Position numbers and translations under genes: made by a program. From an uncultured delta proteobacterium (lineage in GTDB: Bacteria; Myxococcota_A; Polyangia; Polyangiales; Polyangiaceae), in NCBI GenBank assembly GCA_963850305.1, contig CAWKKR010000001.1:96001-160000 (forward strand): a stretch of 64,000 nucleotides of DNA. The letters run 5' to 3'. Below the pieces are notes generated by a model. The model made no database searches. It had not been told where the DNA came from and saw only the letters and a program-made list of their open reading frames with translations. How positions within the stretch are numbered: position 1 is the first letter of the stretch; each line of letters begins with the position of its first letter. Below are positions 1 to 64,000 of the stretch, one piece after another.

Positions 1-685
1 TCTTGAACGGACCAATTCGGACTCGCTGCCACAGCCCCCGATCAGCAACGTATGCAGGTTGTCGATACGCCCGATGCCCTCGCTTTAGCAGCGCTTCCAC
101 GAAGCGATCAGCCTCCGCTTGATCCTTGAAGCTCGCGACCTGGAGCTGGTACCCCCCGTCACCCCCCGGCATGACCGATATCGGGGCGTCGATCCTGGAC
201 ATTTCGGTCGCGAGCGTCGTGAGCGGGTCCCTGGGCTCCTCCGTCACCGAACTTTGATCGAGGAGGGTGCCGGCAGGGAGCGGCACGACCGCCAGCCTGT
301 CCGCCGGCGGCGGTGGCGCGATTGGTGAGACCGCTTCCGGCGCTACGCCGGGTTCGACCAGATGCCCGCGTTCGTCCTTGACTGCGGCAAGAGCAGTGGT
401 CGGACGCTCGGAATCACTGAGAATCGAGGGGAATGTAACCTCGGACGGGCGCACGGCCTCGGGGGGCGTCGCTTCGGGACGCTTCGCCTTCGCAAGGAGC
501 GCGGCCAGCGGATCCGCTTGCGACTGCGTCGGCGGAGCGGATTGTTTCATCGATAGCGTGGCCGCTATCACGAGCGCAGCTCCGCCGATGCCGGCGAGAA
601 ACACGGTCGCGACGCGCATCGAACGGCTGCCGTCGGAGTCGGCTTCCTGGATCTGTTCGAGGTTTCGCACGTTGACGGAGTCCAT
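1..685 (-). CDS. SPOR-domain (FtsN/DedD-like) bitopic cell-division protein, 3' end runs off the window
   Basis: Not in the ORF track; translated by hand. ATG at 685 gives MDSVNVRNLEQ, a TM segment (VATVFLAGIGGAALVIAA), a Pro-rich linker, then YQLQVASFKDQAEADRFVEAL..RGHRAY..WQRVRIGPF, a SPOR signature. Confidence 0.85.
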   Translation of the reverse strand, partial: MDSVNVRNLEQIQEADSDGSRSMRVATVFLAGIGGAALVIAATLSMKQSAPPTQSQADPLAALLAKAKRPEATPPEAVRPSEVTFPSILSDSERPTTALAAVKDERGHLVEPGVAPEAVSPIAPPPPADRLAVVPLPAGTLLDQSSVTEEPRDPLTTLATEMSRIDAPISVMPGGDGGYQLQVASFKDQAEADRFVEALLKRGHRAYRQPAYVADRGLWQRVRIGPFK

Positions 686-877
686 GGCAGGAACGGCGTA
701 CGCCTCGCCGGCAATTCCGGCCAAGTTTGCAGGCGCGGCCCCAGCGCGCCCTCAATCCCGCGGATCGCCCGAGTCGACACGGCGTTTCGTCTTCACTGCT
801 GGGCCAGGCGTGGCGAAACACGCCCTCGCGCTACCGCTCTGATCCCCGGTGCAGATTGTCTCCGCGGTGCACTGCGT

Positions 878-2158
878 CTAGACGGCGCGGCAACGGAATC
901 CGCTGAGGAGTCGTTCCAGTTGCACGGCCTTCCAGCGCGTTTCGGCGACCTCGAGTGCGGGGCTACTTTTCGCCACGATACCTCCGCCCGCAAAATAGTG
1001 TCCGATACCATCTCGAACGGTCAACGTGCGGATGGCCATCGCGAGACGGAGCGAGGCGTCATGACGGAGAGCTCCGAAGGCCCCCGTGTAAAGCCCCCGG
1101 CGAGCGGCCTCGAGCGTCGCGATGACCTCCATTGCGCGAATCTTCGGCGCGCCGGTCACGCTGCCACTCGGGAGCATTGCATCAAGGAGCTGCGCGCGGC
1201 CAACCCCGGCGCGAAGACGCGCCGCGACGGCCTGCAACCGATGATGCACGCTGCCGTGCGCCTCGACCCGCGCCGGTCCGCGGAGCCTGACGGAACCCGT
1301 GCGCGCTACACGGCCCAGGTCGTTCCGCTCGACGTCGACGACCATGGATAGCTCCGCGCGCTCTTTGGAATCGGAATCCAAAGCCAGCGCGAGAGCGCCG
1401 TCGGTCGTTCTATCTTCGCCGCGCGGCCGCGTGCCCTTGATCGGCACGGTGACCATCCGGCCATCGGGGGCGAGGTCGAGGAACATTTCGGGCGACGAGC
1501 TCGCCACCGTGAGACCGTCGACAGCAAATGCCGCCGCGAACCGGGCTGGAGTCCGAGCCGTGAGTCCTTCAACCAGATCCACGGCCCGCGCGGACACCCG
1601 AAAATCGAATCGTCTCGAAAGGTTGACCTGATAGATTTGACCCTCGGCAATGAGTTCGATGGCGTGTTCGATCCGGGCACCGTGAAGTGCGTCCTCCTCG
1701 CTTTCCAATCGTACGAGGCCGACGTCGCCTCCGCATCGCGACCCCGAACGGATTCGTGCCGCGAGGGACGTCACGCGATCCTCGTCGTCGCCCGCAACGA
1801 GCACATCGTCGCCCACGCGCGCGACAGCGCCGAACCGATACCAGATCACCTCGGACATATGTGGAGCGGCACGTTCCTCGTGACGCGCGCGCCCGGCTCG
1901 CTCGAGCCCGCGGCAAGCCTCATATGGCAGGAGACCGATCCATCGAGGGAACGTCCCGAGTGTCGACTCGGACGGGCCGAGCGACAGTGACGGCTCGGGG
2001 TCGAAAGCAAAAGACCGTGCGATCGGATCGCAGGCGATGTACGACGGCTCACCATCCACGGCGCTCCAGAGAAAAGCGAATCCCGGCTCTTCCGCCACCG
2101 TCCGGGCCACGAGCAGCGGATCCGGAGCGACATCGACTCGACGAGCAAAGAGTTTCAT
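878..2158 (-). CDS. pabB: Aminodeoxychorismate synthase component I / anthranilate synthase I family (chorismate-binding)
   Basis: YQVNLSRRF, SSPEMFL, PIKGTRPR, KERAELSMVVDVERNDL, SGSVTGAPKIRAM motifs; ATG 2158 overlaps the upstream stop. Confidence 0.85.
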   Translation of the reverse strand: MKLFARRVDVAPDPLLVARTVAEEPGFAFLWSAVDGEPSYIACDPIARSFAFDPEPSLSLGPSESTLGTFPRWIGLLPYEACRGLERAGRARHEERAAPHMSEVIWYRFGAVARVGDDVLVAGDDEDRVTSLAARIRSGSRCGGDVGLVRLESEEDALHGARIEHAIELIAEGQIYQVNLSRRFDFRVSARAVDLVEGLTARTPARFAAAFAVDGLTVASSSPEMFLDLAPDGRMVTVPIKGTRPRGEDRTTDGALALALDSDSKERAELSMVVDVERNDLGRVARTGSVRLRGPARVEAHGSVHHRLQAVAARLRAGVGRAQLLDAMLPSGSVTGAPKIRAMEVIATLEAARRGLYTGAFGALRHDASLRLAMAIRTLTVRDGIGHYFAGGGIVAKSSPALEVAETRWKAVQLERLLSGFRCRAV

Positions 2159-3045
2159 CGATCCACCGGAACGACTTGCCCCGCGGTAGTGACAACAGCA
2201 TTGCTCAAGGGCGCCCGCACGACCGCGCCCGGCCAGATGACGACTCGCTCGACGAGCCCGTGACCCTCGAGCGTCGCACCAGCGCCGATCACCGAGTCGC
2301 GGACATTCACGCCGGGTGCCACGCGGGCGCGAGCATGCACCCACGCCGCGGACTGACCGGCCACGAGCTCGAGCCAGTCGAGATTTGCGGCGTGATACGC
2401 CGCAACGGTGCCGATGTCCGTCCATCCGCCAAGCAGCGTCACCGAGGCGATCCGTTCGCCCCGGGCGAGCGCAGGTATCGCGACGTCGGCGACCAGGCAG
2501 CCTCGCGCAGGTAACGCTTCGAGCGCACGCGAGCCGAGCGCGGCGATGCCGACGTAGTCTCCGCCGCTATCCTCGCGGCCAACGCCGACGCAGCGCAGTC
2601 GAACGACGCGGCCAGTCTCGTCGAGCCCGACCGTTCCCGCGCCACGAGCGCGCCTGGCGACGAGAAGCACAAGACCGCCGTCCTCTTCCGCGCGCGTCGC
2701 GAGTTCCAGTATGGGGGGCTCGGCCAAGACATCCCCATTCCAGACTATGACTGGACCCGCGCCGAGCAGCGCCCGCGCACCAGCAATCCCTCCCGCCGTT
2801 CCGCGGATATCGACTTCATGTATAAGATGAATTTTTCTGGATAAAGAGTCGATAGCACCAGCAAAATGTTCGTGCCGATGATGCGTATTCACGACGATTT
2901 CCGAGACGCTCCCGCGTCCCAGGCGGTCGGCGATATGCGCCAGGACGGGCCGATCGCCAAGGGGCACGAGCGGCTTCGGGACCTCGTCGGTGAGCGGCCG
3001 GAGTCGAGTACCGAAACCAGCGGCCAGGATCATCGCTCGAGACAT
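2155..3045 (-). CDS. Sugar-phosphate nucleotidyltransferase (MurU / mannose-1-P guanylyltransferase-like)
   Basis: AMILAAGFGTRLRPLTDEVPKPLV, NGD, WTDIGT motifs; short C-terminal hexapeptide-like region. Confidence 0.85.
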   Translation of the reverse strand: MSRAMILAAGFGTRLRPLTDEVPKPLVPLGDRPVLAHIADRLGRGSVSEIVVNTHHRHEHFAGAIDSLSRKIHLIHEVDIRGTAGGIAGARALLGAGPVIVWNGDVLAEPPILELATRAEEDGGLVLLVARRARGAGTVGLDETGRVVRLRCVGVGREDSGGDYVGIAALGSRALEALPARGCLVADVAIPALARGERIASVTLLGGWTDIGTVAAYHAANLDWLELVAGQSAAWVHARARVAPGVNVRDSVIGAGATLEGHGLVERVVIWPGAVVRAPLSNAVVTTAGQVVPVDR

Positions 3046-3126
3046 GGCTGCGCCCGTCTTGCCCCGACCGAGCCCACTTCGCAAGAAACTCGCCCGCACC
3101 GGAAGAGCCATGGTACCCGCGCCGAG

Positions 3127-3576
3127 ATGCCAGGTCGCGGCGGTCCCGCGCTTCTTCTTGCGCTCGCGCTAGCCGGTACGGCGTCCTGCGGCACTCATGC
3201 CGTCGGGGTCTCGGACTGCGCGGCTATCGAAAAAGCGCGCTGTATCGCGGCGCGCGGCTGCAATGACGGCCTTGATACGACTTCCGCCCAAGCCGAATGC
3301 GAGCGCTTCTCCCATGACAATTGCTTGCACGGACTCGAGGCAACCGAGGTGCCGCGCACCAGCGACTTGAACGCGTGCGTCGCGGACATCCAGGCCGCCG
3401 GGGATTGCGCAGCAACGAGTGGGGCGAAGCTCCACGCGACGGACTGCGTCGCAATTGGTGGAGTGCTCGCGAATTCCAGAACGACGGTTTGCGATGTCGT
3501 CGCGAGCCCGGAAAATACGTCGTCTTGCTCCTTCTTGTTGCCCACGGCCTCACCCGTCGATGCAGGCGCGGATTGA
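3127..3576 (+). CDS. Cys-rich lipoprotein, unknown function
   Basis: Signal peptide LLLALALAGTAS-C followed by 10 more Cys; stop overlaps the next start (TGATG). Confidence 0.65.
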   Translation: MPGRGGPALLLALALAGTASCGTHAVGVSDCAAIEKARCIAARGCNDGLDTTSAQAECERFSHDNCLHGLEATEVPRTSDLNACVADIQAAGDCAATSGAKLHATDCVAIGGVLANSRTTVCDVVASPENTSSCSFLLPTASPVDAGAD

Positions 3577-4118
3577 TGGGGATTCCATTCCGCGCTGGGC
3601 TGCTGGCGCTACCCCTCGTGGTCGGCGCGGTCGGATGTGCCGCGGGGCAGCCGGAAGCTCAGGCACCAATCCTCCGCGAAACTCCGGAGGACGAAGTCCT
3701 GCAGGTGGCGAAGAAATGGGTGTCGAGCACCGAGGACAAGGGCTTCCGAGGCGCGCCGAGCCGCATCACGGTCTTCTCGGCAAGAACGACAAGCACCATC
3801 ACCCTCCACCCAGGGGGGGCGACCGCCTCGGAGGACCTGACCTTCTCCGAGTCGTTCAAGCTCACAGACAGCTCCGAGTTCCGATGCCAATCGCACGCGA
3901 CCGTCGAAGTACCCTTGGCCTTCGGTGACCATGCCGGCGAGGCGGGCATCGAACTCCGGCGCCCTGCCCTCCACCTTGCGAGAACGTGCGACAGACCTGG
4001 GTTCCCCGAGCCGACGCTCGACCTCGCGGCGACCAACGCTCGTTTCGTGCTGCGGGGCGACCAGCTGGTTCCGATCGAGCCGCCGACGGAGGCTCGTGTC
4101 TACCTGCCCGTCCCCTGA
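3576..4118 (+). CDS. Hypothetical lipoprotein
   Basis: MGIPFRAGLLALPLVVGAVG-C lipobox; translational coupling to the upstream gene. Confidence 0.65.
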   Translation: MGIPFRAGLLALPLVVGAVGCAAGQPEAQAPILRETPEDEVLQVAKKWVSSTEDKGFRGAPSRITVFSARTTSTITLHPGGATASEDLTFSESFKLTDSSEFRCQSHATVEVPLAFGDHAGEAGIELRRPALHLARTCDRPGFPEPTLDLAATNARFVLRGDQLVPIEPPTEARVYLPVP

Positions 4119-4185
4119 GGCGACCATCCGGGACCGAAGCGTCTCTCTTTCCAACGCGCGCCCGTGCAATGCTAGGGCGTTGCGG

Positions 4186-5148
4186 ATGAGTCGCTTCTCG
4201 GTCCCCCTCGGCGGGGCGCTTCTGCTCCTTGGCTGCACGAACTCCGACGTCGCGACCACGGCCCCGATTCCGGCGACGGCGGTTGCGATCGACCCGACAC
4301 GATTTCTCGATGGGGTCTCGTGCGTCGACGCCCCGGGCGCCATGCGCGTCTACGTTGCGACGCTCACCGACGTGTCTCCGCTGACGGTGGTCGCACCTTC
4401 CGCGGATGGAGGGAACACGCAGATCGTGCTCCCGAGTTCGGCACCCACCCCTTGTTACGAGGAAGTCGTCTTCGAACGCATCGTCGTGGGGCGCGAGTAC
4501 GTCGCCGACATACAGGGCTACGACCGCGCCGATATCGAACCGCTCGGCTGCCCCAAGAACGCCAATGATGTCACCAATTGCGCGGGAAGCCCGGTAATGG
4601 TTACCCGCGCGACCGGCGATTATGTGGCACCGCGCTGGACCACCTCGTGCGGTAGGCATCCGGTCGTCGAAGACGCAGGACCGATAGCCCCTCCACCCCC
4701 AGGCTTCGATGCAGGGTTTCGATACCTGGCATGTTCCGCACCGCCCTATCGCGATGGCGGCAAGCCGCAACTCGACGGCCCGGTCTGCGCTGAGACCGAG
4801 GACACCGTCGTAGTCGGCGGATGCGCGCCTCTGGTCGCCGCGTCCTCGTCACCGACGGGAGTGACGGTGGATCTCACCGACGCGCTCGGCGGCCAATCGT
4901 GCCAGATCAGCGGGGTGAGCGTGTTCTCGGCCAACATCGAAGGAGCGGGAGCTTCCACCGCGAACGCGGCTTGCGGAGCGTCCGCCGAATTCGACGGCCT
5001 GACGCCTGGCCAGGGGTACACGTTCGCCGTCACGGCAGCATCCGGCGACGCTGGCCCTCGTCTCGGCACGACGTGTTTCGCGACCGCCGTCATCGGGGCC
5101 GTCGTCCGCGCTGCGTGCGACCCGTTCGTTGCGCTGAACGCCGACTAG
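4186..5148 (+). CDS. Cys-rich hypothetical lipoprotein
   Basis: MSRFSVPLGGALLLLG-C lipobox, many Cys, beta-rich C-terminus (GLTPGQGYTFAVTA, FN3-like). Confidence 0.65.
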   Translation: MSRFSVPLGGALLLLGCTNSDVATTAPIPATAVAIDPTRFLDGVSCVDAPGAMRVYVATLTDVSPLTVVAPSADGGNTQIVLPSSAPTPCYEEVVFERIVVGREYVADIQGYDRADIEPLGCPKNANDVTNCAGSPVMVTRATGDYVAPRWTTSCGRHPVVEDAGPIAPPPPGFDAGFRYLACSAPPYRDGGKPQLDGPVCAETEDTVVVGGCAPLVAASSSPTGVTVDLTDALGGQSCQISGVSVFSANIEGAGASTANAACGASAEFDGLTPGQGYTFAVTAASGDAGPRLGTTCFATAVIGAVVRAACDPFVALNAD

Positions 5149-5246
5149 CGTGCGCCACGGGGTCCGCAGGTCCGAATTCGCGGGCAGAACGCCTGGAACC
5201 GAGCCATGGTTGCTCAGGTCGCCCCGCGCGATTACGAAATGAGCGA

Positions 5247-6071
5247 ATGCCACCGAACGACTTCACTCCGCGCAGTCTCGGCCTTATGAAGCCAGGGCCC
5301 GTCGTGACTGCGGCCATGGTGGCGCTCGGAGCCATCTGGCTGATGTTCGCCGTGGCCATCAACTGGGGCGGAGCAACGGAGGAGCTGTTCCTCCTGTTTT
5401 GCGGCAACACCGAGCGGATCCTGCATGGCCAGGTCTGGCGGCTGTTCACCGCGCCATTGATGCACATGCCGAGCGGCACCATCTGGCACATCCTGTTCGC
5501 GATCCTGGGGCTGCTATTTCTCGCACCTCCCCTCGAAGAACGCTGGGGAACGGGGCGGACGATTCGCTTCCTGATTTTCTCAGGCGTCATTGCGTACGCG
5601 TTTCAGATGCTGCTCGAACTCGTGCTTCCCGGGACCCTGGCGCGCCGATTCGTCGGGCACTACTGGTTCGGGTCGCTTCCGGTTCTCGAGGCCGTGGCCG
5701 TCGCGTGGGCGCTGAGCTTCAAGGGCCAGACCGTGCGGCTGTGGTTCGTTCTGCCGGTGACGTCTACAATGATGTTGATGTTCATCTTCGCAATGAGTGC
5801 CCTCAGCATCGTGGCGGACGCGAGCGGACCGGAGGGGCTGCTTTCGCCGTTCGGGGGCATGTTCGCGGGATGGCTTCTCGGCGGCAGCACGCCGTCACCT
5901 CTCCGGCGCGCTTATCTCAAATTGAAGCTGGCCCAGCTCGATCATGAGGCCGCGCGAGGAACGCGGGGAGCAGCGCTCCGCCGCAAAGAGTCCCAGCTTC
6001 GCGTCATCGAGGGCGGCCGCGGGCGCTCGGACGGCGATGACGGGCGCGGCGGCGGCCGCATGCTTCATTGA
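5247..6071 (+). CDS. Rhomboid-family intramembrane protein (catalytic residues appear absent)
   Basis: GQVWRLFTAPLMH, HILF..LGLLFLAPPLEERWG; several TM segments; C-terminal LRVIEGG..MLH tail. Confidence 0.8.
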   Translation: MPPNDFTPRSLGLMKPGPVVTAAMVALGAIWLMFAVAINWGGATEELFLLFCGNTERILHGQVWRLFTAPLMHMPSGTIWHILFAILGLLFLAPPLEERWGTGRTIRFLIFSGVIAYAFQMLLELVLPGTLARRFVGHYWFGSLPVLEAVAVAWALSFKGQTVRLWFVLPVTSTMMLMFIFAMSALSIVADASGPEGLLSPFGGMFAGWLLGGSTPSPLRRAYLKLKLAQLDHEAARGTRGAALRRKESQLRVIEGGRGRSDGDDGRGGGRMLH

Positions 6072-6118
6072 ACCGTCGGCGCTTGCCGTCTCGGGCGCGC
6101 TGATTTACGACTCACCGG

Positions 6119-6670
6119 ATGCGCGTCGTGCTCGACCCGAGTGACGTCGCACGCGGGCTCCGCCGCGTCGCGGGGGAGATCGTGGAGCGCAATCGAGGAA
6201 GCCACGACCTCGTCATCATCGGCGTGCGGCGAGGCGGAGTGCCCATCGCGGACGCGGTGGCCAGCTGGGTTCGCGAAATCGATGGACACCACGTTCCGGA
6301 AGGCAGCGTGGACATCACCCTTTATCGGGACGACGCAGCGACCGCGCTCCCGAATCCTCGCATCGGAGCAAGCGCCGTCCCATGCAGTCTCGAAGACAAG
6401 AACGTCGTACTCGTGGACGACGTCATCTACACCGGGCGGACCATCCGGGCGGCGCTCGACGCCCTGATGGACTATGGCCGCCCCCGTCGTATCGAGCTCG
6501 CCGCCTTGGTCGATCGTCGGGGGCGCGAACTGCCGATTCAACCCGACTATGTCGTTCGAGTGCTCGAGATAGGCGGTCACGAGCGCGTCGATGTCATCGT
6601 CGACGAAGCCGGACTCCGTGCGATCGTCCAACCCAGATCCGCACCGACAACCCCTCCTTCGTCATCATGA
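6119..6670 (+). CDS. pyrR: Pyrimidine operon regulator / uracil phosphoribosyltransferase PyrR
   Basis: [34 protein letters not shown]. Confidence 0.95.
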
Positions 6671-7608
6671 ACGAGCCGCGACTGCGCCACCTGTTGTCGA
6701 TAAGCGACATCGACCGCGCGACAGCTGAGCGGATCCTAGCCACTGCTCGCGCCTTCCAGGAGGTTGCACGTCGCCCGGTGAAGAAGGTGCCTACACTGCG
6801 GGGCAAGACGGTCGTGAACCTTTTCTACGAAGCTTCGACGCGGACGCGAACGTCGTTCGAGCTAGCCGGGAAGCGATTGAGCGCCGACGTCGTGAACGTC
6901 AGTGGATCGTCGTCGAGCGTGAGCAAGGGAGAGACGCTCGGTGATACCGTTCGCACACTGGACGCGATGCACCCGGACGTCATCGTGATCCGGCATTCTG
7001 CCTCGGGCGCGGCGGCGTACGTCGCATCTCGCACTCGAGCGGCCGTGATCAACGCGGGTGACGGCCTCCACCAGCATCCCACACAGGCGCTCCTCGACGC
7101 CTTCACGATCGAATCCCACAAGGGGAAGCTCGAAGGCCTGACGATCGCAATCTGCGGCGACATCCTGCACAGCAGGGTCGCGCGTTCGAACGCCGAGCTC
7201 TTGCCGATGCTTGGAGCCAAAGTTCGACTCGCCGGGCCTCGGACGCTCCTCCCGAGAAGCTTGGAAACGCTCGGGTGTGAAGTCCACGACCGAGTGGAGC
7301 CAGCGCTCGTGGCCGCCGACGTCGTCATGATGCTCCGCATTCAGCGCGAACGACTCGGCGGCGCTTATTTCCCGACCCTCCGGGAGTACTCGCGCGTTTA
7401 CGGCTTGAATAGAAGCCGGCTCTCGCTCGCCAAGGCAGACGCGTTGGTGATGCATCCTGGGCCCTTGAACCGTGGCGTGGAGATCGCCGATGACGTCGCC
7501 GATGGCGCTCAAAGCGTCATCCTCGAACAGGTCGAGTCCGGCATCGCTATACGGATGGCCGCTCTGTATCTTGCAGCGAACGAACCCGACGCACCGGAAC
7601 CGCTCTAA
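6667..7608 (+). CDS. pyrB: Aspartate carbamoyltransferase catalytic subunit
   Basis: [44 protein letters not shown]. Confidence 0.97.
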
Positions 7609-7648
7609 CCGCGGCTCATCGGTTCGGGGCGGCGTCCGCGGGCCACAC

Positions 7649-8485
7649 TCAGATATCGATCTGAAGAACCGCCGGCGCACCGGCGCCAAGACAGCGCTCG
7701 GTCATTGCGGAAAAGCTCGACGGAAAGTCGGTGACCAGGAGCTCGAGGGGATCGCCCGAAAGGCGCGACCTGGCGAGCCCACGCGATTCGAGCAGGTTCG
7801 CGACGACTTCCGAGGTGGCCTCCGCGCTGTCCACGACGGCAATAGGGCGACCCGCAAGCCTGGTCGCGGTAGCCGCGATCATGTGCTTGAGCAAGGGATA
7901 GTGAGTGCAGCCGAGCACAATCACCCCGACGTCAGCCTCGACGAGCGGCAGGAGATACCGCTCCACGGCCAGGCGCGGCACGTCGCCTTCGAGCCAGCCT
8001 TCCTCAACCAGGGGGACCAGGAGTGGCGCCGGGCTGCCGATGATTTCGAGGCGCGTCGAGATCATCCCGACCGCGCGCGAGTAGGCGCCGGAAGCGATCG
8101 TGCGCGCAGTACCCAGCACGCCAATGCGCGCGCCGCGCGAATCGCCTTCCGCGGAGAGACGGTCGGCGACGGCCACGGCCGCCGTCGCACCAGGGTCGAT
8201 AACACCGATCACGGGTAGATCGAGCTCTGCGCGCAACATCTCCAGTGCAACGGCACTCGCCGTGTTGCACGCGATGACCAGCGCCTTGATGCCACGGCGA
8301 GTGAGGACGGCCGCGCAGGACCGCGCGTAGCGGAGAATCGTGTCCGGCGAACGTGTCCCGTAAGGAACGCGCGCCGTATCTCCGAGGTACACGATCCGCT
8401 CCGCGGGGAGCCGATGACGGAGGGCTCGAACGACGGTGAGCCCTCCAAGACCGGAATCGAACACACCCAGAGGAAGATCGTTCAC
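7649..8485 (-). CDS. murI: Glutamate racemase
   Basis: FDSGLGGLTV, PYG, ACNTAS, LGCTHYP. Confidence 0.97.
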   Translation of the reverse strand: MNDLPLGVFDSGLGGLTVVRALRHRLPAERIVYLGDTARVPYGTRSPDTILRYARSCAAVLTRRGIKALVIACNTASAVALEMLRAELDLPVIGVIDPGATAAVAVADRLSAEGDSRGARIGVLGTARTIASGAYSRAVGMISTRLEIIGSPAPLLVPLVEEGWLEGDVPRLAVERYLLPLVEADVGVIVLGCTHYPLLKHMIAATATRLAGRPIAVVDSAEATSEVVANLLESRGLARSRLSGDPLELLVTDFPSSFSAMTERCLGAGAPAVLQIDI

Positions 8486-9792
8486 ACGGCCTCTATGCGA
8501 ACGAGTCGCGGGCGCGCCTTCATGAACGGAGCCTCAGCGATCCTGTCCACCGCGAGACGAACGGCTCCTTCGGTACACGAATGCGTGATCATCAGCACGA
8601 GCACGGTGGAAGCGCCGGTGCCTGCGCGACCTTCCTGCACCATCTGCTCGATGCTGACCCCTCGTTCGCCGAGCGCCCCCGCAACAAATGCCAGCACGCC
8701 GGGGCGGTCATCGACCTCGAATCGCAGGTAATAGCGCGATTCGACCTCGATCATCGGGACCAGGGTTCGTTCGCCGATGCGAATCCCGCGTGTGCTCAGA
8801 CCTGCTTGTCCTTCTATGCGCGAACGCGAGACGTCCACGATATCGGCCACGACGCTCACGGCGGTCGGCATCTCGCCCGCGCCGCGACCCACCAGCAGAC
8901 AAGGGCCCAGCGCCCGCCCTTGAATGTACACGCAGTTCAGAACGTCGTTGGTGTTCCCGATGACGCTCGATGCAGGGACCATGACCGGATGCACCCGCAG
9001 TTCCAGGGCCCCGCCCCGGTCACGCCCGATGCACAGGTGCTTGATGTTGAAGGCGAATCGCTCTGCGAATCGAAAGTCGACGTCATCGATCTCGCGAATG
9101 CCCTCGACGTGGATATCAGCCGCATTCACGCGAGCTCCAAAGGCGAGCATGGAGAGAACGATGAGCTTGTGCGCCGCGTCGTGTCCGTCCACATCGAGGG
9201 ACGGCTCCGCCTCGGCGTATCCGAGCCGTTGCGCGTCTGCGAGAATCACATCGAATGGCAGCTTCTCCTCGCGCATTCGCGTCAGAATGTAGTTGCAGGT
9301 TCCGTTGAGGATCGCGTGCACACTGAGGATCCGGTCGCTCGTCAAGGCTTCTCTCAGGGTGCGGATCACTGGGATCCCCCCGCCGACTGATGCCTCGAAC
9401 GCCAGATCCACGCCCTTTTCCGAGGCGAGCCGAACCAACGACGGACCGTCACGGGCGAGGAGCAGCTTGTTGGCCGAGACGACGCTCTTGCCAGCATTGA
9501 GCGCACGCTCGATGTAACCGCGGGCGGGTTCCTCGCTCCCCATAACCTCCACGACCACGTCGACGGCATCGTCGCCGAGCACGCGCTCCGCGTCGGTCGT
9601 GACAAGGGCAATGTCGCATTCCGGCACCCGCATCCGAGTCGCGTCCCGAACGAGAATGTGCGCTATTTCGAGAGGCGCGCCGATCTTCGACTCGAGGTGA
9701 TCCTCACTACCACGGATCAGGCGCACCACACCGCCGCCGACGGTGCCGCATCCGAGCAACGCGATCCGCACTGGCCTTTTCTCGCTCGACAC
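8482..9792 (-). CDS. hom: Homoserine dehydrogenase with C-terminal ACT domain
   Basis: GCGTVGGG, ANK, FEASVGGGIP, LNGTCNYIL, DRPGVL. Confidence 0.95.
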   Translation of the reverse strand: MSSEKRPVRIALLGCGTVGGGVVRLIRGSEDHLESKIGAPLEIAHILVRDATRMRVPECDIALVTTDAERVLGDDAVDVVVEVMGSEEPARGYIERALNAGKSVVSANKLLLARDGPSLVRLASEKGVDLAFEASVGGGIPVIRTLREALTSDRILSVHAILNGTCNYILTRMREEKLPFDVILADAQRLGYAEAEPSLDVDGHDAAHKLIVLSMLAFGARVNAADIHVEGIREIDDVDFRFAERFAFNIKHLCIGRDRGGALELRVHPVMVPASSVIGNTNDVLNCVYIQGRALGPCLLVGRGAGEMPTAVSVVADIVDVSRSRIEGQAGLSTRGIRIGERTLVPMIEVESRYYLRFEVDDRPGVLAFVAGALGERGVSIEQMVQEGRAGTGASTVLVLMITHSCTEGAVRLAVDRIAEAPFMKARPRLVRIEAV

Positions 9793-9873
9793 GACCGTTA
9801 ATCTCCTTGAACCGTGACTCTGCCCGAGCCTTGCCCGTGACGGGCGTCTTTTTCAAACAGCGCATCCGTCTTG

Positions 9874-11499
9874 TTACATGGACGCCGGTACCGGCCTCGG
9901 ATCGACATGCGCCGGGCCCTGAGCGCCCGCGACCGCCTCCAGCCATCCGAGCTTGGGCCGAATGCGCGCGCGGATACTGCGCAGCGGGGCACTCGTCATC
10001 TCCGCTTCGAAAGGTCGGATCCTCGGTCGCCCGGCATTCGCAGCGACGAGACTGGGAGCACCGGTCACGACGTCCGATTCGTATACGAAAAACGAGTGAT
10101 AGTGCATCTTGCCGTCCGCACGCTCGCCGTAGATCGCAATGATGTCGCCGGGCCGATACCGATGGCGGTGCGCGAAGAGATCGGCGAAGAACGCCACCCG
10201 ACGTGCATACGGGACCCGTTCGTTGTCGGGGATCTCCTCGACGTCGAAGGACTGCGGGTGAGTCTTCGCGAAATCGATGAACCGTTCGACGCTGCGCTCG
10301 TTGTCAATGCCCAGCGATTCGAAGTCGAGGCGACCTTCGACCCGTTCGCGAGGCTCTCCGCGTCGACGATACCAGGTGCCGCTAGCGCGCTCGAACGTAT
10401 CGGTCACGAAGTCGATGCACACTTGCGGCACTCGCGGTCTTCCGAGCTGGTCGAACACCTCGTAGCGGTCATCATTGAAATCGAACCCGCTGCGGCCATA
10501 GCGGTACGCCCAGACCCAACTCTGGCGGAGCTTACCGTCCTGCTGCCCGATCTCCGTCCTTGGCTCATCGAATGGCAGAGCTTCGGCAACCTCGTCACGC
10601 ATGACAGCCCGCAACCGATCGAGAACGACGTCGCGCCGCAGCACGTCATCGCGGGCCCGAGCGACGGCGTCGTCTCGTCCGCGCGGAACCGAGTCGCATT
10701 GGAATACGAGCCGCGAGCCCTCGGCTCGCAAGACGGTCGGCACCGATACCGCGCCGTAAAGCAAATCGGCCACCACCTCCGTCTCGGACAGATGCCGGAT
10801 CCTCATCTCGGAGAACCCTAATTGACGCGCAACGGCACGGACGTCCCGATGAATCGGATGCCCCAGATCCTCTCGACGGAGCGCGACTCGATCCATGAGC
10901 AATAATTTCACGCGAGACCCGGCGTCCACCCCGTCCGCGTAGACGTAGCTGAGCCCGGATACATCCCTCCTCAGGATGACTCGAGAAATGACCCCGGCGC
11001 GGTCGATCCAGACGACCGGCTCGCGAAAGATATCCTCCAGTCGGACGACGCTCGACAACGCGGCAGCCAGGGCCGGCGACGACGCATAGAGATAGCCCTC
11101 CGTGAGCAGTACCTCGCGTGCAAGATCGGGACGCCGACGAAGCGCTGCGTAAGCATCGAAGAGCGATTCGACGGGATCCGAGGCGGTGAAAATGGAACTA
11201 CGTAACGCGGCCGCTTCCGGCGATAGCCCCGTCGAAACAGGCGCGCGAAGCAAGATCACGGGCTCCACTCGAGCGCGCGCGAACGTCTCCGCACGACCTC
11301 GGTCGAATTCCGGCGTTCCGGGTAACGACTCGGTCTTCTCGATCCGTGCAATTTCGTCCGCGCAGTTCCGAGCGTTGATCCGCGCCGGCGCCACCCGTCG
11401 CGGGCTCGGCGCAGGCGATCGAGTTCGCTCCGATCGCGTAGCCGCACCGTGGCACGAGGCCAGTAACGGCAACAAAGTGACGAGGTAGCGACACCTCAT
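9874..11499 (-). CDS. Lipoprotein with possible C-terminal NlpC/P60-like Cys-His domain
   Basis: LLPLLAS-C lipobox; VCIDFV ... PGDIIAI ... HYHSFFV pattern. Confidence 0.6.
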   Translation of the reverse strand: MRCRYLVTLLPLLASCHGAATRSERTRSPAPSPRRVAPARINARNCADEIARIEKTESLPGTPEFDRGRAETFARARVEPVILLRAPVSTGLSPEAAALRSSIFTASDPVESLFDAYAALRRRPDLAREVLLTEGYLYASSPALAAALSSVVRLEDIFREPVVWIDRAGVISRVILRRDVSGLSYVYADGVDAGSRVKLLLMDRVALRREDLGHPIHRDVRAVARQLGFSEMRIRHLSETEVVADLLYGAVSVPTVLRAEGSRLVFQCDSVPRGRDDAVARARDDVLRRDVVLDRLRAVMRDEVAEALPFDEPRTEIGQQDGKLRQSWVWAYRYGRSGFDFNDDRYEVFDQLGRPRVPQVCIDFVTDTFERASGTWYRRRGEPRERVEGRLDFESLGIDNERSVERFIDFAKTHPQSFDVEEIPDNERVPYARRVAFFADLFAHRHRYRPGDIIAIYGERADGKMHYHSFFVYESDVVTGAPSLVAANAGRPRIRPFEAEMTSAPLRSIRARIRPKLGWLEAVAGAQGPAHVDPRPVPASM

Positions 11500-11583
11500 T
11501 CTTCCAGGATATCGCTTCTCAGCTCGCTCTGCTCATTGTGGCGACCCACCCGACCGGAGAACCGCCGCATCGATGCGTCGCGA

Positions 11584-14031
11584 CTAGTTCGATTGACTAG
11601 TCTGAGCCAAAGCCTGCTGTTTTGCCATTTCTTCGGTCCATTCCGGCGATGGCTGCGGGATCCGCTCCAGCGCCGCGGCCAGCACCTCGTCGAGTTTCGT
11701 GACGAAGACAAACTCGAGCTCGTCCCGGATCTCCTGCGGAACCTCTTCCAGATCCGCCTTGTTGCGGTCGGGCACGATGACGCGCTTGATACCAGCGCGG
11801 TGCGCCGCAAGCGTTTTCTCCTTGAGCCCGCCGATGGGGAGCACGCGACCGCGGAGCGAGATCTCCCCGGTCATCGCCACGTCGTGGCGGACCCGGATGC
11901 CGGTGAGGAGTGAAACGAGGGCAGTGAACATCGTGATCCCAGCGCTCGGACCATCCTTCGGCATGCCGCCTGCCGGGATATGAATGTGCACGTCGCTCTT
12001 CTCGAGGAAGTCCTTTCCGATGCTGAATTTTTCAGCGTTCGCCCGCACGTAGCTGAGGGCAGCGTGCGCGCTCTCCTTCATCACGTCCCCGAGCTGGCCC
12101 GTGAGCTGGAGCTTGCCGGTGCCGAACATTCGCGTCGCCTCGATGAAGAGAATCTCACCCCCCGCGCTCGTCCAAGCGAGACCGGTGGCTACGCCGGTCT
12201 CCTCCGTGCGCTCCGCAACCTCGCTCGTGTACTTCACCGGACCGAGGAACTCCCTCAGCTGGTCCTCGGTCTTGATGACGCGCCTCTGTTGATCACCCTC
12301 CGCGACCTTCACGGCGACACCACGAATGACGCTCGCTATCTGACGTTCTAGGGAGCGAACACCGGCTTCGCGGGTGTAATGCTCGATGATTTCCTCGATG
12401 GCCTCGTCCGTCACGTCGAGAAGCTCGGTAGTAATCCCGTGCTCCTCGAGTTGCTTCGGGATGAGGTGTTGCCTCGCAATCGCGAGCTTTTCCTTTCGCG
12501 TGTATCCGGGCAGCTCCAGGATCTCCATTCTGTCGCGGAGAGGTGGCGGAATCGGGTCCGCAATGTTCGCGGTCGCAACGAACATCACCTTCGAGAGGTC
12601 ATAAGGGATCTCGAGGTAGTGATCCGCGAACGTATTGTTCTGCTCGGGGTCGAGCACCTCGAGGAGGGCAGCGCTCGGGTCGCCCCGGAAATCGTGACCA
12701 ATCTTGTCCACCTCGTCCATCATGAATACGGGGTTCACGGTGGCGGCCTTTTTCATCCCCTGGATGATCTGTCCGGGCAGCGCGCCCACGTAGGTCCTGC
12801 GATGGCCGCGAATCGCTGCTTCGTCGTGGACGCCGCCGAGCGACACGCGCACGAACTTCCGTCCGAGAGACCGGGCGATGCTCTTGCCCAGAGAGGTCTT
12901 GCCGACACCTGGAGGGCCGAGGAGACAGAGGATCGGACCCTTCTTGTCCTTCTTGAGCTTTCGCACCGCGAGATATTCGACGATCCGCTTTTTTACTTTT
13001 TCGAGGCCATAGTGGTCCTCGTCGAGGACCCGACGCACCTCGAGAATCTGAAGGTTGTCCTCCGTGGTGCTCGTCCAGGGAACGTCCAGAATCCAGTCGA
13101 GGTACGTCCGCACGACCGTGTATTCGGCGCTGCCCACCTGCATCGTCCGGAGGCGCTTGAGTTGCTTCTTGGCAACTTGATCCGCCTCCGCAGGAAGCTC
13201 GGCCTTCGCGAGCCGCTCCTCGAGACCATCCAGATCTCCCTGGTCGCCATCCTCTTCGCCGAGTTCCTCTTTGATCGCCTTCAGCTGCTGACGAAGGACG
13301 TACTCACGCTGATTCTTGCCCATTTCCTCTTTGATCTGGGAGTTAATGCGTTCACGCATCTTCAGGATCTCGAGCTGCCGCGTGAGCAACCGGAGCACCT
13401 TGCGGATGCGCTCCTTCACGTCGACGGTTTCGATGAGCTGCGCCTTTTCATCGACCGGCGCGTCGAGGTTCGTCGCGACGAGATCGGCGAGCGCGCCGGG
13501 CGCCTGGATCGAGTCGATCAGCGAACCCGCCTCCCGAGGCAACTCCGGCATGAGCTGAATCACCTGCTTCGCGATGTCCCGCAGACTCATCGCCAGCGCC
13601 TCCGCCTCGACGTCTTCGGTCGCGACGGATTCGATGCGCCTGATCTTCGCTCGAAGATACGGGCCCGTCTGTGTGATCGTCTCGAGGCGGATACGCGTGA
13701 GGCCCTGGAGGATCAGAGAGTAGTTGCCTGAGCTGTGCTTCAAGGCCTTGAGCACCCGCGCCGCGCACCCCACCGGATACAGATCCTCCGCCTCGGGGTC
13801 GTCGGTCGATGGATCTCGTTGAGCGAAGATCGCGATGACCGGGGTTGGTAGATCCTGTACGTCCTCGACTAGCGCCACCGACTTCTCTCGTCCCACGTCG
13901 AACGGGGCAACGCCGCCCGGGAACAGAACCGCATTCCGAATGGGCAGCACGGCGAGTTCGTCAGCAAACTTCAGCTCGTCGTCGCTCGGCTGAGCCAGCG
14001 TGGCGGGGGCTGCCTTCTTTTTGTCGCTCAT
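11584..14031 (-). CDS. lon: ATP-dependent Lon protease
   Basis: GPPGVGKTS Walker A, PKDGPSAG catalytic Ser, LON N-domain; N-terminus resembles the myxobacterial LonD/BsgA type (from memory). Confidence 0.97.
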
Positions 14032-14364
14032 GTTTCTTCCTTGGTGAATCCCAGACCTGCCCGAATCAAGGTACTCAGCCCGAAGCTAATCACACATTCT
14101 CGACTGGCCAGCCCTCTACATCGAATCTCGGCGGCTCGATCAGGCCGAGCGCTGAGCAGCGCGTCAGCGATACCAGCTGCGATAAAACTGGCGACTCAGG
14201 TTTAGCTCCGTTTGGGGGGCCGGTCGCACGCTTCGAAAAGACCCCAGGAACTGCTTGAAATAAAGGCCGGAAGCGGCTGTTTCCGCTGGCTTCTCCAATG
14301 CCCACCCCCTTCCCCTTCCCTTTTTGCCGGTCTCGGCAAGTCTGCGCAATAGTACTTTGCCCGC

Positions 14365-15300
14365 GTGCGAACGATTTTCTTCGGAACCCCGGAAATCGCG
14401 GTACCCGCCCTTCGCGCGCTCGCGGCGACCACCGATCTCGTCGGTGTGGTGTGCCAGCCGGATCGTCCCTCCGGTCGCGGTCTCGACGTGACGTCTCCGG
14501 CCGTCAAACGCGCGGCGGCGGAGCTGGGCATCCCCGTACACCAACCCACTCGGGTGAAGGAGGCGCTCGACGGCTGGGTCCGGTCGCAGTCGCCGGACGT
14601 CGCCGTCGTCATGGCGTACGGCCGCATATTGCCCAAGAGCGTCCTCGACGTCCCTCGTCTGGGGTGTGTGAACCTGCACGCCTCCTTGCTTCCAAAGTTT
14701 CGCGGCGCCGCCCCGATTCAATGGGCACTCATTCGAGGTGAGACCGAGACCGGGATGACGCTCATGCAGATGGACGAGGGGATGGACACCGGTCCCGTCT
14801 TCTGCGAGCGACGCGTTCCCATTTCGACCGAAGACACAGCTGGCAGCCTGGCGCCGAAGCTCGCAGCGCTCGGCGCAGCCGTCGTAACCGACGATCTTCC
14901 GCGGGCGCTTTCGGGCGACCTTCCTCTGGTGGCCCAGGATTCGAAAAATGCGACGTTTGCTCCGCCGCTGACCCGAGCCGACGGGGTTCTCGACTGGACA
15001 TCGACCGCACGCGCGCTCGTCAACCGCGTCCGGGGACTCTCTCCGAAACCCGGAGCGTTCACGATGCACGGTGATCGTTCGCTGAAGGTACTGTCCGCCG
15101 CCGCCCTGAGCACGCAGGAGGCTTGCAGGGCGGGAACGGTCGTTCGGGCAGACAGGGGCGGAGTGTACGTCGCCTGCGGCATGGGCACTCTCGAGATCGT
15201 CCGTGCTCAAGTCGAGGGACGAAAGCCGACGACGGGGCCTGACCTCGTGAATGGCCGCTTCATCCGTCTCGGAGATGTGCTCGGTTCCCGCCGCTCGTGA
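14365..15300 (+). CDS. fmt: Methionyl-tRNA formyltransferase
   Basis: FFGTPEIA, QPDRPSGRG, NLHASLLPKFRGAAPIQ, MDTG. Confidence 0.97.
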   Translation: MRTIFFGTPEIAVPALRALAATTDLVGVVCQPDRPSGRGLDVTSPAVKRAAAELGIPVHQPTRVKEALDGWVRSQSPDVAVVMAYGRILPKSVLDVPRLGCVNLHASLLPKFRGAAPIQWALIRGETETGMTLMQMDEGMDTGPVFCERRVPISTEDTAGSLAPKLAALGAAVVTDDLPRALSGDLPLVAQDSKNATFAPPLTRADGVLDWTSTARALVNRVRGLSPKPGAFTMHGDRSLKVLSAAALSTQEACRAGTVVRADRGGVYVACGMGTLEIVRAQVEGRKPTTGPDLVNGRFIRLGDVLGSRRS

Positions 15301-15310
15301 CGAGCGATTC

Positions 15311-16969
15311 TCACTCGCGATGCAGGCGATCCTCGAAGGCGGTTCGGCGCTCGGGATCCTGGACCCCGTCGAAATAGAACAGCCGGAACTTGCGGTAGTC
15401 GCTGCGGACCTCGTCGCCGGAGCGCCCGTTCATCGTTCGAATGTATCGATCGAGGTACGCAACGAAGTCGGGGAATGAAGCTCCGCGCGCGCCCAACGCC
15501 TTCATCAAGGCAGGATCCCAGCGCAGAGCCCTAACGGTCACAGGGCCGAGGTGCACCAGGACATTCGGAACCACGTTCGAAACATCGATTCTGTCGGCCT
15601 CACCCGACGTCAGCAAGAAGTGCGGTCTGAACGTGGCGACGAGGTAGCGCACCCCCGCATCTCCGAGGTGAATGGCCCGACCCCCGTCGATCGCGAAGGG
15701 CGCGTTCGCGTCGAACACGAGCCGAGCCTCGCGGTCAGCGAACGCAACACGAACGGCCAAGCCGCCGAAGAAGTGCGACAACACAGCAGCATCGCGCCGC
15801 TCGACTCGGAGCGCGTTCTCGTCGGTCTTCGCGTACTCGTTAACGATAACACCCCGTCGTTCGACGCCGCTCGTGGGACGTGGCGTGACCATCGGTACGG
15901 CCAGCGCGGCGATGACGAGTTCCACGTACGCGAAGGGGCGCTCGAACGAGACCGAGCAGAGAGCCAGCTCGAGCAAGATGGCGAGATACGGCGTCACCGG
16001 GATCAAGAGCCGCGCGAACGTCGCGCTGCCGCCGACGCAAACGACGTAACCCGTGTACGCCACCGCGAATGCGCTTGCAGCGAGCGCATGCACGACGAGC
16101 GGGTCCGGTGACGCATCCGCTCGCAGTAGCGCGCCGCGCCCCTTCCAGAGAGCCGCATCTATCGTGAAAGGCGACAAAAAGAGTACCCAATATTTCTGCA
16201 AGTACGTTCCGAGATACGCGAATCCTCGCGCCGGACCGCCGAACCTCGCCTCGTAGGGAGAGGCAGCGCCTGCCCCGTAGTACAGATGGCGGACTGCGGC
16301 CGCGAAGCCGAGGATCGCCGCGAGACAAAGAAGGAACCGCATCGCGGTCGCTGCGCGTCGGGGCGGCGTGATCAACAGGAGTAAAAATGCGACCGCGCCG
16401 AAGACTAGCCCATCGGGGCGAAGCAATGTCGAGACGCCGAAGAGCAGGGCGGACAGGATCGGCCGCGGGGTGCCGCCGGTGAGACCCGAAACGAGCATCC
16501 AATATCCGACGAACACGCTCGCCATGAATGCGGACGTCTCGAGACCGCTCGTCGTGAACAGACTGAAATCCGGATGCAATGCCGTGGCAAGACACGCAAC
16601 GGGGAGCGTGTGTTTGCGAACGGGGAGACGCCCACGGAGGTCGAGATGGAAGGCGAGAAGCAATACGAGGATGATCGCGGCGGCGATCACACCCGATACG
16701 ACCCCCCAACTCTCCGGAGATACACGAAAGACCATCCCAAGCGCGATCCAGAGTGCCCAGAGTGGGTTCTTCAGGCCATCTACCCGCTCCCCCACGTTGA
16801 ACACTAGGCCGTGTCCTTCGACCAGGTTGCGGGCATAACGAAAGGTGATGAAGGCCGCATCCGCGGTCCACGCGTTCCACGCCGCGAGCCCGAGCCCCAC
16901 GAGCACGGCAGCTGCACCGGCCAACGCCGCCGGTTCGCGCGCGTCGAACTCGGCAGGCTTCGCGGTCAT
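15311..16969 (-). CDS. GT-C fold membrane glycosyltransferase (arabinofuranosyltransferase-like)
   Basis: DAAFITFRYARNLVEGHGLVFN.GERVDG, SGLET, RPDG motifs; about 11-12 TM segments. Confidence 0.75.
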   Translation of the reverse strand: MTAKPAEFDAREPAALAGAAAVLVGLGLAAWNAWTADAAFITFRYARNLVEGHGLVFNVGERVDGLKNPLWALWIALGMVFRVSPESWGVVSGVIAAAIILVLLLAFHLDLRGRLPVRKHTLPVACLATALHPDFSLFTTSGLETSAFMASVFVGYWMLVSGLTGGTPRPILSALLFGVSTLLRPDGLVFGAVAFLLLLITPPRRAATAMRFLLCLAAILGFAAAVRHLYYGAGAASPYEARFGGPARGFAYLGTYLQKYWVLFLSPFTIDAALWKGRGALLRADASPDPLVVHALAASAFAVAYTGYVVCVGGSATFARLLIPVTPYLAILLELALCSVSFERPFAYVELVIAALAVPMVTPRPTSGVERRGVIVNEYAKTDENALRVERRDAAVLSHFFGGLAVRVAFADREARLVFDANAPFAIDGGRAIHLGDAGVRYLVATFRPHFLLTSGEADRIDVSNVVPNVLVHLGPVTVRALRWDPALMKALGARGASFPDFVAYLDRYIRTMNGRSGDEVRSDYRKFRLFYFDGVQDPERRTAFEDRLHRE

Positions 16970-19188
16970 TGCGCCGGGCCTCCCAGCAGCGGCTGCGCCC
17001 ACCAGACGACGGGCCCCGTTGGCTTCCTGAGAGCCCGCAAACGGGGCGGCAGTCTGTCACGCGCGTCCCGAACGAGTTCTTCTCCCCGAGCTTGCCCTAG
17101 TGCACGCGTCGCGACGGCGGTCGCGTCTGCGTCGAGACCTGCAGCGACGAGCAAGTCGACGTAGAGCGGGCCGATGCCGGGAAGGTCCCGCCCTGCATCA
17201 ACCAATGGCTTGAGCTCGCGCAGAGAACGAAGGTAAGCACCGAGTTCGAGAAACCCCTCGGCGCGAAGAAGACGAGCCTGTCCGTCATCCGCTTCGCCGC
17301 GCGCTCCGCGAAAGAACATTTCGGCCCGATCGAGCCGTCGGCGCTCGGCGGCGATCGCCTCTTCGGGGTAACGAAATGGGAGCTTCGCTCCGATGGCTGA
17401 AAGCCAGGCATCAGCCGCCTTGAACTCGCCCAGCCGCGCGTAAGTTAGCGCGACGTTCTGAGCGTTCGGGAGGACCTCTAGGTCATCGTCGTCGTTCACC
17501 ATGGAGAGCAGTCTTCGAGCGCGAGCGTCGTCGCCAAGCCGACTTGCCAATAGCGCCGTTTCCGCGGCGAGAAACTCCCTGGCGCGGTTTTGCAGGGCAT
17601 CAGCTTGCGCCTGTCGGCTGACGCGGCGGCCGACCCTCAGCCCGCCGACACGGGTTACCTCCGGCGGGGGCCGATCGTCGATCAACGCGTTCAGTTCCCG
17701 GTAGATCACTTCGAGATCGCGCAAATTGCCATCAGCGGTTCGCGCCACCTGCAGATCCAGCAACCGGAAATAATCCTGATAATCGATCCAGTCCGGCATG
17801 AGGAGCGCGTACTTCCTGCTCTCTGGACGCGACGCGAGCAGGAGCAAATCGAATGCCTGGTCGATTTGCCCCTTCTTGGCGCTCTCTTCGCTAAGGGCCT
17901 TCAGGACGAACGGATTGTCGGGGTTAATGCTGAGTTCATGCAAGTAGATGGAGTCTTGATCCTTGTAGTCGAAGGTCCGACGCGTGCAGACGGCGCCGTA
18001 GAACGTGAGGAGCGCGACGAACGCCGCTCGCGCCCGTGGGGATGCCGCGACTACTGCCAGAGGCTCTCTGGCGAGGCGGGCGATGGCGGAGAGGAACAAG
18101 AAGAGAGGCAGATAAAGAAAGTGATCGGACGTCGTGACGAAGATGCCCGTATAGGTGAAATTGAGAAGCGGACCGAGGGCGGCTGCTGCAGCGACGAAGA
18201 GGATTGCCGCCGGCCGATCTCGCCGAAATGCGACCACGGTGACGCCCAGGTACGCGACGGCCGCGATGACCCCACCGACGACGAGCGGTGTCGGAAAAAT
18301 GAAGTTGCCGTGCGACGCGACGAGGGGGCGATAGAAGAATGTCTGGGGCAGCGGCCAGATGACTCGTTCGAGATACGCGAAAATCGTCAAGAAGCCGTAC
18401 TTGGGGGTGAGGATGAGGTGATCTTTGGGGCGTACTGGAAAGACGAATATCCGCAGCGCGACGTAAAGGAGCGCCATCCCGGTCTGAATGACGAAACCGG
18501 GAAGAAATCGCCGACGCGACTCCCGATCCGCCGCCGCCACGTCCGGAGCCAGCATGAACGGCAACATGGCCGACGTCTCCTTGCAGAGCAGGGCCGCAAC
18601 GAAGCTGACGGCGGATGCCGCGATCAGCCTGCCCCGAGCCGCGCCTTCGCGTCGGGCGGCCCGATAGGAGAGTTCGACGCAGCCGAGCAAAAAGAACGTC
18701 ATCAGTACGTCCGTTCGCCCCGCGATCCAGATCACGCTCTCCGTGCGCGACGGATGGAGCGCGAAAAGTGCGCCGACCGCCACCGCGAGCGACGTGCGCC
18801 CCGTCCATCGACGTGCGACGACCACCACAAGAACGGTCGTCAGCGCGTGAAAGACGATATTGAAGAGGTGGTAAAAGGAGGGTCTGTCGCCGACGATCGC
18901 CCAGTTCACGAGGTAGCTCACCGTGACCAGCGGCCGGTAATAGAGGGACCACCCGCTGCCGCGGTCGTCGAGCTGCCAGAAATAGTGGGTGAAGGCGCGC
19001 CCGACGTAGGACAGCCCGTGCGCGTACGGGTTGTCGCGGATGAGGAGGAGATCGTCATAGACGAACCCCGCGGCCAGGCTTGGAAGAAAGCACAGGAACG
19101 CAAGCAGCCCGACCTCGAACGCCGGACGGTCGGGGCGGTCGCGCGTGATGAGGACAGGCACAGCAACGGACGGGCGCACCGATTCCAT
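16966..19188 (-). CDS. TMTC-like GT-C protein O-mannosyltransferase with TPR-like C-terminus
   Basis: GFVYDD, YYRPL, HLFNIVFH, LFALHP..ESV.WIAGR.D, KE, YLP motifs; start uncertain (19188 or 19230). Confidence 0.75.
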   Translation of the reverse strand: MESVRPSVAVPVLITRDRPDRPAFEVGLLAFLCFLPSLAAGFVYDDLLLIRDNPYAHGLSYVGRAFTHYFWQLDDRGSGWSLYYRPLVTVSYLVNWAIVGDRPSFYHLFNIVFHALTTVLVVVVARRWTGRTSLAVAVGALFALHPSRTESVIWIAGRTDVLMTFFLLGCVELSYRAARREGAARGRLIAASAVSFVAALLCKETSAMLPFMLAPDVAAADRESRRRFLPGFVIQTGMALLYVALRIFVFPVRPKDHLILTPKYGFLTIFAYLERVIWPLPQTFFYRPLVASHGNFIFPTPLVVGGVIAAVAYLGVTVVAFRRDRPAAILFVAAAAALGPLLNFTYTGIFVTTSDHFLYLPLFLFLSAIARLAREPLAVVAASPRARAAFVALLTFYGAVCTRRTFDYKDQDSIYLHELSINPDNPFVLKALSEESAKKGQIDQAFDLLLLASRPESRKYALLMPDWIDYQDYFRLLDLQVARTADGNLRDLEVIYRELNALIDDRPPPEVTRVGGLRVGRRVSRQAQADALQNRAREFLAAETALLASRLGDDARARRLLSMVNDDDDLEVLPNAQNVALTYARLGEFKAADAWLSAIGAKLPFRYPEEAIAAERRRLDRAEMFFRGARGEADDGQARLLRAEGFLELGAYLRSLRELKPLVDAGRDLPGIGPLYVDLLVAAGLDADATAVATRALGQARGEELVRDARDRLPPRLRALRKPTGPVVWWAQPLLGGPAQ

Positions 19189-19299
19189 TTTTTGAGGAGA
19201 CGCTACTTGAGAGACCGCGCTCGCTTGCATGCTTGCCCAGTTTGCGGGAGCGGCAAAGCCGAAAACCAAGTGGCAACGCCGGCGCCTGCAGAACCTGGT

Positions 19300-19848
19300 A
19301 TGATGATGCGGTTGGACCTCGCCGCGACCTGCATCTCGCAGATTCAGGAGGAGTTTCCCGAATTCAGGATCGTGCCTAAAGCCGGCAACGGGTTTTCCCG
19401 GGCCATCGACAACCTCCTCAAGCTCGTCACGGCCGGCGGGCAGCGTCGCTACCTGACGCACTACCACACGGCCATTGGTTACACCCTTTACGTTCCGACA
19501 TCATGGGGTTCCTCGAGCGATATCGATCGGGTCATTCTGCTTCGGCACGAGCGAGTTCACCTGCGCCAGCGTCGGCGCCTGGGGATGCCCTTGATGGTCT
19601 TCCTGTACCTGGTGCCGTTCTGCCCGCTCGGCCTGGCGTACGGACGGGCGCGGATGGAATGGGAGGCGTACGAGGAGACTCTCCGAGCGACGGCCGAGTT
19701 CTATGGGACCGCGGCTGCACGCGGCCTGAGGGAAGCGCTCGTCCAGCGTTTCACCGGACCAGACTACGGGTGGATGTGGCCGTTCCGAAGAACGGTGGAG
19801 CGCTGGTTCGAAACGACGATGCGCGCCATCGAGCGGAGCACGCCGTGA
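19300..19848 (+). CDS. Small HExxH putative zinc metallopeptidase
   Basis: LLRHERVHLRQ followed by a TM-like stretch and EWEAY; last 182 aa of the long ORF 17590..19848. Confidence 0.65.
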   Translation: MMMRLDLAATCISQIQEEFPEFRIVPKAGNGFSRAIDNLLKLVTAGGQRRYLTHYHTAIGYTLYVPTSWGSSSDIDRVILLRHERVHLRQRRRLGMPLMVFLYLVPFCPLGLAYGRARMEWEAYEETLRATAEFYGTAAARGLREALVQRFTGPDYGWMWPFRRTVERWFETTMRAIERSTP

Positions 19849-19863
19849 ACCGGGGCATGTAGG

Positions 19864-22572
19864 GTGGCCGTCGTCGGCATCGACCTTGGAACGACGAACA
19901 CCGTGGTCGGCATTGCCCGCGACGGACAGGTCAGGGCCATCCGCGATCCGGATGGCGAATATCTCATCCCTTCGGTCGTCTCGTTTCATCCGTCCGGCAA
20001 CATCCTGGTCGGACGCGCCGCAAAAGAACGTCGTGTCATAGACGCCGCGAACACCATTTATTCGATCAAGAGGCTCATCGGACGCAGCTGGAACTCAGAA
20101 GAGGTTGCGCATGCACGCGCACGCTTCCCGTTCGAAATGCGGGAGGGGCCGGGTCAGGCAGCGCTGGTCGTGGCGCGCACGGAGACGTTCACTTTGCCGG
20201 AGATCAGCGCCTTCGTCCTTCGGCATGCCAAGGCAGTCGCCGAAAAGAGCCTGGGCGAGCCCGTGGAACGCGCGGTCATCACGGTTCCCGCAAACTTCAA
20301 CGATCTCCAACGAGCGGCAACCAAGGTTGCCGGACGCGTCGCCGGACTCGAAGTCTTGAGAATCCTGAACGAACCCACGGCCGCCGCGCTGGCGTACGGA
20401 TACGGCAAGGGGAAAGGCGAGCGCATAGCAATCTACGACTTCGGAGGGGGCACCTTCGACGTCACCTTGCTGGATCTGTCAGGGAACGTTTTCGAAGTTT
20501 TGGCCACAGCCGGCAACACGTTCCTCGGCGGCGACGACGTCGACGTCGCGATCGCGGAGCGCATGGCTAACTCGTGTCTCGAGCGGCATCGCGTGGACGC
20601 GCGGGCGGATGCTCAGATCTTCGAACGTCTTCGCTACTACGCCGAGCAACTCAAGGTGGAGCTCTCGTCCGCGACCGAAGCGACCATCGACGTACCGGAT
20701 ATTGGTCACGACGCGAGCGGCAGGCCGATCCGGTTTTCGTTTGCGATGACTCGCGCCGAGCTCGATGCCCTCGCCGAGCCGATGGTGGCTCGCACGTTCG
20801 AAGTCTGCCAGGAGGCCATGAGCGTGGCGCGGCTCACACCAGAAAAGTTCGATCAGGTGGTCTTGGTGGGAGGTTCGACTCGTTTGCCGATAGTACGCCA
20901 CCGCGTTCTCGAACATTTCCACCGCGAGCCTCTCGACCGGATCAACCCAGACGAGGTCGTCGCAATCGGGGCCGCGATCCAGGCGAACGCACTCACCGGG
21001 CAGGAAAAGCGACGGAGTGTCATTCCGCGACCGCCCATGCCGGCCGCCCGCGCCGGCGATGACCGAAAGTCGCAGCCGCCGGCACGAGCCCGAAGCACCA
21101 ATCCCTTCTCGCCGAGTCCGCAGGGGCTCGCCCGGCCGAGCGACGCCAAGGTCGACGACCCGAGCGCGGGTCAACGCCGTCGGGTGATCACGGGCATGGG
21201 GCTAGGGCCTTCTCGTTCGTCGCGACCCCCGCCGTTGCCGGAGCGGAAGGGCGCGTCGAAGAAAAGAGGAGGGACGTGGGGCGGAGTCGGTGGCCCTTCC
21301 CCGTCCTTGCCCAAGCCCGGACAGACACTGCCAGAAGGGAGCGGCCATCGAGCGCCGACCTTCGACGAGGACCGGAAGTCGGAAGGGCTGCGGCGCACGA
21401 TTAGCTCGCGACCTGGCGCGCTCGACGAGCCCGGAAAGCCGATTAGCTCGCGACCCGACGCGCACGAGGCGCCGCGGAAACGCATGGGGTCGAGGCCCGA
21501 TGCGACGGAGTCAAGGTTCGACCTCGCCGACGAGCCGCTCACTGCCCCGATCGATCGGGGATTCGATCTCCCGACCCCTACCGTCCCGATACTTCCGGAC
21601 GACGAGATGACGACGGTCGGCTCGGCGCCGTTGGGCGGTGTCAATCACGAGGCGCCGACGCTCGATGGTTCCTGGGGTGCCGTCCCCGAGGAAGACGGCA
21701 GCGACGACGAGGTGACGTCGGCCGACCTACGGTTCGACAAGCTGCGACTACCCGCCCTGCCGCCGGCCAAGACGGACCTAGGTGGAACGCGCGTAGGCCT
21801 CGCGCCTCCGATCGAGGTCACGAGCCCGAAGGCTGGCGCGAGCGCAACTCCGCGCGGAGCTTCGGAGACGAACGGGGTCGACGACCAACCCAAAGCGGGC
21901 AGCCAAGGGCCGATAGGGGTACCGAGCCGACCCCATCCGACACGGAGCGGCCCGGCAGCGAACGAGCCTCCTGCGGATCTCGGCTTCGCACGCACCACCA
22001 TGCCGGAGACGCCACTCATCGCGAGGGGGCAGGCGGCTCTGCCGGTGAAGCCGCCGCTGGAACCCCGGATTGAACGAAACGCTGCGACGTTCACGTCTGC
22101 GACTCCCGACGCGCACCGGTTGTCCTTTTCCGAGGCGCCTGTCTCGCCAAGGCCCGTGCTACCGCTTCTCGTCGACGTTACTCCCCTCAGTCTGTGCGTG
22201 GAGACGGTACGCGGCTTTCATGACGTTATCATCGCGCGCAATACGCCCGTTCCCTGCGAACAGTCTCGCACCTTCGTCACGGCAACACACGGCCAAGAGA
22301 CGGTCCTCGTCCGCGTTGGCCAGGGAGAGGGCTCGCGTTTCGCGGAGAACACGCTCCTGGGCGAGGTGGAACTCTCCGGCCTCAGGCAGGCGACGCGCGG
22401 TGAAGTGCACATCGTCGTGACGTTCTCCCTCGACACCGACGGCGTGCTGAACGTGAAGGCAGCCGACGCCGAGACCGGCAAGGCCGCAACCGCACGCCTG
22501 AAGTTGGTCGGGCTGCCCGATGCGGAAGAAGTGGGCCGCATGACCGCACGCCACCTGCAGCGAACGCTATGA
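19864..22572 (+). CDS. Atypical Hsp70/DnaK-family protein with long Pro-rich insertion
   Basis: [54 protein letters not shown] and the SBD-beta domain follow a low-complexity insert. Confidence 0.9.
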
Positions 22573-23109
22573 GCACGGCGAAAGAAGAGCTAGAACGCCT
22601 GAGAGCGTGGGCCGAGGTGCTCGACGACTCGAGCTACTACGAATTGCTCGGCGTGCTCGACCTCGCTGATGGGGACGCCATCAAGACCGCGTTTCACGAG
22701 TTCGCCCTCGCGTTTCATCCGGACATTCACGTCGGGGGAACCGAGGAGACCAAGCACGTTGCCCGATGCGTTTTCCGGCGCGGAGCGGAAGCCTACCGCG
22801 TGCTGTCCGATCCGGCGCTCCGAGCCGAAATACGATCTCGCGCTCGCCGGAGGGTACTTGAGGCTCGTGGCCGGCGAACCGACGAGCCGCGCGCACGGCA
22901 AGGTCGCTCTCCAGTCGCTCGAAGACATTTGTAAAACTCCGGCGGCAAGGTCGTCGGCCAGGCGAGCTGACGACCTCATCGGGCAGGGGCGGCTTTCCGA
23001 AGCCCGGGCGGTGCTCAAGGACGCGCTCAGCCAGGAGGGTTATGAGAATCCGATCTTGGAGGACCGCATCGAGGCGCTCGACCTAGCGATCTTTGCGACC
23101 GGCGGCTAG
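22569..23109 (+). CDS. J-domain (DnaJ-like) protein, apparent frameshift at ~22828-22830
   Basis: [19 protein letters not shown]; removing one A from GAAAT joins RAE to YDLAL and continues in ORF 22669..23109. Confidence 0.85.
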
Positions 23110-23199
23110 CGCATTGCGTTATACTCAACGGTTTGCGGACCTGGCACCCAAAGGCCGGGTTACCGGCTTCGGTCGCTACGCCCCCTCATTAAGGCACTG

Positions 23200-23211
23200 A
23201 TATAATTATAT
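23200..23211. promoter_or_regulatory. Perfect AT-only palindrome ATATAATTATAT in an AT-rich intergenic region
   Basis: 12-bp palindrome upstream of the 23378 CDS, in a GC-rich context. Confidence 0.4.
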
Positions 23212-23377
23212 ATTTTCATGCTGGAAAAGCAGGCTTCTGCGACAGAAGAGAAGAAGGGCGCGAGCACCGAGGCGCGAGCATGATAGACCGGCACTTCACT
23301 TAGAATGTAATCTGCATTCGGGTCCTGTTGAACGATCGCCCCGTTCGAGCTCGGACGGGCTTTGACCAAGGGTCGCT

Positions 23378-24730
23378 GTGAAGCTCTCCTGCCCCTCCTG
23401 TGCCGCCAAGTACTCCATCGCCGACGAGAAGGTTCAAGACCGACTCGCGAAGATTCGCTGCCGAAAGTGCAGCGCGACGATCATCGTCGACGGAAAAGTG
23501 GATCCGCCCAACGTCTACACTTCGGACACCGGCGCGGCTCCCGCTGCTGACTACGGGGACGGCGGCAACGACACCGGTGCCGGCGAATACTCGGTCGACT
23601 TCGGCGACAACGATCAGCGGTCGATGAGTCTCGACGACATCGTGCGCGCGTATCGCCGCGGGGAAATAACCGCGGACATGTACGTCTGGGCCGAAGGCAT
23701 GAGCGACTGGACGCCGATCTCGTCGGTGCCTGACATCATGGACGCACTCGGCGGCGGCGCACCCACCGCGGCAGCTCGGCAGGCCGCGCGCACCGGTGCC
23801 GGACGAGGCTCGGCGACCGATCTCTTCGGCGGAATCGATCGCGCGGGCAGTGAGGAAGACGTCATGACCAGCGCGCCGCACGGGCAAGCGGCGGCCGGCC
23901 TGGCCACTGGTGCACGGAACGAGTCGTCGGTGCTCTTCTCGCTGAGCGCGCTCACGGCGTCGGCACCCGCAGCGACGGCGCCCGCGCGCAGTGCCGTCGC
24001 GTCGGACGTCAAGGGTGACGACTCGGGCTTGATCGATCTCAAGGCACTCACCTCCACCGTCGGGAGCCAGCCGCCCCCCGGCCCGCTCGGGCTCGGCTCG
24101 GCGCCACTCGGACTCGGAGCGGCACCGCTCGGCATGGCCGCCCCGCTGGGCGGCATGACTGCGCCCGCCATGGCCGTCGACGGTCCGCTTCCAAGACCAC
24201 AGAGCAGCAAGACCGGTCTCTACATCGGGGGCGCGCTCGTCATTGTCGGCGCGCTCATTGCGGGCGCGATCGTCCTCAAACCGAGGGACGTCCCGAGCGC
24301 CGCAGCACCCCCTCCTGCCACAGCGCCCGTGGCCGTTGCGGCGACGGCGGCGCCCACGACCGAAGCCAAGAAAGACGAACCCACCGCCCAGCCTCCGGCA
24401 ACGGGCACCGCAGCAGTTGCCGACGCCCCCAAGGAGACCGCCGCGAAAGTGGCCGCCGCACCGTCGCATCACGCGCACTACGAGGGCAGGCCGCATTCCA
24501 GCGGGAGCAGCAAGAGTTCCGAGAGTTCATCGGGAAGCAGCAAGAGTTCCGAAACCTCGGGCTCCTCAAGTGGATCATCTGCCGCGTTCTCGGGCGGTTC
24601 GAACACGAGCGCGTCGAGCGGCAGTTCGGATTCGAGCGGTGGCGAGAAGAAGCACCACAAGAAGAAGGAAAAGAGCTGCAATTGCTCTCCTGGCGACCTC
24701 ATGTGCGCCATGCAGTGTGCGGCCAACTGA
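23378..24730 (+). CDS. Zinc-ribbon (MJ0042-type) + GYF_2 bitopic protein, AgmX/GltJ-like N-terminus
   Basis: CPSC..CRKC, YVWAEGMSDW, RNESSVLFSL, DDSGLIDL, TM segment, Ser-rich linker, C-terminal CNCSPGDLMCAMQC. Confidence 0.8.
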   Translation: MKLSCPSCAAKYSIADEKVQDRLAKIRCRKCSATIIVDGKVDPPNVYTSDTGAAPAADYGDGGNDTGAGEYSVDFGDNDQRSMSLDDIVRAYRRGEITADMYVWAEGMSDWTPISSVPDIMDALGGGAPTAAARQAARTGAGRGSATDLFGGIDRAGSEEDVMTSAPHGQAAAGLATGARNESSVLFSLSALTASAPAATAPARSAVASDVKGDDSGLIDLKALTSTVGSQPPPGPLGLGSAPLGLGAAPLGMAAPLGGMTAPAMAVDGPLPRPQSSKTGLYIGGALVIVGALIAGAIVLKPRDVPSAAAPPPATAPVAVAATAAPTTEAKKDEPTAQPPATGTAAVADAPKETAAKVAAAPSHHAHYEGRPHSSGSSKSSESSSGSSKSSETSGSSSGSSAAFSGGSNTSASSGSSDSSGGEKKHHKKKEKSCNCSPGDLMCAMQCAAN

Positions 24731-24746
24731 AGTCCTTCAGCTCAGC

Positions 24747-27197
24747 TCAGAACGCGAGCGGCGCTGGAACCGCCAGCCGAACGGGTCCGGCTGGCGCCGC
24801 GAATTCGTAAACGCTGCCTCGACGATCGGTGAGACCGAGTCGCACGAACCCGTCGGCACGAACGAGGGCGAAAGGAGCGAGCGGCGCCGGCTCGGATTCG
24901 CCCTCCGGGACGACATAAACGCTCAGGGGCGCAAACTTGGATGGTAGCGGGGCGCTCGAATCCGCGCAGTACGCCGCGACGGATGTCGTGCCCTCCTCGA
25001 CGGCGCATCGCGAAAGCGCGGCCGCATCTTGCCGGACATCGAGAGACGGAACGGTGTGGATCAATCGAGCCGCTTCTCGTCGGACGAGGACGGCTGGGTC
25101 GCGTGCGAGCAGCGAGCGTTCCGCGGATGGACATCGCGATCGTGACGCGAGAAGCCCCGCGAGGGCGTTCACGCGCACGTACTCCCGATCCGAATCCAGC
25201 GACGCGCATAGTTGCTTCGTGACGGGGACTCCGCGGGCGCCCAGACGTCCGAGCGAAGCTGCGGAATCTCCGCCCACGGCGACATTGGTGTCGAAAAGCA
25301 AGCTCGCGATGAGGGGCACTTGCTCGGCGCCCCCAGCAGCTCCGAGCGACCAGACAGCGTTGGCGCGCACCGATGCATCGTTATCCCGGGCCAGCAGGAG
25401 GAGAGTCGTCAGCGCTTCCGGATGAGCGGCGAGCGCCTCCGCGATCTTCGCGCGCGTCGGAGTATCGGCCCCGGGAAGCAGTCGGATGAGTGCGTCGCTT
25501 CCGAGCGCACCCCCGACGGCTCCCAGCGCCTCGATCAACGCATCTGCATCTGCTCCGGTCGCAACAGGGATGAGGGAAAGGGCCCGATTCACGACGCGGC
25601 GGTCCTCCGTGGCGGACAGAGCGCCGACGAGCGCGACGCCGATCGCACCTCGATCCTGGTCGGCGGAACGCTCGAAGCGATCCAGCAGAAGACCCGCTGT
25701 GGCCGCCGACGCAGTCCGCCGCAGGGATAGCGCGGCGGCGCGTCGAACCGCAGCGTGTTCGTCGTCAAGAGCAGCAAGCAAGGGAGCATCCTGCCCGGAC
25801 CGACCGAGAAACCCCAGCGCCTGAATGGCGACGAGCCGGAGCGAAGTATCCGTCGCGTCGCGTGTCAGTGCGGAAAGGACGGGGATCGCCCGAGGTGAAC
25901 CCGTCCGCCCGAGGAGCGCGACGAGCGAGGCTCGCTCCGCGCGACGCGCGTGGGCGGCGTCTAGCGCCCGAAGAATGGGCTCCACGGCACGTCCGTCCGG
26001 GACCTCCGGCTCGAGAAGCGCCGTGGCGGCGTCGACGGCCGCGTGCCGTACGCGCGGGTCGTCCGAGCGGAGGGACTCGAGCACGAGACCGAGTTCCCTC
26101 GAATCACGCGAGCGGCCGATCGCATCGAGAGCAATCTCGGTTTTCACGGCGCCGCGCCGCAGGCCGTCGGCGACCGCGTCGACTGCAGCCTGTGTTCCGA
26201 TCTCGCCCAAGGCGAGCACGCATCCATCCGTCCGATCGAACGCCGATCGAACTCGAACGCATTCGATCAGAGTCGGCACGGCCCGGTCCCCGGCATGCAC
26301 GAGAGCCGCCCGACCCGGCGATGCCGCGCGCGGATCGTCCCCTCGAAGCGTTTGCACCAGAGCATCGAGCCCCGCTTGTGACGGGATGCTGCCGAGTGCC
26401 GCCAGCGCAGCCTGACGGACGAGTGGCCGCCGCTCCTCCGCGAGGAGCGCAACGATGGTGCCCACGGCTTCCTCGGCATGCAGGCGACTTAGCGCCGTCA
26501 GCACGGCGATGCGCACGTTCTCGTCGGGGTCGCGTAACATGAGGGTCAGCGCACTCGCAGCACGCGCATCCCCGAGTTCGCCAAGTGCCATCGCGACGCT
26601 CCGGCGCACGCCAGGTCTTGGGTCCTGACTCTTCCCAACGAGGGGGACGACAGCTCCGAGATCCCCGATACGCGCGAGCGCGGTGGTCACGGCCTCGCGA
26701 ACGTCCGCGTCGGTGTCGTCGAGGCGCCCCAGTAGAGGCACCACCGCACTCTTTGCGCCGGATGCCCCGAGCGCGCGAGCGGCGGCGACGCGAACGGAGG
26801 GCTCTTGGTCGCCGAGAATTCTTCCGAGCGCGCCTACGGCGTCATTCACTGGATCGCGAGCCAGGGCGGCGGCGGCGGCGCGGCGGATGCGGGCATCGGG
26901 ATCGCCCAACCACGAAATGACACGCCGTCCGAGTCCATCGACCCGATCTTCGATGAGCGCGTCGAGCGCTGCGATACGAACGTCGGGATCCGGATCATCG
27001 AGGGCCGGCAACGCGATGCGCCGGAGCGACGCCCGAGGCATCGCGCTGAGCCTCCGCGCGGCGTTCCGTCGCACCCCGACATCTGGCGCGGACAGATCAC
27101 GAGCGGTCGCATCGATGGTGCTCGGCCAGACGAATGCCTCCGCCCCTGGAGCTCCCAGGCAGACCGCGACGATCAAACTCGAGAGCACAAGACGCAT
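24747..27197 (-). CDS. Secreted HEAT / PBS-lyase repeat protein
   Basis: Signal peptide ending AEA; many L.D.D..VR.AA..AL repeats. Confidence 0.85.
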   Translation of the reverse strand: MRLVLSSLIVAVCLGAPGAEAFVWPSTIDATARDLSAPDVGVRRNAARRLSAMPRASLRRIALPALDDPDPDVRIAALDALIEDRVDGLGRRVISWLGDPDARIRRAAAAALARDPVNDAVGALGRILGDQEPSVRVAAARALGASGAKSAVVPLLGRLDDTDADVREAVTTALARIGDLGAVVPLVGKSQDPRPGVRRSVAMALGELGDARAASALTLMLRDPDENVRIAVLTALSRLHAEEAVGTIVALLAEERRPLVRQAALAALGSIPSQAGLDALVQTLRGDDPRAASPGRAALVHAGDRAVPTLIECVRVRSAFDRTDGCVLALGEIGTQAAVDAVADGLRRGAVKTEIALDAIGRSRDSRELGLVLESLRSDDPRVRHAAVDAATALLEPEVPDGRAVEPILRALDAAHARRAERASLVALLGRTGSPRAIPVLSALTRDATDTSLRLVAIQALGFLGRSGQDAPLLAALDDEHAAVRRAAALSLRRTASAATAGLLLDRFERSADQDRGAIGVALVGALSATEDRRVVNRALSLIPVATGADADALIEALGAVGGALGSDALIRLLPGADTPTRAKIAEALAAHPEALTTLLLLARDNDASVRANAVWSLGAAGGAEQVPLIASLLFDTNVAVGGDSAASLGRLGARGVPVTKQLCASLDSDREYVRVNALAGLLASRSRCPSAERSLLARDPAVLVRREAARLIHTVPSLDVRQDAAALSRCAVEEGTTSVAAYCADSSAPLPSKFAPLSVYVVPEGESEPAPLAPFALVRADGFVRLGLTDRRGSVYEFAAPAGPVRLAVPAPLAF

Positions 27198-27269
27198 GCG
27201 CCACGGAGCTTACATCACCACGCGGCGCGCGCTCCTCCTGCGCGCAGACGATGGCCCCGCGAGGCACCG

Positions 27270-29171
27270 CTATTCGGCGTCGCTGGGGGCGAGCGCCGCC
27301 CGCGGGGAGCTGCGGAGCATCGTCCGACGCGAGAGCACCCGTTCGAAGGCCCTGGCGCACCGGGCATTTTGCTCCTGCGTCCCTACCGTCACACGCACGA
27401 AACGCTTGGTCGCATGATGAACCTCGAGCGACCGAATCAAGATGCCCTCCGCCAACACCGATGCGACGAAATCCGCGGCTGAAGTCCCCGTCGCCGAGAT
27501 GTCCACGAGCACGAAATTGCCGTCGCTCGGCAGCACCGAGACCCCCGCAAGGGTCTCCAGCCGCGCCACGAGCTCCGCGCGCCCGGCCTTGAGCGCGTCC
27601 ACTCGGGTCTCGAATTCGGCAACGTCGTCCAGCGCAGCTTCCGCTGCCGCCAGCGTCACCGACGGAACGTTCCACGGGATCTTCACGCGCGACAGGAGCT
27701 CGATCACCGCCGAGTGACCGAGCGCGTACCCAAGCCTCATGCCCGCGAGCCCGAACGCCTTCGAGAACGTCCGCAGCAGTATCATGTTCGGGTAGTCGCG
27801 CAGAAGACGCGCGAAGCTTTGCGCATCCCCAAGCTCCACATATGCCTCGTCGACGACCGTCGGCAGACCGAGCCCCAGGATGCGCCGAAGATCGGTCTCT
27901 CCGATGCCGTTGCCGGTCGGGTTGTTCGGCGTGCAGAGGAAGACGATCTTCGTCCGCTCGGTGACGGCGCGGATGAGACTGCCCACGTCGTGATCGTGAT
28001 CGTCGGTCATCGAAACGATCACCGGAATGCCGCCGACGACCCGGGTTCTCGCTTCGTACATGCTGAACGTCGGTACACTCAGCAGCACCTCCTCGCCCGG
28101 ACCGACGAAGGTGCGAATCACCAAATCGATGAGCTCGGTCGAGCCCATCCCGAGCAGCACGTTCGACGCCTCCAGACCATCTCGCCCCGCGATCTTGGAC
28201 TTCAGGCGGGCGCCGTTCGGTGGATAGTGATTTGCGTTGGTGGCTGCGTCGACGATCGCGCGGATCACGCGCGGACTCGGCGAATATGGGCTCTCGTTCG
28301 ACATCATCCGCAGGACGTCGCCCCGCTCGGCAATGGCGAAATGTCCCTCGTTATACGGCTTCGCCGCCCGGACCCAGCTCGGCGCGAAGAGCTCCACGCT
28401 GTCGGGCTGCACGGCCCCACCGCTCCCCGGCTCGTCGCCCAGCGCGTCGCCGAACACCCGGATCATCGCCTCGGCGCGGTCCATCGCTTCGGGAGTGTCC
28501 ACGTCGATCCAGCGCGCGTCCCCGACGTCGCACGCGAAGAATGCACCCTTCGCCGCGAGCGCACGAACGCCCTCGGAAAGCGAGGCGTCGCCCATCCTGG
28601 CGACGACCTCCTCGAGCTCGCGTACGAGCGCCGGCCCGATCCGGAACACGCCCGTGTCGATCGCGTCGTATTCCGGCAGTTCCTTCCCGATCTCGGCGAT
28701 GCGTCCCTTCTGCGTCACGACCTTCGTCGCGTCGTCGAGGTCGAAGCAGCGCGCGATGTCGCGATCGACGCCCAGCGCGCATGCACCCTTCGGCAGCTCG
28801 GCCGCGAGCAGCCGGCGCGGAAGCTCTGGCGAGTAAAGGTGGTCCGACATCGTCAGCAGGCAGTCGCCGTCGATGAATTCCTTCGCTGCGAGCAGAGAGA
28901 CGCCGTTCTTGGCGTGGAAGTTCGGATTCTCGACGAAGCGAATTTCGAGTCCGAGCCCCGACGCCGTCTGAAGCGCACGTCGTACAACGTCGCCGCGATG
29001 CCCCAGCACGACGACCGCTTCTCGAATCCCGACCTCTTCGAGGGTGCGGAGGACTCTCACCAGCAACGGGATGCCGCTCACTGCACGCACCGGCTTCGGG
29101 ACCTGGCCGTTCAGCCGTGAGCCGAGCCCAGCCGCCAGTACGATCGCCCGGGTGACACGCCTGTCTCTCAT
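27270..29171 (-). CDS. Fusion of inositol-1-phosphate cytidylyltransferase (IPCT)-like domain and HisC/CobD-type PLP enzyme
   Basis: N-terminal LAAGLGSRL..PKP, NGVSLLAAK, LTMSDHLY, DDATKV, IGKEL.EYDAIDTG, WIDVD; C-terminal SNESP, PNNPTG, DEAY, RTFSKAFGLAGMRLGY. Confidence 0.85.
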   Translation of the reverse strand: MRDRRVTRAIVLAAGLGSRLNGQVPKPVRAVSGIPLLVRVLRTLEEVGIREAVVVLGHRGDVVRRALQTASGLGLEIRFVENPNFHAKNGVSLLAAKEFIDGDCLLTMSDHLYSPELPRRLLAAELPKGACALGVDRDIARCFDLDDATKVVTQKGRIAEIGKELPEYDAIDTGVFRIGPALVRELEEVVARMGDASLSEGVRALAAKGAFFACDVGDARWIDVDTPEAMDRAEAMIRVFGDALGDEPGSGGAVQPDSVELFAPSWVRAAKPYNEGHFAIAERGDVLRMMSNESPYSPSPRVIRAIVDAATNANHYPPNGARLKSKIAGRDGLEASNVLLGMGSTELIDLVIRTFVGPGEEVLLSVPTFSMYEARTRVVGGIPVIVSMTDDHDHDVGSLIRAVTERTKIVFLCTPNNPTGNGIGETDLRRILGLGLPTVVDEAYVELGDAQSFARLLRDYPNMILLRTFSKAFGLAGMRLGYALGHSAVIELLSRVKIPWNVPSVTLAAAEAALDDVAEFETRVDALKAGRAELVARLETLAGVSVLPSDGNFVLVDISATGTSAADFVASVLAEGILIRSLEVHHATKRFVRVTVGTQEQNARCARAFERVLSRRTMLRSSPRAALAPSDAE

Positions 29172-29403
29172 GGGATTCTCGCGCCCGCGACCTGGTAGCA
29201 CGCTCGTGGAAATCACGGCAAATCCTTTTCAGTTCAGATAGTTAGGTGACGGTGAAGCTGTCGCAGTCGAACCACACTGTCGTCATTTAGCTACACCAGA
29301 ACGCCCGGGACCGCGCCCCAGCGAAAGACCAGGTGTGATGCGCAAATATAATGATTTCAGTTATTTCCATGGCAAACAGGCCGGTCAACCCGGCCAGCCA
29401 TTA

Positions 29404-29420
29404 AGCAAGCCGGATGCCAA
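29404..29420 (-). promoter_or_regulatory. Sigma54 (-24/-12) promoter
   Basis: Minus strand reads TTGGCATCCGGCTTGCT: GG-N10-GC with TGGCA and TTGC, in an intergenic region and oriented toward the IPCT fusion gene. Confidence 0.7.
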
Positions 29421-29545
29421 TGCCCGGTGCGTCAACCATTTCGCACCTCGCGGTGCCGATCGCGGCTTTTCCCTGACGTCAACGTCACATGCCGCGCATG
29501 GCCGCTCGGACCCTGTTGCACCTCGGCAACACCGTGCCCGGAATG

Positions 29546-30274
29546 TCAGTGCGAAAAGAGTTCCCTCGCTTGATCCAGATCCTCGAGCGAATCCACTTCG
29601 CACCAGCGAAGCCCGGTGATGTCCACCGCCCTGACGCGTGCTCCGCGCAGGATCAGTCGGGAATACACGTCCTCGTAGTAGAGGTGGGTGTCGCCCGCGG
29701 CGCGCGCGCCGTCGAGAGCGTCAAAGAGCTCCTCGCAAGCGCTGGAGTCTATTCGCTCGATCCCGATGCTTTCGCCCCCACTCTCGGACAGCGGAATCCC
29801 TTTCCCGAAGGCGGCGATGTCCTGGCTACCACGCTCGAGACGCACCTTCATTGCCTCGTCGTCGAGCTTTCGCTCTCGGTCGACAGCAGCGGAGATGTAG
29901 GCGGAGCTCGAATTCAATCGCGAAAGAATCTCCGCGTCGAAAACGACATCGCCGTCGAGTCGAAAAAAGGAATCGCCACCGACGGCATCACGACAGAGCG
30001 CCAGCGAAACCGAGTTTTGCGTCGCCGCGTAGTCGGGATTCGGGCAAAAAGTGACCTCCAGCGACGACTCCGCGAGGGCATGTCGAAGCGCGTGCTCCTT
30101 GTAACCCGTGGCAACTACGAGCCTCGACACGCCCGCGCCGACCAGCGCGTCGACGGCTCTGGACAAAATCGTCCCGCTACCCAAGGGGACCAGAGGTTTC
30201 GGCCGGTCGTCAGTGAGCGGCCGAAGCCGGGAGCCGGTACCCGCAGCTAAGATCACGGCCAGACGAGTTGCCAT
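29546..30274 (-). CDS. LicC-like phosphocholine / phosphoalcohol cytidylyltransferase
   Basis: ILAAGTGSRLRPLTDDRPKPL, NPDY..TQNSVSL, DGDVVF, EAMKV, GESIGI, YYED, WCEVDS.EDL. Confidence 0.85.
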   Translation of the reverse strand: MATRLAVILAAGTGSRLRPLTDDRPKPLVPLGSGTILSRAVDALVGAGVSRLVVATGYKEHALRHALAESSLEVTFCPNPDYAATQNSVSLALCRDAVGGDSFFRLDGDVVFDAEILSRLNSSSAYISAAVDRERKLDDEAMKVRLERGSQDIAAFGKGIPLSESGGESIGIERIDSSACEELFDALDGARAAGDTHLYYEDVYSRLILRGARVRAVDITGLRWCEVDSLEDLDQARELFSH

Positions 30275-30334
30275 CGGGAGATGGCGCGACGATTGCACAG
30301 TCCCCGGGATCTTGATAGGAGCCCGCACGAATCC

Positions 30335-31648
30335 ATGAAGCAGCCTGAACGCATTGGAAAGCCGCACGGCAAGCTTGCCGTGTTTTTGCCCGGCCTCGGA
30401 GCCGTGGCCACCACATTCATCGCGGGCTGCATGCTCGCCCGGAAGAGCAAGGCGTTACCCATCGGGTCACTCACCCAGATGGGCACCATCCGGCTCGGAA
30501 AGCGCACCGATAAACAGGCCCCTAAGATCAAAGACTTCGTGCCTCTCGCGTCGCTCGACGATCTGGAATTTTGCGCCTGGGACCTCTTCGCCGACAACGC
30601 CTACGAGGCGGCGGTGAAGGCAGAGGTTCTGGAAGCGCGACATCTCGACACCATCAAATCCGAGCTCGAGAGCGTGGTGCCGAAGCCCGCGGTCTTTTAC
30701 ACGGAGTACGTCAAACGGTTGAGCGGGTCGCACGTCAAGAAGGGTGCAACCAAAGCAGACATGGTCGAAGCCCTGCGCGAAGACATTCGCACGTTCATGA
30801 AGGAGCGCGGGTGTGCTCGCGCGGTCACAGTGTGGTGCGGCTCGACTGAAATTTATCTCCAGGCGACCGCCGTGCACCAATCGATCGACGCGTTCGAGGC
30901 GGGGCTCCGTGCGAATGACGCGTCGATCTCGAGCTCGCAGATCTACGCTTGGGCGTGCATACTGGAGGGGGTTCCCTTTGCGAACGGCGCTCCGAACCTG
31001 TGTGTCGACTTTCCCGCAGCGCACGACCTAGCGAAGAAAACGAGGACGCCTATCTGCGGAAAGGACTTCAAGACCGGTCAGACTCTCATGAAAACGATCC
31101 TCGCGCCGGGTCTGAAGGCGCGGATGCTCGGGATCGACGGGTGGTTTTCTACGAACATCCTCGGCAACCGCGATGGAGAGGTGCTGGACGACCCAGATAA
31201 CTTCAAGACCAAGGAAGTCAGCAAGCTCAGCGTACTCGAGCACATCCTGCAACCGGAGACCTACCCCGATCTCTACGGCCACGTTTATCACAAGGTGACA
31301 ATCAACTATTACCCGCCCCGCGGTGACGCCAAGGAAGGGTGGGACAACGTGGATATCCGCGGCTGGCTCGGGTACCCGATGCAAATCAAGGTCGACTTCC
31401 TCTGTCGGGACTCCATCCTTGCTGCGCCCATCGTGCTGGATCTCGCGCTGTTCATGGACCTCGCGAAGCGTGCCGGGTTTCACGGGGTGCAGGAATGGCT
31501 CAGTTTCTATTTCAAGAGCCCGATGACGGCCGAGGGGCTCTACCCCGAGCATGATCTCTTCATTCAAAGCATGAAATTGAAAAACACGCTTCGCTGGATG
31601 ATGAACCACGAGCTCATCACCCACCTCGGCAACGAATATTACGACTGA
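30335..31648 (+). CDS. ino1: myo-inositol-1-phosphate synthase
   Basis: GLGAVATT, GKDFKTGQT, NILGNRDG, YYPPRGDAK, RDSILAAP, SFYFKSP. Confidence 0.93.
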   Translation: MKQPERIGKPHGKLAVFLPGLGAVATTFIAGCMLARKSKALPIGSLTQMGTIRLGKRTDKQAPKIKDFVPLASLDDLEFCAWDLFADNAYEAAVKAEVLEARHLDTIKSELESVVPKPAVFYTEYVKRLSGSHVKKGATKADMVEALREDIRTFMKERGCARAVTVWCGSTEIYLQATAVHQSIDAFEAGLRANDASISSSQIYAWACILEGVPFANGAPNLCVDFPAAHDLAKKTRTPICGKDFKTGQTLMKTILAPGLKARMLGIDGWFSTNILGNRDGEVLDDPDNFKTKEVSKLSVLEHILQPETYPDLYGHVYHKVTINYYPPRGDAKEGWDNVDIRGWLGYPMQIKVDFLCRDSILAAPIVLDLALFMDLAKRAGFHGVQEWLSFYFKSPMTAEGLYPEHDLFIQSMKLKNTLRWMMNHELITHLGNEYYD

Positions 31649-31656
31649 TCGATTCG

Positions 31657-31800
31657 AGCGCGCGGGCATCTCGGCGCTCTCGCTCCTCGCCGTACATTCG
31701 TACGGCTCCGGGGCTCACCCGCGGACCTCCCGACGCGGTCTTCGCCTTCGACAACGCGCCTCGAGCGCGGCCGTCTCGGTTCGCTCGGCGCTCCGCGTGT
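31657..31800. repeat. Structured REP-like intergenic element or terminator between convergent genes
   Basis: Perfect hairpin GCCGTAC-ATTC-GTACGGC at 31689-31706 within GC-rich partial inverted repeats. Confidence 0.35.
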
Positions 31801-31803
31801 CGA

Positions 31804-33999
31804 TCAAGCGAGGCCGGCTCTTCGGCGCGACACCCAATGGACGCCGAGGACGACGGACGCCGCGACGGCCCAGGACCAGGGGGGCATCACCGGGAAGACG
31901 TGGCGTTCCGTAGCGATCTCGGTCGAGTCTGGAACAGGAAGCGAAGCAACGTCGTCGTCGTCGACCGAACGACCTCCACTGACCTTCGCGATCCGATCGA
32001 GTCGCGCAGAATCAGGCCGCGAGTCGCTCCATGCGGGGCCTTCGCTCTCGCATGCGAAATCCTGACGCGTCGCGGGCGAAGCGCCGATGCGCACGCGTGC
32101 GGTGTAGCCTCCAGCCTCGAGCTTCGGCATCGGGATATCGAACGTCGAGCGGCTGGAAGCGGGCGGCGCGGCAAGCAGAATTCGCGTCTCTGCAGCGGAG
32201 CCCAGGGGTTCGAGCCATGCCTCTACCGACCCATCCATGCCAGGCAAGCGCGTCACTCGCAGCGCACCCGACTCCCCCGCGATGCAATCTCGCGCGAGCT
32301 CGATGCGTGCACTTTCGTATCGCGGATCGCGCATGAGCCAGCCGAGAAGACCGTCCCAGAGCGCGCCATAGGCACGCCCCGCGACTCTGGACGCAAACTC
32401 ACTGAACGCGAGTTCGTGCGTGTCGTCGACCGCCAGGGCAATCGAACGCCCATCGCCGGCGTCGCCGAGCGCCAGCACCGGCATGGGCGCGTCCCCCGCG
32501 CGGAGCCGTGGGTGATCCCAGAGCACGATGGACCCAGGGCGCGCAGGACCGAGCAGGTTCGCCCCGTGCATTACGGGAAGATCGTCACCGAGAAGCTCGC
32601 GCAGCGCGTGCATGACCGGCGCAGCGCGCCCCGCATCCGTGTACGACGGGACGAACGGAGCCGAATCGTAGTCGTCCCCGGACACGACCTGCGCCACGGG
32701 AAGCACGCCGTCGAGCGGCGTCCTCGCGTAATTGCCTCCGGCGAACGACGACGGCCCGCCGACCATGATCAGCCCTCCGCCCGCTCGTACGTAGCGGGCG
32801 AGCCGCGGAAGGTACTGATCGAGCTTGTAACGAACGGCGTCGATGTCTTGAAGAATGACCGCGTCGAAGCTCGGGAGGTGGGTCGTGAAGAGCTCATCGA
32901 CCGGAAAGTGGATCAGCGCGAGATCGCGATCGTCGGCATGGGGATCGTCCTCGCCCTTGAGTCCCTCCCGCAATATGAAGAACGCGACCACGTCGACCGC
33001 CTCGTCGCTCTTCAACCACCGCCGGAGTGCACGAACGTCGTAGGTGGGCCGACCGGCGAGATGAAGAAGCCGAACGCGATCGCGGGCGACGCTGAATGTC
33101 AGCAAGCGCGAGTCGTTCTCCGGCAAGGTGTCGCCGGAAGGCGGAGTGATCGCCACCTTCACGACGCGCGCACCGGCGCGATCGAGGGTGATCTCGAGCT
33201 CGACCCGGCCAACCCCATCCTCGATCTTCGCCTCGCCCGTCGCGAGCAACACGGGTTCGACCCCGCTCCCGAGCTCCGTCACCGTCACGGGAACGAGGCC
33301 ACACGAAAGCCCGCCCGCGCATCCAACCTCGACCGTAAGCGCGAGTGGCTGATGCGCGACCGCCGCACCCGCGGCGTGAACGGACCGGATCGAAGCATCC
33401 GCAGGCGCGCGACGCGCGACCTTGATCGCGTGGACCGGCACACCGAGATGATTGAACTCGATAGCATCGGGCCCCGGCGTCGACAGGCGACCGTCGCTGA
33501 TGACCACGACTGCCTGCGGACGCTCCGTCTCGCCCTCGCCGAGGCTGGTCATGGCGGCGCTCAGATCGCTCTCGACCGATAGCTCGGCGCTCGACGCAGG
33601 TTCATCGACGGACAGCGGCATCGCCGGACCGCGACCGAAACCAAAGATCGCCAGACGCGCATCCTTGAAGCGTCTTTCGAGCAAACGAACGGCTTCCAGC
33701 GCGCGGCTCCGCCGAGTTCCGCCGGCCTCCGGAATGAGCAACCGACGCGATTGGTCGACGAGTACGACCACGCGCGGCCCGACCCGCGTCCCTCGGACAG
33801 ACACGCGCACCGGACGGAGCACCGCCGCGGCGAACAGCAGGAGTCCCAGTGCGCCGGTCGACGCAACGAGTAGACGGCCGCGCTCGCGCGATCGAAGGTC
33901 CGCCAGCAGCAACGCGATCCAGGCGACGCCGACCACGGCCAGCACCGTGATCGCTAGGGGCCCGAGATCGTCGGAAAGCGCCCATGAGGCGCTCCTCAT
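31804..33999 (-). CDS. Membrane protein with VWA-like and class-I glutamine amidotransferase-like (DUF1355-type) domains
   Basis: N-terminal TMs, VDQSR and ISDG MIDAS-like motifs, YVRAGGGLIMVGG, C-terminal TM followed by RRRAGL. Confidence 0.75.
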   Translation of the reverse strand: MRSASWALSDDLGPLAITVLAVVGVAWIALLLADLRSRERGRLLVASTGALGLLLFAAAVLRPVRVSVRGTRVGPRVVVLVDQSRRLLIPEAGGTRRSRALEAVRLLERRFKDARLAIFGFGRGPAMPLSVDEPASSAELSVESDLSAAMTSLGEGETERPQAVVVISDGRLSTPGPDAIEFNHLGVPVHAIKVARRAPADASIRSVHAAGAAVAHQPLALTVEVGCAGGLSCGLVPVTVTELGSGVEPVLLATGEAKIEDGVGRVELEITLDRAGARVVKVAITPPSGDTLPENDSRLLTFSVARDRVRLLHLAGRPTYDVRALRRWLKSDEAVDVVAFFILREGLKGEDDPHADDRDLALIHFPVDELFTTHLPSFDAVILQDIDAVRYKLDQYLPRLARYVRAGGGLIMVGGPSSFAGGNYARTPLDGVLPVAQVVSGDDYDSAPFVPSYTDAGRAAPVMHALRELLGDDLPVMHGANLLGPARPGSIVLWDHPRLRAGDAPMPVLALGDAGDGRSIALAVDDTHELAFSEFASRVAGRAYGALWDGLLGWLMRDPRYESARIELARDCIAGESGALRVTRLPGMDGSVEAWLEPLGSAAETRILLAAPPASSRSTFDIPMPKLEAGGYTARVRIGASPATRQDFACESEGPAWSDSRPDSARLDRIAKVSGGRSVDDDDVASLPVPDSTEIATERHVFPVMPPWSWAVAASVVLGVHWVSRRRAGLA

Positions 34000-34778
34000 G
34001 GCACCCGCCCGCGGCGCTGCATCAACTCCCGCGCATGCACCTGGTCGTCCTTGTAGTCCGAACAGAGCACGTACATCGCCAGGTTCACCGCGAAACGCAC
34101 CGCGTACTCGCGTTGCTCAGCGCCGTCGGGCTCGCACGGGAATCTCCATGTCCCTTCGGGGGACCGGGCAAGCGCGCCGAGCAGGTCCTGCTCCAGAAAC
34201 AACACCTGTGCATCCCGCCCACGCACGATCGCCTCCACGTACGGGGGTCCTTGGACGCGCCCGAAGGGTCTATCGAGGAGATAATACGACTTGTAGATCA
34301 CGTGCTCTTCGGCAATGTCGGCGTCTGCATGCGCGATGAGCTTCACCAGCGGTGACTCCGGTAGCGCTCGAAGCACCTCTCGCCTCGCGGCCCTGCCGAA
34401 CACGCCGGTTTCGGGTGCGGAATCGTCGACGACGAGCAGCCCCCCGAGCTCGATGAAACGACGAAGCCCTTCGACCTCCTGGGTCGACAGGGGCGCAATA
34501 TCCGTTTCTCCAGGCCAGACCAGGAACGGTTCTGCGAGCAGTTTGGGATCGTCCGCTGCGACCTCGCCGGGTACCAGGCGCGCAGGAGCGCTCGTGCGGC
34601 GAACGAGCTCCCACGACCAGCGCCCAGGTGCCGTGTCGCGCGGTCCGGTCCACCGCGCTCCGCCAGTCGTGAGTATCCGTGGATTGAACGCGCCTTCTTG
34701 GCCAAACGCGAACGCCGGTAGGGGCGCGACCATTGCGCCGAGGGCGATGGCCAGGAGCTCGCGCCGTCGGACCCTCAA
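33996..34778 (-). CDS. DUF4159-family protein with Tat-like signal
   Basis: RRRELL signal, LRRFIELGGLLVVDD, NLAMYVLCSDYKDDQVH; TTG start overlapping the upstream TGA. Confidence 0.75.
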   Translation of the reverse strand: MRVRRRELLAIALGAMVAPLPAFAFGQEGAFNPRILTTGGARWTGPRDTAPGRWSWELVRRTSAPARLVPGEVAADDPKLLAEPFLVWPGETDIAPLSTQEVEGLRRFIELGGLLVVDDSAPETGVFGRAARREVLRALPESPLVKLIAHADADIAEEHVIYKSYYLLDRPFGRVQGPPYVEAIVRGRDAQVLFLEQDLLGALARSPEGTWRFPCEPDGAEQREYAVRFAVNLAMYVLCSDYKDDQVHARELMQRRGRVP

Positions 34779-35401
34779 TCGAAATCGTGAATGGTCCAAA
34801 CGCCGGCCTCTCTCCTCAGCGTGACTTTGTGTCCACCGGGCACGTTGACCTCGGCCGTCTCGCCGTGGACTTTGACTTCCAGTGAATCGGGGTGGTCGAG
34901 CCCGACGACGATGGACCGCATGTCCGCCTCCAGCGCGTTCCGCGTGTCGGCAGACAAGACCCGCACCAGTGCAGGGTAATCTCTCCCGGCAAGCGCGATT
35001 CGAAGCTCGCCGAGCGCATCCGCTGGGGTCCGCGCACCGGCTGGCAACCCTGACGCGGCGGAGATTCGATAGTGACCATCTTCGAGCACGAGCGTGGCGC
35101 GCTCCCCGTCCACGTAGGGCACCTCGGCGACGGCATGGACCACGGCGTGCGCGGTTTCCCTGGCCTCATGCGCAATCTCGTCGCGTGCCTCGGCGAGGAG
35201 CCGCCGCGTCCCTTCCACCCCGTAGTCGCGCCGGGTGTCTGCGGTCATGAGCGCGTTCATCGCGGCCGCATCGCCCCTTTCGGCGGCCGCGGCGAATGCG
35301 GCCACCGTCGATTTCGGGTCCGGGAGGGGCCGCGACGCGCAAGCCACGGTCGCGGAGAGAAAGGGCGCGGCCGCGAGCACGAGCATGATTCTTCGAACCA
35401 C
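34775..35401 (-). CDS. Hypothetical lipoprotein with duplicated NTF2-like modules
   Basis: TVA-C lipobox; two similar halves ending LVLEDGHYRI and LRREAGVWTI. Confidence 0.6.
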   Translation of the reverse strand: MVRRIMLVLAAAPFLSATVACASRPLPDPKSTVAAFAAAAERGDAAAMNALMTADTRRDYGVEGTRRLLAEARDEIAHEARETAHAVVHAVAEVPYVDGERATLVLEDGHYRISAASGLPAGARTPADALGELRIALAGRDYPALVRVLSADTRNALEADMRSIVVGLDHPDSLEVKVHGETAEVNVPGGHKVTLRREAGVWTIHDFD

Positions 35402-35454
35402 TCTGCCCCGAGAGCTAGCGAAAGCCGCTGCAGTTGGCTACCCTTGTCGACCGG

Positions 35455-35991
35455 ATGATTCGAAATCGGTCGGAGGCTACCGCAGAGCGCTCGAGGAACG
35501 GCCCGTGGTTTCTCGTCTGCATCTGCCTGTCCGCCGCGCTCGCGTGTGGCGGGCCGCCTCCCCGCGCACCCAACCCTACGCAGCCGGTCGATGAGCGGAG
35601 GGCCGTCGAAATCATCCTGAATGCGTTCCGCGACGAACACGATCGTGGCGTCCTGGGCCGGACCGTCCAGCTCCCCGGCGGAAAAACCCTCGACGTGGAC
35701 GTCACAGCCGCCGGCAAGAAGTATGGCGTCGCCTACGTCACCGCCAACGAGCGACGGGCCCTCGGCGTCGCGCTGCCGATGCCGGAGCCGGGAATGGAAG
35801 ACGCGCTCCATCTCGTGCGGGGCACGGGTGACGACGCGGATGCGAGGATCCTGGTGCTCCAGGACACGAACTACCTCTACGACGACCAGGTCGGCGAGGA
35901 ACATGAAGCGACGGACGTGACGGCAGAGAACAAACTGGAACGCGACGTCCGTGATTTCGTCGTCCGGGCCCACGCCGAGAAATGGCCGTAG
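35455..35991 (+). CDS. Hypothetical lipoprotein
   Basis: LSAALA-C lipobox; plausible composition; start uncertain. Confidence 0.6.
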   Translation: MIRNRSEATAERSRNGPWFLVCICLSAALACGGPPPRAPNPTQPVDERRAVEIILNAFRDEHDRGVLGRTVQLPGGKTLDVDVTAAGKKYGVAYVTANERRALGVALPMPEPGMEDALHLVRGTGDDADARILVLQDTNYLYDDQVGEEHEATDVTAENKLERDVRDFVVRAHAEKWP

Positions 35992-36014
35992 CCGCGCGCG
36001 GCGCATCGAACGCC

Positions 36015-36182
36015 ATGGCCGACGAGATCCGGCGAAGGATCGCGATCTCCGCGACCGTCACGGTCGTCGGGATTGCCCTCAGCACCGCATCGGAATCCGT
36101 CGTGGGCGGGCTCGTGACCGTTTGCGGCGTCGTCGCGCTGATCTGGAACGTGCACCGCCTGGGGCGTGCCGGTCCGGGTTGA
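36015..36182 (+). CDS. Small two-TM membrane protein
   Basis: MADEIRRRIAISATVTVVGIAL...VVALIWNVHRLGRAG. Confidence 0.5.
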   Translation: MADEIRRRIAISATVTVVGIALSTASESVVGGLVTVCGVVALIWNVHRLGRAGPG

Positions 36183-36183
36183 G

Positions 36184-37045
36184 TCACGTCTCGCTGCGCA
36201 GCACCGCGACGCCGACGTCCGCGCCGAGCAGCGGCGTTCGCTGCACGGCGACCCCGTAGTCACGCCCGGTGATGCCGAGCCGTGCCGTGAACGTGCCCGT
36301 GCCTTTCGCCTTTGGCAGGGGATCGAGCCCCGCGATCGTCGTGGCATCGACTTCCGGCGTGACGGGGGCGCCGTAAACGGCCTTCCCCACGATCATGAAC
36401 ACGTACACGAGAGGTTCGTGCGGATTCGATTCCTTCGCGAGCTCCGCTCGCACCTTGCTGCGAAGCGCGAACTCGAGGTGATAGGCGTACGACGCCCACG
36501 ACCATCCGGTCACGTAGAGACCTCGCGTCGTGCCGTCGACCCGGACTGGCGCGGCGGCGACCCATTGCCCATCCGGACGCGGCGCGCGCACGCCCGACGC
36601 TTCGGGCATCGAACCGGTCGTCTCGACGTAGTGATCCTTTGCCTCCGCAAGCGCCGGGAAGGGCCCGAACAGATTCTTGCCCGCCATCTGATCCTGTTCC
36701 TGGTCGTTTCGCAGGACGGTCCCGTTGACGTCGGCGAGAGCGAAGAACGTGCTCTTCGCGATGCGCAGGTCCTGCACCTTGCCGCGGGTCGCATCGAGTT
36801 CGTAGTGCACCACCTTCAGGTCCGAGCCCAGCCCCGGCAGCGCCTTCCATTTCGGCGCCGAGCACGTCGGCTCCCTGCGGCAAGCCAGTTCTCACCTCCT
36901 GCACATCCTCCTCGATTGTCTTCGAGAGAAACGCGACGTGCAATTCAGCCTGCTCCAGGCTGACCTTCACGCTGTCCTTGCAACCCGCCTGGCTCAAACC
37001 GGAAAGAACGATGAGCGCAACCTGCGCCGTCCAACTTCGACACAT
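36184..37045 (-). CDS. Lipoprotein with Cache/PAS-like sensor region, apparent frameshift at ~36850
   Basis: QAG-C lipobox; removing one A from GAAATG joins ORF 36260..37045 to 36184..36813; FFALADVNGTVL, WVAAAPV. Confidence 0.6.
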
Positions 37046-37206
37046 GCCCCCACATTAGTACCGTGATGGGCGTGCGGCGGACGGAAAGGAGTGAGAAAAG
37101 TCGAATGGCCGCGTTCGCTCGTTGCCGCAGGAATCGGTCAGGTGCTAACTTCGACGATTGCGGTGTACGGGATCCGGGGCGCCGGTGTGCCGCGGAGCAA
37201 GGAACT

Positions 37207-38040
37207 TTGGCAGGAACGGACGACACGCGGTCCAATCGCCTCTCGGACATCCCTCCGGGCCATCCGAACGTGAGCGTCCCGCTTCGGGCCGTCACTGAAC
37301 TGGTCGCTCCGGAAGATCTGAGCGTCGTGTTCCAGCCGATCATCCACATGGATGACGGGCGTCTTTTTGCGTACGAGGCCCTGGTCCGATGTCGGGTGCC
37401 GGCTTACGCCTATCCTCCGAACCTCTTCATCCGCGCCTCGGAGCTCGGCGTTGCAGGCGAGCTCGGACGCATGATCCGGGAAATCGCCGTTCCCTTGTCC
37501 AGCGGGAAGCCCCTGTTCCTAAACGTCCACCCGGACGAGCTCAACACCGGCTGGCTCGTGCGTCCGGACGATCCCATCTTCGCCCACGATCACGAAGTTT
37601 ACCTCGAGATCACGGAATCGGTGCCGCTCACGCATTTCGACCTGTGCCGGAGCGTGCTCCGTGAGGTCCGTGCCCGCGGCGGTGTCCACCTCGTCGTGGA
37701 CGATCTCGGTGCTGGCTACTCGAATCTGAAGCGCATCGCCGATCTCGAGCCCAAGGTGGTGAAGCTCGATCGCGAGCTCATCATCGATCTGCACTTGAGC
37801 CCGCGGCAGTGCCAGCTCGTCGCGGGAGTCGTGAAGCTGTGCGTCGATCTCGGCGCGGTCGTCGTGGCAGAAGGCATCGAGTGCGCCGACGAATATGCGG
37901 CGCTCCGGGACACCGGTACGCACTACGCGCAAGGCTTCCTGTTCGCGCGTCCGAGCTACCCCATGCCCGATATCACGTGGCCGCCGCCGTCGCCGACGGT
38001 TCCGCCGAGCGGCGTGCCGCCGACGGTCAGGTGGCCTTAG
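37207..38040 (+). CDS. Stand-alone EAL-domain c-di-GMP phosphodiesterase
   Basis: FQPI, EALVR, LNV, LEITES, DDLGAGYS, KLD, AEGIE, QGFLFARP; start uncertain. Confidence 0.9.
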   Translation: MAGTDDTRSNRLSDIPPGHPNVSVPLRAVTELVAPEDLSVVFQPIIHMDDGRLFAYEALVRCRVPAYAYPPNLFIRASELGVAGELGRMIREIAVPLSSGKPLFLNVHPDELNTGWLVRPDDPIFAHDHEVYLEITESVPLTHFDLCRSVLREVRARGGVHLVVDDLGAGYSNLKRIADLEPKVVKLDRELIIDLHLSPRQCQLVAGVVKLCVDLGAVVVAEGIECADEYAALRDTGTHYAQGFLFARPSYPMPDITWPPPSPTVPPSGVPPTVRWP

Positions 38041-38677
38041 CGCCCGTCACCACGGCTCGAACGGCCGCGGAGTGGCCGTCGACCTTCACGTTGCGCCAGA
38101 TTTTGCGGATCTTGCCGTCGGCACCCACGAAGAACGTCGACCGCTGAATGCCCATGTACTCGCGGCCATAGTTCTGCTTCTTGACCCACACGCCGTACGC
38201 GTTCGCGAGGACCTTGTCGGCGTCGGAGAGCAACGGAAAGTTCAGCCCGTACTTGCCCACGAACTTTGCGTGGCTCTCGGGCTTGTCGGGGCTCACGCCG
38301 ATGACGTTCACCCCCTGGAACTCGCCGAGCTGGTCTCTGAACGCACACGCTTCACGCGTGCAGCCCGGCGTATCGTCCTTCGGATAGAAGTAGAGCACGT
38401 ACTCGCGGCCCCGGAACGACTCCGACGACACGACCTTCCCCGTCTGATCCGGGAGAGCGAATGCCGGCGCCGCGGCACCGACGGCCAGTTCGCCCTTCGC
38501 GGTTCTGGCCGTTCCGCCCGGGCTCTTCTCGATCTTGGTTTTTGCTGGCGCGGATTTGGCGCGTGCATTCGCCTTCGGCGACGGTTTCACGACCTTGCCT
38601 TTCTTCGCGGCAGTCGGGGACTTCTTGCCGGTGGGGCTCTTCTTCTTCCCGGCACCGCTAGCTCGCTTGCTGGCCAT
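38027..38677 (-). CDS. bcp: Peroxiredoxin BCP/PrxQ with Lys/Ala-rich N-terminal extension
   Basis: YFYPKDDTPGCTREAC, GVSPD, RSTF. Confidence 0.92.
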   Translation of the reverse strand: MASKRASGAGKKKSPTGKKSPTAAKKGKVVKPSPKANARAKSAPAKTKIEKSPGGTARTAKGELAVGAAAPAFALPDQTGKVVSSESFRGREYVLYFYPKDDTPGCTREACAFRDQLGEFQGVNVIGVSPDKPESHAKFVGKYGLNFPLLSDADKVLANAYGVWVKKQNYGREYMGIQRSTFFVGADGKIRKIWRNVKVDGHSAAVRAVVTGAKAT

Positions 38678-39545
38678 CTTGCATTCCTTCCGCGCGGACG
38701 CCGAGGGTCGAGAGAAACGACCTCCACAGTCCGCGCACGCTAGTGAATCGCCGATCGCGATCGACGGCAAGGGCCTGTCCGAGCCACCCGTCGATCGACG
38801 GCGGTAACTCGGCGCGCAGCGCGTGAAGGCTCGGTCGCTCGCCGGCCTTTGCCGCGTGCATCTTCTCCTTCAGCGTGGTCACCGGAAACGGAACCTGTCC
38901 CGCCAGAGCTCGATAGATGATCGCGGCCATCGAGTACACGTCCACCCGGAGATCGAGCGAGCGAGGGTTCCCCTCCCACACCTCCGGCGCGATGTAGCTC
39001 GGCGAGCCGATGACGAAGCCGTCGCGAGTGATGGGCGGGGTCGATGCCGACCTCGCGAGCCCGAAATCGAGCAGCCGGACCCCGCCGGGTCCGCCACGTC
39101 CGAGCACGAACAGATTCCCAGGCTTGAGATCGCGATGCACGATCCCGAGGTGGTGAGCCCGCTCGAGCGTGTTCACGATCGGGTCGACGATCTCGACGAG
39201 CGTCGGTACTTCCAGGCGCCGCCCCTGCGTCTCGAGATCCTCCAGGTACTCGTCGAAATCCTGCCCGTGAAGGTATTCCATCACGAGGCACAGCGCGCCG
39301 TCTTCGCGACACAGCTCGAACACCCGAGGCGCCGCGGTCCCCGAAAGTGCAACCAGAGAGTCGTACTCGCGCTCTAGACGCACCTCCAGTTCTCGTCGGT
39401 ACGGTACTCCGTCATGCAGGACCTTCACCGCGAACTCCCCTTCCCCCGCCCGCTCCACCGCTCGGTAGATGAGGCTGTGTCCTCCGCGACCGATGACTCC
39501 CATCAGTCGGTACCGCCCCGCCAGGACTCGGCCGACGAACGACAA
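38658..39545 (-). CDS. Hanks-type Ser/Thr protein kinase (catalytic domain only)
   Basis: GRGG, AVK, HRDLKPGN, DFG, GSPSYIAPE, DVYS. Confidence 0.92.
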   Translation of the reverse strand: MSFVGRVLAGRYRLMGVIGRGGHSLIYRAVERAGEGEFAVKVLHDGVPYRRELEVRLEREYDSLVALSGTAAPRVFELCREDGALCLVMEYLHGQDFDEYLEDLETQGRRLEVPTLVEIVDPIVNTLERAHHLGIVHRDLKPGNLFVLGRGGPGGVRLLDFGLARSASTPPITRDGFVIGSPSYIAPEVWEGNPRSLDLRVDVYSMAAIIYRALAGQVPFPVTTLKEKMHAAKAGERPSLHALRAELPPSIDGWLGQALAVDRDRRFTSVRGLWRSFLSTLGVRAEGMQDGQQAS

Positions 39546-39644
39546 AGTTCCCGTTCACTACCATTCTTCCGCGCGGACCGCTTGACGGTCGGCGACCGGT
39601 TCCCTAGTCCATCGGTCGACCGCTGGGTTCGCGAAAGGAGGGCC

Positions 39645-40670
39645 ATGGAATATCGGCATTTGGGCTCCGCTGGGGTCAAGGTCTCGGCCTTGTGTCTCGG
39701 GACCATGACGTTCGGCGAGGCCGACAAGAACTCGTTCATGCACGAGGTCGGGTGCGACGAGAGGACGTCGTTCGCCATCATGAACCGCGCGCTCGACGCA
39801 GGGATCAACTTCTTTGACACGGCCGACGTCTACGGCCAGGACGGCCTCAGCGAGCGTGTGATCGGCAATTTCTTCGAGACGGGGAAGAGACGAAACGAGG
39901 TCGTTCTCGCCACCAAGTTCCGTTTCGTGATGGGCACGGGCCCGAACCGGTCGGGAGCCTCGCGCTACCGCATCATGAAGACGGCGGAGGACAGCCTCCG
40001 CCGTCTCAAGACCGACCGGATCGATCTTTATCAGATCCACATGCAGGATCTCGAGACCCCGGAAGAGGAGACGCTTCGCGCGCTCGACGATCTCGTGCGT
40101 CACGGGAAGGTCCTCTACATCGGCGCGAGTAATTACGCCGCATACCGGCTTACGGAGAGCCGGTTCATCAGCGAGATGCGCTCCCTCGAACGATTCGTGA
40201 CCCTGCAGGCGCAGTACAGCCTCGTCGTCCGCGATCTCGAGCGCGAAGGGATCCCGGCGTGCTCGCGTTTCGGAATAGGGGTTCTGCCGTGGTCGCCGCT
40301 CGCCGCTGGCTTCCTTTCCGGCAAATACCGGCGCTCCGAACCACCGCCCCCGGGTGCGCGCCTCGACAAGTGGAAGGACCGCCTCGCGTCGTACGACAAC
40401 GAACGCAACTGGCGCATTCTCGACGCCGTGTCCGAGGTCGCCGCGGAAAAGAACGTCACGGCTTCTCAGGTCTCGCTGGCGTGGCTACTCCGCAGGCCCG
40501 CGGTGTCGTCCGTCATCTTCGGCGCGCGGTCCGTCGAGCAGCTGGAAGACAACCTGAAAGCCGCCGAACTGTCGCTCAGTGACGTGCAGATGGCGGCACT
40601 CGAGACGGCGTCCGCGTTCGACGTCGGATACCCGTACGAGTTCCAGCGGCGCGTACAGGGCAGATGGTAA
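39645..40670 (+). CDS. Aldo/keto reductase
   Basis: LGTMTFG, FDTADVY, DRIDLYQIH, WSPLAAGFL. Confidence 0.93.
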   Translation: MEYRHLGSAGVKVSALCLGTMTFGEADKNSFMHEVGCDERTSFAIMNRALDAGINFFDTADVYGQDGLSERVIGNFFETGKRRNEVVLATKFRFVMGTGPNRSGASRYRIMKTAEDSLRRLKTDRIDLYQIHMQDLETPEEETLRALDDLVRHGKVLYIGASNYAAYRLTESRFISEMRSLERFVTLQAQYSLVVRDLEREGIPACSRFGIGVLPWSPLAAGFLSGKYRRSEPPPPGARLDKWKDRLASYDNERNWRILDAVSEVAAEKNVTASQVSLAWLLRRPAVSSVIFGARSVEQLEDNLKAAELSLSDVQMAALETASAFDVGYPYEFQRRVQGRW

Positions 40671-40676
40671 CGGACG

Positions 40677-41606
40677 TCAATCCACGTCGATGACGCGCAG
40701 GCTCGTCATCACGAGGGCCGCATCCCCGGGGAACCTCCCCCAGAGACTGACCTCGTAGCGGCCCGCGCGCCCCCGATCCGACAGCGGCACCTCGACGGCG
40801 AAGTGGTCCCCGTTCACGCGGACGGGCTTCGGCGTCTGAAAGCCCGCGGGGAAATAGAGGACGTAGGGTGACGGCGTGGCGTATACGGACGTCGAATTCA
40901 GATACGTGACGGTCAGCGGGCGAGCGGCATCGATCCGCGCAATGCCGACTCCGCCGAACTTCACCGGCGCATGCACGTCACCCTCCACGTTCACGGTGTC
41001 GCCGACGCGAGCGTGGGTCGGCACGGGCTCGTAGCGCCCGTACTCGTCGACGAACTCCTGCGACATGCACGGCTGCGGCACGCCCATCGGAACGGAGAGC
41101 CCGACCCCGAAATGCGTGTGCCACTTGCTCAGGATGTTCTTCCTGTGGCCGTCGTTCGGCGGCACCTCGGCCATGAATGCCGCCTCGATCTTCGCGAGCT
41201 CGATCGTCGAGAACTCCGGCGCGCCGTCCAGCTGCCGCGAGACGCCGTCGAAGAAACAGGCCGCGTTCTCCTGCGAGAGATGCACGCCCCCCGCCTCCGA
41301 GTAGCGCTGTTCCGGCACGGAACCGTCGGTGCCGAGGTGCGCGGTGTACCCGTGCTGCGCCATGTCGTCCGCGTGCCGCTGACCGGCGCGAGCAGCCACG
41401 TCGTCCCACTCCACGGGCGGCAAGCCCGCTTCCGCGCGATCGTGATTGACGAGCCCGAGGACGTAGCGCGCAGCCTGAACGCGATCGAGCGGGCCCGTCC
41501 CCCCGAGGTGGCCCGTCCTCGGCGCGGGATCGCACCCCATGACGCACAGCGCGCCGAACGCGCCGACGCTCACCACACGAGCAAGCTTCCCGGTCGAGGC
41601 GTTCAC
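40677..41606 (-). CDS. CAP/SCP-domain lipoprotein
   Basis: VMG-C lipobox, VNHDRAEAGL, HADDM..H, ENA, GHRKNIL. Confidence 0.85.
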   Translation of the reverse strand: MNASTGKLARVVSVGAFGALCVMGCDPAPRTGHLGGTGPLDRVQAARYVLGLVNHDRAEAGLPPVEWDDVAARAGQRHADDMAQHGYTAHLGTDGSVPEQRYSEAGGVHLSQENAACFFDGVSRQLDGAPEFSTIELAKIEAAFMAEVPPNDGHRKNILSKWHTHFGVGLSVPMGVPQPCMSQEFVDEYGRYEPVPTHARVGDTVNVEGDVHAPVKFGGVGIARIDAARPLTVTYLNSTSVYATPSPYVLYFPAGFQTPKPVRVNGDHFAVEVPLSDRGRAGRYEVSLWGRFPGDAALVMTSLRVIDVD

Positions 41607-41738
41607 GGTTCCCTTTATAATCGAGAGAGACCGAGTCCCCGCCCTGCTTTCGGCCGATCGGGCCTTGTGCCCCAACGCGGCTGAGCTAGATTCGCCGCCC
41701 GAACGGTCGTCCTTCGAGTCGAGGAAACGTGAACGTCC

Positions 41739-42203
41739 ATGCTTGACCTGCCCGAACCCGGCCTCTACCGCACCACTGAGCCATATCCCGGACGCGAAGC
41801 AGATTTCCCCGTGGGCTGCCTCGTCTATGTCGGACAACCGACGAACGGCGGCGTGAAGTTCGTCGTCCGCCCGGGCCAGAACCGGAACAACCGCTGGTTC
41901 TGGGGCGAGCCCACCACACCTCTCCGCTCTCCGACCTGGGCGCGCACGCTGAAACCCTTGCGCTCCGAGGGCTTCTACACGCTGCCGCACGATCTGGAGT
42001 TCGAGAGCGGCGGGAAGTGGCTCAAGAACGCCATCGTTCAGCTCGGGTACAACGGCGACGGTCGCGCGATCCTCTTCGTCGGAGAGCAGCGAGAGGCTGA
42101 AGGCACGAACGCGCTCTACTTCAGCGACCGCGGCATGATGATCGACGACGGCCTCATCGACAGATTGATCTGGGCGCCGATTCTGCCGGTACCGGCGAAA
42201 TAG
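41739..42203 (+). CDS. Conserved hypothetical protein
   Basis: Good codon usage; aromatic/Gly-rich globular sequence. Confidence 0.65.
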   Translation: MLDLPEPGLYRTTEPYPGREADFPVGCLVYVGQPTNGGVKFVVRPGQNRNNRWFWGEPTTPLRSPTWARTLKPLRSEGFYTLPHDLEFESGGKWLKNAIVQLGYNGDGRAILFVGEQREAEGTNALYFSDRGMMIDDGLIDRLIWAPILPVPAK

Positions 42204-42267
42204 CTCGTCACGGGGGTACACCGCCGCGCCCTCGGGGCTGCCCCGCGGATCGCCCGACGCAGACGAA

Positions 42268-43026
42268 CTACCCCCCTGGCGTCTGCCGCCGGGAGAACAC
42301 GCGGAACATCTTCCGGATCGGGTCGTAGAACTCGTCCACGACGCGTTCCTTCAGCGGAATGATCGCATTGTCCGTGATCGCGATGTGCTCGGGGCAGACC
42401 TTCGTGCAGCACTTGGTGATGTTGCAGTAGCCGATGCCCATATCGTTCTTGAGCTCGGGCACCCGATCTTCCACGTCGAGGGGATTCATCTCGGCCTGCG
42501 CGGCGTAGATGAAGTGCCGGGGCCCCGCGAACTCGTCGTGCTTGTGGCTATCGCGCAGCACGTGACAGACATTCTGACAGAGGAAGCACTCGATGCATTT
42601 CCGGAACTCTTGCGGCCTATCGACGTCCTCTTGCTGCACCCGCCACGTGCCGTCGGGAGCGTCGGGCTTGCGCGGCTTGAACTTCTTGATACGTTTCTTG
42701 ACCTCGTAGTTCCAGCTCACGTCGGTCACGAGATCCTTCATGCGCGGGAACGCGCGCATCGGCTCGATGGTGACGGGCACCGAAAGATCGATGTCGCTGA
42801 GCCGCGTCATGCACATGAGGCGCGGCATGCCGTTGATCTCGGCGGAGCACGACCCGCATTTTCCGGCCTTGCAGTTCCAGCGAGCAGCGAGATCCGGCGC
42901 ACTCTCGGCCTGGATCTGGTGAACCGCATCGAGGACGACCATCCCTTCGCCGACGTCCGTCTGGTAATCGACGAATTTGGACTCTTTGACGTCGCCGCGC
43001 GAAATCCGGAAGGTGACGCTTGCCAT
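42268..43026 (-). CDS. sdhB: Succinate dehydrogenase / fumarate reductase Fe-S subunit
   Basis: CKAGKCGSC, CIECFLCQNVC, CNITKCCTKVCP. Confidence 0.95.
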   Translation of the reverse strand: MASVTFRISRGDVKESKFVDYQTDVGEGMVVLDAVHQIQAESAPDLAARWNCKAGKCGSCSAEINGMPRLMCMTRLSDIDLSVPVTIEPMRAFPRMKDLVTDVSWNYEVKKRIKKFKPRKPDAPDGTWRVQQEDVDRPQEFRKCIECFLCQNVCHVLRDSHKHDEFAGPRHFIYAAQAEMNPLDVEDRVPELKNDMGIGYCNITKCCTKVCPEHIAITDNAIIPLKERVVDEFYDPIRKMFRVFSRRQTPGG

Positions 43027-44841
43027 CTACTTCTTCTGCTCCTCGATGATCTCCTTGAGATCGGCTCGAATTTCGGTGACGGGTACCCGTTCGACCACCA
43101 TCTCACCGTTCGTACCCTTGCGAACGAACGTGTTGTGCTTCCCGTACGCGTCCAGCTTCTCCGGGTAGTCGTCGCGGAAGTGACCGCCGCGACTCTCTTT
43201 CCGGTCGATTGCCGAACGCGTCGCCGCTTCGGAGACCGTGAGCAAATTGTTCAGGTCCAGCACCGTATGCCAGCCGGGATTGTAATCCCTGTTCGCGTCG
43301 CACCCGACCCGGTCGGCGCGTTCGCGGTATTCCTTCAGCTTGGCGAGCGCTTGCTCCATCTCGCTCTCCACGCGCACGATGCCGACGAGATCCTGCATGG
43401 TGTCCTGGAGATCCCGCTGGATGATGAAGGCGTTCTCGTTCGAGCTGCGGTCGAACGGCGCGAGCGCAAACTTGGCCGCGGCGTCCGCCTGAGCCGGCTC
43501 CAGCGTCACGGCGCCGTGCTCCGCCGCGAACTTCGCGGCATGCTCCCCCGCCCGCTTCCCGAACACGAGCAAGTCGGAGAGCGAGTTGCCGCCGAGGCGG
43601 TTCGCCCCGTGAAGCCCGGCGGCGACCTCCCCCGCCGCGAACAGACCGGGAACGGTCGTCATCTGACTGTCGCCATCCACGTGGATGCCGCCCATGAAGT
43701 AGTGCGTCGTCGGGCCGACCTCCATCCGCTCCTTGGTGATGTCGACGCCCGCGAGCTCCTTGAACTGGTGATACATGCTCGGGAGCTTCTTTTTGATGTG
43801 CGCCTCGCCATCCGGCAGCCGCGTCGCGATCCAGGCGATGTCGAGAAAAACGCCGCCATGTGGACTTCCCCGCCCAGCACCGACCTCCTGCCGGATCTTC
43901 CGGGCAACGTGATCCCGTGTCAGAAGCTCCGGAGGCCGCCGCGCGTTCTTGTCGCCCTGTGTGTAGCGCCAGCCTTCTTCTTCGTTGTCCGCCGTCGACG
44001 GCTTGTAGTTCTCGGGCACGTCGTCGAACATGAACCGCTTGCCGTCCTTGTTCCGGAGCACCCCTCCCTCACCGCGAACACCCTCTGTCACGAGGATCCC
44101 ACGCACCGATGGCGGCCAGACCATCCCCGTCGGGTGAAACTGGATGAACTCCATGTCCTTCAGGGCCGCCCCCACCTCGTACGCGAGCGTCTGACCGTCC
44201 CCCGTATACTCCCAGCTGTTGCTCGTGATCTTGAAGGCGCGGCCGATGCCGCCCGTCGCGAGCACCACGGCCTTGGCCTTGAACACGCGGAACCGTCCGT
44301 GCTCGCGCTCGTACGCGAACGCGCCGGCCACGCGATCCCCGTCCTTCAGCAGCCGGACGACCGTGCACTCCATGTGTACGTCGACGGCCTGGTGAATCAC
44401 GTGATCCTGGAGCGTGCGGATCATCTCGAGCCCCGTGCGATCCCCGACGTGCGCGAGCCGCGGATAACGATGTCCGCCAAAGTTCCGCTGGAGGATGCGA
44501 CCATCCGGGGTGCGGTCGAGGATGGCGCCCCAGGCCTCGAGCTCCTTGACGCATGCGGGCGCTTCCTTCGCGTGAAGCTCCGCCATGCGCCAGTTGTTCA
44601 AGTATTGCCCGCCGCGCATCGTGTCGGCGAAGTGCACCTTCCAGTTGTCGCGATCGTCGACGTGACCCATGGCCGCCGCCATGCCGCCCTCGGCCATCAC
44701 CGTGTGCGCCTTGCCGAGCAAGGACTTGCACACCATCCCCACCTTCGCTCCCGCGTCCGCCGCCGCAATTGCCGCGCGAAGCCCTGCGCCGCCCGCACCG
44801 ATGATCAGAACATCGTGCTCGATGACGTCGTGATCGGCCAC
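43027..44841 (-). CDS. sdhA: Succinate dehydrogenase / fumarate reductase flavoprotein
   Basis: GAGGAG, AHTVMAEGG, QFHPTG, HYFMGG, HGANRLGGNSL; GTG start at 44841. Confidence 0.95.
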   Translation of the reverse strand: MADHDVIEHDVLIIGAGGAGLRAAIAAADAGAKVGMVCKSLLGKAHTVMAEGGMAAAMGHVDDRDNWKVHFADTMRGGQYLNNWRMAELHAKEAPACVKELEAWGAILDRTPDGRILQRNFGGHRYPRLAHVGDRTGLEMIRTLQDHVIHQAVDVHMECTVVRLLKDGDRVAGAFAYEREHGRFRVFKAKAVVLATGGIGRAFKITSNSWEYTGDGQTLAYEVGAALKDMEFIQFHPTGMVWPPSVRGILVTEGVRGEGGVLRNKDGKRFMFDDVPENYKPSTADNEEEGWRYTQGDKNARRPPELLTRDHVARKIRQEVGAGRGSPHGGVFLDIAWIATRLPDGEAHIKKKLPSMYHQFKELAGVDITKERMEVGPTTHYFMGGIHVDGDSQMTTVPGLFAAGEVAAGLHGANRLGGNSLSDLLVFGKRAGEHAAKFAAEHGAVTLEPAQADAAAKFALAPFDRSSNENAFIIQRDLQDTMQDLVGIVRVESEMEQALAKLKEYRERADRVGCDANRDYNPGWHTVLDLNNLLTVSEAATRSAIDRKESRGGHFRDDYPEKLDAYGKHNTFVRKGTNGEMVVERVPVTEIRADLKEIIEEQKK

Positions 44842-45650
44842 TAGAGAATCCTCCAGTCCGTGAAATGTCCCATCGAACACATGCGGATGTAGAAGTCCGT
44901 GAAGGCCACCCACACCAGGCTCACCCAGGCGAACTTCTGGTGATTGCAGTTCAGCTTGCTCGCGCCGTCGTAGAGCTTCTTCCGGAGCGGCGTTCGAGAC
45001 AGGATATCCTTGAACCCGCCGATGACGTGCCGGAAGGAGTGGCAGCTGAACTGGTAGAGCGTCAAGAACGTCGCGTTCAGCACGATCACGATCGTGCCGA
45101 CCCCGATCCCGAACTGCAGGGCGTGTGTCGTCGGGTTCTCGAACCAGATGCTCCTGTACGCATCGTAGAAGAGGATCGGCACGTAGAAGCACGTCACGTA
45201 CATGAAGTACCGGTGCAGGTTCTGTACGATGAGAGGGAATTTACGCTCCCCCGAGTAGGTCTTGTGCGGCTTGCCGACGGCGCAGTTCGGCGGCGAGGCC
45301 CAGAACGCTTTGTAATAAGACCCGCGGTAGTAATAACAGGTGAGCCGGAAGCCACCGGGCCCGACGAGCGCGAGCATCGCCGGTGTGTATACGAGGAACG
45401 AGGGCCAGAACGGCGGCTTCCCGTGCCCGAACCAGGCGTGCGGTGAGTCACCCCAAAGCACGGGCGAGTACACCGGTGACAGGTAGTTCCCGAACTCGAA
45501 GTGATCGCCCTGGAGCACCGCCCAGTTCACGTAGACGAGGAACGAGGACAGCACGACGAAGACGACGAGCGGCTGGACCCACCAGCGGTCGGGACGGCTG
45601 GTTTCGCCGAAGCCGCGCTGGGGGGCGAGCGGGAGGTGGACTTGGGCCAT
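44841..45650 (-). CDS. Succinate dehydrogenase membrane anchor (mycobacterial Sdh1 / Rv0249c type)
   Basis: FRLTCYYYRGSYY, PPNCAV, QNLHRYF, SCHSFRH, H..FAW motifs. Confidence 0.8.
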   Translation of the reverse strand: MAQVHLPLAPQRGFGETSRPDRWWVQPLVVFVVLSSFLVYVNWAVLQGDHFEFGNYLSPVYSPVLWGDSPHAWFGHGKPPFWPSFLVYTPAMLALVGPGGFRLTCYYYRGSYYKAFWASPPNCAVGKPHKTYSGERKFPLIVQNLHRYFMYVTCFYVPILFYDAYRSIWFENPTTHALQFGIGVGTIVIVLNATFLTLYQFSCHSFRHVIGGFKDILSRTPLRKKLYDGASKLNCNHQKFAWVSLVWVAFTDFYIRMCSMGHFTDWRIL

Positions 45651-45870
45651 TCAGTGCTCCGTATGTTCGGCGGCGCGGAGGCGGGCTCGAGGCCCGCGGC
45701 GCGTCGCGTGTGCGGTATACCGGCAACCTCCGAACTTCTCAATATTGCACGACGTCCTCGACGGGATCTCCTGGCGCCCGACCCCCGGCACGCGGAAAAA
45801 AGGCCGGAGCCGGGTTACGCACCGCGCCGCCGATTGACGGCGAGAACTCCCGGGCGTTCGCTGCGGGTCG

Positions 45871-46592
45871 ATGGTGACCGCCACGGACGTCTCGGTCGCA
45901 CGCCACGACGGGCCGCCGCTCCGGGCCCACCTGGCGCTCCCGGAAGGCAGAACGGGGCTCCGCGCCGTGGTCGTCATTCACGAGATTCTACGGACTGACG
46001 GACGATATTCGGCGTATCACGCGCCGGTTCGCGGAAGCAGGTTACGCGGCCCTCGCGCCGGACCTCTATGACGGCCCCGGGCTGCGTGCGATTTGCATCG
46101 CGAGGACGATGCTCTCCGTGAAGACCGGCAAGGGCGCGGCCTTCGACGACATCGAGGCGGCGCGCGCCCACCTCGCCGCTCACCCGAGCGTCGACGGCGC
46201 ACGCATCGGCATCACCGGTTTCTGTCTCGGCGGCGCGTTCGCCATTCTCGCGGCGGTCGGCGGACCTTATCGAGTGAGCGCGCCCTACTACGGCGACGTT
46301 CCGAAGGACGCTGCGGATTCTCGAAGGCATCTGCCCCGTCGTCGCCGGCTACGGCGCGCGCGACGCCATGTTCGCGCCACAAGGCGAACGTCTCGAGCGT
46401 CACCTCGTCGTGCTCGGCGTCGAGCACGACGTCAAAGTCTATCCCGAAGCGGGCCACAGCTACATGAGCCAGCACCCGCCCACGCTGATGGTTCGCCTCG
46501 CCGCGCGCGGTCCGATGAAGGCGGGCTTCTCCGAAACCGCGAGCGAAGACAGCTGGAAGCGCATGCTCGAGTTCTTCGAGAAGCACCTCTGA
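45871..46592 (+). CDS. Dienelactone hydrolase family protein, two apparent frameshifts (~45986, ~46318)
   Basis: VVVIHEI(Y)GL, APDLY, GFCLGG, YPEAGHSY spread over three frames. Confidence 0.85.
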
Positions 46593-46739
46593 GTCGTGTA
46601 GCCTCTCTTCATCCAAGAGCTCACGCTCTGCGACTTCCCGACGACGCCCACGCCCGAGGGCTGGGACTCCTCACCCCCTGGCGACCGGAGCACGGCGCCC
46701 GTGGCGCGGCGTGCGTTCGCGACGTAGATTCGGCGCGCA

Positions 46740-47708
46740 ATGGCGAACCCCGCGACCCCTTTGACGGCCAGCGCCGGCTCCGAAGACGCAATGCGCACGA
46801 GCTTCGCGCGCATCGCGTACGGCGTACTCGTCTACACGGTGTTCGTCATTCTCTTCGGCGCGGTCGTGCGCATCACGGGCTCCGGCGCCGGCTGCGGTCA
46901 GCACTGGCCCACGTGCCAGGGCGAGCTCACCACCATCCCCAGCACCACGGCGATGGCCATCGAGTACACGCACCGACTCACCTCGGGTCTCTCCGGCGTC
47001 TTCATCGCCATCATGGCCGTCCTTGCGTTCCGTCGTTTTCCGGCGGGGCATGCGGTGCGGTCGGTCGCGGTCGCGAGCGTCGTGCTCCTCGTCGTGGAGG
47101 CGCTCCTCGGCCGCGCTCTCGTCAAGAACGGCCTCGTCGAACACGATACGTCCGTCGCGCGCGCCGTGGTGATGTCCGTGCATCTGGTGAACACGAGCTT
47201 CCTCGCCGCAGCCGTCGCGCTGACGGGCTTCGTCGCGACGCACCGCATGCCCCGGCGGTGGCTTCCGGTGGGCCCGCTCGAGTGGACGCTCTTAGGCGTG
47301 CTGGGCGGCACGCTCGTCGTATCCGTGACGGGTGCGCTCACGGCACTCGGCGACACGCTCTACCCCGTCGACACCGCGCGCGATCTCGCCGCGCGCCTCG
47401 CCGCCGATCAGAGCGCGACCGCGACGTTCCTCGAGCGCGGACGCGCCCTCCACCCCGTCGTCGCCGTCACTCTCGCCGCCGTTCTCGTCGCCACGGCGCG
47501 GAAGATCGTGGACGGCAATTCGAGCCCCGAGGTCAGACGCGCCGCGCACATCGTCATCGCGCTCGCCTTCATTCAAGTCTCGGCAGGGATCGCGAACATC
47601 GCCCTGTCGGCACCCGGGTGGATGCAGGTCGTCCATCTGGCGATCGCGACGACGCTCTGGCTCGCGCTCGTCCTGTTTTATGCGACCGTCGTGGGCGCGG
47701 GGGTATGA
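46740..47708 (+). CDS. ctaA: Heme A synthase (COX15/CtaA family)
   Basis: GSGAGC..WPTC, EYTHR, further His-bearing TM segments. Confidence 0.85.
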   Translation: MANPATPLTASAGSEDAMRTSFARIAYGVLVYTVFVILFGAVVRITGSGAGCGQHWPTCQGELTTIPSTTAMAIEYTHRLTSGLSGVFIAIMAVLAFRRFPAGHAVRSVAVASVVLLVVEALLGRALVKNGLVEHDTSVARAVVMSVHLVNTSFLAAAVALTGFVATHRMPRRWLPVGPLEWTLLGVLGGTLVVSVTGALTALGDTLYPVDTARDLAARLAADQSATATFLERGRALHPVVAVTLAAVLVATARKIVDGNSSPEVRRAAHIVIALAFIQVSAGIANIALSAPGWMQVVHLAIATTLWLALVLFYATVVGAGV

Positions 47709-47738
47709 GGGGAGTTCACATGAAGATGGCAAGTTCGG

Positions 47739-48138
47739 AACCAAACCGGGCAGGTCACCTGCTCCGATCCGTTCACCTTGAACCAAACCGGGCAGGTCAC
47801 CTGCTCCGATCCGTTCACCTTGAACCAAACCGGGCAGGTCACCTGCTCTGATCCGTTCACCTTGAACCAAACCGGGCAGGTCACCTGCTCCGATCCGTTC
47901 ACCTTGAACCAAACCGGGCAGGTCACCTGCTCCGATCCGTTCACCTTGGACCAAACCGGGCAGGTCACCTGCTCCGATCCGTTCACCTTGAACCAAACCG
48001 GGCAGGTCACCTGCTCCGATCCGTTCACCTTGGACCAAACCGGGCAGGTCACCTGCTCCGATCCGTTCACCTTGAACCAAACCGGGCAGGTCACCTGCTC
48101 CAATCCGTTCACCTTGAACCAAACCGGGCAGGTCACCT
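47739..48138. repeat. Tandem array of 9 full plus 1 partial 42-bp units, each with an internal palindrome
   Basis: Unit AACCAAACCGGGCAGGTCACCTGCTCCGATCCGTTCACCTTG; only 4 substitutions (47849, 47949, 48033, 48102); no spacers; a degenerate copy continues to ~48169. Confidence 0.97.
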
Positions 48139-48234
48139 CATCCGGTCAGTTCAGTTACAACGGAACCGACGATCCGGCCCCGTCCTATCCAGTCCGACTG
48201 GACTCGAGCCGTAGCTCGCAATCAGCCGGTCAGC

Positions 48235-48820
48235 TCAGCCCTTCAGGTTCTTCGCGACGAAGTCCCAGTTCAGGAGCTTGTCAGTGAAGGCCTCGAGGAA
48301 GCCGTCGCGCTTGTTGCGGTAGTCGATGTAGTACGCGTGCTCCCAGACGTCGCATGTGAGGAGCGGCTTCGCCGTGGTGGTGAGTGGCGTCTCGGCGTTG
48401 GGCGTGGTGACGATCTTGCCCGTGCCGCCGTCGAGGACGAGCCACACCCAGCCGGAACCGAAGCGGCCCATGCCCTCGGTCTTCCACGCTTCACGGAACT
48501 TGTCCCAGCCGCCGAAGTCCCGGTTGATGAGATTCGGCCACTTCCCCACCCTTGGGGGCACCGCCCCCGCCGGGCTTCAGGCTCTCCCAGAAGAAGGAGT
48601 GGTTCCAGACCTGCGCGGCGTTGTTGAAGACGCCGCCGGTCGAGCCCTTCACGACCTCCACTAGCGTCTTCGAGGCTTCGGGCTTGCCCTCGAGAAGGCC
48701 CTTCAGCTTCGTCATGTACGCCTTGTGATGCTTCTCGTAGTGATACTCGAAGGTCTCCTTCGTCATCACGGGATCCAGCGCATCCTTGGAATACGGTAGC
48801 GGGGCAACCTCGAAATTCAT
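48235..48820 (-). CDS. sodB: Fe/Mn superoxide dismutase, apparent frameshift at ~48533
   Basis: LPY..DAL, HYEKHH, FNNAAQVWNHSFFW, FGSGWVWL, DVWEHAYY; AAQ motif suggests the Fe type. Confidence 0.9.
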
Positions 48821-48957
48821 GGTTCGACTCTCCTCTTTCTTGAAGGGACGGGGAGTATAGGAAGCACGCCCTGGACCCGCAATCGCGAACCTTCGCGCCG
48901 ATCGCTGGGCCCGGGCCCGGGCCCGCGACGAGCGGGCCGGGACACGATCGACGAGGA

Positions 48958-49482
48958 TCATCCGGCGTGATGGACCGCCGCCAGATGCGTGACGAACCAG
49001 TGCCCGTCCCAGGAGATGATCGTGTGGACCTCGAGCGTCCGCGACGCCCCGGAAACCTCGTACCGAAGTTTCGCGCTGAACGTGCGGTAGTAACCGATCC
49101 TGTTCCACTCCTCGCCGGGCTTCACCCACCGCGGCGGACTTCCGAGCTCGAACGAACGAAACGTCGCTCCGTCCCAGCTCCGTCGCTGGTCGTGGAGCTC
49201 CTTCACGTTCAGGTGATATGAGCGAAGGAGCCCGGCGTGGTACTTCGACGGATCCGCGACGTCCTTCAGCTCGAGAAAAGGTTCTCGCGGAAAGAAGAAG
49301 TCGTCGGCAAGCTCCGGCTTGCCTCGAACGATCGCGTCGAAGAGATGATGCGCACGCTCGGTGAGGTCGGCGCTCGACAACGGTGGACGAACGTCGTTCT
49401 TCGGTAACTCCGCCGGGGGCGCGGCGCCGAGGAGCCACGCGCTGGCAAAGGCCACTGCCGCTGTTCGACGGACGGACCGCAT
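48958..49482 (-). CDS. Secreted hypothetical protein
   Basis: Signal peptide followed by a plausible globular domain. Confidence 0.6.
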   Translation of the reverse strand: MRSVRRTAAVAFASAWLLGAAPPAELPKNDVRPPLSSADLTERAHHLFDAIVRGKPELADDFFFPREPFLELKDVADPSKYHAGLLRSYHLNVKELHDQRRSWDGATFRSFELGSPPRWVKPGEEWNRIGYYRTFSAKLRYEVSGASRTLEVHTIISWDGHWFVTHLAAVHHAG

Positions 49483-49579
49483 TGGCGCGAGCACTCTATC
49501 CGACCTGCAAGGATCCCCAAATCCTTCCCGCCTTCTCCTTTCCTGTGATCCCCTCGATCCGATCTGCTAACGCCCATTC

Positions 49580-50017
49580 GTGATGCTCCCTCTCCGCCGG
49601 CCCGATGGCGCGCCCATCGCGGCAAGGGTCACGGTTCGGCGTGCCATCGCGATTGCAGAGGCCGTGTTCGCTCGCGACGGCGCGCTTCCCCCCGTGGAGC
49701 GCCTGGAGTGGCTGGCGCTCGAGCTGGAGGACTTTCTGGCGCGGGCCGGGGCACGCTCGCGTTTCTTCCTCTCGCTGATGATCGGCCTGGTGTCCTTTCT
49801 GTCGCCGGTCTTCATCGGCAGGGGCCCGGGTGTGATGCGGCTCGCGCTCTGCGATCGGATCCGCGCGCTGACCACGCTCGAGCGTCGCTTCGGCGAACCG
49901 CTGATCGCCGTGAAAGCGTTGCTCTGCCTCCTCTATTACGAGCACCCCGACGCGGCCCGCGGCGTCGGGTTCGACGGCAAGTGCCGGCTCCCCACCCGCG
50001 GCCCGGCGTCCCCATGA
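49580..50017 (+). CDS. Small partner protein of the GMC oxidoreductase (gluconate-2-DH subunit 3-like)
   Basis: KALLCLLYYEHP..VGFDG; ATGA overlap with the GMC gene. Confidence 0.6.
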   Translation: MMLPLRRPDGAPIAARVTVRRAIAIAEAVFARDGALPPVERLEWLALELEDFLARAGARSRFFLSLMIGLVSFLSPVFIGRGPGVMRLALCDRIRALTTLERRFGEPLIAVKALLCLLYYEHPDAARGVGFDGKCRLPTRGPASP

Positions 50018-51540
50018 TCGTCGAAGGGCGCACCCTCGACTCCGATCTCGAAGACATGGCCGACGTCGTCATCGTCGGCTCCGGCGCGGGCGGTGCCGTG
50101 GTCGCCGCGCATCTCGCCGAAGCGGGGCAACGCGTCGTCGTCGTCGAAGAAGGACCCCACGTTCCCTCGGAACGCTATTCGAAGATGCGCCCCAGCGAGT
50201 CCATGCGGCACCTCTGGCGGGACGGCGGACTCACGATGGCCGTGGGGCTCGGCGATACGCCCGTCATCAACGTCATGATGGGCGAATGCCTCGGAGGGTC
50301 GTCCGTGCTGACGGGCGCCGTCTGCTTCCGGACACCCGGGGCGGTGCTCCACGAGTGGTCATCGCGGCTCGGATTGCGCGAGCTGGACGAAGCTTGCATG
50401 GAACGGTACTTCGCGGACGTCGAACGCGCCGTCCACGTCGAGGAAGTTCCGGTGTCGATGCGCTCGCGCTCGACCGTGCTGTTCGCCGAAGGGGCCGCGA
50501 GGCTCGGGCACCCGGTGGCGCCGCTGCGGCGCAACACGAAGAATTGCCGCGGCTGCGGGCGCTGCAACTTCGGCTGCCCGGAAGGCGCCAAGATGAGCGT
50601 CGATGTGACGTACCTGGAACGCGCAGTCGCCGCAGGAGCCCGCATTTACTCCGATGCGCACGTCGAGCGCGTACTGACGAAGGGCGCCCGCGCCGTCGGC
50701 GTGACAGGGCAGCTCCGAGGAGGACAGGGGCGCCCCTCGCGGATGCGGTTCAGGATCCACGCGAGACGCGTCGTCCTGGCAGCGGGCGCTTATTGCACGC
50801 CGTTACTCCTCGAACGAACCGGCGTGGGTCGAGCATCGGGCCAGCTCGGCAAGAATCTGACGCTCCACCCGGGTTTTCGCATGATGGCGCGCTTCGACGA
50901 GCGAGTGGAAGGCTGGAAGGGCTCCCTTCAGAGCGCCTATTGTCACGCCTACGAGAAAGAACGCATCAACATGGTCGGCCTCTTCGTACCGCCCGGCGTC
51001 CTCGCCGGAACGCTGCCGGGGATCGGCGACGATCACGCGACCCATGCAGAGCTCATCCCTCACCTCGCCGTGTTCGGGGGCATGATTCACGACGAACCCA
51101 GCGGACGCGTGCATCATGTCTTCGGTCGCCGCGCGATCAGCTACCGCCTTGCACCGGGAGACAGTCGCGCCATGTCGCGAGCGCTCACCATTCTCGGCGA
51201 GACCTTCTTCGCGGCAGGCGCACGGGAAGTCTTCCTGCCGATCCTGGGCTTTGGCGCTGCCGATGCGGATCGCTTTCGCAAGATCGACTTCGATCGCGTC
51301 CCGCGCCGGAAGCTCGAATGCGCCTCGCAGCATCCCCTCGGCACGGCGCGCATGGGTATATCCAAGGAGCACGCCGTCGTGTCGCCCGACGGCGAGACGT
51401 GGGAACTCGAGGGGCTCTTCGTCGCGGATGGCAGCATCATGCCGACAAGCCTCGGCGTGAACCCGCAGGAAACCATCATGGCCATGGCGACTCGCATCGC
51501 GTGGAAGCTCCGCGAGGGACCGAGAAAACCGACGGACTGA
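50014..51540 (+). CDS. GMC-family FAD oxidoreductase
   Basis: GSGAGG, LGGSS, CRGCGRCNFGC, HPLGTARM, DGSIMPTSLGVNPQ. Confidence 0.92.
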   Translation: MIVEGRTLDSDLEDMADVVIVGSGAGGAVVAAHLAEAGQRVVVVEEGPHVPSERYSKMRPSESMRHLWRDGGLTMAVGLGDTPVINVMMGECLGGSSVLTGAVCFRTPGAVLHEWSSRLGLRELDEACMERYFADVERAVHVEEVPVSMRSRSTVLFAEGAARLGHPVAPLRRNTKNCRGCGRCNFGCPEGAKMSVDVTYLERAVAAGARIYSDAHVERVLTKGARAVGVTGQLRGGQGRPSRMRFRIHARRVVLAAGAYCTPLLLERTGVGRASGQLGKNLTLHPGFRMMARFDERVEGWKGSLQSAYCHAYEKERINMVGLFVPPGVLAGTLPGIGDDHATHAELIPHLAVFGGMIHDEPSGRVHHVFGRRAISYRLAPGDSRAMSRALTILGETFFAAGAREVFLPILGFGAADADRFRKIDFDRVPRRKLECASQHPLGTARMGISKEHAVVSPDGETWELEGLFVADGSIMPTSLGVNPQETIMAMATRIAWKLREGPRKPTD

Positions 51541-51585
51541 GCCCGACCGTCCGTGCCCCGTTCCGCACCGCGTAACGGGAGTGCT

Positions 51586-52425
51586 ATGAAACGCCCCACC
51601 GTGGCCGACGATGCAACGCGGCCGTTCGGCCTCGACCTCCGATACGATTGTGAAACACACGTCCTGCCGCGGGGACTGTCGCAGCGGTTCGTGCGGCTCG
51701 GCCTGGACGAGGCAGGACGTGAATACCTGGCGAGAGCGCTTGCGACGCGACCGGGTCGCGCGAAGACCACTCTGCACCGCGTTCTCCGGACGTGGATGTC
51801 GGACTTCGACGTCAACGGTTTGCTCGACATGTATCCGATGCACCTGCTCGGTACGACCCAGTGGCGTGAGTTGCTTGGCGAGGACCGCGCCCGAAGGCAC
51901 CTGGACGTCGGGGCGGGATCCGGCGACGTGACCCGCACGTTTGCTCCGCTGGTCGGGGAGACGGTGACGACGGAGACGTCGCGGGTGATGGCCCGAAAGC
52001 TCCGCCGGGACGGCTTCCGCTGCTACGAAGCCGACCTTTCGGAGGCTGACGTGCCGGACCCGGGCTATGACGTCGTCACTTGTCTGAACGTGCTTGACCG
52101 GTGCGCGCGACCGCGCTCGCTCCTGCGAAAGCTGGGCGACGCGCTTTCGCCCGGGGGGCACCTGGTGCTCGCGACGCCGCTGCCGTTCGATCCGTTCGTC
52201 TATGACGGACCCGCGTCGCGCGCGCCACTCGAGAGCCTCGACCTGAATGGCGATGGCTGGGAACACTCGGTCGCACGCCTTGCGGAAAATGTGCTCGAGC
52301 CGCTCGGGTTCCGGATAGAAAAAGTGTCGCGGGTTCCTTACCTGTGCCGCGGCGACGCCGAACGGCCCATCTACGTGCTCGACGACGCGCTCCTGGTCTG
52401 TGCAAAAACGGAACGCCGCAGCTAG
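51586..52425 (+). CDS. METTL9/DREV-like SAM-dependent methyltransferase
   Basis: NGLL..M, LDVGAGSGDVT, TETS..M, YDVVTCLNVLDRC, LVLA.PLPF.PFV, SRVPYLCRGD, YVLDDA. Confidence 0.85.
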   Translation: MKRPTVADDATRPFGLDLRYDCETHVLPRGLSQRFVRLGLDEAGREYLARALATRPGRAKTTLHRVLRTWMSDFDVNGLLDMYPMHLLGTTQWRELLGEDRARRHLDVGAGSGDVTRTFAPLVGETVTTETSRVMARKLRRDGFRCYEADLSEADVPDPGYDVVTCLNVLDRCARPRSLLRKLGDALSPGGHLVLATPLPFDPFVYDGPASRAPLESLDLNGDGWEHSVARLAENVLEPLGFRIEKVSRVPYLCRGDAERPIYVLDDALLVCAKTERRS

Positions 52426-52490
52426 TCTCCGTCCGATCATCCAGACGGCCGCGAGAACGTGAGGCAGCCGTGCGCGTGAGGAAATGCGTC

Positions 52491-52527
52491 CAGTCGGGTT
52501 GACTGATCCGCGGGTTCGCCGTAACTT
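52491..52527 (+). promoter_or_regulatory. Sigma70-type promoter with overlapping operator-like palindrome
   Basis: TTGACT(52499-52504)-17 bp-TAACTT(52522-52527); inverted repeat CAGTC-N5-GACTG at 52491-52505 covers the -35 box. Confidence 0.55.
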
Positions 52528-52599
52528 CCATCGAACGAGCCCAAGCGCACGTAGAATCCGACGCGGCTCGCGCACAGGAAGAAAGAGGATCAGAGAGCG

Positions 52600-52974
52600 A
52601 TGGCGAGGAGCAAGGCAGGAACGCGATTGAAGGTGGTGTTCGAACAGGAGGGGTCCGGCTGGCGTGCGTCGGCTTCCGGCTCCGAAGCGTGGGGACGGAG
52701 CCTCTCGGAGGCGCGGCGCAAGATCAAGAAGGCGCTCGGGGCGACCGGGAAAAAGGCAGAACTCGTCGAGGACGTGCGCCTTCCGGCAAGCGCAAAGAAG
52801 GACCTCGAGAAGTATGCCGAGGCACGGCAACGAGCGCAGGCCGAGGTCGCGAATCTCCGGTACGCGACACGTCACGTGGTCGCGACCCTCACGGGCAAGT
52901 TCGGCATCAGCCTGCGGGATGCGAGCTCTCTGCTCGGCCTGTCGCGAGAGCGTGTCCGCCAGCTGACTGCCTGA
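52600..52974 (+). CDS. HicB-like protein with C-terminal HTH
   Basis: GW.A..WGRSLSEARRKI (HicB-type partial RNase H fold); SLRDASSLLGLSRERVRQL HTH. Confidence 0.7.
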   Translation: MARSKAGTRLKVVFEQEGSGWRASASGSEAWGRSLSEARRKIKKALGATGKKAELVEDVRLPASAKKDLEKYAEARQRAQAEVANLRYATRHVVATLTGKFGISLRDASSLLGLSRERVRQLTA

Positions 52975-53064
52975 CCGCGTCCGTTGACACGGCCGTTCGA
53001 TCTCCCGGACGCGCGTCGGCATCCTGGACACCTCGGCTCGACGCAAGTAGAGACGTCGCTCGAA

Positions 53065-53147
53065 GCCGAAGTGGCGGAATGGCAGACGCGGCGGACTCAA
53101 AATCCGTTGTCTTCACGGACGTGTGGGTTCGAGTCCCACCTTCGGCA
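53065..53147 (+). tRNA. tRNA-Leu (CAA)
   Basis: GCCGAAG/CTTCGGC acceptor stem, TGGCAGAC D-loop, anticodon CAA at 53098-53100, long variable arm, GGTTCGAGTCCC T-arm; CCA not encoded. Confidence 0.97.
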
Positions 53148-53227
53148 CTGGCGAGCAAGGGACTGAGAGCGTATCGGATCGACGTGATGGTTGCGGCGTG
53201 CCGCATCCGAGCAAGGAGCCGACGGAA

Positions 53228-53545
53228 ATGAACATGGGACGACCCGCCGTGATTGCCGTCATGCTGTTCGCGTTCTCGGGGCTCGGAATCCGCGAATCAA
53301 AAGCCGCGACGCCGAAGTGCATCGACACGTGGACCGAGGCCATTTACCGGAACTACGGATACGACCACATCGTTCACGTGAGAAATCGGTGCGAGCGCGC
53401 CGCAGCATGCGACGTGTCCACGGACGTGAACCCGGAAGTTCAACACGTCACCGTTCCGCCTGCGCACGAGACGGCAGTCCAGACGTTTCGTGGATCGCCA
53501 GCGCGCGTGTTCGTGGCTCGCGTGAATTGCGAACTCGGCACGTGA
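53228..53545 (+). CDS. Small secreted Cys-containing protein
   Basis: Signal peptide; GYDHIVHVRNRC..C.VSTDVNP; 4 Cys. Confidence 0.65.
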   Translation: MNMGRPAVIAVMLFAFSGLGIRESKAATPKCIDTWTEAIYRNYGYDHIVHVRNRCERAAACDVSTDVNPEVQHVTVPPAHETAVQTFRGSPARVFVARVNCELGT

Positions 53546-53607
53546 GCTCCTGCCGGGGTGATTCGGGGTGAGGAATTCGGGCGCGGGTGTGTTATTTGAG
53601 TTCGACC

Positions 53608-54452
53608 ATGGCGGACGACCGGAAACCGAGCCGCAGTGACGCGCCCGGCCACGACCTGAGCCGCGAACGGGAGCAGGTTCTGAAAACGTTCTCGAAAGGC
53701 GCCGCGCTCACGAGGGAATTCGTAGAGGAATACGAATCGCTTCAACGGAAGGCTCAAGAACTCCAGGCCGAAAACGGAAGGCTACGCGCCGCAATCGAAG
53801 CTGACGACGCGATTCGCGATCTCATCAAGAAGATCGAAGCGCTGGAGTTCGAGAAAAAGAGCTCCTCTCGCACTACCGTCGGGTGGAAGAAGTGACGTCG
53901 GATTTCAACGCGCGCTTCCACGAGATGGAGGACGATTTTGCGAATCTGGCCAACCTGTTCGTCGCGAGCAGCAGCTTGCACTCGAGCCTCTCGCCGAGAG
54001 CCGTGACCCGTAGATTGAAGGAGGTGCTCGAGCAACTGGTGGGCGCGGAGCAATTCGGCGTGTACCTGGCGACACACGACGGCCGCTCGCTCGACGCGAT
54101 TGCGGAGGCCGGTCTCGGCGCGGACGCACCGTCGGCGGAGACGCTGGCTGCAGGCCCGGTGGGCGACGTCGCGAGAAGCGGGGTGGCGCGCATCGATGAC
54201 GACGCGGACCCGAGCCTCGGGACCATCGAGAAACCGCCGGCTGTTTTCCCGCTTCAGATCGACGACAACGTGGTCGGCGTGGTCGCGATTTTCCGGAGCT
54301 TCGGCCAAAAGACCAGGTTTTCGACGGTGGATTTCGAGCTGTTCAAGCTGCTGGGGCAGCACGCCGCGGCTGCGCTCATGAGCTCGGGCCTGTACGCTCA
54401 AGCCGAGCGGAAGCTCCCTGGCCCCGAGGCCTTCGGGGATCTGAGTCGCTAA
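53608..54452 (+). CDS. Coiled-coil + GAF domain protein, apparent frameshift at A-run 53854-53858
   Basis: Adding one base gives FEKKELLSHYRRVEEV; LANLFVAS..LHSSL and GAF-type FPL..VVGV..DFELF..LG.HAA. Confidence 0.8.
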
Positions 54453-54829
54453 TGGCAGACTTTACGTGCCTCGTAGTCGAAGACTCGCCGATGATGCGGC
54501 AGCTCATCGTGTTTGCCCTCGGGCGAATCAAGGATCTCCACGTCACGGAGGCCGACGACGGCGTGGACGGCCTTCGGAAGCTCGCCTCGGCTCGCTACGA
54601 CGTCATCTTGACCGATATCAACATGCCCATCATGGACGGCCTGAAGCTGATTCAGCGAGTCCGCACCGACCCCGCACACAAGGACACTCCCATCGTGGTC
54701 ATCACGACCGAGGGGGGCAGCGCGGATCGCGACCGCGCTCTTCGGCTCGGAGCGAATGCTTACATCACGAAGCCTATTCAAGCGCCGAAGGTCATCGCCA
54801 CCGTCAAAGAGTTGCTCAGGATAGGCTAG
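54452..54829 (+). CDS. CheY-like single-domain response regulator
   Basis: VEDS, TDINMPIMDG, ITT, KP. Confidence 0.93.
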   Translation: MADFTCLVVEDSPMMRQLIVFALGRIKDLHVTEADDGVDGLRKLASARYDVILTDINMPIMDGLKLIQRVRTDPAHKDTPIVVITTEGGSADRDRALRLGANAYITKPIQAPKVIATVKELLRIG

Positions 54830-54833
54830 CTCG

Positions 54834-55418
54834 TTGACCGGGCAACGTGGAACAAGGCGTCCGCCGACGGCCGTCGGAACCCTTCTGGCGACGAGCCGGG
54901 ACCTGTCACCACGAGGCGATCGAATCGACCCGGACCGGTGGCGGCGCATCGTGGGCGAGCGGGTCTCGGCGCGGACCCGACCCGGCCCCCTCCGCGACCG
55001 CACGCTCGTCATCTACGCGGCGTCCGCCGTGTGGGCGCAGGAACTGACATTCCTTTCCGTGGCGATTCTCGAGCGACTGAAGTCCGAGGGGCTTGCCGTG
55101 GAGTCTCTGCGATTCCGAGTCGGCGATATTGGAGAAGTGCAGCCGAAGAGACGCGCGACCGAGCCCCCGGCCCGACCCAAGGCGAAACTCCCCGGCGACC
55201 TCGCCCAGCGACTCGCTGCGATCGAAGATCCGGCGCTGCGCGCGGTGATCGCGGAAGCAGCAGCCTTTTCGCTGGGCCGGGCGGAAAGACGAATCACTTC
55301 AGCACACCCAGGGACTCGAGCCCCTCGACCCGACGCAGCAAAAACCGCTCCGCCGGCCCGAACTCCGTCTCCACGGAACGGAGCACCGCGAGGTACTGGC
55401 GGTAAACGTTCACGCTGA
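54834..55418 (+). CDS. DUF721/DciA-family protein
   Basis: W.RIVGE....TRP....TLVI..SAVWAQEL.F....IL..L; basic low-complexity tail. Confidence 0.75.
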   Translation: MTGQRGTRRPPTAVGTLLATSRDLSPRGDRIDPDRWRRIVGERVSARTRPGPLRDRTLVIYAASAVWAQELTFLSVAILERLKSEGLAVESLRFRVGDIGEVQPKRRATEPPARPKAKLPGDLAQRLAAIEDPALRAVIAEAAAFSLGRAERRITSAHPGTRAPRPDAAKTAPPARTPSPRNGAPRGTGGKRSR

Positions 55419-56169
55419 CCGCCGAGAACTTTCGCAGGGACTCGTAGAGGCGTTCGACCGCCGCCGCTGGAAGCGGCCGCTTCGCGACCGAGTAGAGCTC
55501 GAACGCGTAATCCACCCAAGCCCCCTTGCTGGTCGCCTCCGCCAGCCGAACCGCATACGTGACGGCCTTCTCGGCGAGGACCGGATCGATCTCGCCGCGC
55601 GCGCGAGCAACCTGCAGAAGGTTTCGTAGATAGCTCGAAAGGATGCGTTCCGCTTCGTCGCCTCGACCGAGAGCGAGTACCTTCTCCGCCACACCGACGA
55701 GAAGGTCGAGCGCATCGCTCTTTCGCGTCGCTTCGCTGCGCTCCGAATCCGCGAAGCGGACCTCGGGTTCTTCCAGCTTGAAGCCACTGAGCGTTCTCGC
55801 CTGAAACCTGCGGTCGCGCGGGGCGTCGCTCTCCGCGACGCGCACGAACAGCTCAAAGGACTGCTGCCCGATATTCAGACGATCGCCGGATGCGAGGGTT
55901 CGAGTCCGAAGCAGCCGTTCGCCGTTGACCAGGACACCGTTGGCGCTGCCGAGATCCTCGACCGACACGGTGCCTCGTTGAACGACGAGCCGCGCATGCG
56001 TCCGCGAGACGAGCGGATCGTCGAGCACGAGCTGGCATTTGGGGCTACGCCCGATGAGCGTCTCGCCTTGCCCGACCTCCACGTCGTGCTCGCCGAACCT
56101 GAGCGAAACCCTCGGTGCCCCCTCGCGAATGGTGACGGAGATCGGACGTTTCAGGTCATCGTCGCTCAC
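55294..56169 (-). CDS. FHA-domain protein (paralog A)
   Basis: IGRS..C...DDPLVSRTHA, EDLGSANG. Confidence 0.9.
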   Translation of the reverse strand: MSDDDLKRPISVTIREGAPRVSLRFGEHDVEVGQGETLIGRSPKCQLVLDDPLVSRTHARLVVQRGTVSVEDLGSANGVLVNGERLLRTRTLASGDRLNIGQQSFELFVRVAESDAPRDRRFQARTLSGFKLEEPEVRFADSERSEATRKSDALDLLVGVAEKVLALGRGDEAERILSSYLRNLLQVARARGEIDPVLAEKAVTYAVRLAEATSKGAWVDYAFELYSVAKRPLPAAAVERLYESLRKFSAVSVNVYRQYLAVLRSVETEFGPAERFLLRRVEGLESLGVLK

Positions 56170-56213
56170 GGTGACCCCTCACCATACTCCGCCGCGGCCC
56201 CTCGAGCCAGATA

Positions 56214-56966
56214 TCAGCGGGGCGCGCTCAAAGCTACGAGTGGCTCGAGCCCTTCCACCCTGTTCAGCAGGAACCGCTCTGCTGGACCTTTGAGCTTGCC
56301 CTTCATCTGCTCGACGTAGGTGCGCAGCCGCGCGACATCCACGCCCTTCACGCGCCGGACGCCCGCGTAGAGTTCGTCCACGACCTCGGCGGGAACGGGC
56401 TGCCCGAGGACCGTGTAAAGGTCGAAAACATAGTCGATCCAGCGCGCCTTGCCGGTCGCGGACGCAACCTTGACGGCGTAAACGGCTCCGGTCTTCGCCG
56501 TATCCGCGCTCACCTTCCGTCCCGCGCGCGCGTCTTCGAGAATGTTGGAGATGTGCACGCTGAGGATGCGCTCCGCTTCTTCGCCGCGCCCCATCGCGAG
56601 CGCCTTGTCGGCAAGCCCTCCGAGCAGGCCGAATGCGTCCGCGCGGAGGGTCGGCGCGGGCTGCGCGAGCGTGGTTGCCTGGACGCGCTGCATGCGCAAG
56701 ACGGCCATGTCCTGGCTGCCAATGCGCACCCTGTCACCGTCAGTGAGGAGCGTTCGACTGGTGATTCGGGCGTCGTTGACTCGCACGCCATTGCGGCTGC
56801 CCAGATCCTCGACATGGATCTCGTCTCCCCGGATCGTGAGAACGGCATGCCGCCGCGACACGAGTGCGTCGTCGAGTGCAAGCTGGCAATCCGCACCACG
56901 ACCGATCACGAACTCGCCATCGGTGAGCTCGAAGTCGTGCTGCTGGTACCTGAGCCGATACTTCAT
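56214..56966 (-). CDS. FHA-domain protein (paralog B)
   Basis: IGRG..C...DDALVSRRHA, EDLGSRNG. Confidence 0.9.
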   Translation of the reverse strand: MKYRLRYQQHDFELTDGEFVIGRGADCQLALDDALVSRRHAVLTIRGDEIHVEDLGSRNGVRVNDARITSRTLLTDGDRVRIGSQDMAVLRMQRVQATTLAQPAPTLRADAFGLLGGLADKALAMGRGEEAERILSVHISNILEDARAGRKVSADTAKTGAVYAVKVASATGKARWIDYVFDLYTVLGQPVPAEVVDELYAGVRRVKGVDVARLRTYVEQMKGKLKGPAERFLLNRVEGLEPLVALSAPR

Positions 56967-57099
56967 TTTCACCGGTGACGCGCGACGCCCCACGTCACGG
57001 TAGCGCGTTCTTCGCCGCGCCGTCAAAAGGGAGCCCTCCCGCGAAGGCGGACAACCCCCGCGCTCGGCTCCCCTTCAGGCAGAGCCCATATCCTCGAAC

Positions 57100-58695
57100 T
57101 CAGCCCCGCCCGATTGCGATGGTGGTCGCCTGCGTGACGTCCTTCGTGGCGCGAACTTGGTCGAGCACCGAGCTCGGGAGCGCGGTGTCCAGAGCCCAGA
57201 GCGCCGCGGCCTCTTTCGTGGACTTATCGAGCCCCATCTGCATGCTCGAAACGTTGATGCCCGCGGCCCCGAGAATCGTACCGACCGTTCCGATGACGCC
57301 CGGTCAATCGTGGTTTCGAACCACCAGGATCGACCCATCCAGGTGCGCCTCCATCTCGAACTTGCCCCAGCTCACGAGGCGAGGCGTGTGATCGCTCGCG
57401 AGCGTGCCCGCGGCGGTCGCACGCTGTCCGTCCGCTGCCACGACCGTCAGCGTGATCAGCGTCGAGAACTCCTTCTTCTGCGTCGTCCGCTGTTCGCGGA
57501 CCTCGATACCGCCGTCCTTGGCGAGAAGGGGCGCGTTCACCGCATTGACCGGCACCTCGAAGAACTGGGCGAGAAGCCCGGCAAGCGCGGAGTTCACGAT
57601 GGACGCGCTGGGGACCGTCGCCGCTTCCCCGGCGCACTCGATCTCGATCGTTCGTGGGCGCACGGAGCCGACCTGCGCGAGGAACTGACCGAGCGCGCGG
57701 CTGAGCCCGAGATACGGGCCGAGCACCGGCGCGAGCTCGCGCGGCACCGAGGGAACGTTGATCGAGTTCGAGATCTCGCCCGTCTGGAGATAGGCCGCCA
57801 CTTGCTGCGCGATCTCGAGCGCGACTCTGAGCTGTGCTTCTTCCGTGGAAGCGCCGAGATGCGGTGTGACGACGACCCTCGGGTGCTTCACGATCTCCGA
57901 GAGCCCTGGCGGCTCCTCGGGGAACACGTCGAGGGCGACACCTCCGATGTGCCCCGATTCGAGCCCACGAACCAGCGCCGTTTCGTCGTAAATGCCGCCG
58001 CGCGCGGCGTTGACGAGCATGACGCCCTTCTTCATCTTCGCGATCGCGGCATCGTTCACGACGCCCTTGGTTTCGGCCGTCAGCGGCGTGTGCACGGTGA
58101 TCGCATCGGAGCGCTTGAACAGATCGTCGAGCGACACGAGCTCGATTCCGAGCTCCGCCGCGCGCTCCGCCGTCAGGACCGGGTCATAGCCGATCACGTT
58201 CATGCGCAGGCCGCGCGCGCGATCCGCGACGATGCGGCCGATGTTGCCGAGCCCGAGGATGCCCAGCGTCTTGCCCGCCAGCTCGCGCCCCTCGAACGCC
58301 TTCTTCTCCCACTTGCCTTCCTTCATCGACGCGGACGCCTGGGGGATCTTGCGGGCGACGGAGAACAACAGCGCGATCGCGTGCTCCGCCGTGGTGACGG
58401 CGTTCCCGGTCGGCGTGTTCATCACGATGATGCCGCGGCGGGACGCCGCCTTCACGTCCACGTTGTCGACGCCGATGCCGGCACGGCCGATCACGCGGAG
58501 CTTGTCCGCCGCCTCGATGACCTTGGCCGTCACCTTCGATCCACTCCGGATGACCAGCCCCTCCACGCCGGAGAGTGCTCTCGCGAGATCTTCTTCGCCG
58601 AGGCCTGGCTTGTATTCGACCTCGATCCCGTTCGCCTGCTTCAGGAACTCGAGGCCTTCTTTGCTGAGCGAGTCACTGACGAGAACTTTGGCCAT
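57100..58695 (-). CDS. serA: D-3-phosphoglycerate dehydrogenase; in-frame TGA at 57304-57306 just inside the ACT domain
   Basis: GRAGIGVDN, GLGNIG, NAARG, TPHLGAST; after the TGA the frame continues PGVIGTVGTILGAAGINVSSM to a stop at 57100. Confidence 0.93.
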
Positions 58696-59774
58696 CACGC
58701 GTCCTTGTGGAAACCGTTCATGAACTCAACGAGCGTGCGGACCCATTCGAGGGGAACCGCGTTGTAAATCGAGGCTCGGATGCCGCCAACCGACCGGTGA
58801 CCCTTGAGGCCAACCATGCCATGCTCCTGCGCCGCCGAGACGAACTCTGCCTCGAGTTCCGGCGTCGGCAGGTTGAAGACGACGTTCATCGTCGACCGCG
58901 CGTCTCGCTCGACCGGGCATTTGTAGAAGTTCGGACGACCGTCGATGGCGTCGTAGAGCGCCTTCGCTTTTTCGCGATTGCGCTCTTCCATTGCCGGCAG
59001 ACCACCCGTCTTCTTCACGACCTCGAGGACGTTGCGCATGAGGTAAATCGCGAACGTCGGCGGGGTGTTGTAAAGGGAATTTTCGGCCGCATGGGTCGTG
59101 TACCGGAAGATCTTCGGGATATCGGTTCGCCCACCCTCGATGATATCCTTGCGGGCGATGACCAGGGTGACGCCGCTCGGTCCGATGTTCTTCTGCGCGC
59201 CGGCGTAGATCAATGCGAACTTCGAGACGTCGATCGGCTTCCACAGAATGTCGCTCGACATGTCCGCGACGAGCGGGACGTTCCCCGTGTCGGGAAACGC
59301 GTGGAATTGATTGCCGCCGATGGTCTCGTTGCTCGTGAGGTGGACGTACGCCGTCGCGGGGTCCACGCGAACTTCGGACGGCTTCGGCACGCGGGCGGGC
59401 CGCGCCTCAGCGTCGCCAATCGACCGAACCTGCCCGACCGTCTTCGCCTCCTGAAAGGCCTTCTTCCCCCAGGCGCCCGTGACGAGGTAGTCGGCACTTT
59501 TCCCCGGTGGGAGCAGGTTCATCGGGACGACGGCAAACTGCTGACTCGCTCCGCCTTGAAGGAGCAGCACCTGATGGGTCTCCGGAACGCCGAGTAACTC
59601 GCGAACGAGCCCTATCGCCTCGTTGTGCACGCCCTCATAAGCTTTGCCGCGATGGCTGTGCTCGATGATGCTCATGCCGGTACCGGCGAAGTCCGGCAGC
59701 TCGCGCTGCGCGCGTTCGAGAGCCTCGAGAGGAAGCGCCGCGGGACCAGCGTTGAAGTTCATTGCTCGCGCCAT
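58695..59774 (-). CDS. serC: Phosphoserine aminotransferase
   Basis: [43 protein letters not shown]. Confidence 0.97.
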
Positions 59775-59858
59775 GGATCTCCGGGAAGGTTCGAGAATAC
59801 CGCACCACCTAACGTCGATGACGCCGCGGGTCAAGGCGAGGACCGCACCTCCCTCGCT

Positions 59859-61167
59859 TCAACCCACGTCGCGTTCCGCAAGCAAGGTGTGGAAGAATAG
59901 GCCGCTCGGCACCTTCGGGTAGAAGAAGGTGGACTTCTGGGGCATCACCTCGCCCGCCTCGGCGACTCGACGGACCGTCGCGACCCCTGTCGGGTTCATC
60001 AGGAACAGCGCCTGTGAGTCACCGCTGTCGAGTTCGGCGACGCCGCGCCTTGGATCCTGGAGGTAGCGAATGTTGGTCTTGGCGGCCTGAGCCTCCTTCG
60101 TGATGCCGAGGAGGTGCTCGAGGATGCCGTCGTGGAGGATCGCGATGGCCGTGCCGCGCACGACTTCCGGTCGCTTGCCGAGGACGGGGTGACGACTCAG
60201 ATCGGCGCCCGCTCGCACGGTCAGCAATACCGCCTTGCCGCCCCTGGCCATCGCACAGATGGCGGGACCGGTCGTCGCGGCGAGTGCGCGACGCGCCGGC
60301 TCGAGTCCGCCCGTGATCGGCGCAACGTCGAAGAGCTCGCGAGAGCGGCCCACGAGGACATCGAAGTCGAAACGTGGGAGCGAATGAATCGCTCGGTGGG
60401 TCGCGAACACGACCAGACTCGGGTCGTCGCCGTTCGCAAGGAGGGCAAAGGTGAAGAGATGTTCTGCTCGCGGCGAATAAGGGACACCCGAAGCCCGCGC
60501 TTCTTCCTCGAACTCGCGCGAGAGCGACACTGCGGTTTCGTACCGATGGTGGCCGTCCGCAATCAGCAACTGGCCCGGCTTCAGCGCCGCCGTGACGCGC
60601 TCGATGGCCCCCGGATCCGCGACGCGCGACAGCCGATGTTCTATTGCGTCGTCCGTTCGAAACTCGGCGACGACGGTGCCCGCATCGAGGTCTCCGTCGA
60701 GCTTGCGACCTGGATCCGAATACAGCATGAACTGGGGCGACAGCGTGGCGCGGGTCGCGCGGGAAAGGGCGATCCGATCCTGCTTCGGGCCCGTGTGCGT
60801 ACGTTCGTGAGGAAGTACCTCCTGCGCCTCGTATGGCACGGCCCGGACGAGCGCGAAGAAGCCCTTGCGAGTGATGCGCGCGCCGCCGCCAGGAGGATCG
60901 AACGTCTGGGCGTACCCGTAATACGCGGGCGCTTCCTCGCGAACGAGCACTCCTTGGCGCTGCCAGCCCTGGAAGAGATCGCGCGCGCGCCGATAGCGCT
61001 CGTCACCAATCCCCTCCGGGAGATCGACGTGCACGACGTTGTTCGGGTGACGATCTCCCAGGCGAATGCGAAGCTCTGCGATCGATCACATCGTAGGGCG
61101 GCGCGATGACCTTTTCCAGGAGCTCGGGGGCGTAATGCAGAGGCTTCAGGGGCGCGATATCGGCCAT
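59859..61167 (-). CDS. DUF1015-family protein, apparent frameshift at ~61081
   Basis: IAPPYDVI, PHERT..PK.DR, IADGHHRYET, THR, MPQKSTFFYPK. Confidence 0.88.
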
Positions 61168-61229
61168 TCGGGGGCGTTGGGTATCACAATCCCGGTCGAC
61201 CCGCTCGTACCCTGCCGAGATCCGACGCA

Positions 61230-62550
61230 CTAGCCCGAAGACGTCGATCCCGGGCTCAGCACCGACGCGCCAATATCGTGCCGATACTGCATTCCGTCGA
61301 AGTGGATTCGCGCCACGGCGCGATACGCCCGGTCGGCTGCTTCGCGAAGCGAGGCGCCGTTGCCTGTCACCCCTAGAACGCGGCCACCGGCCGCGATCGT
61401 GCGGCCATCGGCGTCCAGCCGGGTTCCGGCATGGTATGCACTCACGCCCTCGAGCGTCGATACCTCGTCGAGCCCGGGAAATCGCCGCGCCGAGCTGCGG
61501 TTTCCCTGGATATCCTGGCGCAGCCAGGACCACGCAGAGCGAGTGGCGTGGGGACACGGTCAGCGCCCCGACGTCGAGAGCGCCGCGAGCCGCGCCGTCG
61601 AGCGCGTCGGCGAGATCCCCGTCCAAGACCTCCATCAGGACTTGCGTTTCCGGGTCGCCGAAGCGCACGTTGAACTCGAGGAGATACGGCTCGTTCGCGT
61701 TCGTGATCATCAGACCGGCGAAGAGGACCCCACGATACGGGTTCCCTTCGCTGGCCATTCCCGAGATGGCACGTTCGAAGATCTCGCGGCGGATCTTCTC
61801 TCCTAGCTCCGGCGTGACCAGCGGCGCCGGGGCGTACGTTCCCATCCCGCCGGTGTTCGGTCCGCGATCGCCGTCGCCGATTCTCTTGTGATCCTGAGCG
61901 CTCGGAAGCATCGACACCCGCTCTCCGTCGGTGATCGCATGCACGCTCGCTTCGCGACCGAAAATACGCTCCTCGACGACGACAGTCCGACCCGCGTCGC
62001 CGAAGGCCTCTCCGCGAAGCATGGCCACCGCTGCGCGAACGGCTTCGTCGTGCGTCTCAGCAACGACCACCCCTTTGCCGGCGCAGAGGCCATCCGCCTT
62101 GACCACCGGGGGTGTCGAAAAACTCCGGATCACGGCATCGGCCGATGTCTCATTTCGGAGCACCTCGTGACGCGCAGTGAGAATGCCGTGGCGTCGTACG
62201 AAGTCCTTCATGAACGCCTTGGAGCCCTCGAGACGCGCGGCCGAGCGACTGGGACCGAACGCGACGACGCCCGCCCGCGAGAGACAATCGATCAGCCCGT
62301 CGCATAGCGGCACCTCGGGCCCCACGACGACGAGATCGACGTGCTCCGTCCGCGCCAGCTCCACGATGTCGCCCGAGCCCGAGAGCGAGCGGAGTGATTT
62401 GCCTGCGACGGTTCCGCGCGTCCCGGCGTTGCCGGGCGCGACGAGGACCTCCGCTACCGATGCGGACCGGGCAAGTCTCACAGCGAGGGCGTGCTCGCGG
62501 CCCCCCGAGCCCACCACGAGGACCTTTCGCCGCGACGGGTCGACGTTCAC
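61230..62550 (-). CDS. purD: Phosphoribosylamine-glycine ligase, apparent frameshift at ~61475-61481
   Basis: GSGGREHA, LEGSKAF, KADGLCAGKGV, QDHKR, NTGGMG, RFGDPE; C-terminus HAGT..GGRVL..YRHDIG lies in ORF 61230..61445. Confidence 0.95.
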
Positions 62551-62942
62551 ACGTTCCGGCTACCACGACCCGTCCGGCGAATGAACGGAGGCAATGTCGA
62601 AACACGCACGGTGAGCCGAGATTCCGCGGAAAAGCGCCGCCTTGATTGGAAGTCGGGCCGGGTCAGCTAGCGGGCATGGGAGAGGCGCCGGCGGAAGCCG
62701 GCAGATTCGGGAGCCCCATACCCGCGAACCACGCCCCGCTCGAGCGAAACCGCCCCGGCGGTCCCGCTCCCGCTCGCCCGGATCCCGCCCCGGAACCAAT
62801 CCCGCGCCCCAAACCGACCCCGGCATCGCCCGGCGGAGGCGCGCTCGACCGGTCACCCATCGAGAGTGGGGAAAAGTGCTCCGGGGCTTCCAAACTGGAC
62901 GAGGGAGCCGGTATAGTTGGAGGTCCGTTCAGAGGAGTCGCC

Positions 62943-63530
62943 ATGCGAGAGCCGTCGACGCTGCGTATCGAGAGACCGTACTCCTCGGTGAGCGCCTATC
63001 TCGAGGGAGATGCGTGGACGGTCGACCGCTCGGACATGCTGCTCGTCGGCGTGAGCGGCGTCGCGGCGGGCACCCCCCTGAAGTTCGAGATCGTTCTCTC
63101 CGATGGCACTTCCGTGGTGTCCGGAGAAGGTCGGATGGGTGACCCCGTCGCTGCCGTCGGCGATCGGCCGGGGGGCACACGCATCCGATTTCGACAACTC
63201 GACGCGGCTTCGAAGGGACTCCTCCGGCGCGCGCTCAATCAGCGGAAGCGCGGCGCGGCGACGCCTGCGAACGGCGTGCCCGACGAACCGCAGCGGGCGG
63301 AGGCAGCTTCCGCGGAGAACGCCGGACGCCCGGAAGAGTCGGCTCCCCTCCCGAAAGCGCCCGGAGTGACGTCCGTTGCGCGCTCCAGAGCCGAGCCACC
63401 CCAGGATGATCTCACGAGCGGCGTACGACACCGCATCACCGCGACGATCACGGCGCCCGGGAACCGGGAAGCGTTGCTCGACCGCCTCCGTGAGCGACGC
63501 GCGGCGGGCGCGCGAGGCGGCAAGAAGTAG
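62943..63530 (+). CDS. Myxobacterial PilZ-like domain protein
   Basis: GTPLKFEIVL.DG..V.GEG....G.RIRF..LD beta-barrel pattern followed by a Pro-rich tail. Confidence 0.6.
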   Translation: MREPSTLRIERPYSSVSAYLEGDAWTVDRSDMLLVGVSGVAAGTPLKFEIVLSDGTSVVSGEGRMGDPVAAVGDRPGGTRIRFRQLDAASKGLLRRALNQRKRGAATPANGVPDEPQRAEAASAENAGRPEESAPLPKAPGVTSVARSRAEPPQDDLTSGVRHRITATITAPGNREALLDRLRERRAAGARGGKK

Positions 63531-63548
63531 TCGACCTCCGCGCGAGCA

Positions 63549-64000
63549 TCACACAGGCATCGGGGGCGCCGCGGGAGCAAGCGAACGCGGGCGCGCGTGG
63601 GCGCGTCGAACCAATCGATCGCAGAGCGACGGGAACGAGATCCCGGCCGCCGCAGCCGCCTCGGGGAACAGGCTCGTCGCCGTCATGCCGGGCAGCGTGT
63701 TGACCTCGAGCAGGGTGAGCTGGGCGGTGACGTCGTCGACGACGAAGTCGACCCGCGACAGGTCGCGGCAACCAAGGACGCCGTGGGCGCGCACGGCCAT
63801 TTCCTGGATACTGCCGAGAAGGGCCGGCGTGAAGGGTGCCGGACACTGGTGTACGCTCCCCGACGGTGCGTACTTGGAGCTGAAGTCGTACCAACCTGCG
63901 CGCTGCGGGGTGATCAACGTCGGCGGCAATGCGTCCGCGCTGCCGCCCTCGGTCTCGAGCACCGCACAGGTGACCTCCTTGCCGGTGACCATCCGTTCGA
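63549..64000 (-). CDS. ddl: D-alanine-D-alanine ligase, 5' part outside the window
   Basis: YDFSSKY, CPAP, SRVDF, LEVNTLPGMT.TSLFP. Confidence 0.95.
   Translation of the reverse strand, partial: ERMVTGKEVTCAVLETEGGSADALPPTLITPQRAGWYDFSSKYAPSGSVHQCPAPFTPALLGSIQEMAVRAHGVLGCRDLSRVDFVVDDVTAQLTLLEVNTLPGMTATSLFPEAAAAAGISFPSLCDRLVRRAHARPRSLAPAAPPMPV

Follow-up and report, generated by a model that had tools for sequence, protein, structure and literature searches.

The locus lies in a window of 64,000 nucleotides, the whole stretch of DNA that was analysed, from an uncultured delta proteobacterium of the Polyangiaceae. It holds three genes (Table 1), and the three open reading frames, as well as the 60-bp gap from which ino1 and the LicC-like gene diverge, were found as an earlier note, made from the sequence alone, had given them. 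The 633-aa fusion had been described there as IPCT-type motifs joined to an intact PLP domain, and the reading frame, motifs, Pfam matches (NTP_transf_3 and Aminotran_1_2) and catalytic residues all agree with this description. Its N-domain carries NGVSLLAAK, LTMSDHLY, ATK and IGKELPEYDAIDTG, and Ino1 matched Inos-1-P_synth (PF07994 and PF01658). The 374 bp between the stop of the LicC-like gene and the start of the fusion gene may contain a promoter of the fusion gene's own; a promoter scan of this spacer returned one sigma-70-like site (29375-29348), which is chance level (shuffle mean 0.6). As the earlier note had stated, no DIPPS-type transferase or other CDP-alcohol phosphotransferase lies in the window, the 8 PF01066 matches of the genome all falling outside it. 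Most relatives carry a CDP-alcohol phosphotransferase gene at the site of the 72-bp spacer (27198-27269), where it is absent here; the fusion loci L018, L019 and L021 likewise lack the gene at this site.

Table 1. Features of the locus, in positions of the window
Feature	Position	Strand	Basis
633-aa fusion gene, IPCT domain + HisC-fold PLP enzyme	27270..29171	-	ORF, Pfam
Fusion N-domain, residues 1-245, IPCT clade with MxDH motif	28437..29171	-	best PDB, tree
Fusion C-domain, residues 258-633, PLP enzyme, RMMSNE/PWN subfamily	27270..28400	-	HMMs, tree, residues, neighbours
LicC/PntC-like cytidylyltransferase, 242 aa	29546..30274	-	best PDB, residues, co-occurrence
ino1, myo-inositol-1-phosphate synthase, 437 aa	30335..31648	+	PF07994, PF01658
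Divergent gap LicC-like gene / ino1, 60 bp	30275..30334	.	sequence
Spacer upstream of fusion, 374 bp	29172..29545	.	sequence
Spacer, 72 bp, site of CDP-alcohol phosphotransferase gene in most relatives	27198..27269	.	locus comparison

Our analysis confirmed that the fusion is real, intact and conserved. The earlier note had left conservation to be checked: of 151 family genomes sampled, which are titled Polyangiaceae and count as non-independent observations, 58 carried the fusion; the PLP domain was fused to IPCT in every case (58/58), and all fusion frames in these genomes were at least 638 aa long. Another 119 listed proteins showed 64-82% identity to the fusion over 82-100% of its length, and 80 fusion loci were recovered, which together with the 58 genomes rules out chance or misassembly. 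In 49 aligned fusions K26, D110, D223, D225, N416, D441, Y444, K471, R479 and R580 were invariant, and R593 was retained in 48. The AlphaFold model consists of two domains (mean pLDDT 82.3) with a linker below 50 at residues 263-274, and a fold search added nothing to what the sequence gave. ino1 clusters with the fusion in 61 of the 80 loci. The cluster in the window has no dehydrogenase, nor was one a recurring member among the fusion loci compared, and no gene that supplies an unusual ketose phosphate was found in the Polyangiaceae cluster.

The closest characterised relatives of the N-domain are IPCTs. Its best solved relative is the A. fulgidus IPCT 2xme (E 1.4e-27), its best PDB matches being 2xme, 4mnd and 4jd0; it has Met108 in common with the A. 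fulgidus enzyme, keeps the MxDH, ATK and IGK motifs with the catalytic Arg, Lys and Asp, and nests in a tree with stand-alone IPCTs that flank ino1. These features support an IPCT-clade enzyme, as had been proposed. The score of the fusion against NF041135, the IPCT-DIPPS architecture, was 133.7 bits, under the cut-off of 580. In the family sample, ino1 was present in 68 of 69 IPCT-positive genomes, and a DIPPS-like gene in 62 of 69 IPCT-positive as against 0 of 82 IPCT-negative genomes, so that it was always accompanied by IPCT (62/62). This gene was found in 0 of the 80 fusion loci; here it lies at C1:781556, about 656 kb from the cluster, and its product best matches AF2299 and 4mnd. The transferase that the earlier note did not find in the window thus has a DIPPS-like candidate elsewhere in the genome. 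IPCT occurred without the PLP domain in 11 family genomes, and IPCT, ino1 and DIPPS-like genes were found without it across the phylum. In the IPCT-only family loci (L229-L236) no class V transaminase stood beside IPCT; other families have a related IPCT domain in fusion with a dehydroquinate-synthase-like cyclase.

The PLP domain scored 311 bits against TIGR01141 (HisC), above the cut-off of 276.55, and 189.7 bits against TIGR01140 (CobD), below the cut-off of 290.55. Its best solved relatives are aromatic aminotransferase and HisC, with Mtb Rv3772 as the top match, and Y444, RTFSK and M371 are HisC-like. DEAY, with the transaminase tyrosine, was present in 49 of 49 aligned fusions, whereas the 3 solved decarboxylases shown all have Phe at this position (DEAF/DESF). 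In a tree made by a quick method, without bootstrap and with long branches flagged, the fusion was placed in a clade of 33 rows (SH-aLRT 98), itself on the side of HisC (98). The CobD references were taken from annotated plasmids because no CobD above the cut-off was found in 121 phylum genomes; a search of plasmids for the PLP subfamily gave no close member (best about 35-37%), and a match in genome G055 was an ordinary HisC. Judged by sequence, the PLP domain clusters with transaminases of the HisC type, not with decarboxylases of the CobD type. The earlier note had offered decarboxylation as one option and had suggested a phylogeny against HisC, CobD and Ser-P decarboxylases; the outcome of that phylogeny, the kept DEAY and the ketose-phosphate operons of stand-alone kin (see below) all speak against decarboxylation.

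The pocket nevertheless differs from that of HisC. N103/Y127/M129/Y261 of Mtb HisC correspond to T345/F369/M371/W500, whereas the phosphate-site residues N416, R580 and R593 are kept. F369 is ArAT-like, Trp at position 500 occurred in no HisC-like control compared, and T345 and W500 are common to the PLP domain, CobD (1lc5) and the serine-phosphate decarboxylase SMUL_1544 (6oux). Two other HisC genes above the TIGR01141 cut-off, one of them between pheA and aroA, were found in the genome; the possibility, raised earlier, that the PLP domain is the only HisC was therefore rejected. A supposed hisD-like gene beside the second HisC was dismissed as a frame without a Pfam match, hisD being on another contig (C7). 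Scores, tree, residues and the neighbours of stand-alone members (see below) suggest that the PLP domain is likely an aminopolyol-phosphate transaminase.

The LicC-like protein best matched PntC (6pd1) and LicC (1jyk) in the PDB, and its D107/E201 align with E104/E196 of PntC and D105/D192 of LicC, the residues at the amine (PMC6697681). With an orthologue cut of E<=1e-60, placed at a gap in the scores, 45 of the 58 family genomes with the PLP domain had the gene, as did 0 of the 93 without it; at E<=1e-40 the numbers were 52/58 and 2/93. A close orthologue was missing from 13 PLP-positive genomes, and every genome that has one also has the PLP domain (45/45). This restriction of the LicC-like gene to PLP-positive genomes means that two branches are linked in the fusion. 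A second family of CDP-alcohol phosphotransferases, most often encoded within the cluster, was present in 56 of the 58 fusion genomes, as a cluster type in 45 and a C4 type in 11 of the other 13; G280 and G295 had neither type, though PLP-positive, and a weaker cluster-type match was found in 4 of 93 PLP-negative genomes. In L093 this transferase is fused to the LicC-like gene, and in L262-L265 it adjoins that gene apart from the fusion. In this genome the cluster's own transferase is replaced by same-family copies at C4:487290 and C2:55915. The best solved matches of both transferases are among A. fulgidus AF2299 and IPCT/DIPPS. A phosphocholine route and a phosphonate route were set aside, as neither the choline kinase LicA (PF01633) nor PEP mutase (TIGR02320) was matched in the 94.8% complete genome. 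Co-occurrence splits the genes into two branches, which bears out the earlier suggestion of CDP-inositol beside a CDP-aminoalcohol.

Stand-alone relatives of the PLP domain, by their neighbours, sit in ketose-phosphate catabolic operons. A class II aldolase, transaldolase, transketolase, FGGY kinase or choline-type kinase was a neighbour in all 10 stand-alone loci and in 0 of the 68 other loci with HisC-like genes, in a comparison whose neighbour queries came from the same stand-alone loci. The stand-alone members also lie beside xylulokinase-like kinases and a RuBisCO-like protein, share 35-45% identity with the subfamily query (73% in L137), and likewise pass the TIGR01141 cut-off; the one source name giving their taxonomy is Anaerolineales. 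A divergent second glycerol kinase, in which NQRET is changed to NQGET, is encoded next to the fusion in 4 of the 80 loci and, in L146, next to a stand-alone member. DHAP is not the only sugar phosphate that the transaldolase, transketolase and xylulokinase-like neighbours would suit; longer or different ones fit them equally well.

From the genes, domains, catalytic residues, co-occurrence and tree position we infer a two-branch pathway, with all its reactions, its C3 substrate and its acceptors, and give it a probability of roughly 0.45. Ino1 and the IPCT domain would make CDP-inositol, and the DIPPS-like transferase (C1:781556) would move inositol phosphate onto its acceptor, giving an inositol lipid. 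In the other branch, serinol phosphate would arise from dihydroxyacetone phosphate by transamination at the PLP domain and be converted to CDP-serinol by the LicC-like enzyme; the second transferase family would then attach the serinol phosphate as a head group to a lipid acceptor (diacylglycerol or ceramide). What the fusion would couple are not consecutive steps but the CDP-activating step of one branch and the opening step of the other. Two branches are supported by the co-occurrence of the LicC-like gene and transferase with the PLP domain and of the DIPPS-like gene with IPCT; Met108 and the predicted amine-binding acids point to the substrate split. The changed pocket and the two other HisC genes argue against histidinol, the 10/10 versus 0/68 neighbourhoods favour a ketose phosphate, the altered glycerol kinase accompanying both forms favours C3, and the lack of choline kinase and PEP mutase matches in the genome favours CDP-serinol. 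By analogy, Cj1437 and RtxA offer precedent for serinol phosphate from DHAP. Counted against the pathway are the HisC score of the PLP domain, its best solved relatives (aromatic aminotransferase and HisC) and its CobD-like T345/W500, as well as the fit of the neighbours to other sugar phosphates and the PLP-positive genomes that lack the close LicC-like orthologue or both transferase types.

Other readings have to be weighed against CDP-serinol. The PLP domain might use another sugar phosphate and yield a different aminated head group, for instance 3-amino-1,2-propanediol phosphate from glyceraldehyde-3-phosphate, or a longer aminopolyol phosphate from a C4-C6 ketose-1-phosphate. We consider this unlikely: the neighbours of the stand-alone kin (transaldolase, transketolase, xylulokinase-like kinases, RuBisCO-like protein) would fit, and the altered glycerol kinase is compatible with any aminated C3, but the cluster offers no source of an unusual ketose phosphate, and HisC geometry (amine C2, phosphate C1), as suggested by the kept phosphate site, suits serinol phosphate. 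Alternatively the branches might converge on a serinol-phospho-inositol diester or on an inositol lipid capped with an aminoalcohol phosphate. The diester is the amino analogue of glycerophosphoinositol. The invariable fusion (58/58), the clustering of ino1 (61/80) and the kinship of both transferases to AF2299 and IPCT/DIPPS would suit such a shared output; convergence is still rather unlikely, as a separate transferase co-occurs with each activated alcohol, two separate products are simpler, and the inositol genes are found across the phylum in the absence of the PLP domain.

A CobD-type decarboxylase, converting serine or threonine phosphate to ethanolamine or aminopropanol phosphate for a CDP-aminoalcohol and a lipid head group, appears improbable. 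T345 and W500 are those of 1lc5 and 6oux, Cj1436 catalyses such a reaction (PMC11800397) and the LicC-like enzyme suits a primary amine; however, the score is under the CobD cut-off, DEAY replaces DEAF/DESF, the domain falls outside the decarboxylase side of the tree, and the catabolic neighbours of its kin indicate ketose phosphates. Amination of inosose or CDP-inosose to an amino-inositol, the other option of the earlier note, would explain the fusion to IPCT beside ino1 and recalls the cyclase fusion in other families. It is very improbable and little supported because the cluster has no recurring dehydrogenase and IPCT stands without the PLP domain in 11 genomes; moreover, the PLP domain tracks the LicC-like gene, and the phosphate-site arginines suggest a small phospho-substrate. 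It is equally hard to credit an ordinary HisC or aromatic aminotransferase joined by accident to a neighbouring IPCT: TIGR01141, Rv3772 and F369 would agree with it, but catabolic stand-alone members pass the same cut-off, the genome has two other HisC genes including the one between pheA and aroA, and the domain forms a separate clade with strict co-occurrence with the LicC-like gene.

We also considered a broader and more tentative reading, in which Polyangiaceae make a serinol lipid via CDP-serinol, the PLP enzyme represents a so far undescribed family, filed as HisC, of aminopolyol-phosphate transaminases, and its stand-alone kin run the reaction in reverse in a likewise undescribed catabolic pathway. 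The lipid would be phosphatidyl- or ceramide-phosphoserinol, or a serinol-phospho-inositol conjugate, in more than a third of the sampled Polyangiaceae genomes; the catabolic pathway, with permease, amino-alcohol kinase, transaminase and aldolase, would recycle amino-glycerol compounds. In biosynthetic and catabolic settings alike, a protein family annotated as histidinol-phosphate aminotransferase probably does something else. The three-gene locus, common to many relatives of this uncultured myxobacterium, likely feeds two lipid head-group routes, and the fusion offers the CDP-inositol lipid route a soluble, directly assayable enzyme. If the CDP-serinol pathway is true, CDP-serinol would be a new activated intermediate and serinol a membrane head group not yet reported, a new bacterial lipid chemistry in a large uncultured myxobacterial branch.

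The system resembles several known ones. The CDP-inositol lipid route is known from hyperthermophiles, with a predicted alternative cluster in Bacteroidetes described as unconfirmed (PMC9246714). As in A. fulgidus (2xme/4mnd), ino1, an IPCT-clade cytidylyltransferase and a DIPPS-like transferase co-occur; here, however, the fusion partner of IPCT is a PLP enzyme and not DIPPS, the DIPPS-like gene lies far from the cluster, another cytidylyltransferase and another transferase family go with the system, and the cluster has no HAD gene. With PntC-AEPT of Treponema denticola the locus would share a PLP transaminase whose aminoalkyl phosph(on)ate product is then cytidylylated, and the amine-binding acids of PntC and of S. 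pneumoniae LicC (PMC6697681) recur in the LicC-like protein, but the transaminase is of HisC fold, not class V, and is fused to the cytidylyltransferase of the other branch, and the PEP mutase and choline kinase of those systems were not found in this genome. Relative to Mtb Rv1600 and Rv3772 (subfamily I-beta; PMC4703992), the PLP domain has the same fold, PLP site and phosphate-binding Asn/Arg/Arg, but its T345/F369/M371/W500 fits neither tetrad, and clade and gene neighbours differ. In Campylobacter jejuni, Cj1437 converts DHAP to serinol phosphate and Cj1436 serine phosphate to ethanolamine phosphate (PMC11800397), and the RtxA N-domain likewise makes serinol phosphate from DHAP (PMC3222319); we liken these PLP enzymes, which make aminoalcohol phosphates, to the PLP domain by the reaction predicted for it. 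When RtxA was looked for, the two rhizobial plasmid matches checked were not rtxA. In those systems the amine is amide-linked to the capsule by an ATP-dependent ligase or enters rhizobitoxine; the pathway proposed here would instead activate it with CDP and link it through a phosphodiester. In the CpgD/CpgA system of Caulobacter (ceramide diphosphoglycerate; PMC13228409) a C3 phosphate is activated for a lipid head group by a LicC-family cytidylyltransferase, as predicted here, but this substrate is phosphoglycerate, and neither an amine nor a PLP enzyme is involved.

The locus is real and conserved, and it probably encodes a variant of a CDP-alcohol head-group pathway that includes a misannotated transaminase family. 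The open reading frames in the window sequence confirmed the earlier note's placement of three genes; the divergent LicC-like gene and ino1 are 60 bp apart, and the LicC-like gene is followed by 374 bp of spacer before the fusion begins. The closest solved structures to the fusion N-domain were 2xme, 4mnd and 4jd0, all inositol-1-phosphate cytidylyltransferases (IPCTs). The C-domain, of HisC fold and pyridoxal-phosphate (PLP) type, scored above the HisC cut-off (311 vs 276.55) and below that of CobD (189.7 vs 290.55). The model shows two folded domains joined by a flexible linker, and catalytic residues of both showed little or no variation across an alignment of 49 fusions. The downstream HEAT-repeat gene, present in 49/80 related loci, was taken as synteny only.

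Coordinates of the locus genes and related arrangements (window positions unless a fetched locus, L, or a contig of the window's genome, C, is named)
Feature	Position	Strand	Remark
IPCT-PLP fusion, 633 aa	29171-27270	-	ORF; Pfam NTP_transf_3 + Aminotran_1_2
LicC-like nucleotidyltransferase, 242 aa	30274-29546	-	ORF
ino1	30335-31648	+	ORF
HEAT-repeat gene	24747-27197		directly downstream of fusion
Third nucleotidyltransferase	2155-3111		MurU-like on sequence reading
DIPPS-like gene	C1:781556		outside window
Sister-type CAPT, two copies	C4:487290; C2:55915
Second ino1-like gene	C8:125277-126302		distant, 31% identity
Divergent glycerol kinase (NQGET)	L079:6107-7630; L084:5069-6598; L085:4878-7449; L086:5082-6665		directly upstream of fusion
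Second nucleotidyltransferase-PLP fusion, 588 aa	L004:1360-3123 = C8:30390-32156
IPCT-like + dehydroquinate-synthase-like cyclase fusions	L117:7728-9590; L120:5322-7220; L122:7373-9244; L129:7605-9521; L130:7819-9678
IPCT-like domain fused to AEP-type (class V) transaminase	L244:6121-8088
IPCT locus with three DIPPS-like transferases	L108:2707-11946
IPCT locus with two transferases	L097:5243-12713

Identity to the window fusion was 64-82% among the 119 other proteins listed. Of 170 confirmed stretches the best 80 were compared; every one of these is titled as a MAG, most of them as Polyangiaceae. They carry ino1 in 61 cases, a LicC-like gene in 65 cases and a CDP-alcohol phosphotransferase (CAPT; PF01066) in 56; all three occurred in 34 of the 51 loci with full flanks. 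At one locus (L020) the start of CAPT and the stop of the fusion overlap, and locus comparison found no CAPT in the window, L018, L019 or L021. Across a phylum sample the IPCT domain matched in 106/251 genomes and the PLP subfamily in only six (seven matches, one an ordinary HisC). Forty IPCT loci were fetched from the same sample: ino1 or a DIPPS-like gene lies close by in 25, and IPCT is fused to DIPPS in five.

The genes form two sets, one of ino1, IPCT and the DIPPS-like gene, the other of the PLP domain, the LicC-like gene and CAPT. This division follows from co-occurrence, from a CAPT fused to a LicC-like protein (L093), and from four loci (L262-L265) where these two genes adjoin each other apart from the fusion. 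Co-occurrence was profiled in one sample of 151 family genomes, whose kinship means that the figures are counts and not a test. IPCT was present in 69 and ino1 in 103, including 68 of those 69. The DIPPS-like protein, closest in solved structure to AF2299 and IPCT/DIPPS, was matched in 62 genomes, all IPCT-positive, though 19 matches were weaker and may be paralogues. The PLP domain occurred in 58, every time in the fused frame. A LicC-like orthologue accompanied it in 45/58 genomes vs 0/93 PLP-negative ones at E<=1e-60, and in 52/58 vs 2/93 at E<=1e-40. Cluster-type CAPT was found in 45/58, with weaker matches in 4/93 PLP-negative genomes; a sister type, sharing one tree branch with it (support 99), fills 11 of the remaining 13 and occurs in no PLP-negative genome. 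Counting against the head-group reading are 13 PLP-positive genomes lacking a close LicC-like gene and two lacking either CAPT type.

The earlier note had proposed a PLP decarboxylase as one option, and had allowed that the domain might be the genome's only HisC. It is not the sole one, as two other HisC genes scored above the cut-off, one between pheA and aroA; the domain's own HisC score counts against the head-group reading. By alignment, the fusion pocket is T345/F369/M371/W500, where PMC4703992 gives N103/Y127/M129/Y261 for Mtb HisC and V86/F110/L112/F246 for an aromatic aminotransferase; the phosphate-site residues N416, R580 and R593 are kept. CobD and the serine-phosphate decarboxylase 6oux share Thr345 and Trp500, which counts against the head-group reading. 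Tyr444, in turn, is Phe in all three decarboxylases shown, and PMC4703992 lists Tyr there as conserved among aminotransferases. In a quick IQ-TREE of 69 rows (SH-aLRT only, long branches flagged), ten fusion domains and 23 stand-alone proteins formed a single clade (support 98) that falls on the HisC side (98), away from four rows of CobD and three of LicC-fused decarboxylase-like proteins. Transamination to some aminopolyol phosphate has a probability of about 0.7.

Stand-alone members of the subfamily, the nearest of which show 45-53% identity, were placed in context through ten metagenome loci, from a scan of 2 of 64 collection parts. Their neighbours were class II aldolase, transaldolase, transketolase, FGGY kinases, choline/ethanolamine-type kinases, amino-acid permeases and a RuBisCO-like protein. 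A sugar-phosphate enzyme adjoined all ten vs 0/68 other HisC-like loci, the queries having been drawn from those ten. The gene content reads as uptake and phosphorylation of an aminopolyol and its transamination to a ketose phosphate. The operons of L137 and L139-L147 also hold a HAD phosphatase, GcvT-family oxidoreductases and GntR/DeoR regulators, and their content suggests a so far undescribed pathway for (N-methyl)aminopolyol catabolism. At 4/80 fusion loci a glycerol-kinase-like gene occupies the spot of the missing LicC-like gene, followed in three by a HisJ-like PHP phosphatase; in three genomes checked it is a divergent second copy besides canonical GlpK. These kinases share an NQRET to NQGET change with the kinase of the catabolic locus L146. 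The Arg of NQRET presumably binds glycerol, and its loss suits a cationic amino-glycerol. DHAP is the simplest substrate, because the cluster has no gene supplying an unusual ketose; counting against it, the stand-alone neighbours also fit longer sugars. Cj1437 (PMC11800397) and RtxA (PMC3222319) are reported to make serinol phosphate from DHAP; the likeness lies in the proposed reaction, the comparison being by function and not sequence.

The residues of both cytidylyltransferases agree with the two-set split. The N-domain clusters with stand-alone IPCTs and has Met108 in its MxDH motif as in A. fulgidus IPCT. PntC and LicC were the closest solved structures to the LicC-like protein, whose D107/E201 align with PntC E104/E196 and LicC D105/D192, residues that PMC6697681 locates at the amine. 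In the genome, 94.84% complete, neither choline kinase nor PEP mutase was found, which makes phosphocholine and aminoethylphosphonate improbable as substrates.

Enzymes of the Ino1 family convert glucose-6-P to inositol phosphate, and this step would open the inositol branch. The IPCT domain very likely forms CDP-inositol from the product, and the DIPPS-like enzyme would transfer from it. In the amine branch the PLP domain would make serinol phosphate from DHAP, to which we give even odds; the LicC-like enzyme would convert the aminopolyol (serinol) phosphate to its CDP form, and CAPT may pass this to a lipid acceptor. Ceramide is a possible acceptor because the genome has an SPT-like gene, scoring below its cut-off, and PMC9246714 cites inositol phosphoceramide in Myxococcus xanthus. 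The CDP-inositol route is described there and in PMC10191378 as known or predicted. The proposed amine branch follows PntC/LicC logic, a PLP step and then activation of an amino-alkyl phosph(on)ate, and CpgD is reported to activate a C3 phosphate for sphingolipid (PMC13228409; PMC12275187). Nucleotidyltransferase-PLP fusions have precedent in 6pd1 and in the CobD-like one on C8. A search of mainly open-access literature turned up no account of an IPCT-transaminase fusion or of the PLP subfamily, nor the terms 'CDP-serinol' and 'phosphatidylserinol'.

Other arrangements were also seen. The MurU-like gene is unrelated to the inositol locus. In the C8 fusion the PLP part most resembles CobD and serine-phosphate decarboxylase; on sequence reading, the fusion has an ABC transporter and a methyltransferase-like gene as neighbours. 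The IPCT-cyclase fusions, followed in L117 by SDR and PfkB kinase genes, come from other families of the phylum and possibly serve a CDP-cyclitol pathway. The IPCT-like domain of L244 lacks the conserved Lys and His, and its genome also carries the studied fusion; relatives of its class V part are also found close to IPCT or LicC genes (L111, L102 and L246). Besides its transferases, L108 encodes an IPCT, a LicC-like protein, two flippase-like proteins and a HisC-like enzyme of another kind. In L097 the IPCT and its two transferases stand together with radical SAM and MMPL genes, and similar arrangements occur around IPCT in L234-L236.

Follow-up and report, generated by a model that had tools for sequence, protein, structure and literature searches.

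The closest described system is human METTL9, a protein-L-histidine N-pros-methyltransferase (PDB 7YF2-4, 7Y9C, 8GZE/F, 9VPQ). According to the available text of PMC7873184, its substrates include NDUFB3 of complex I, and it lowers zinc binding of His peptides. Partial texts of other reports state that D213, by holding the imidazole N3, underlies the N1 methylation mechanism (PMC10073072, PMC10308197, PMC13027442) and that the E174A mutant is inactive (PMC10073072, PMC12269839). Peptide binding was abolished by D300A and Y306A/L308A (PMC10073072, in part) and by R123A and E249A, and it was lowered 6-10-fold by T115A and V241G (PMC10308197, in part). The non-animal orthologue of Ostreococcus tauri makes 1-methylhistidine with its own specificity, and eukaryotic orthologues vary in specificity while all keep HxH (PMC12269839, available part). 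The accessible portions of PMC7873184, PMC12269839 and PMC13027442 present METTL9 as a eukaryotic protein, and the strings 'bacteri' and 'prokaryot' never occur in the last of these, a 2026 review. PMC8662637 is limited to animals and PMC12002111 is about an N-terminal methylation, as far as their available text extends. A literature search, with subscription papers largely outside its reach, found no bacterial METTL9 and no bacterial protein-histidine methyltransferase. Archaeal methyl-coenzyme M reductase carries methylhistidine.

In this study, we analyzed a window of 64,000 nucleotides from an uncultured delta proteobacterium of the Polyangiaceae (contig CAWKKR010000001.1, positions 96,001 to 160,000), in which one gene had been predicted from the letters to encode a METTL9 homologue. 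As shown in Table 1, the gene is a single open frame, from ATG to TAG. The motifs named in the original prediction were all present and in the order given there: NGLL at residues 77-80, LDVGAGSGDVT at 106-116, TETSRVM at 129-135, YDVVTCLNVLDRC..P..LL at 161-180, VLATPLPFDPFV at 194-205, SRVPYLCRGD at 248-257, and YVLDDA at 263-268. An HMM search matched Pfam DREV (PF05219) over its full length with an E-value of 7e-47 and 160 bits against a curated cut-off of 26 (residues 20-272, profile positions 2-263 of 265). The best generic methyltransferase family in Pfam reached only 56 bits on the same protein; the best hits were thus not generic Methyltransf_11/23 proteins without METTL9 active-site residues. 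None of the NCBIfam models matched at its cut-off. In the PDB, METTL9 took the four best places (E 1e-35 to 1e-34, with 1e-35 for the human and 1.4e-34 for the Ostreococcus protein), and the next sequence followed at 3e-6. When a profile of 119 bacterial sequences was compared with the PDB, METTL9 matched at 1e-65 to 1e-62 and the next entry at 1e-8.

The DREV/METTL9 fold was also predicted from a structural model. The AlphaFold (AF2) model had a pLDDT of 95, with a predicted 7-beta-strand core, an N-terminal helical segment, and long beta6/beta7. It matched METTL9 with a Foldseek TM of 0.85, and the VIA comparison gave Z 33.9 and an rmsd of 1.6 A to 7YF3 over 254 aligned residues (model 18-275). 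Ostreococcus METTL9 (PDB 8BVI) followed with Z 30.7 and 38% identity in the structural alignment, and identity to human METTL9 was about 34% over the whole DREV domain. Neighbours in the ESM Atlas, taken as a lead only, were two mostly bacterial DREV clusters, in which Myxococcota were commonest, and then eukaryotic DREV clusters. The DREV match begins at residue 20 and no signal peptide is evident, in contrast to human METTL9, which has one; the bacterial host and an activity that is so far a prediction are the other differences. The HMM search, the PDB sequence search and the model comparison fully support the predicted homology and demonstrate that the gene encodes a real, intact, full-length member of the DREV/METTL9 family. 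The Pfam tag DREV is already on these proteins in databases.

Table 1. Positions of the methyltransferase gene, its functional segments and surrounding features (numbered from the first letter of the window unless another sequence is named)
Feature	Position	Strand	Remarks
METTL9/DREV-family SAM-dependent methyltransferase gene	51586..52425	+	279 aa, single domain (Pfam, PDB sequence search, model)
Ribosome-binding-site-like GGGAG, 4 nt 5' of ATG	51577..51581	+	sequence; putative function
Helix/loop D73-M85, putative substrate-groove floor	51802..51840	+	alignment, conservation; roles from human structures
SAM motif I, D107-G113 (human D151-G157)	51904..51924	+	alignment, conservation
E130, post-I acidic residue (human E174)	51973..51975	+	62/62 genomic copies
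N168-V-L-D171-R172, putative target-histidine pocket (human N210, D213, R214)	52087..52101	+	D171, R172 in 62/62
P198-Y206 lid loop; P198, Y206 replace human V241, E249	52177..52203	+	alignment, conservation
Y252, C254, D257, Y263, L265 (human Y295, C297, D300, Y306, L308)	52339..52386	+	putative pocket for first His of HxH, -3 backbone amide anchor
GMC oxidoreductase pair, upstream: small gene 49580/49583-50017, GMC 50014-51540	49580..51540	+	not a required partner
124-aa gene, weak C-terminal helix-turn-helix match	52600-52974	+	directly downstream of methyltransferase
tRNA-Leu(CAA)	53065-53148	+	
Intergenic tandem array, 42 bp x 9.9 copies, 96% matches	47738-48153		
HHAH in zinc-ribbon/GYF membrane protein	24467..24478	+	rejected candidate site
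NuoL of source genome	G000:C7:332826-335414		long His/Asp-rich loop

Human residue numbers were transferred through the alignment with 7Y9C, and conservation was determined in 62 genomic copies, namely the window and 61 loci (a hand-spread subset of 111 matches plus three further loci). One of the copies lacks its N-terminus, so that 61 count at N-terminal positions. The SAM-binding residues D107, G109, E130, N168, and Y252 (human D151, G153, E174, N210, and Y295) are present. Nine residues were invariant in 62/62 copies: D107, G109, E130, D171, R172, P200, Y252, G256, and L265 (human D151, G153, E174, D213, R214, P243, Y295, G299, and L308). The target-histidine pocket of human METTL9 (N210, D213, R214, Y295, and L308) is wholly present in the protein, and N210 is kept in 54/62 copies. 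All five residues of the first-histidine pocket and backbone anchor (M126, C297, D300, Y306, and L308) are likewise found in the window protein, in which N77 and M85 correspond to human N118 and M126; T173 is also kept. Y252, D257, and Y263 are kept in 120/120 close database homologues, and D257 and Y263 (human D300 and Y306) in 24/24 loci of the window's family. Outside that family these two vary, with D in 46/62 and Y in 38/62 across all loci. The position of human D156 is S112 here and is variable in bacteria.

We also found that residues of the human peptide groove are not kept, a difference that the original prediction had missed and that speaks against the protein-histidine reading, given the loss of peptide binding in the human mutants. 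D73, F74, M82, and Y83 replace human R114, T115, R123, and G124, and the lid loop differs from human V241 and E249 as listed in Table 1. The comparison set was 32 eukaryote-type sequences, many of them unlabelled, chosen by tree side from 44 non-Polyangiales-like matches; the 12 rows omitted were partial, misaligned or on the bacterial side. T115 is T in 31/32 of these sequences, and F or Y stands there in 61/61 bacterial copies; R123 is R in 27/32 and in 0/61; G124 is G in 28/32, with Y, H or F in 61/61 bacterial copies; V241 is V in 30/32, with P in 58/62; and E249 is E in 30/32 and in 0/62. Ostreococcus METTL9 keeps R123, G124, and E249, whereas the bacterial clade does not. The pairs at positions 83 and 206 were Y/Y (21), H/H (13), H/D (8), Y/H (7), and Y/D (5). 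This pairing fits a contact that would stand in for the R123/E249 pair, yet it tracks family lines. Since five groove residues are replaced, we classed the protein as a METTL9-family variant, new by host and by groove, and not as a proven HxH enzyme.

Two further forms of the groove were seen among the relatives. All 12 copies of family f2 have His at 83, 204, and 206, so that the lid loop of the enzyme itself holds H-x-H (mostly H-V-H), possibly as a metal site or a self-inhibiting segment. In an offshoot of seven bacterial-side representatives (P0307, P0329, P0342, P0344, P0363, P0376, and P0385), the proteins have 260-274 aa, a shortened lid loop, and no D300.

By analogy with the human structures, E130 would bind SAM, and D171 would hydrogen-bond N3 of the target imidazole, leaving N1 to attack the methyl group. 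M85, Y252, C254, Y263, and L265 together with D257 would hold a second histidine and the peptide backbone at the -3 position. An aromatic or His pair (Y83/Y206, or H/H or H/D in other families) may replace the R123/E249 contacts, as far as can be read from the sequence, and other residues would then fit at x and at the flanks. The conserved residues strongly imply SAM and imidazole N1 chemistry, and we consider histidine N1 methylation a highly probable activity of the gene product. As to the substrate, we lean towards a cytoplasmic SAM-dependent N-pi histidine methyltransferase that acts on HxH-like protein segments, with a specificity shifted from that of the human enzyme.

The same residues bear on a second type of substrate. 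N-pi methylation of a small histidine compound (free His, a dipeptide, a terminal His, thiohistidine, or an ergothioneine-type compound) would agree with an invariant set that covers SAM and the target-histidine pocket while contacts to x and the flanks are swapped to larger residues; the bulky F74, Y83, and Y206 would close the peptide groove, and D73 and D75 would bind the amine. D75, however, is also D in 31/32 eukaryote-type sequences and is therefore no sign of a small molecule, and D257, Y263, C254, and M85, which read the second histidine and the peptide backbone, are kept here. The nearest folds outside METTL9 are small-molecule N-pi methyltransferases acting on 5-thio/selenohistidine (the OvoA C-terminal domain, OvoM, and OvsM), which have the seven-beta-strand fold in common with the protein. 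Their Z of 16-17 (about 17 for the ovothiol enzymes, the next structural family after METTL9) came with 14-19% identity and with alignments from about model residue 70, without the DREV N-terminal helices. CARNMT1, a carnosine and C3H zinc-finger histidine N1-methyltransferase outside the family (Z 15, 16% identity), makes 1-methylhistidine on a dipeptide and on proteins and is a precedent for either substrate class (PMC13027442, available part). EgtB scored above its cut-off in the source genome. The ovothiol pathway was searched for in that genome and not found: the best score with the OvoA model was 95 bits against a cut-off of 400 and fell on the EgtB gene, and the OvoA C-terminal model reached 29 bits against 170 there; on the methyltransferase itself, TIGR04345 gave 30 bits against 170. 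With no shared biosynthetic neighbour in the 62 loci either, a small histidine compound appears an unlikely substrate, although it is the main alternative to HxH-like protein segments.

A target other than histidine, such as nucleic acid, or a mainly non-catalytic role has been reported for eukaryotic orthologues, for example METL-9 of C. elegans (PMC13027442, available part). The authors of that review failed to reproduce the DNA activity and saw protein-histidine activity instead (same text), and the histidine pocket is invariant among the 62 copies. We regard this explanation as improbable here.

The original prediction had also suggested a small-molecule substrate from the GMC oxidoreductase pair upstream. 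The gap of 45 bp between the GMC gene, which ends at 51540, and the methyltransferase was given correctly, both lie on the same strand, and the pair is possibly co-transcribed with the methyltransferase. A GMC gene was near the methyltransferase in 14/24 loci of the window's family (f1) and directly upstream in 7, which could point to a step in a common pathway. However, none occurred at the 38 loci from other families, where Kelch, endonuclease-dU or other genes stand, and PhoX-like or opposite-strand genes intervene at other loci. In G556, a genome of the same genus with 99% completeness, the GMC pair and the downstream gene are both retained, 411 bp apart, and the methyltransferase is cleanly missing. 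The lead from the GMC pair is thus limited to one family, and since the pair outlives loss of the methyltransferase in G556, a common pathway seems very unlikely.

Neighbours were specific to the families. Besides GMC, f1 loci had PhoX-like genes (11/24) and superoxide dismutase (SOD, 16/24), f2 loci had Kelch genes (8/12), and the 15 loci of f7 had endonuclease-dU (5) or a small membrane protein (6). These family-specific neighbours, with no conserved biosynthetic neighbour in the order, are expected of a stand-alone modifier, and the lack of a partner across the order argues against a dedicated small-molecule cluster.

HxH was present in 16/121 direct neighbours, mostly in a single set of Kelch orthologues and another of DUF2891 proteins, and the cases are therefore not independent. 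The f2 Kelch-repeat protein is directly upstream in 7/12 loci (e.g., L044:6605-7672), its N-terminus resembles that of an exported lipoprotein, and RHGHA or RHGHG occurs in all 8 copies, probably as just the Kelch consensus. Small HxH precursor ORFs near the gene were rejected because only 4 unrelated matches appeared in 62 loci. Fusions were rejected as well: long frames over the gene resolve to separate genes of about 220-310 aa in 57/62 loci, and the other five were L092 with 417 aa, L039, L041, and L090 with no gene called, and L033, which is cut by a contig end. A search among proteins of 490-2000 aa for fused METTL9 found none, which is weak evidence. P0060, with a METTL9 domain and an NRPS adenylation/carrier tail, is likely chimeric given its abrupt junction and 1.7-kb contig.

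Other features around the gene were recorded as well. In related genomes different genes are inserted between the methyltransferase and the 124-aa gene. A Fe/Mn SOD gene (48235-48820, minus strand), for which no second copy was found in the genome, and the gene before a response regulator (53608-54452, plus strand) are frameshift-split in the window and intact in same-genus genomes, likely owing to assembly indels. Sequence similar to the 42-bp array occurs at two other places in the genome.

The 401 Myxococcota genomes included 19 with a match at E<=2e-25, and every one of these belongs to Polyangiales, the order of the window; the other sampled Myxococcota gave only 1e-8 over about 95 positions. 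In a class sample 4/151 genomes matched, again all in the order, and none of 14 control genomes from other phyla exceeded the cut-off. Within the order, a search that scored 8 candidates per genome found one copy each in 111/301 genomes (one of these carriers, G478, is flagged unpublished). By family, carriers were 29/95 plus the source genome in f1, 26/85 in f2, 27/32 in f7, 10/15 in f72, 10/10 in f73, 0/30 in f6, and 0/9 in f75. Five negative genomes stayed negative when all candidates were scored; G622 is one of them, and its contig stops within the GMC gene. A profile search of all 50%-identity representatives yielded 604 proteins at E<=1e-30, and the best 150 of these comprised 90 with the bacterial signature, 55 with the eukaryotic one, and 5 mixed. 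Viral contigs gave only generic methyltransferases or nothing, and plasmids gave no match. An offshoot relative (L216:2-712) lies on a prokaryote-like contig of 47% GC and adjoins a transposase-like ORF, which suggests that some copies probably left the high-GC Polyangiales.

Since the accessible portions of PMC12269839, PMC7873184 and PMC13027442 report the family from eukaryotes only, we considered eukaryotic contamination or a recent, decaying transfer. The gene is single-copy in a source genome of 6.26 Mb (95% complete) and lies amid bacterial genes on a 954-kb contig, and its host-like codon-position GC (0.73/0.49/0.79) is similar to that of the neighbouring GMC gene. The nearest named relatives are Polyangiaceae MAGs with 67-69% identity. 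A quick tree of the 62 copies needed 10 changes for 11 family groups, which is the minimum, against 33.5 in shuffles. The contig context, the codon GC, the intact single copies in 111/301 genomes of the order, and this tree refute contamination or decaying transfer, to which we assign next to no probability.

As the gene tree follows host families, it points to inheritance from the ancestor of the order with many losses, one of which is visible in G556. The gene thus looks inherited, dispensable, and lost many times. The original prediction had proposed a phylogeny as a test of gene transfer, and by the trees built here an old transfer may have run in either direction. The bacterial side formed a supported branch against eukaryote-type sequences (100/97, 43 rows), and a 218-row FastTree placed 129 rows there with a support of 86, the eukaryotic signature being absent from all of them. 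Rooting with eight distant methyltransferases placed the bacteria in one clade (98), in a three-way split with two eukaryote-type groups. Because the bacteria form one clade in these trees, eukaryotic METTL9 does not derive from inside the sampled Polyangiales. According to the available parts of two reports, myxobacteria have been proposed as donors to eukaryotes of plasmalogen enzymes (bioRxiv 10.1101/2025.10.10.681575) and of sterol pathways (10.1101/2024.11.01.621555).

Symbiodinium proteins from several assemblies (P0156 CAE7197568.1, P0157, and P0213 CAE7204140.1) have the bacterial state at the five groove positions and D73. They nest among Polyangiaceae copies beside genus g8 (93/98) on a long branch, and AU tests also allow a single eukaryote-side clade including Symbiodinium (p 0.24 and 0.14). 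A bacterium-to-dinoflagellate transfer is therefore possible, judged from these trees. In one tree the bacterial side also took in a diplonemid sequence and five unlabelled long-branch rows, all of which lay outside it once sampling was denser. P0184 (MGB1597132.1), which carries the label 'Promethearchaeia archaeon', is a METTL9 fragment of 113 aa from a contig of 1.7 kb. Its cluster is of eukaryote type, and the sister of that cluster has an apparent read-through intron; P0184 is probably a binning error and not an Asgard METTL9.

Candidate targets of the predicted protein-histidine methylation would be His-rich metal-binding loops, whose metal binding it would lower, as in eukaryotes. The original prediction had put forward HHAH in a zinc-ribbon/GYF protein of the window. 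Its sequence, its coordinates, and its place after the TM segment were correct, and it sits in a low-complexity tail there; as a methylation site it failed, because orthologues in 5/5 genomes hold no HxH at all. In our own gene calls (5,328 predicted proteins), H-small-H motifs were not enriched (353 against 325+/-20 in shuffles), and tandem HxHxH occurred about twice as often as in shuffles (49 against 23+/-5). The richest HxH carriers were NuoL, an NrfD/ActC-type subunit, HypB, UreE, a LarC-type nickel-insertion protein, and rubrerythrin, with the names NuoL, ActC, HypB, and LarC assigned from Pfam matches. The first five of these are the candidate targets in the source genome.

NuoL is attractive because NDUFB3, a substrate of human METTL9, is also part of complex I, and because the human enzyme lowers zinc binding of His peptides. 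We surveyed 30 genomes with and 30 without the methyltransferase. At E<=1e-150, 23 of the former and 24 of the latter yielded NuoL. The source genome was then added to the carriers, and the loop could be read in 23/24 carriers and in 24/24 non-carriers. For seven rows, in which the end of the loop could not be located, a stretch of 90 residues was used. Across the order (L145-L191), the loop is His/Asp-rich, with about 26-58 residues where the end could be placed and 3-14 His, and it was His-rich in all carriers and non-carriers read. In the source genome it covers about residues 526-580. H-small-H was present in 16/23 carriers and 12/24 non-carriers (p 0.11, among kin that are not independent). 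As carriers and non-carriers of the gene alike have the loop, NuoL is a candidate only, and its His-loop is a plausible substrate.

The most far-reaching interpretation is a protein-histidine N1-methyltransferase ancestral to Polyangiales that would act on His-rich metal loops including that of NuoL, would be the sister of eukaryotic METTL9, and would later have passed a copy into Symbiodinium. As a whole, we hold this combination to be rather doubtful. If it were true, NuoL-loop methylation would parallel the METTL9 methylation of NDUFB3 in mitochondria, and METTL9 would be added to the genes common to myxobacteria and the eukaryotic ancestor. The confinement to one myxobacterial order bears on gene exchange between myxobacteria and eukaryotes. 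The five natural swaps at peptide-contact positions provide a ready test of the specificity determinants of METTL9, and the shortened-lid offshoot without D300 offers the best prospect of a changed substrate. With a small, predicted single-domain enzyme and an invariant histidine pocket, bacterial protein 1-methylhistidine becomes a testable question with existing METTL9 peptide arrays. Histidine methylation on proteins would then be a bacterial case of a eukaryotic modification, in one myxobacterial order.
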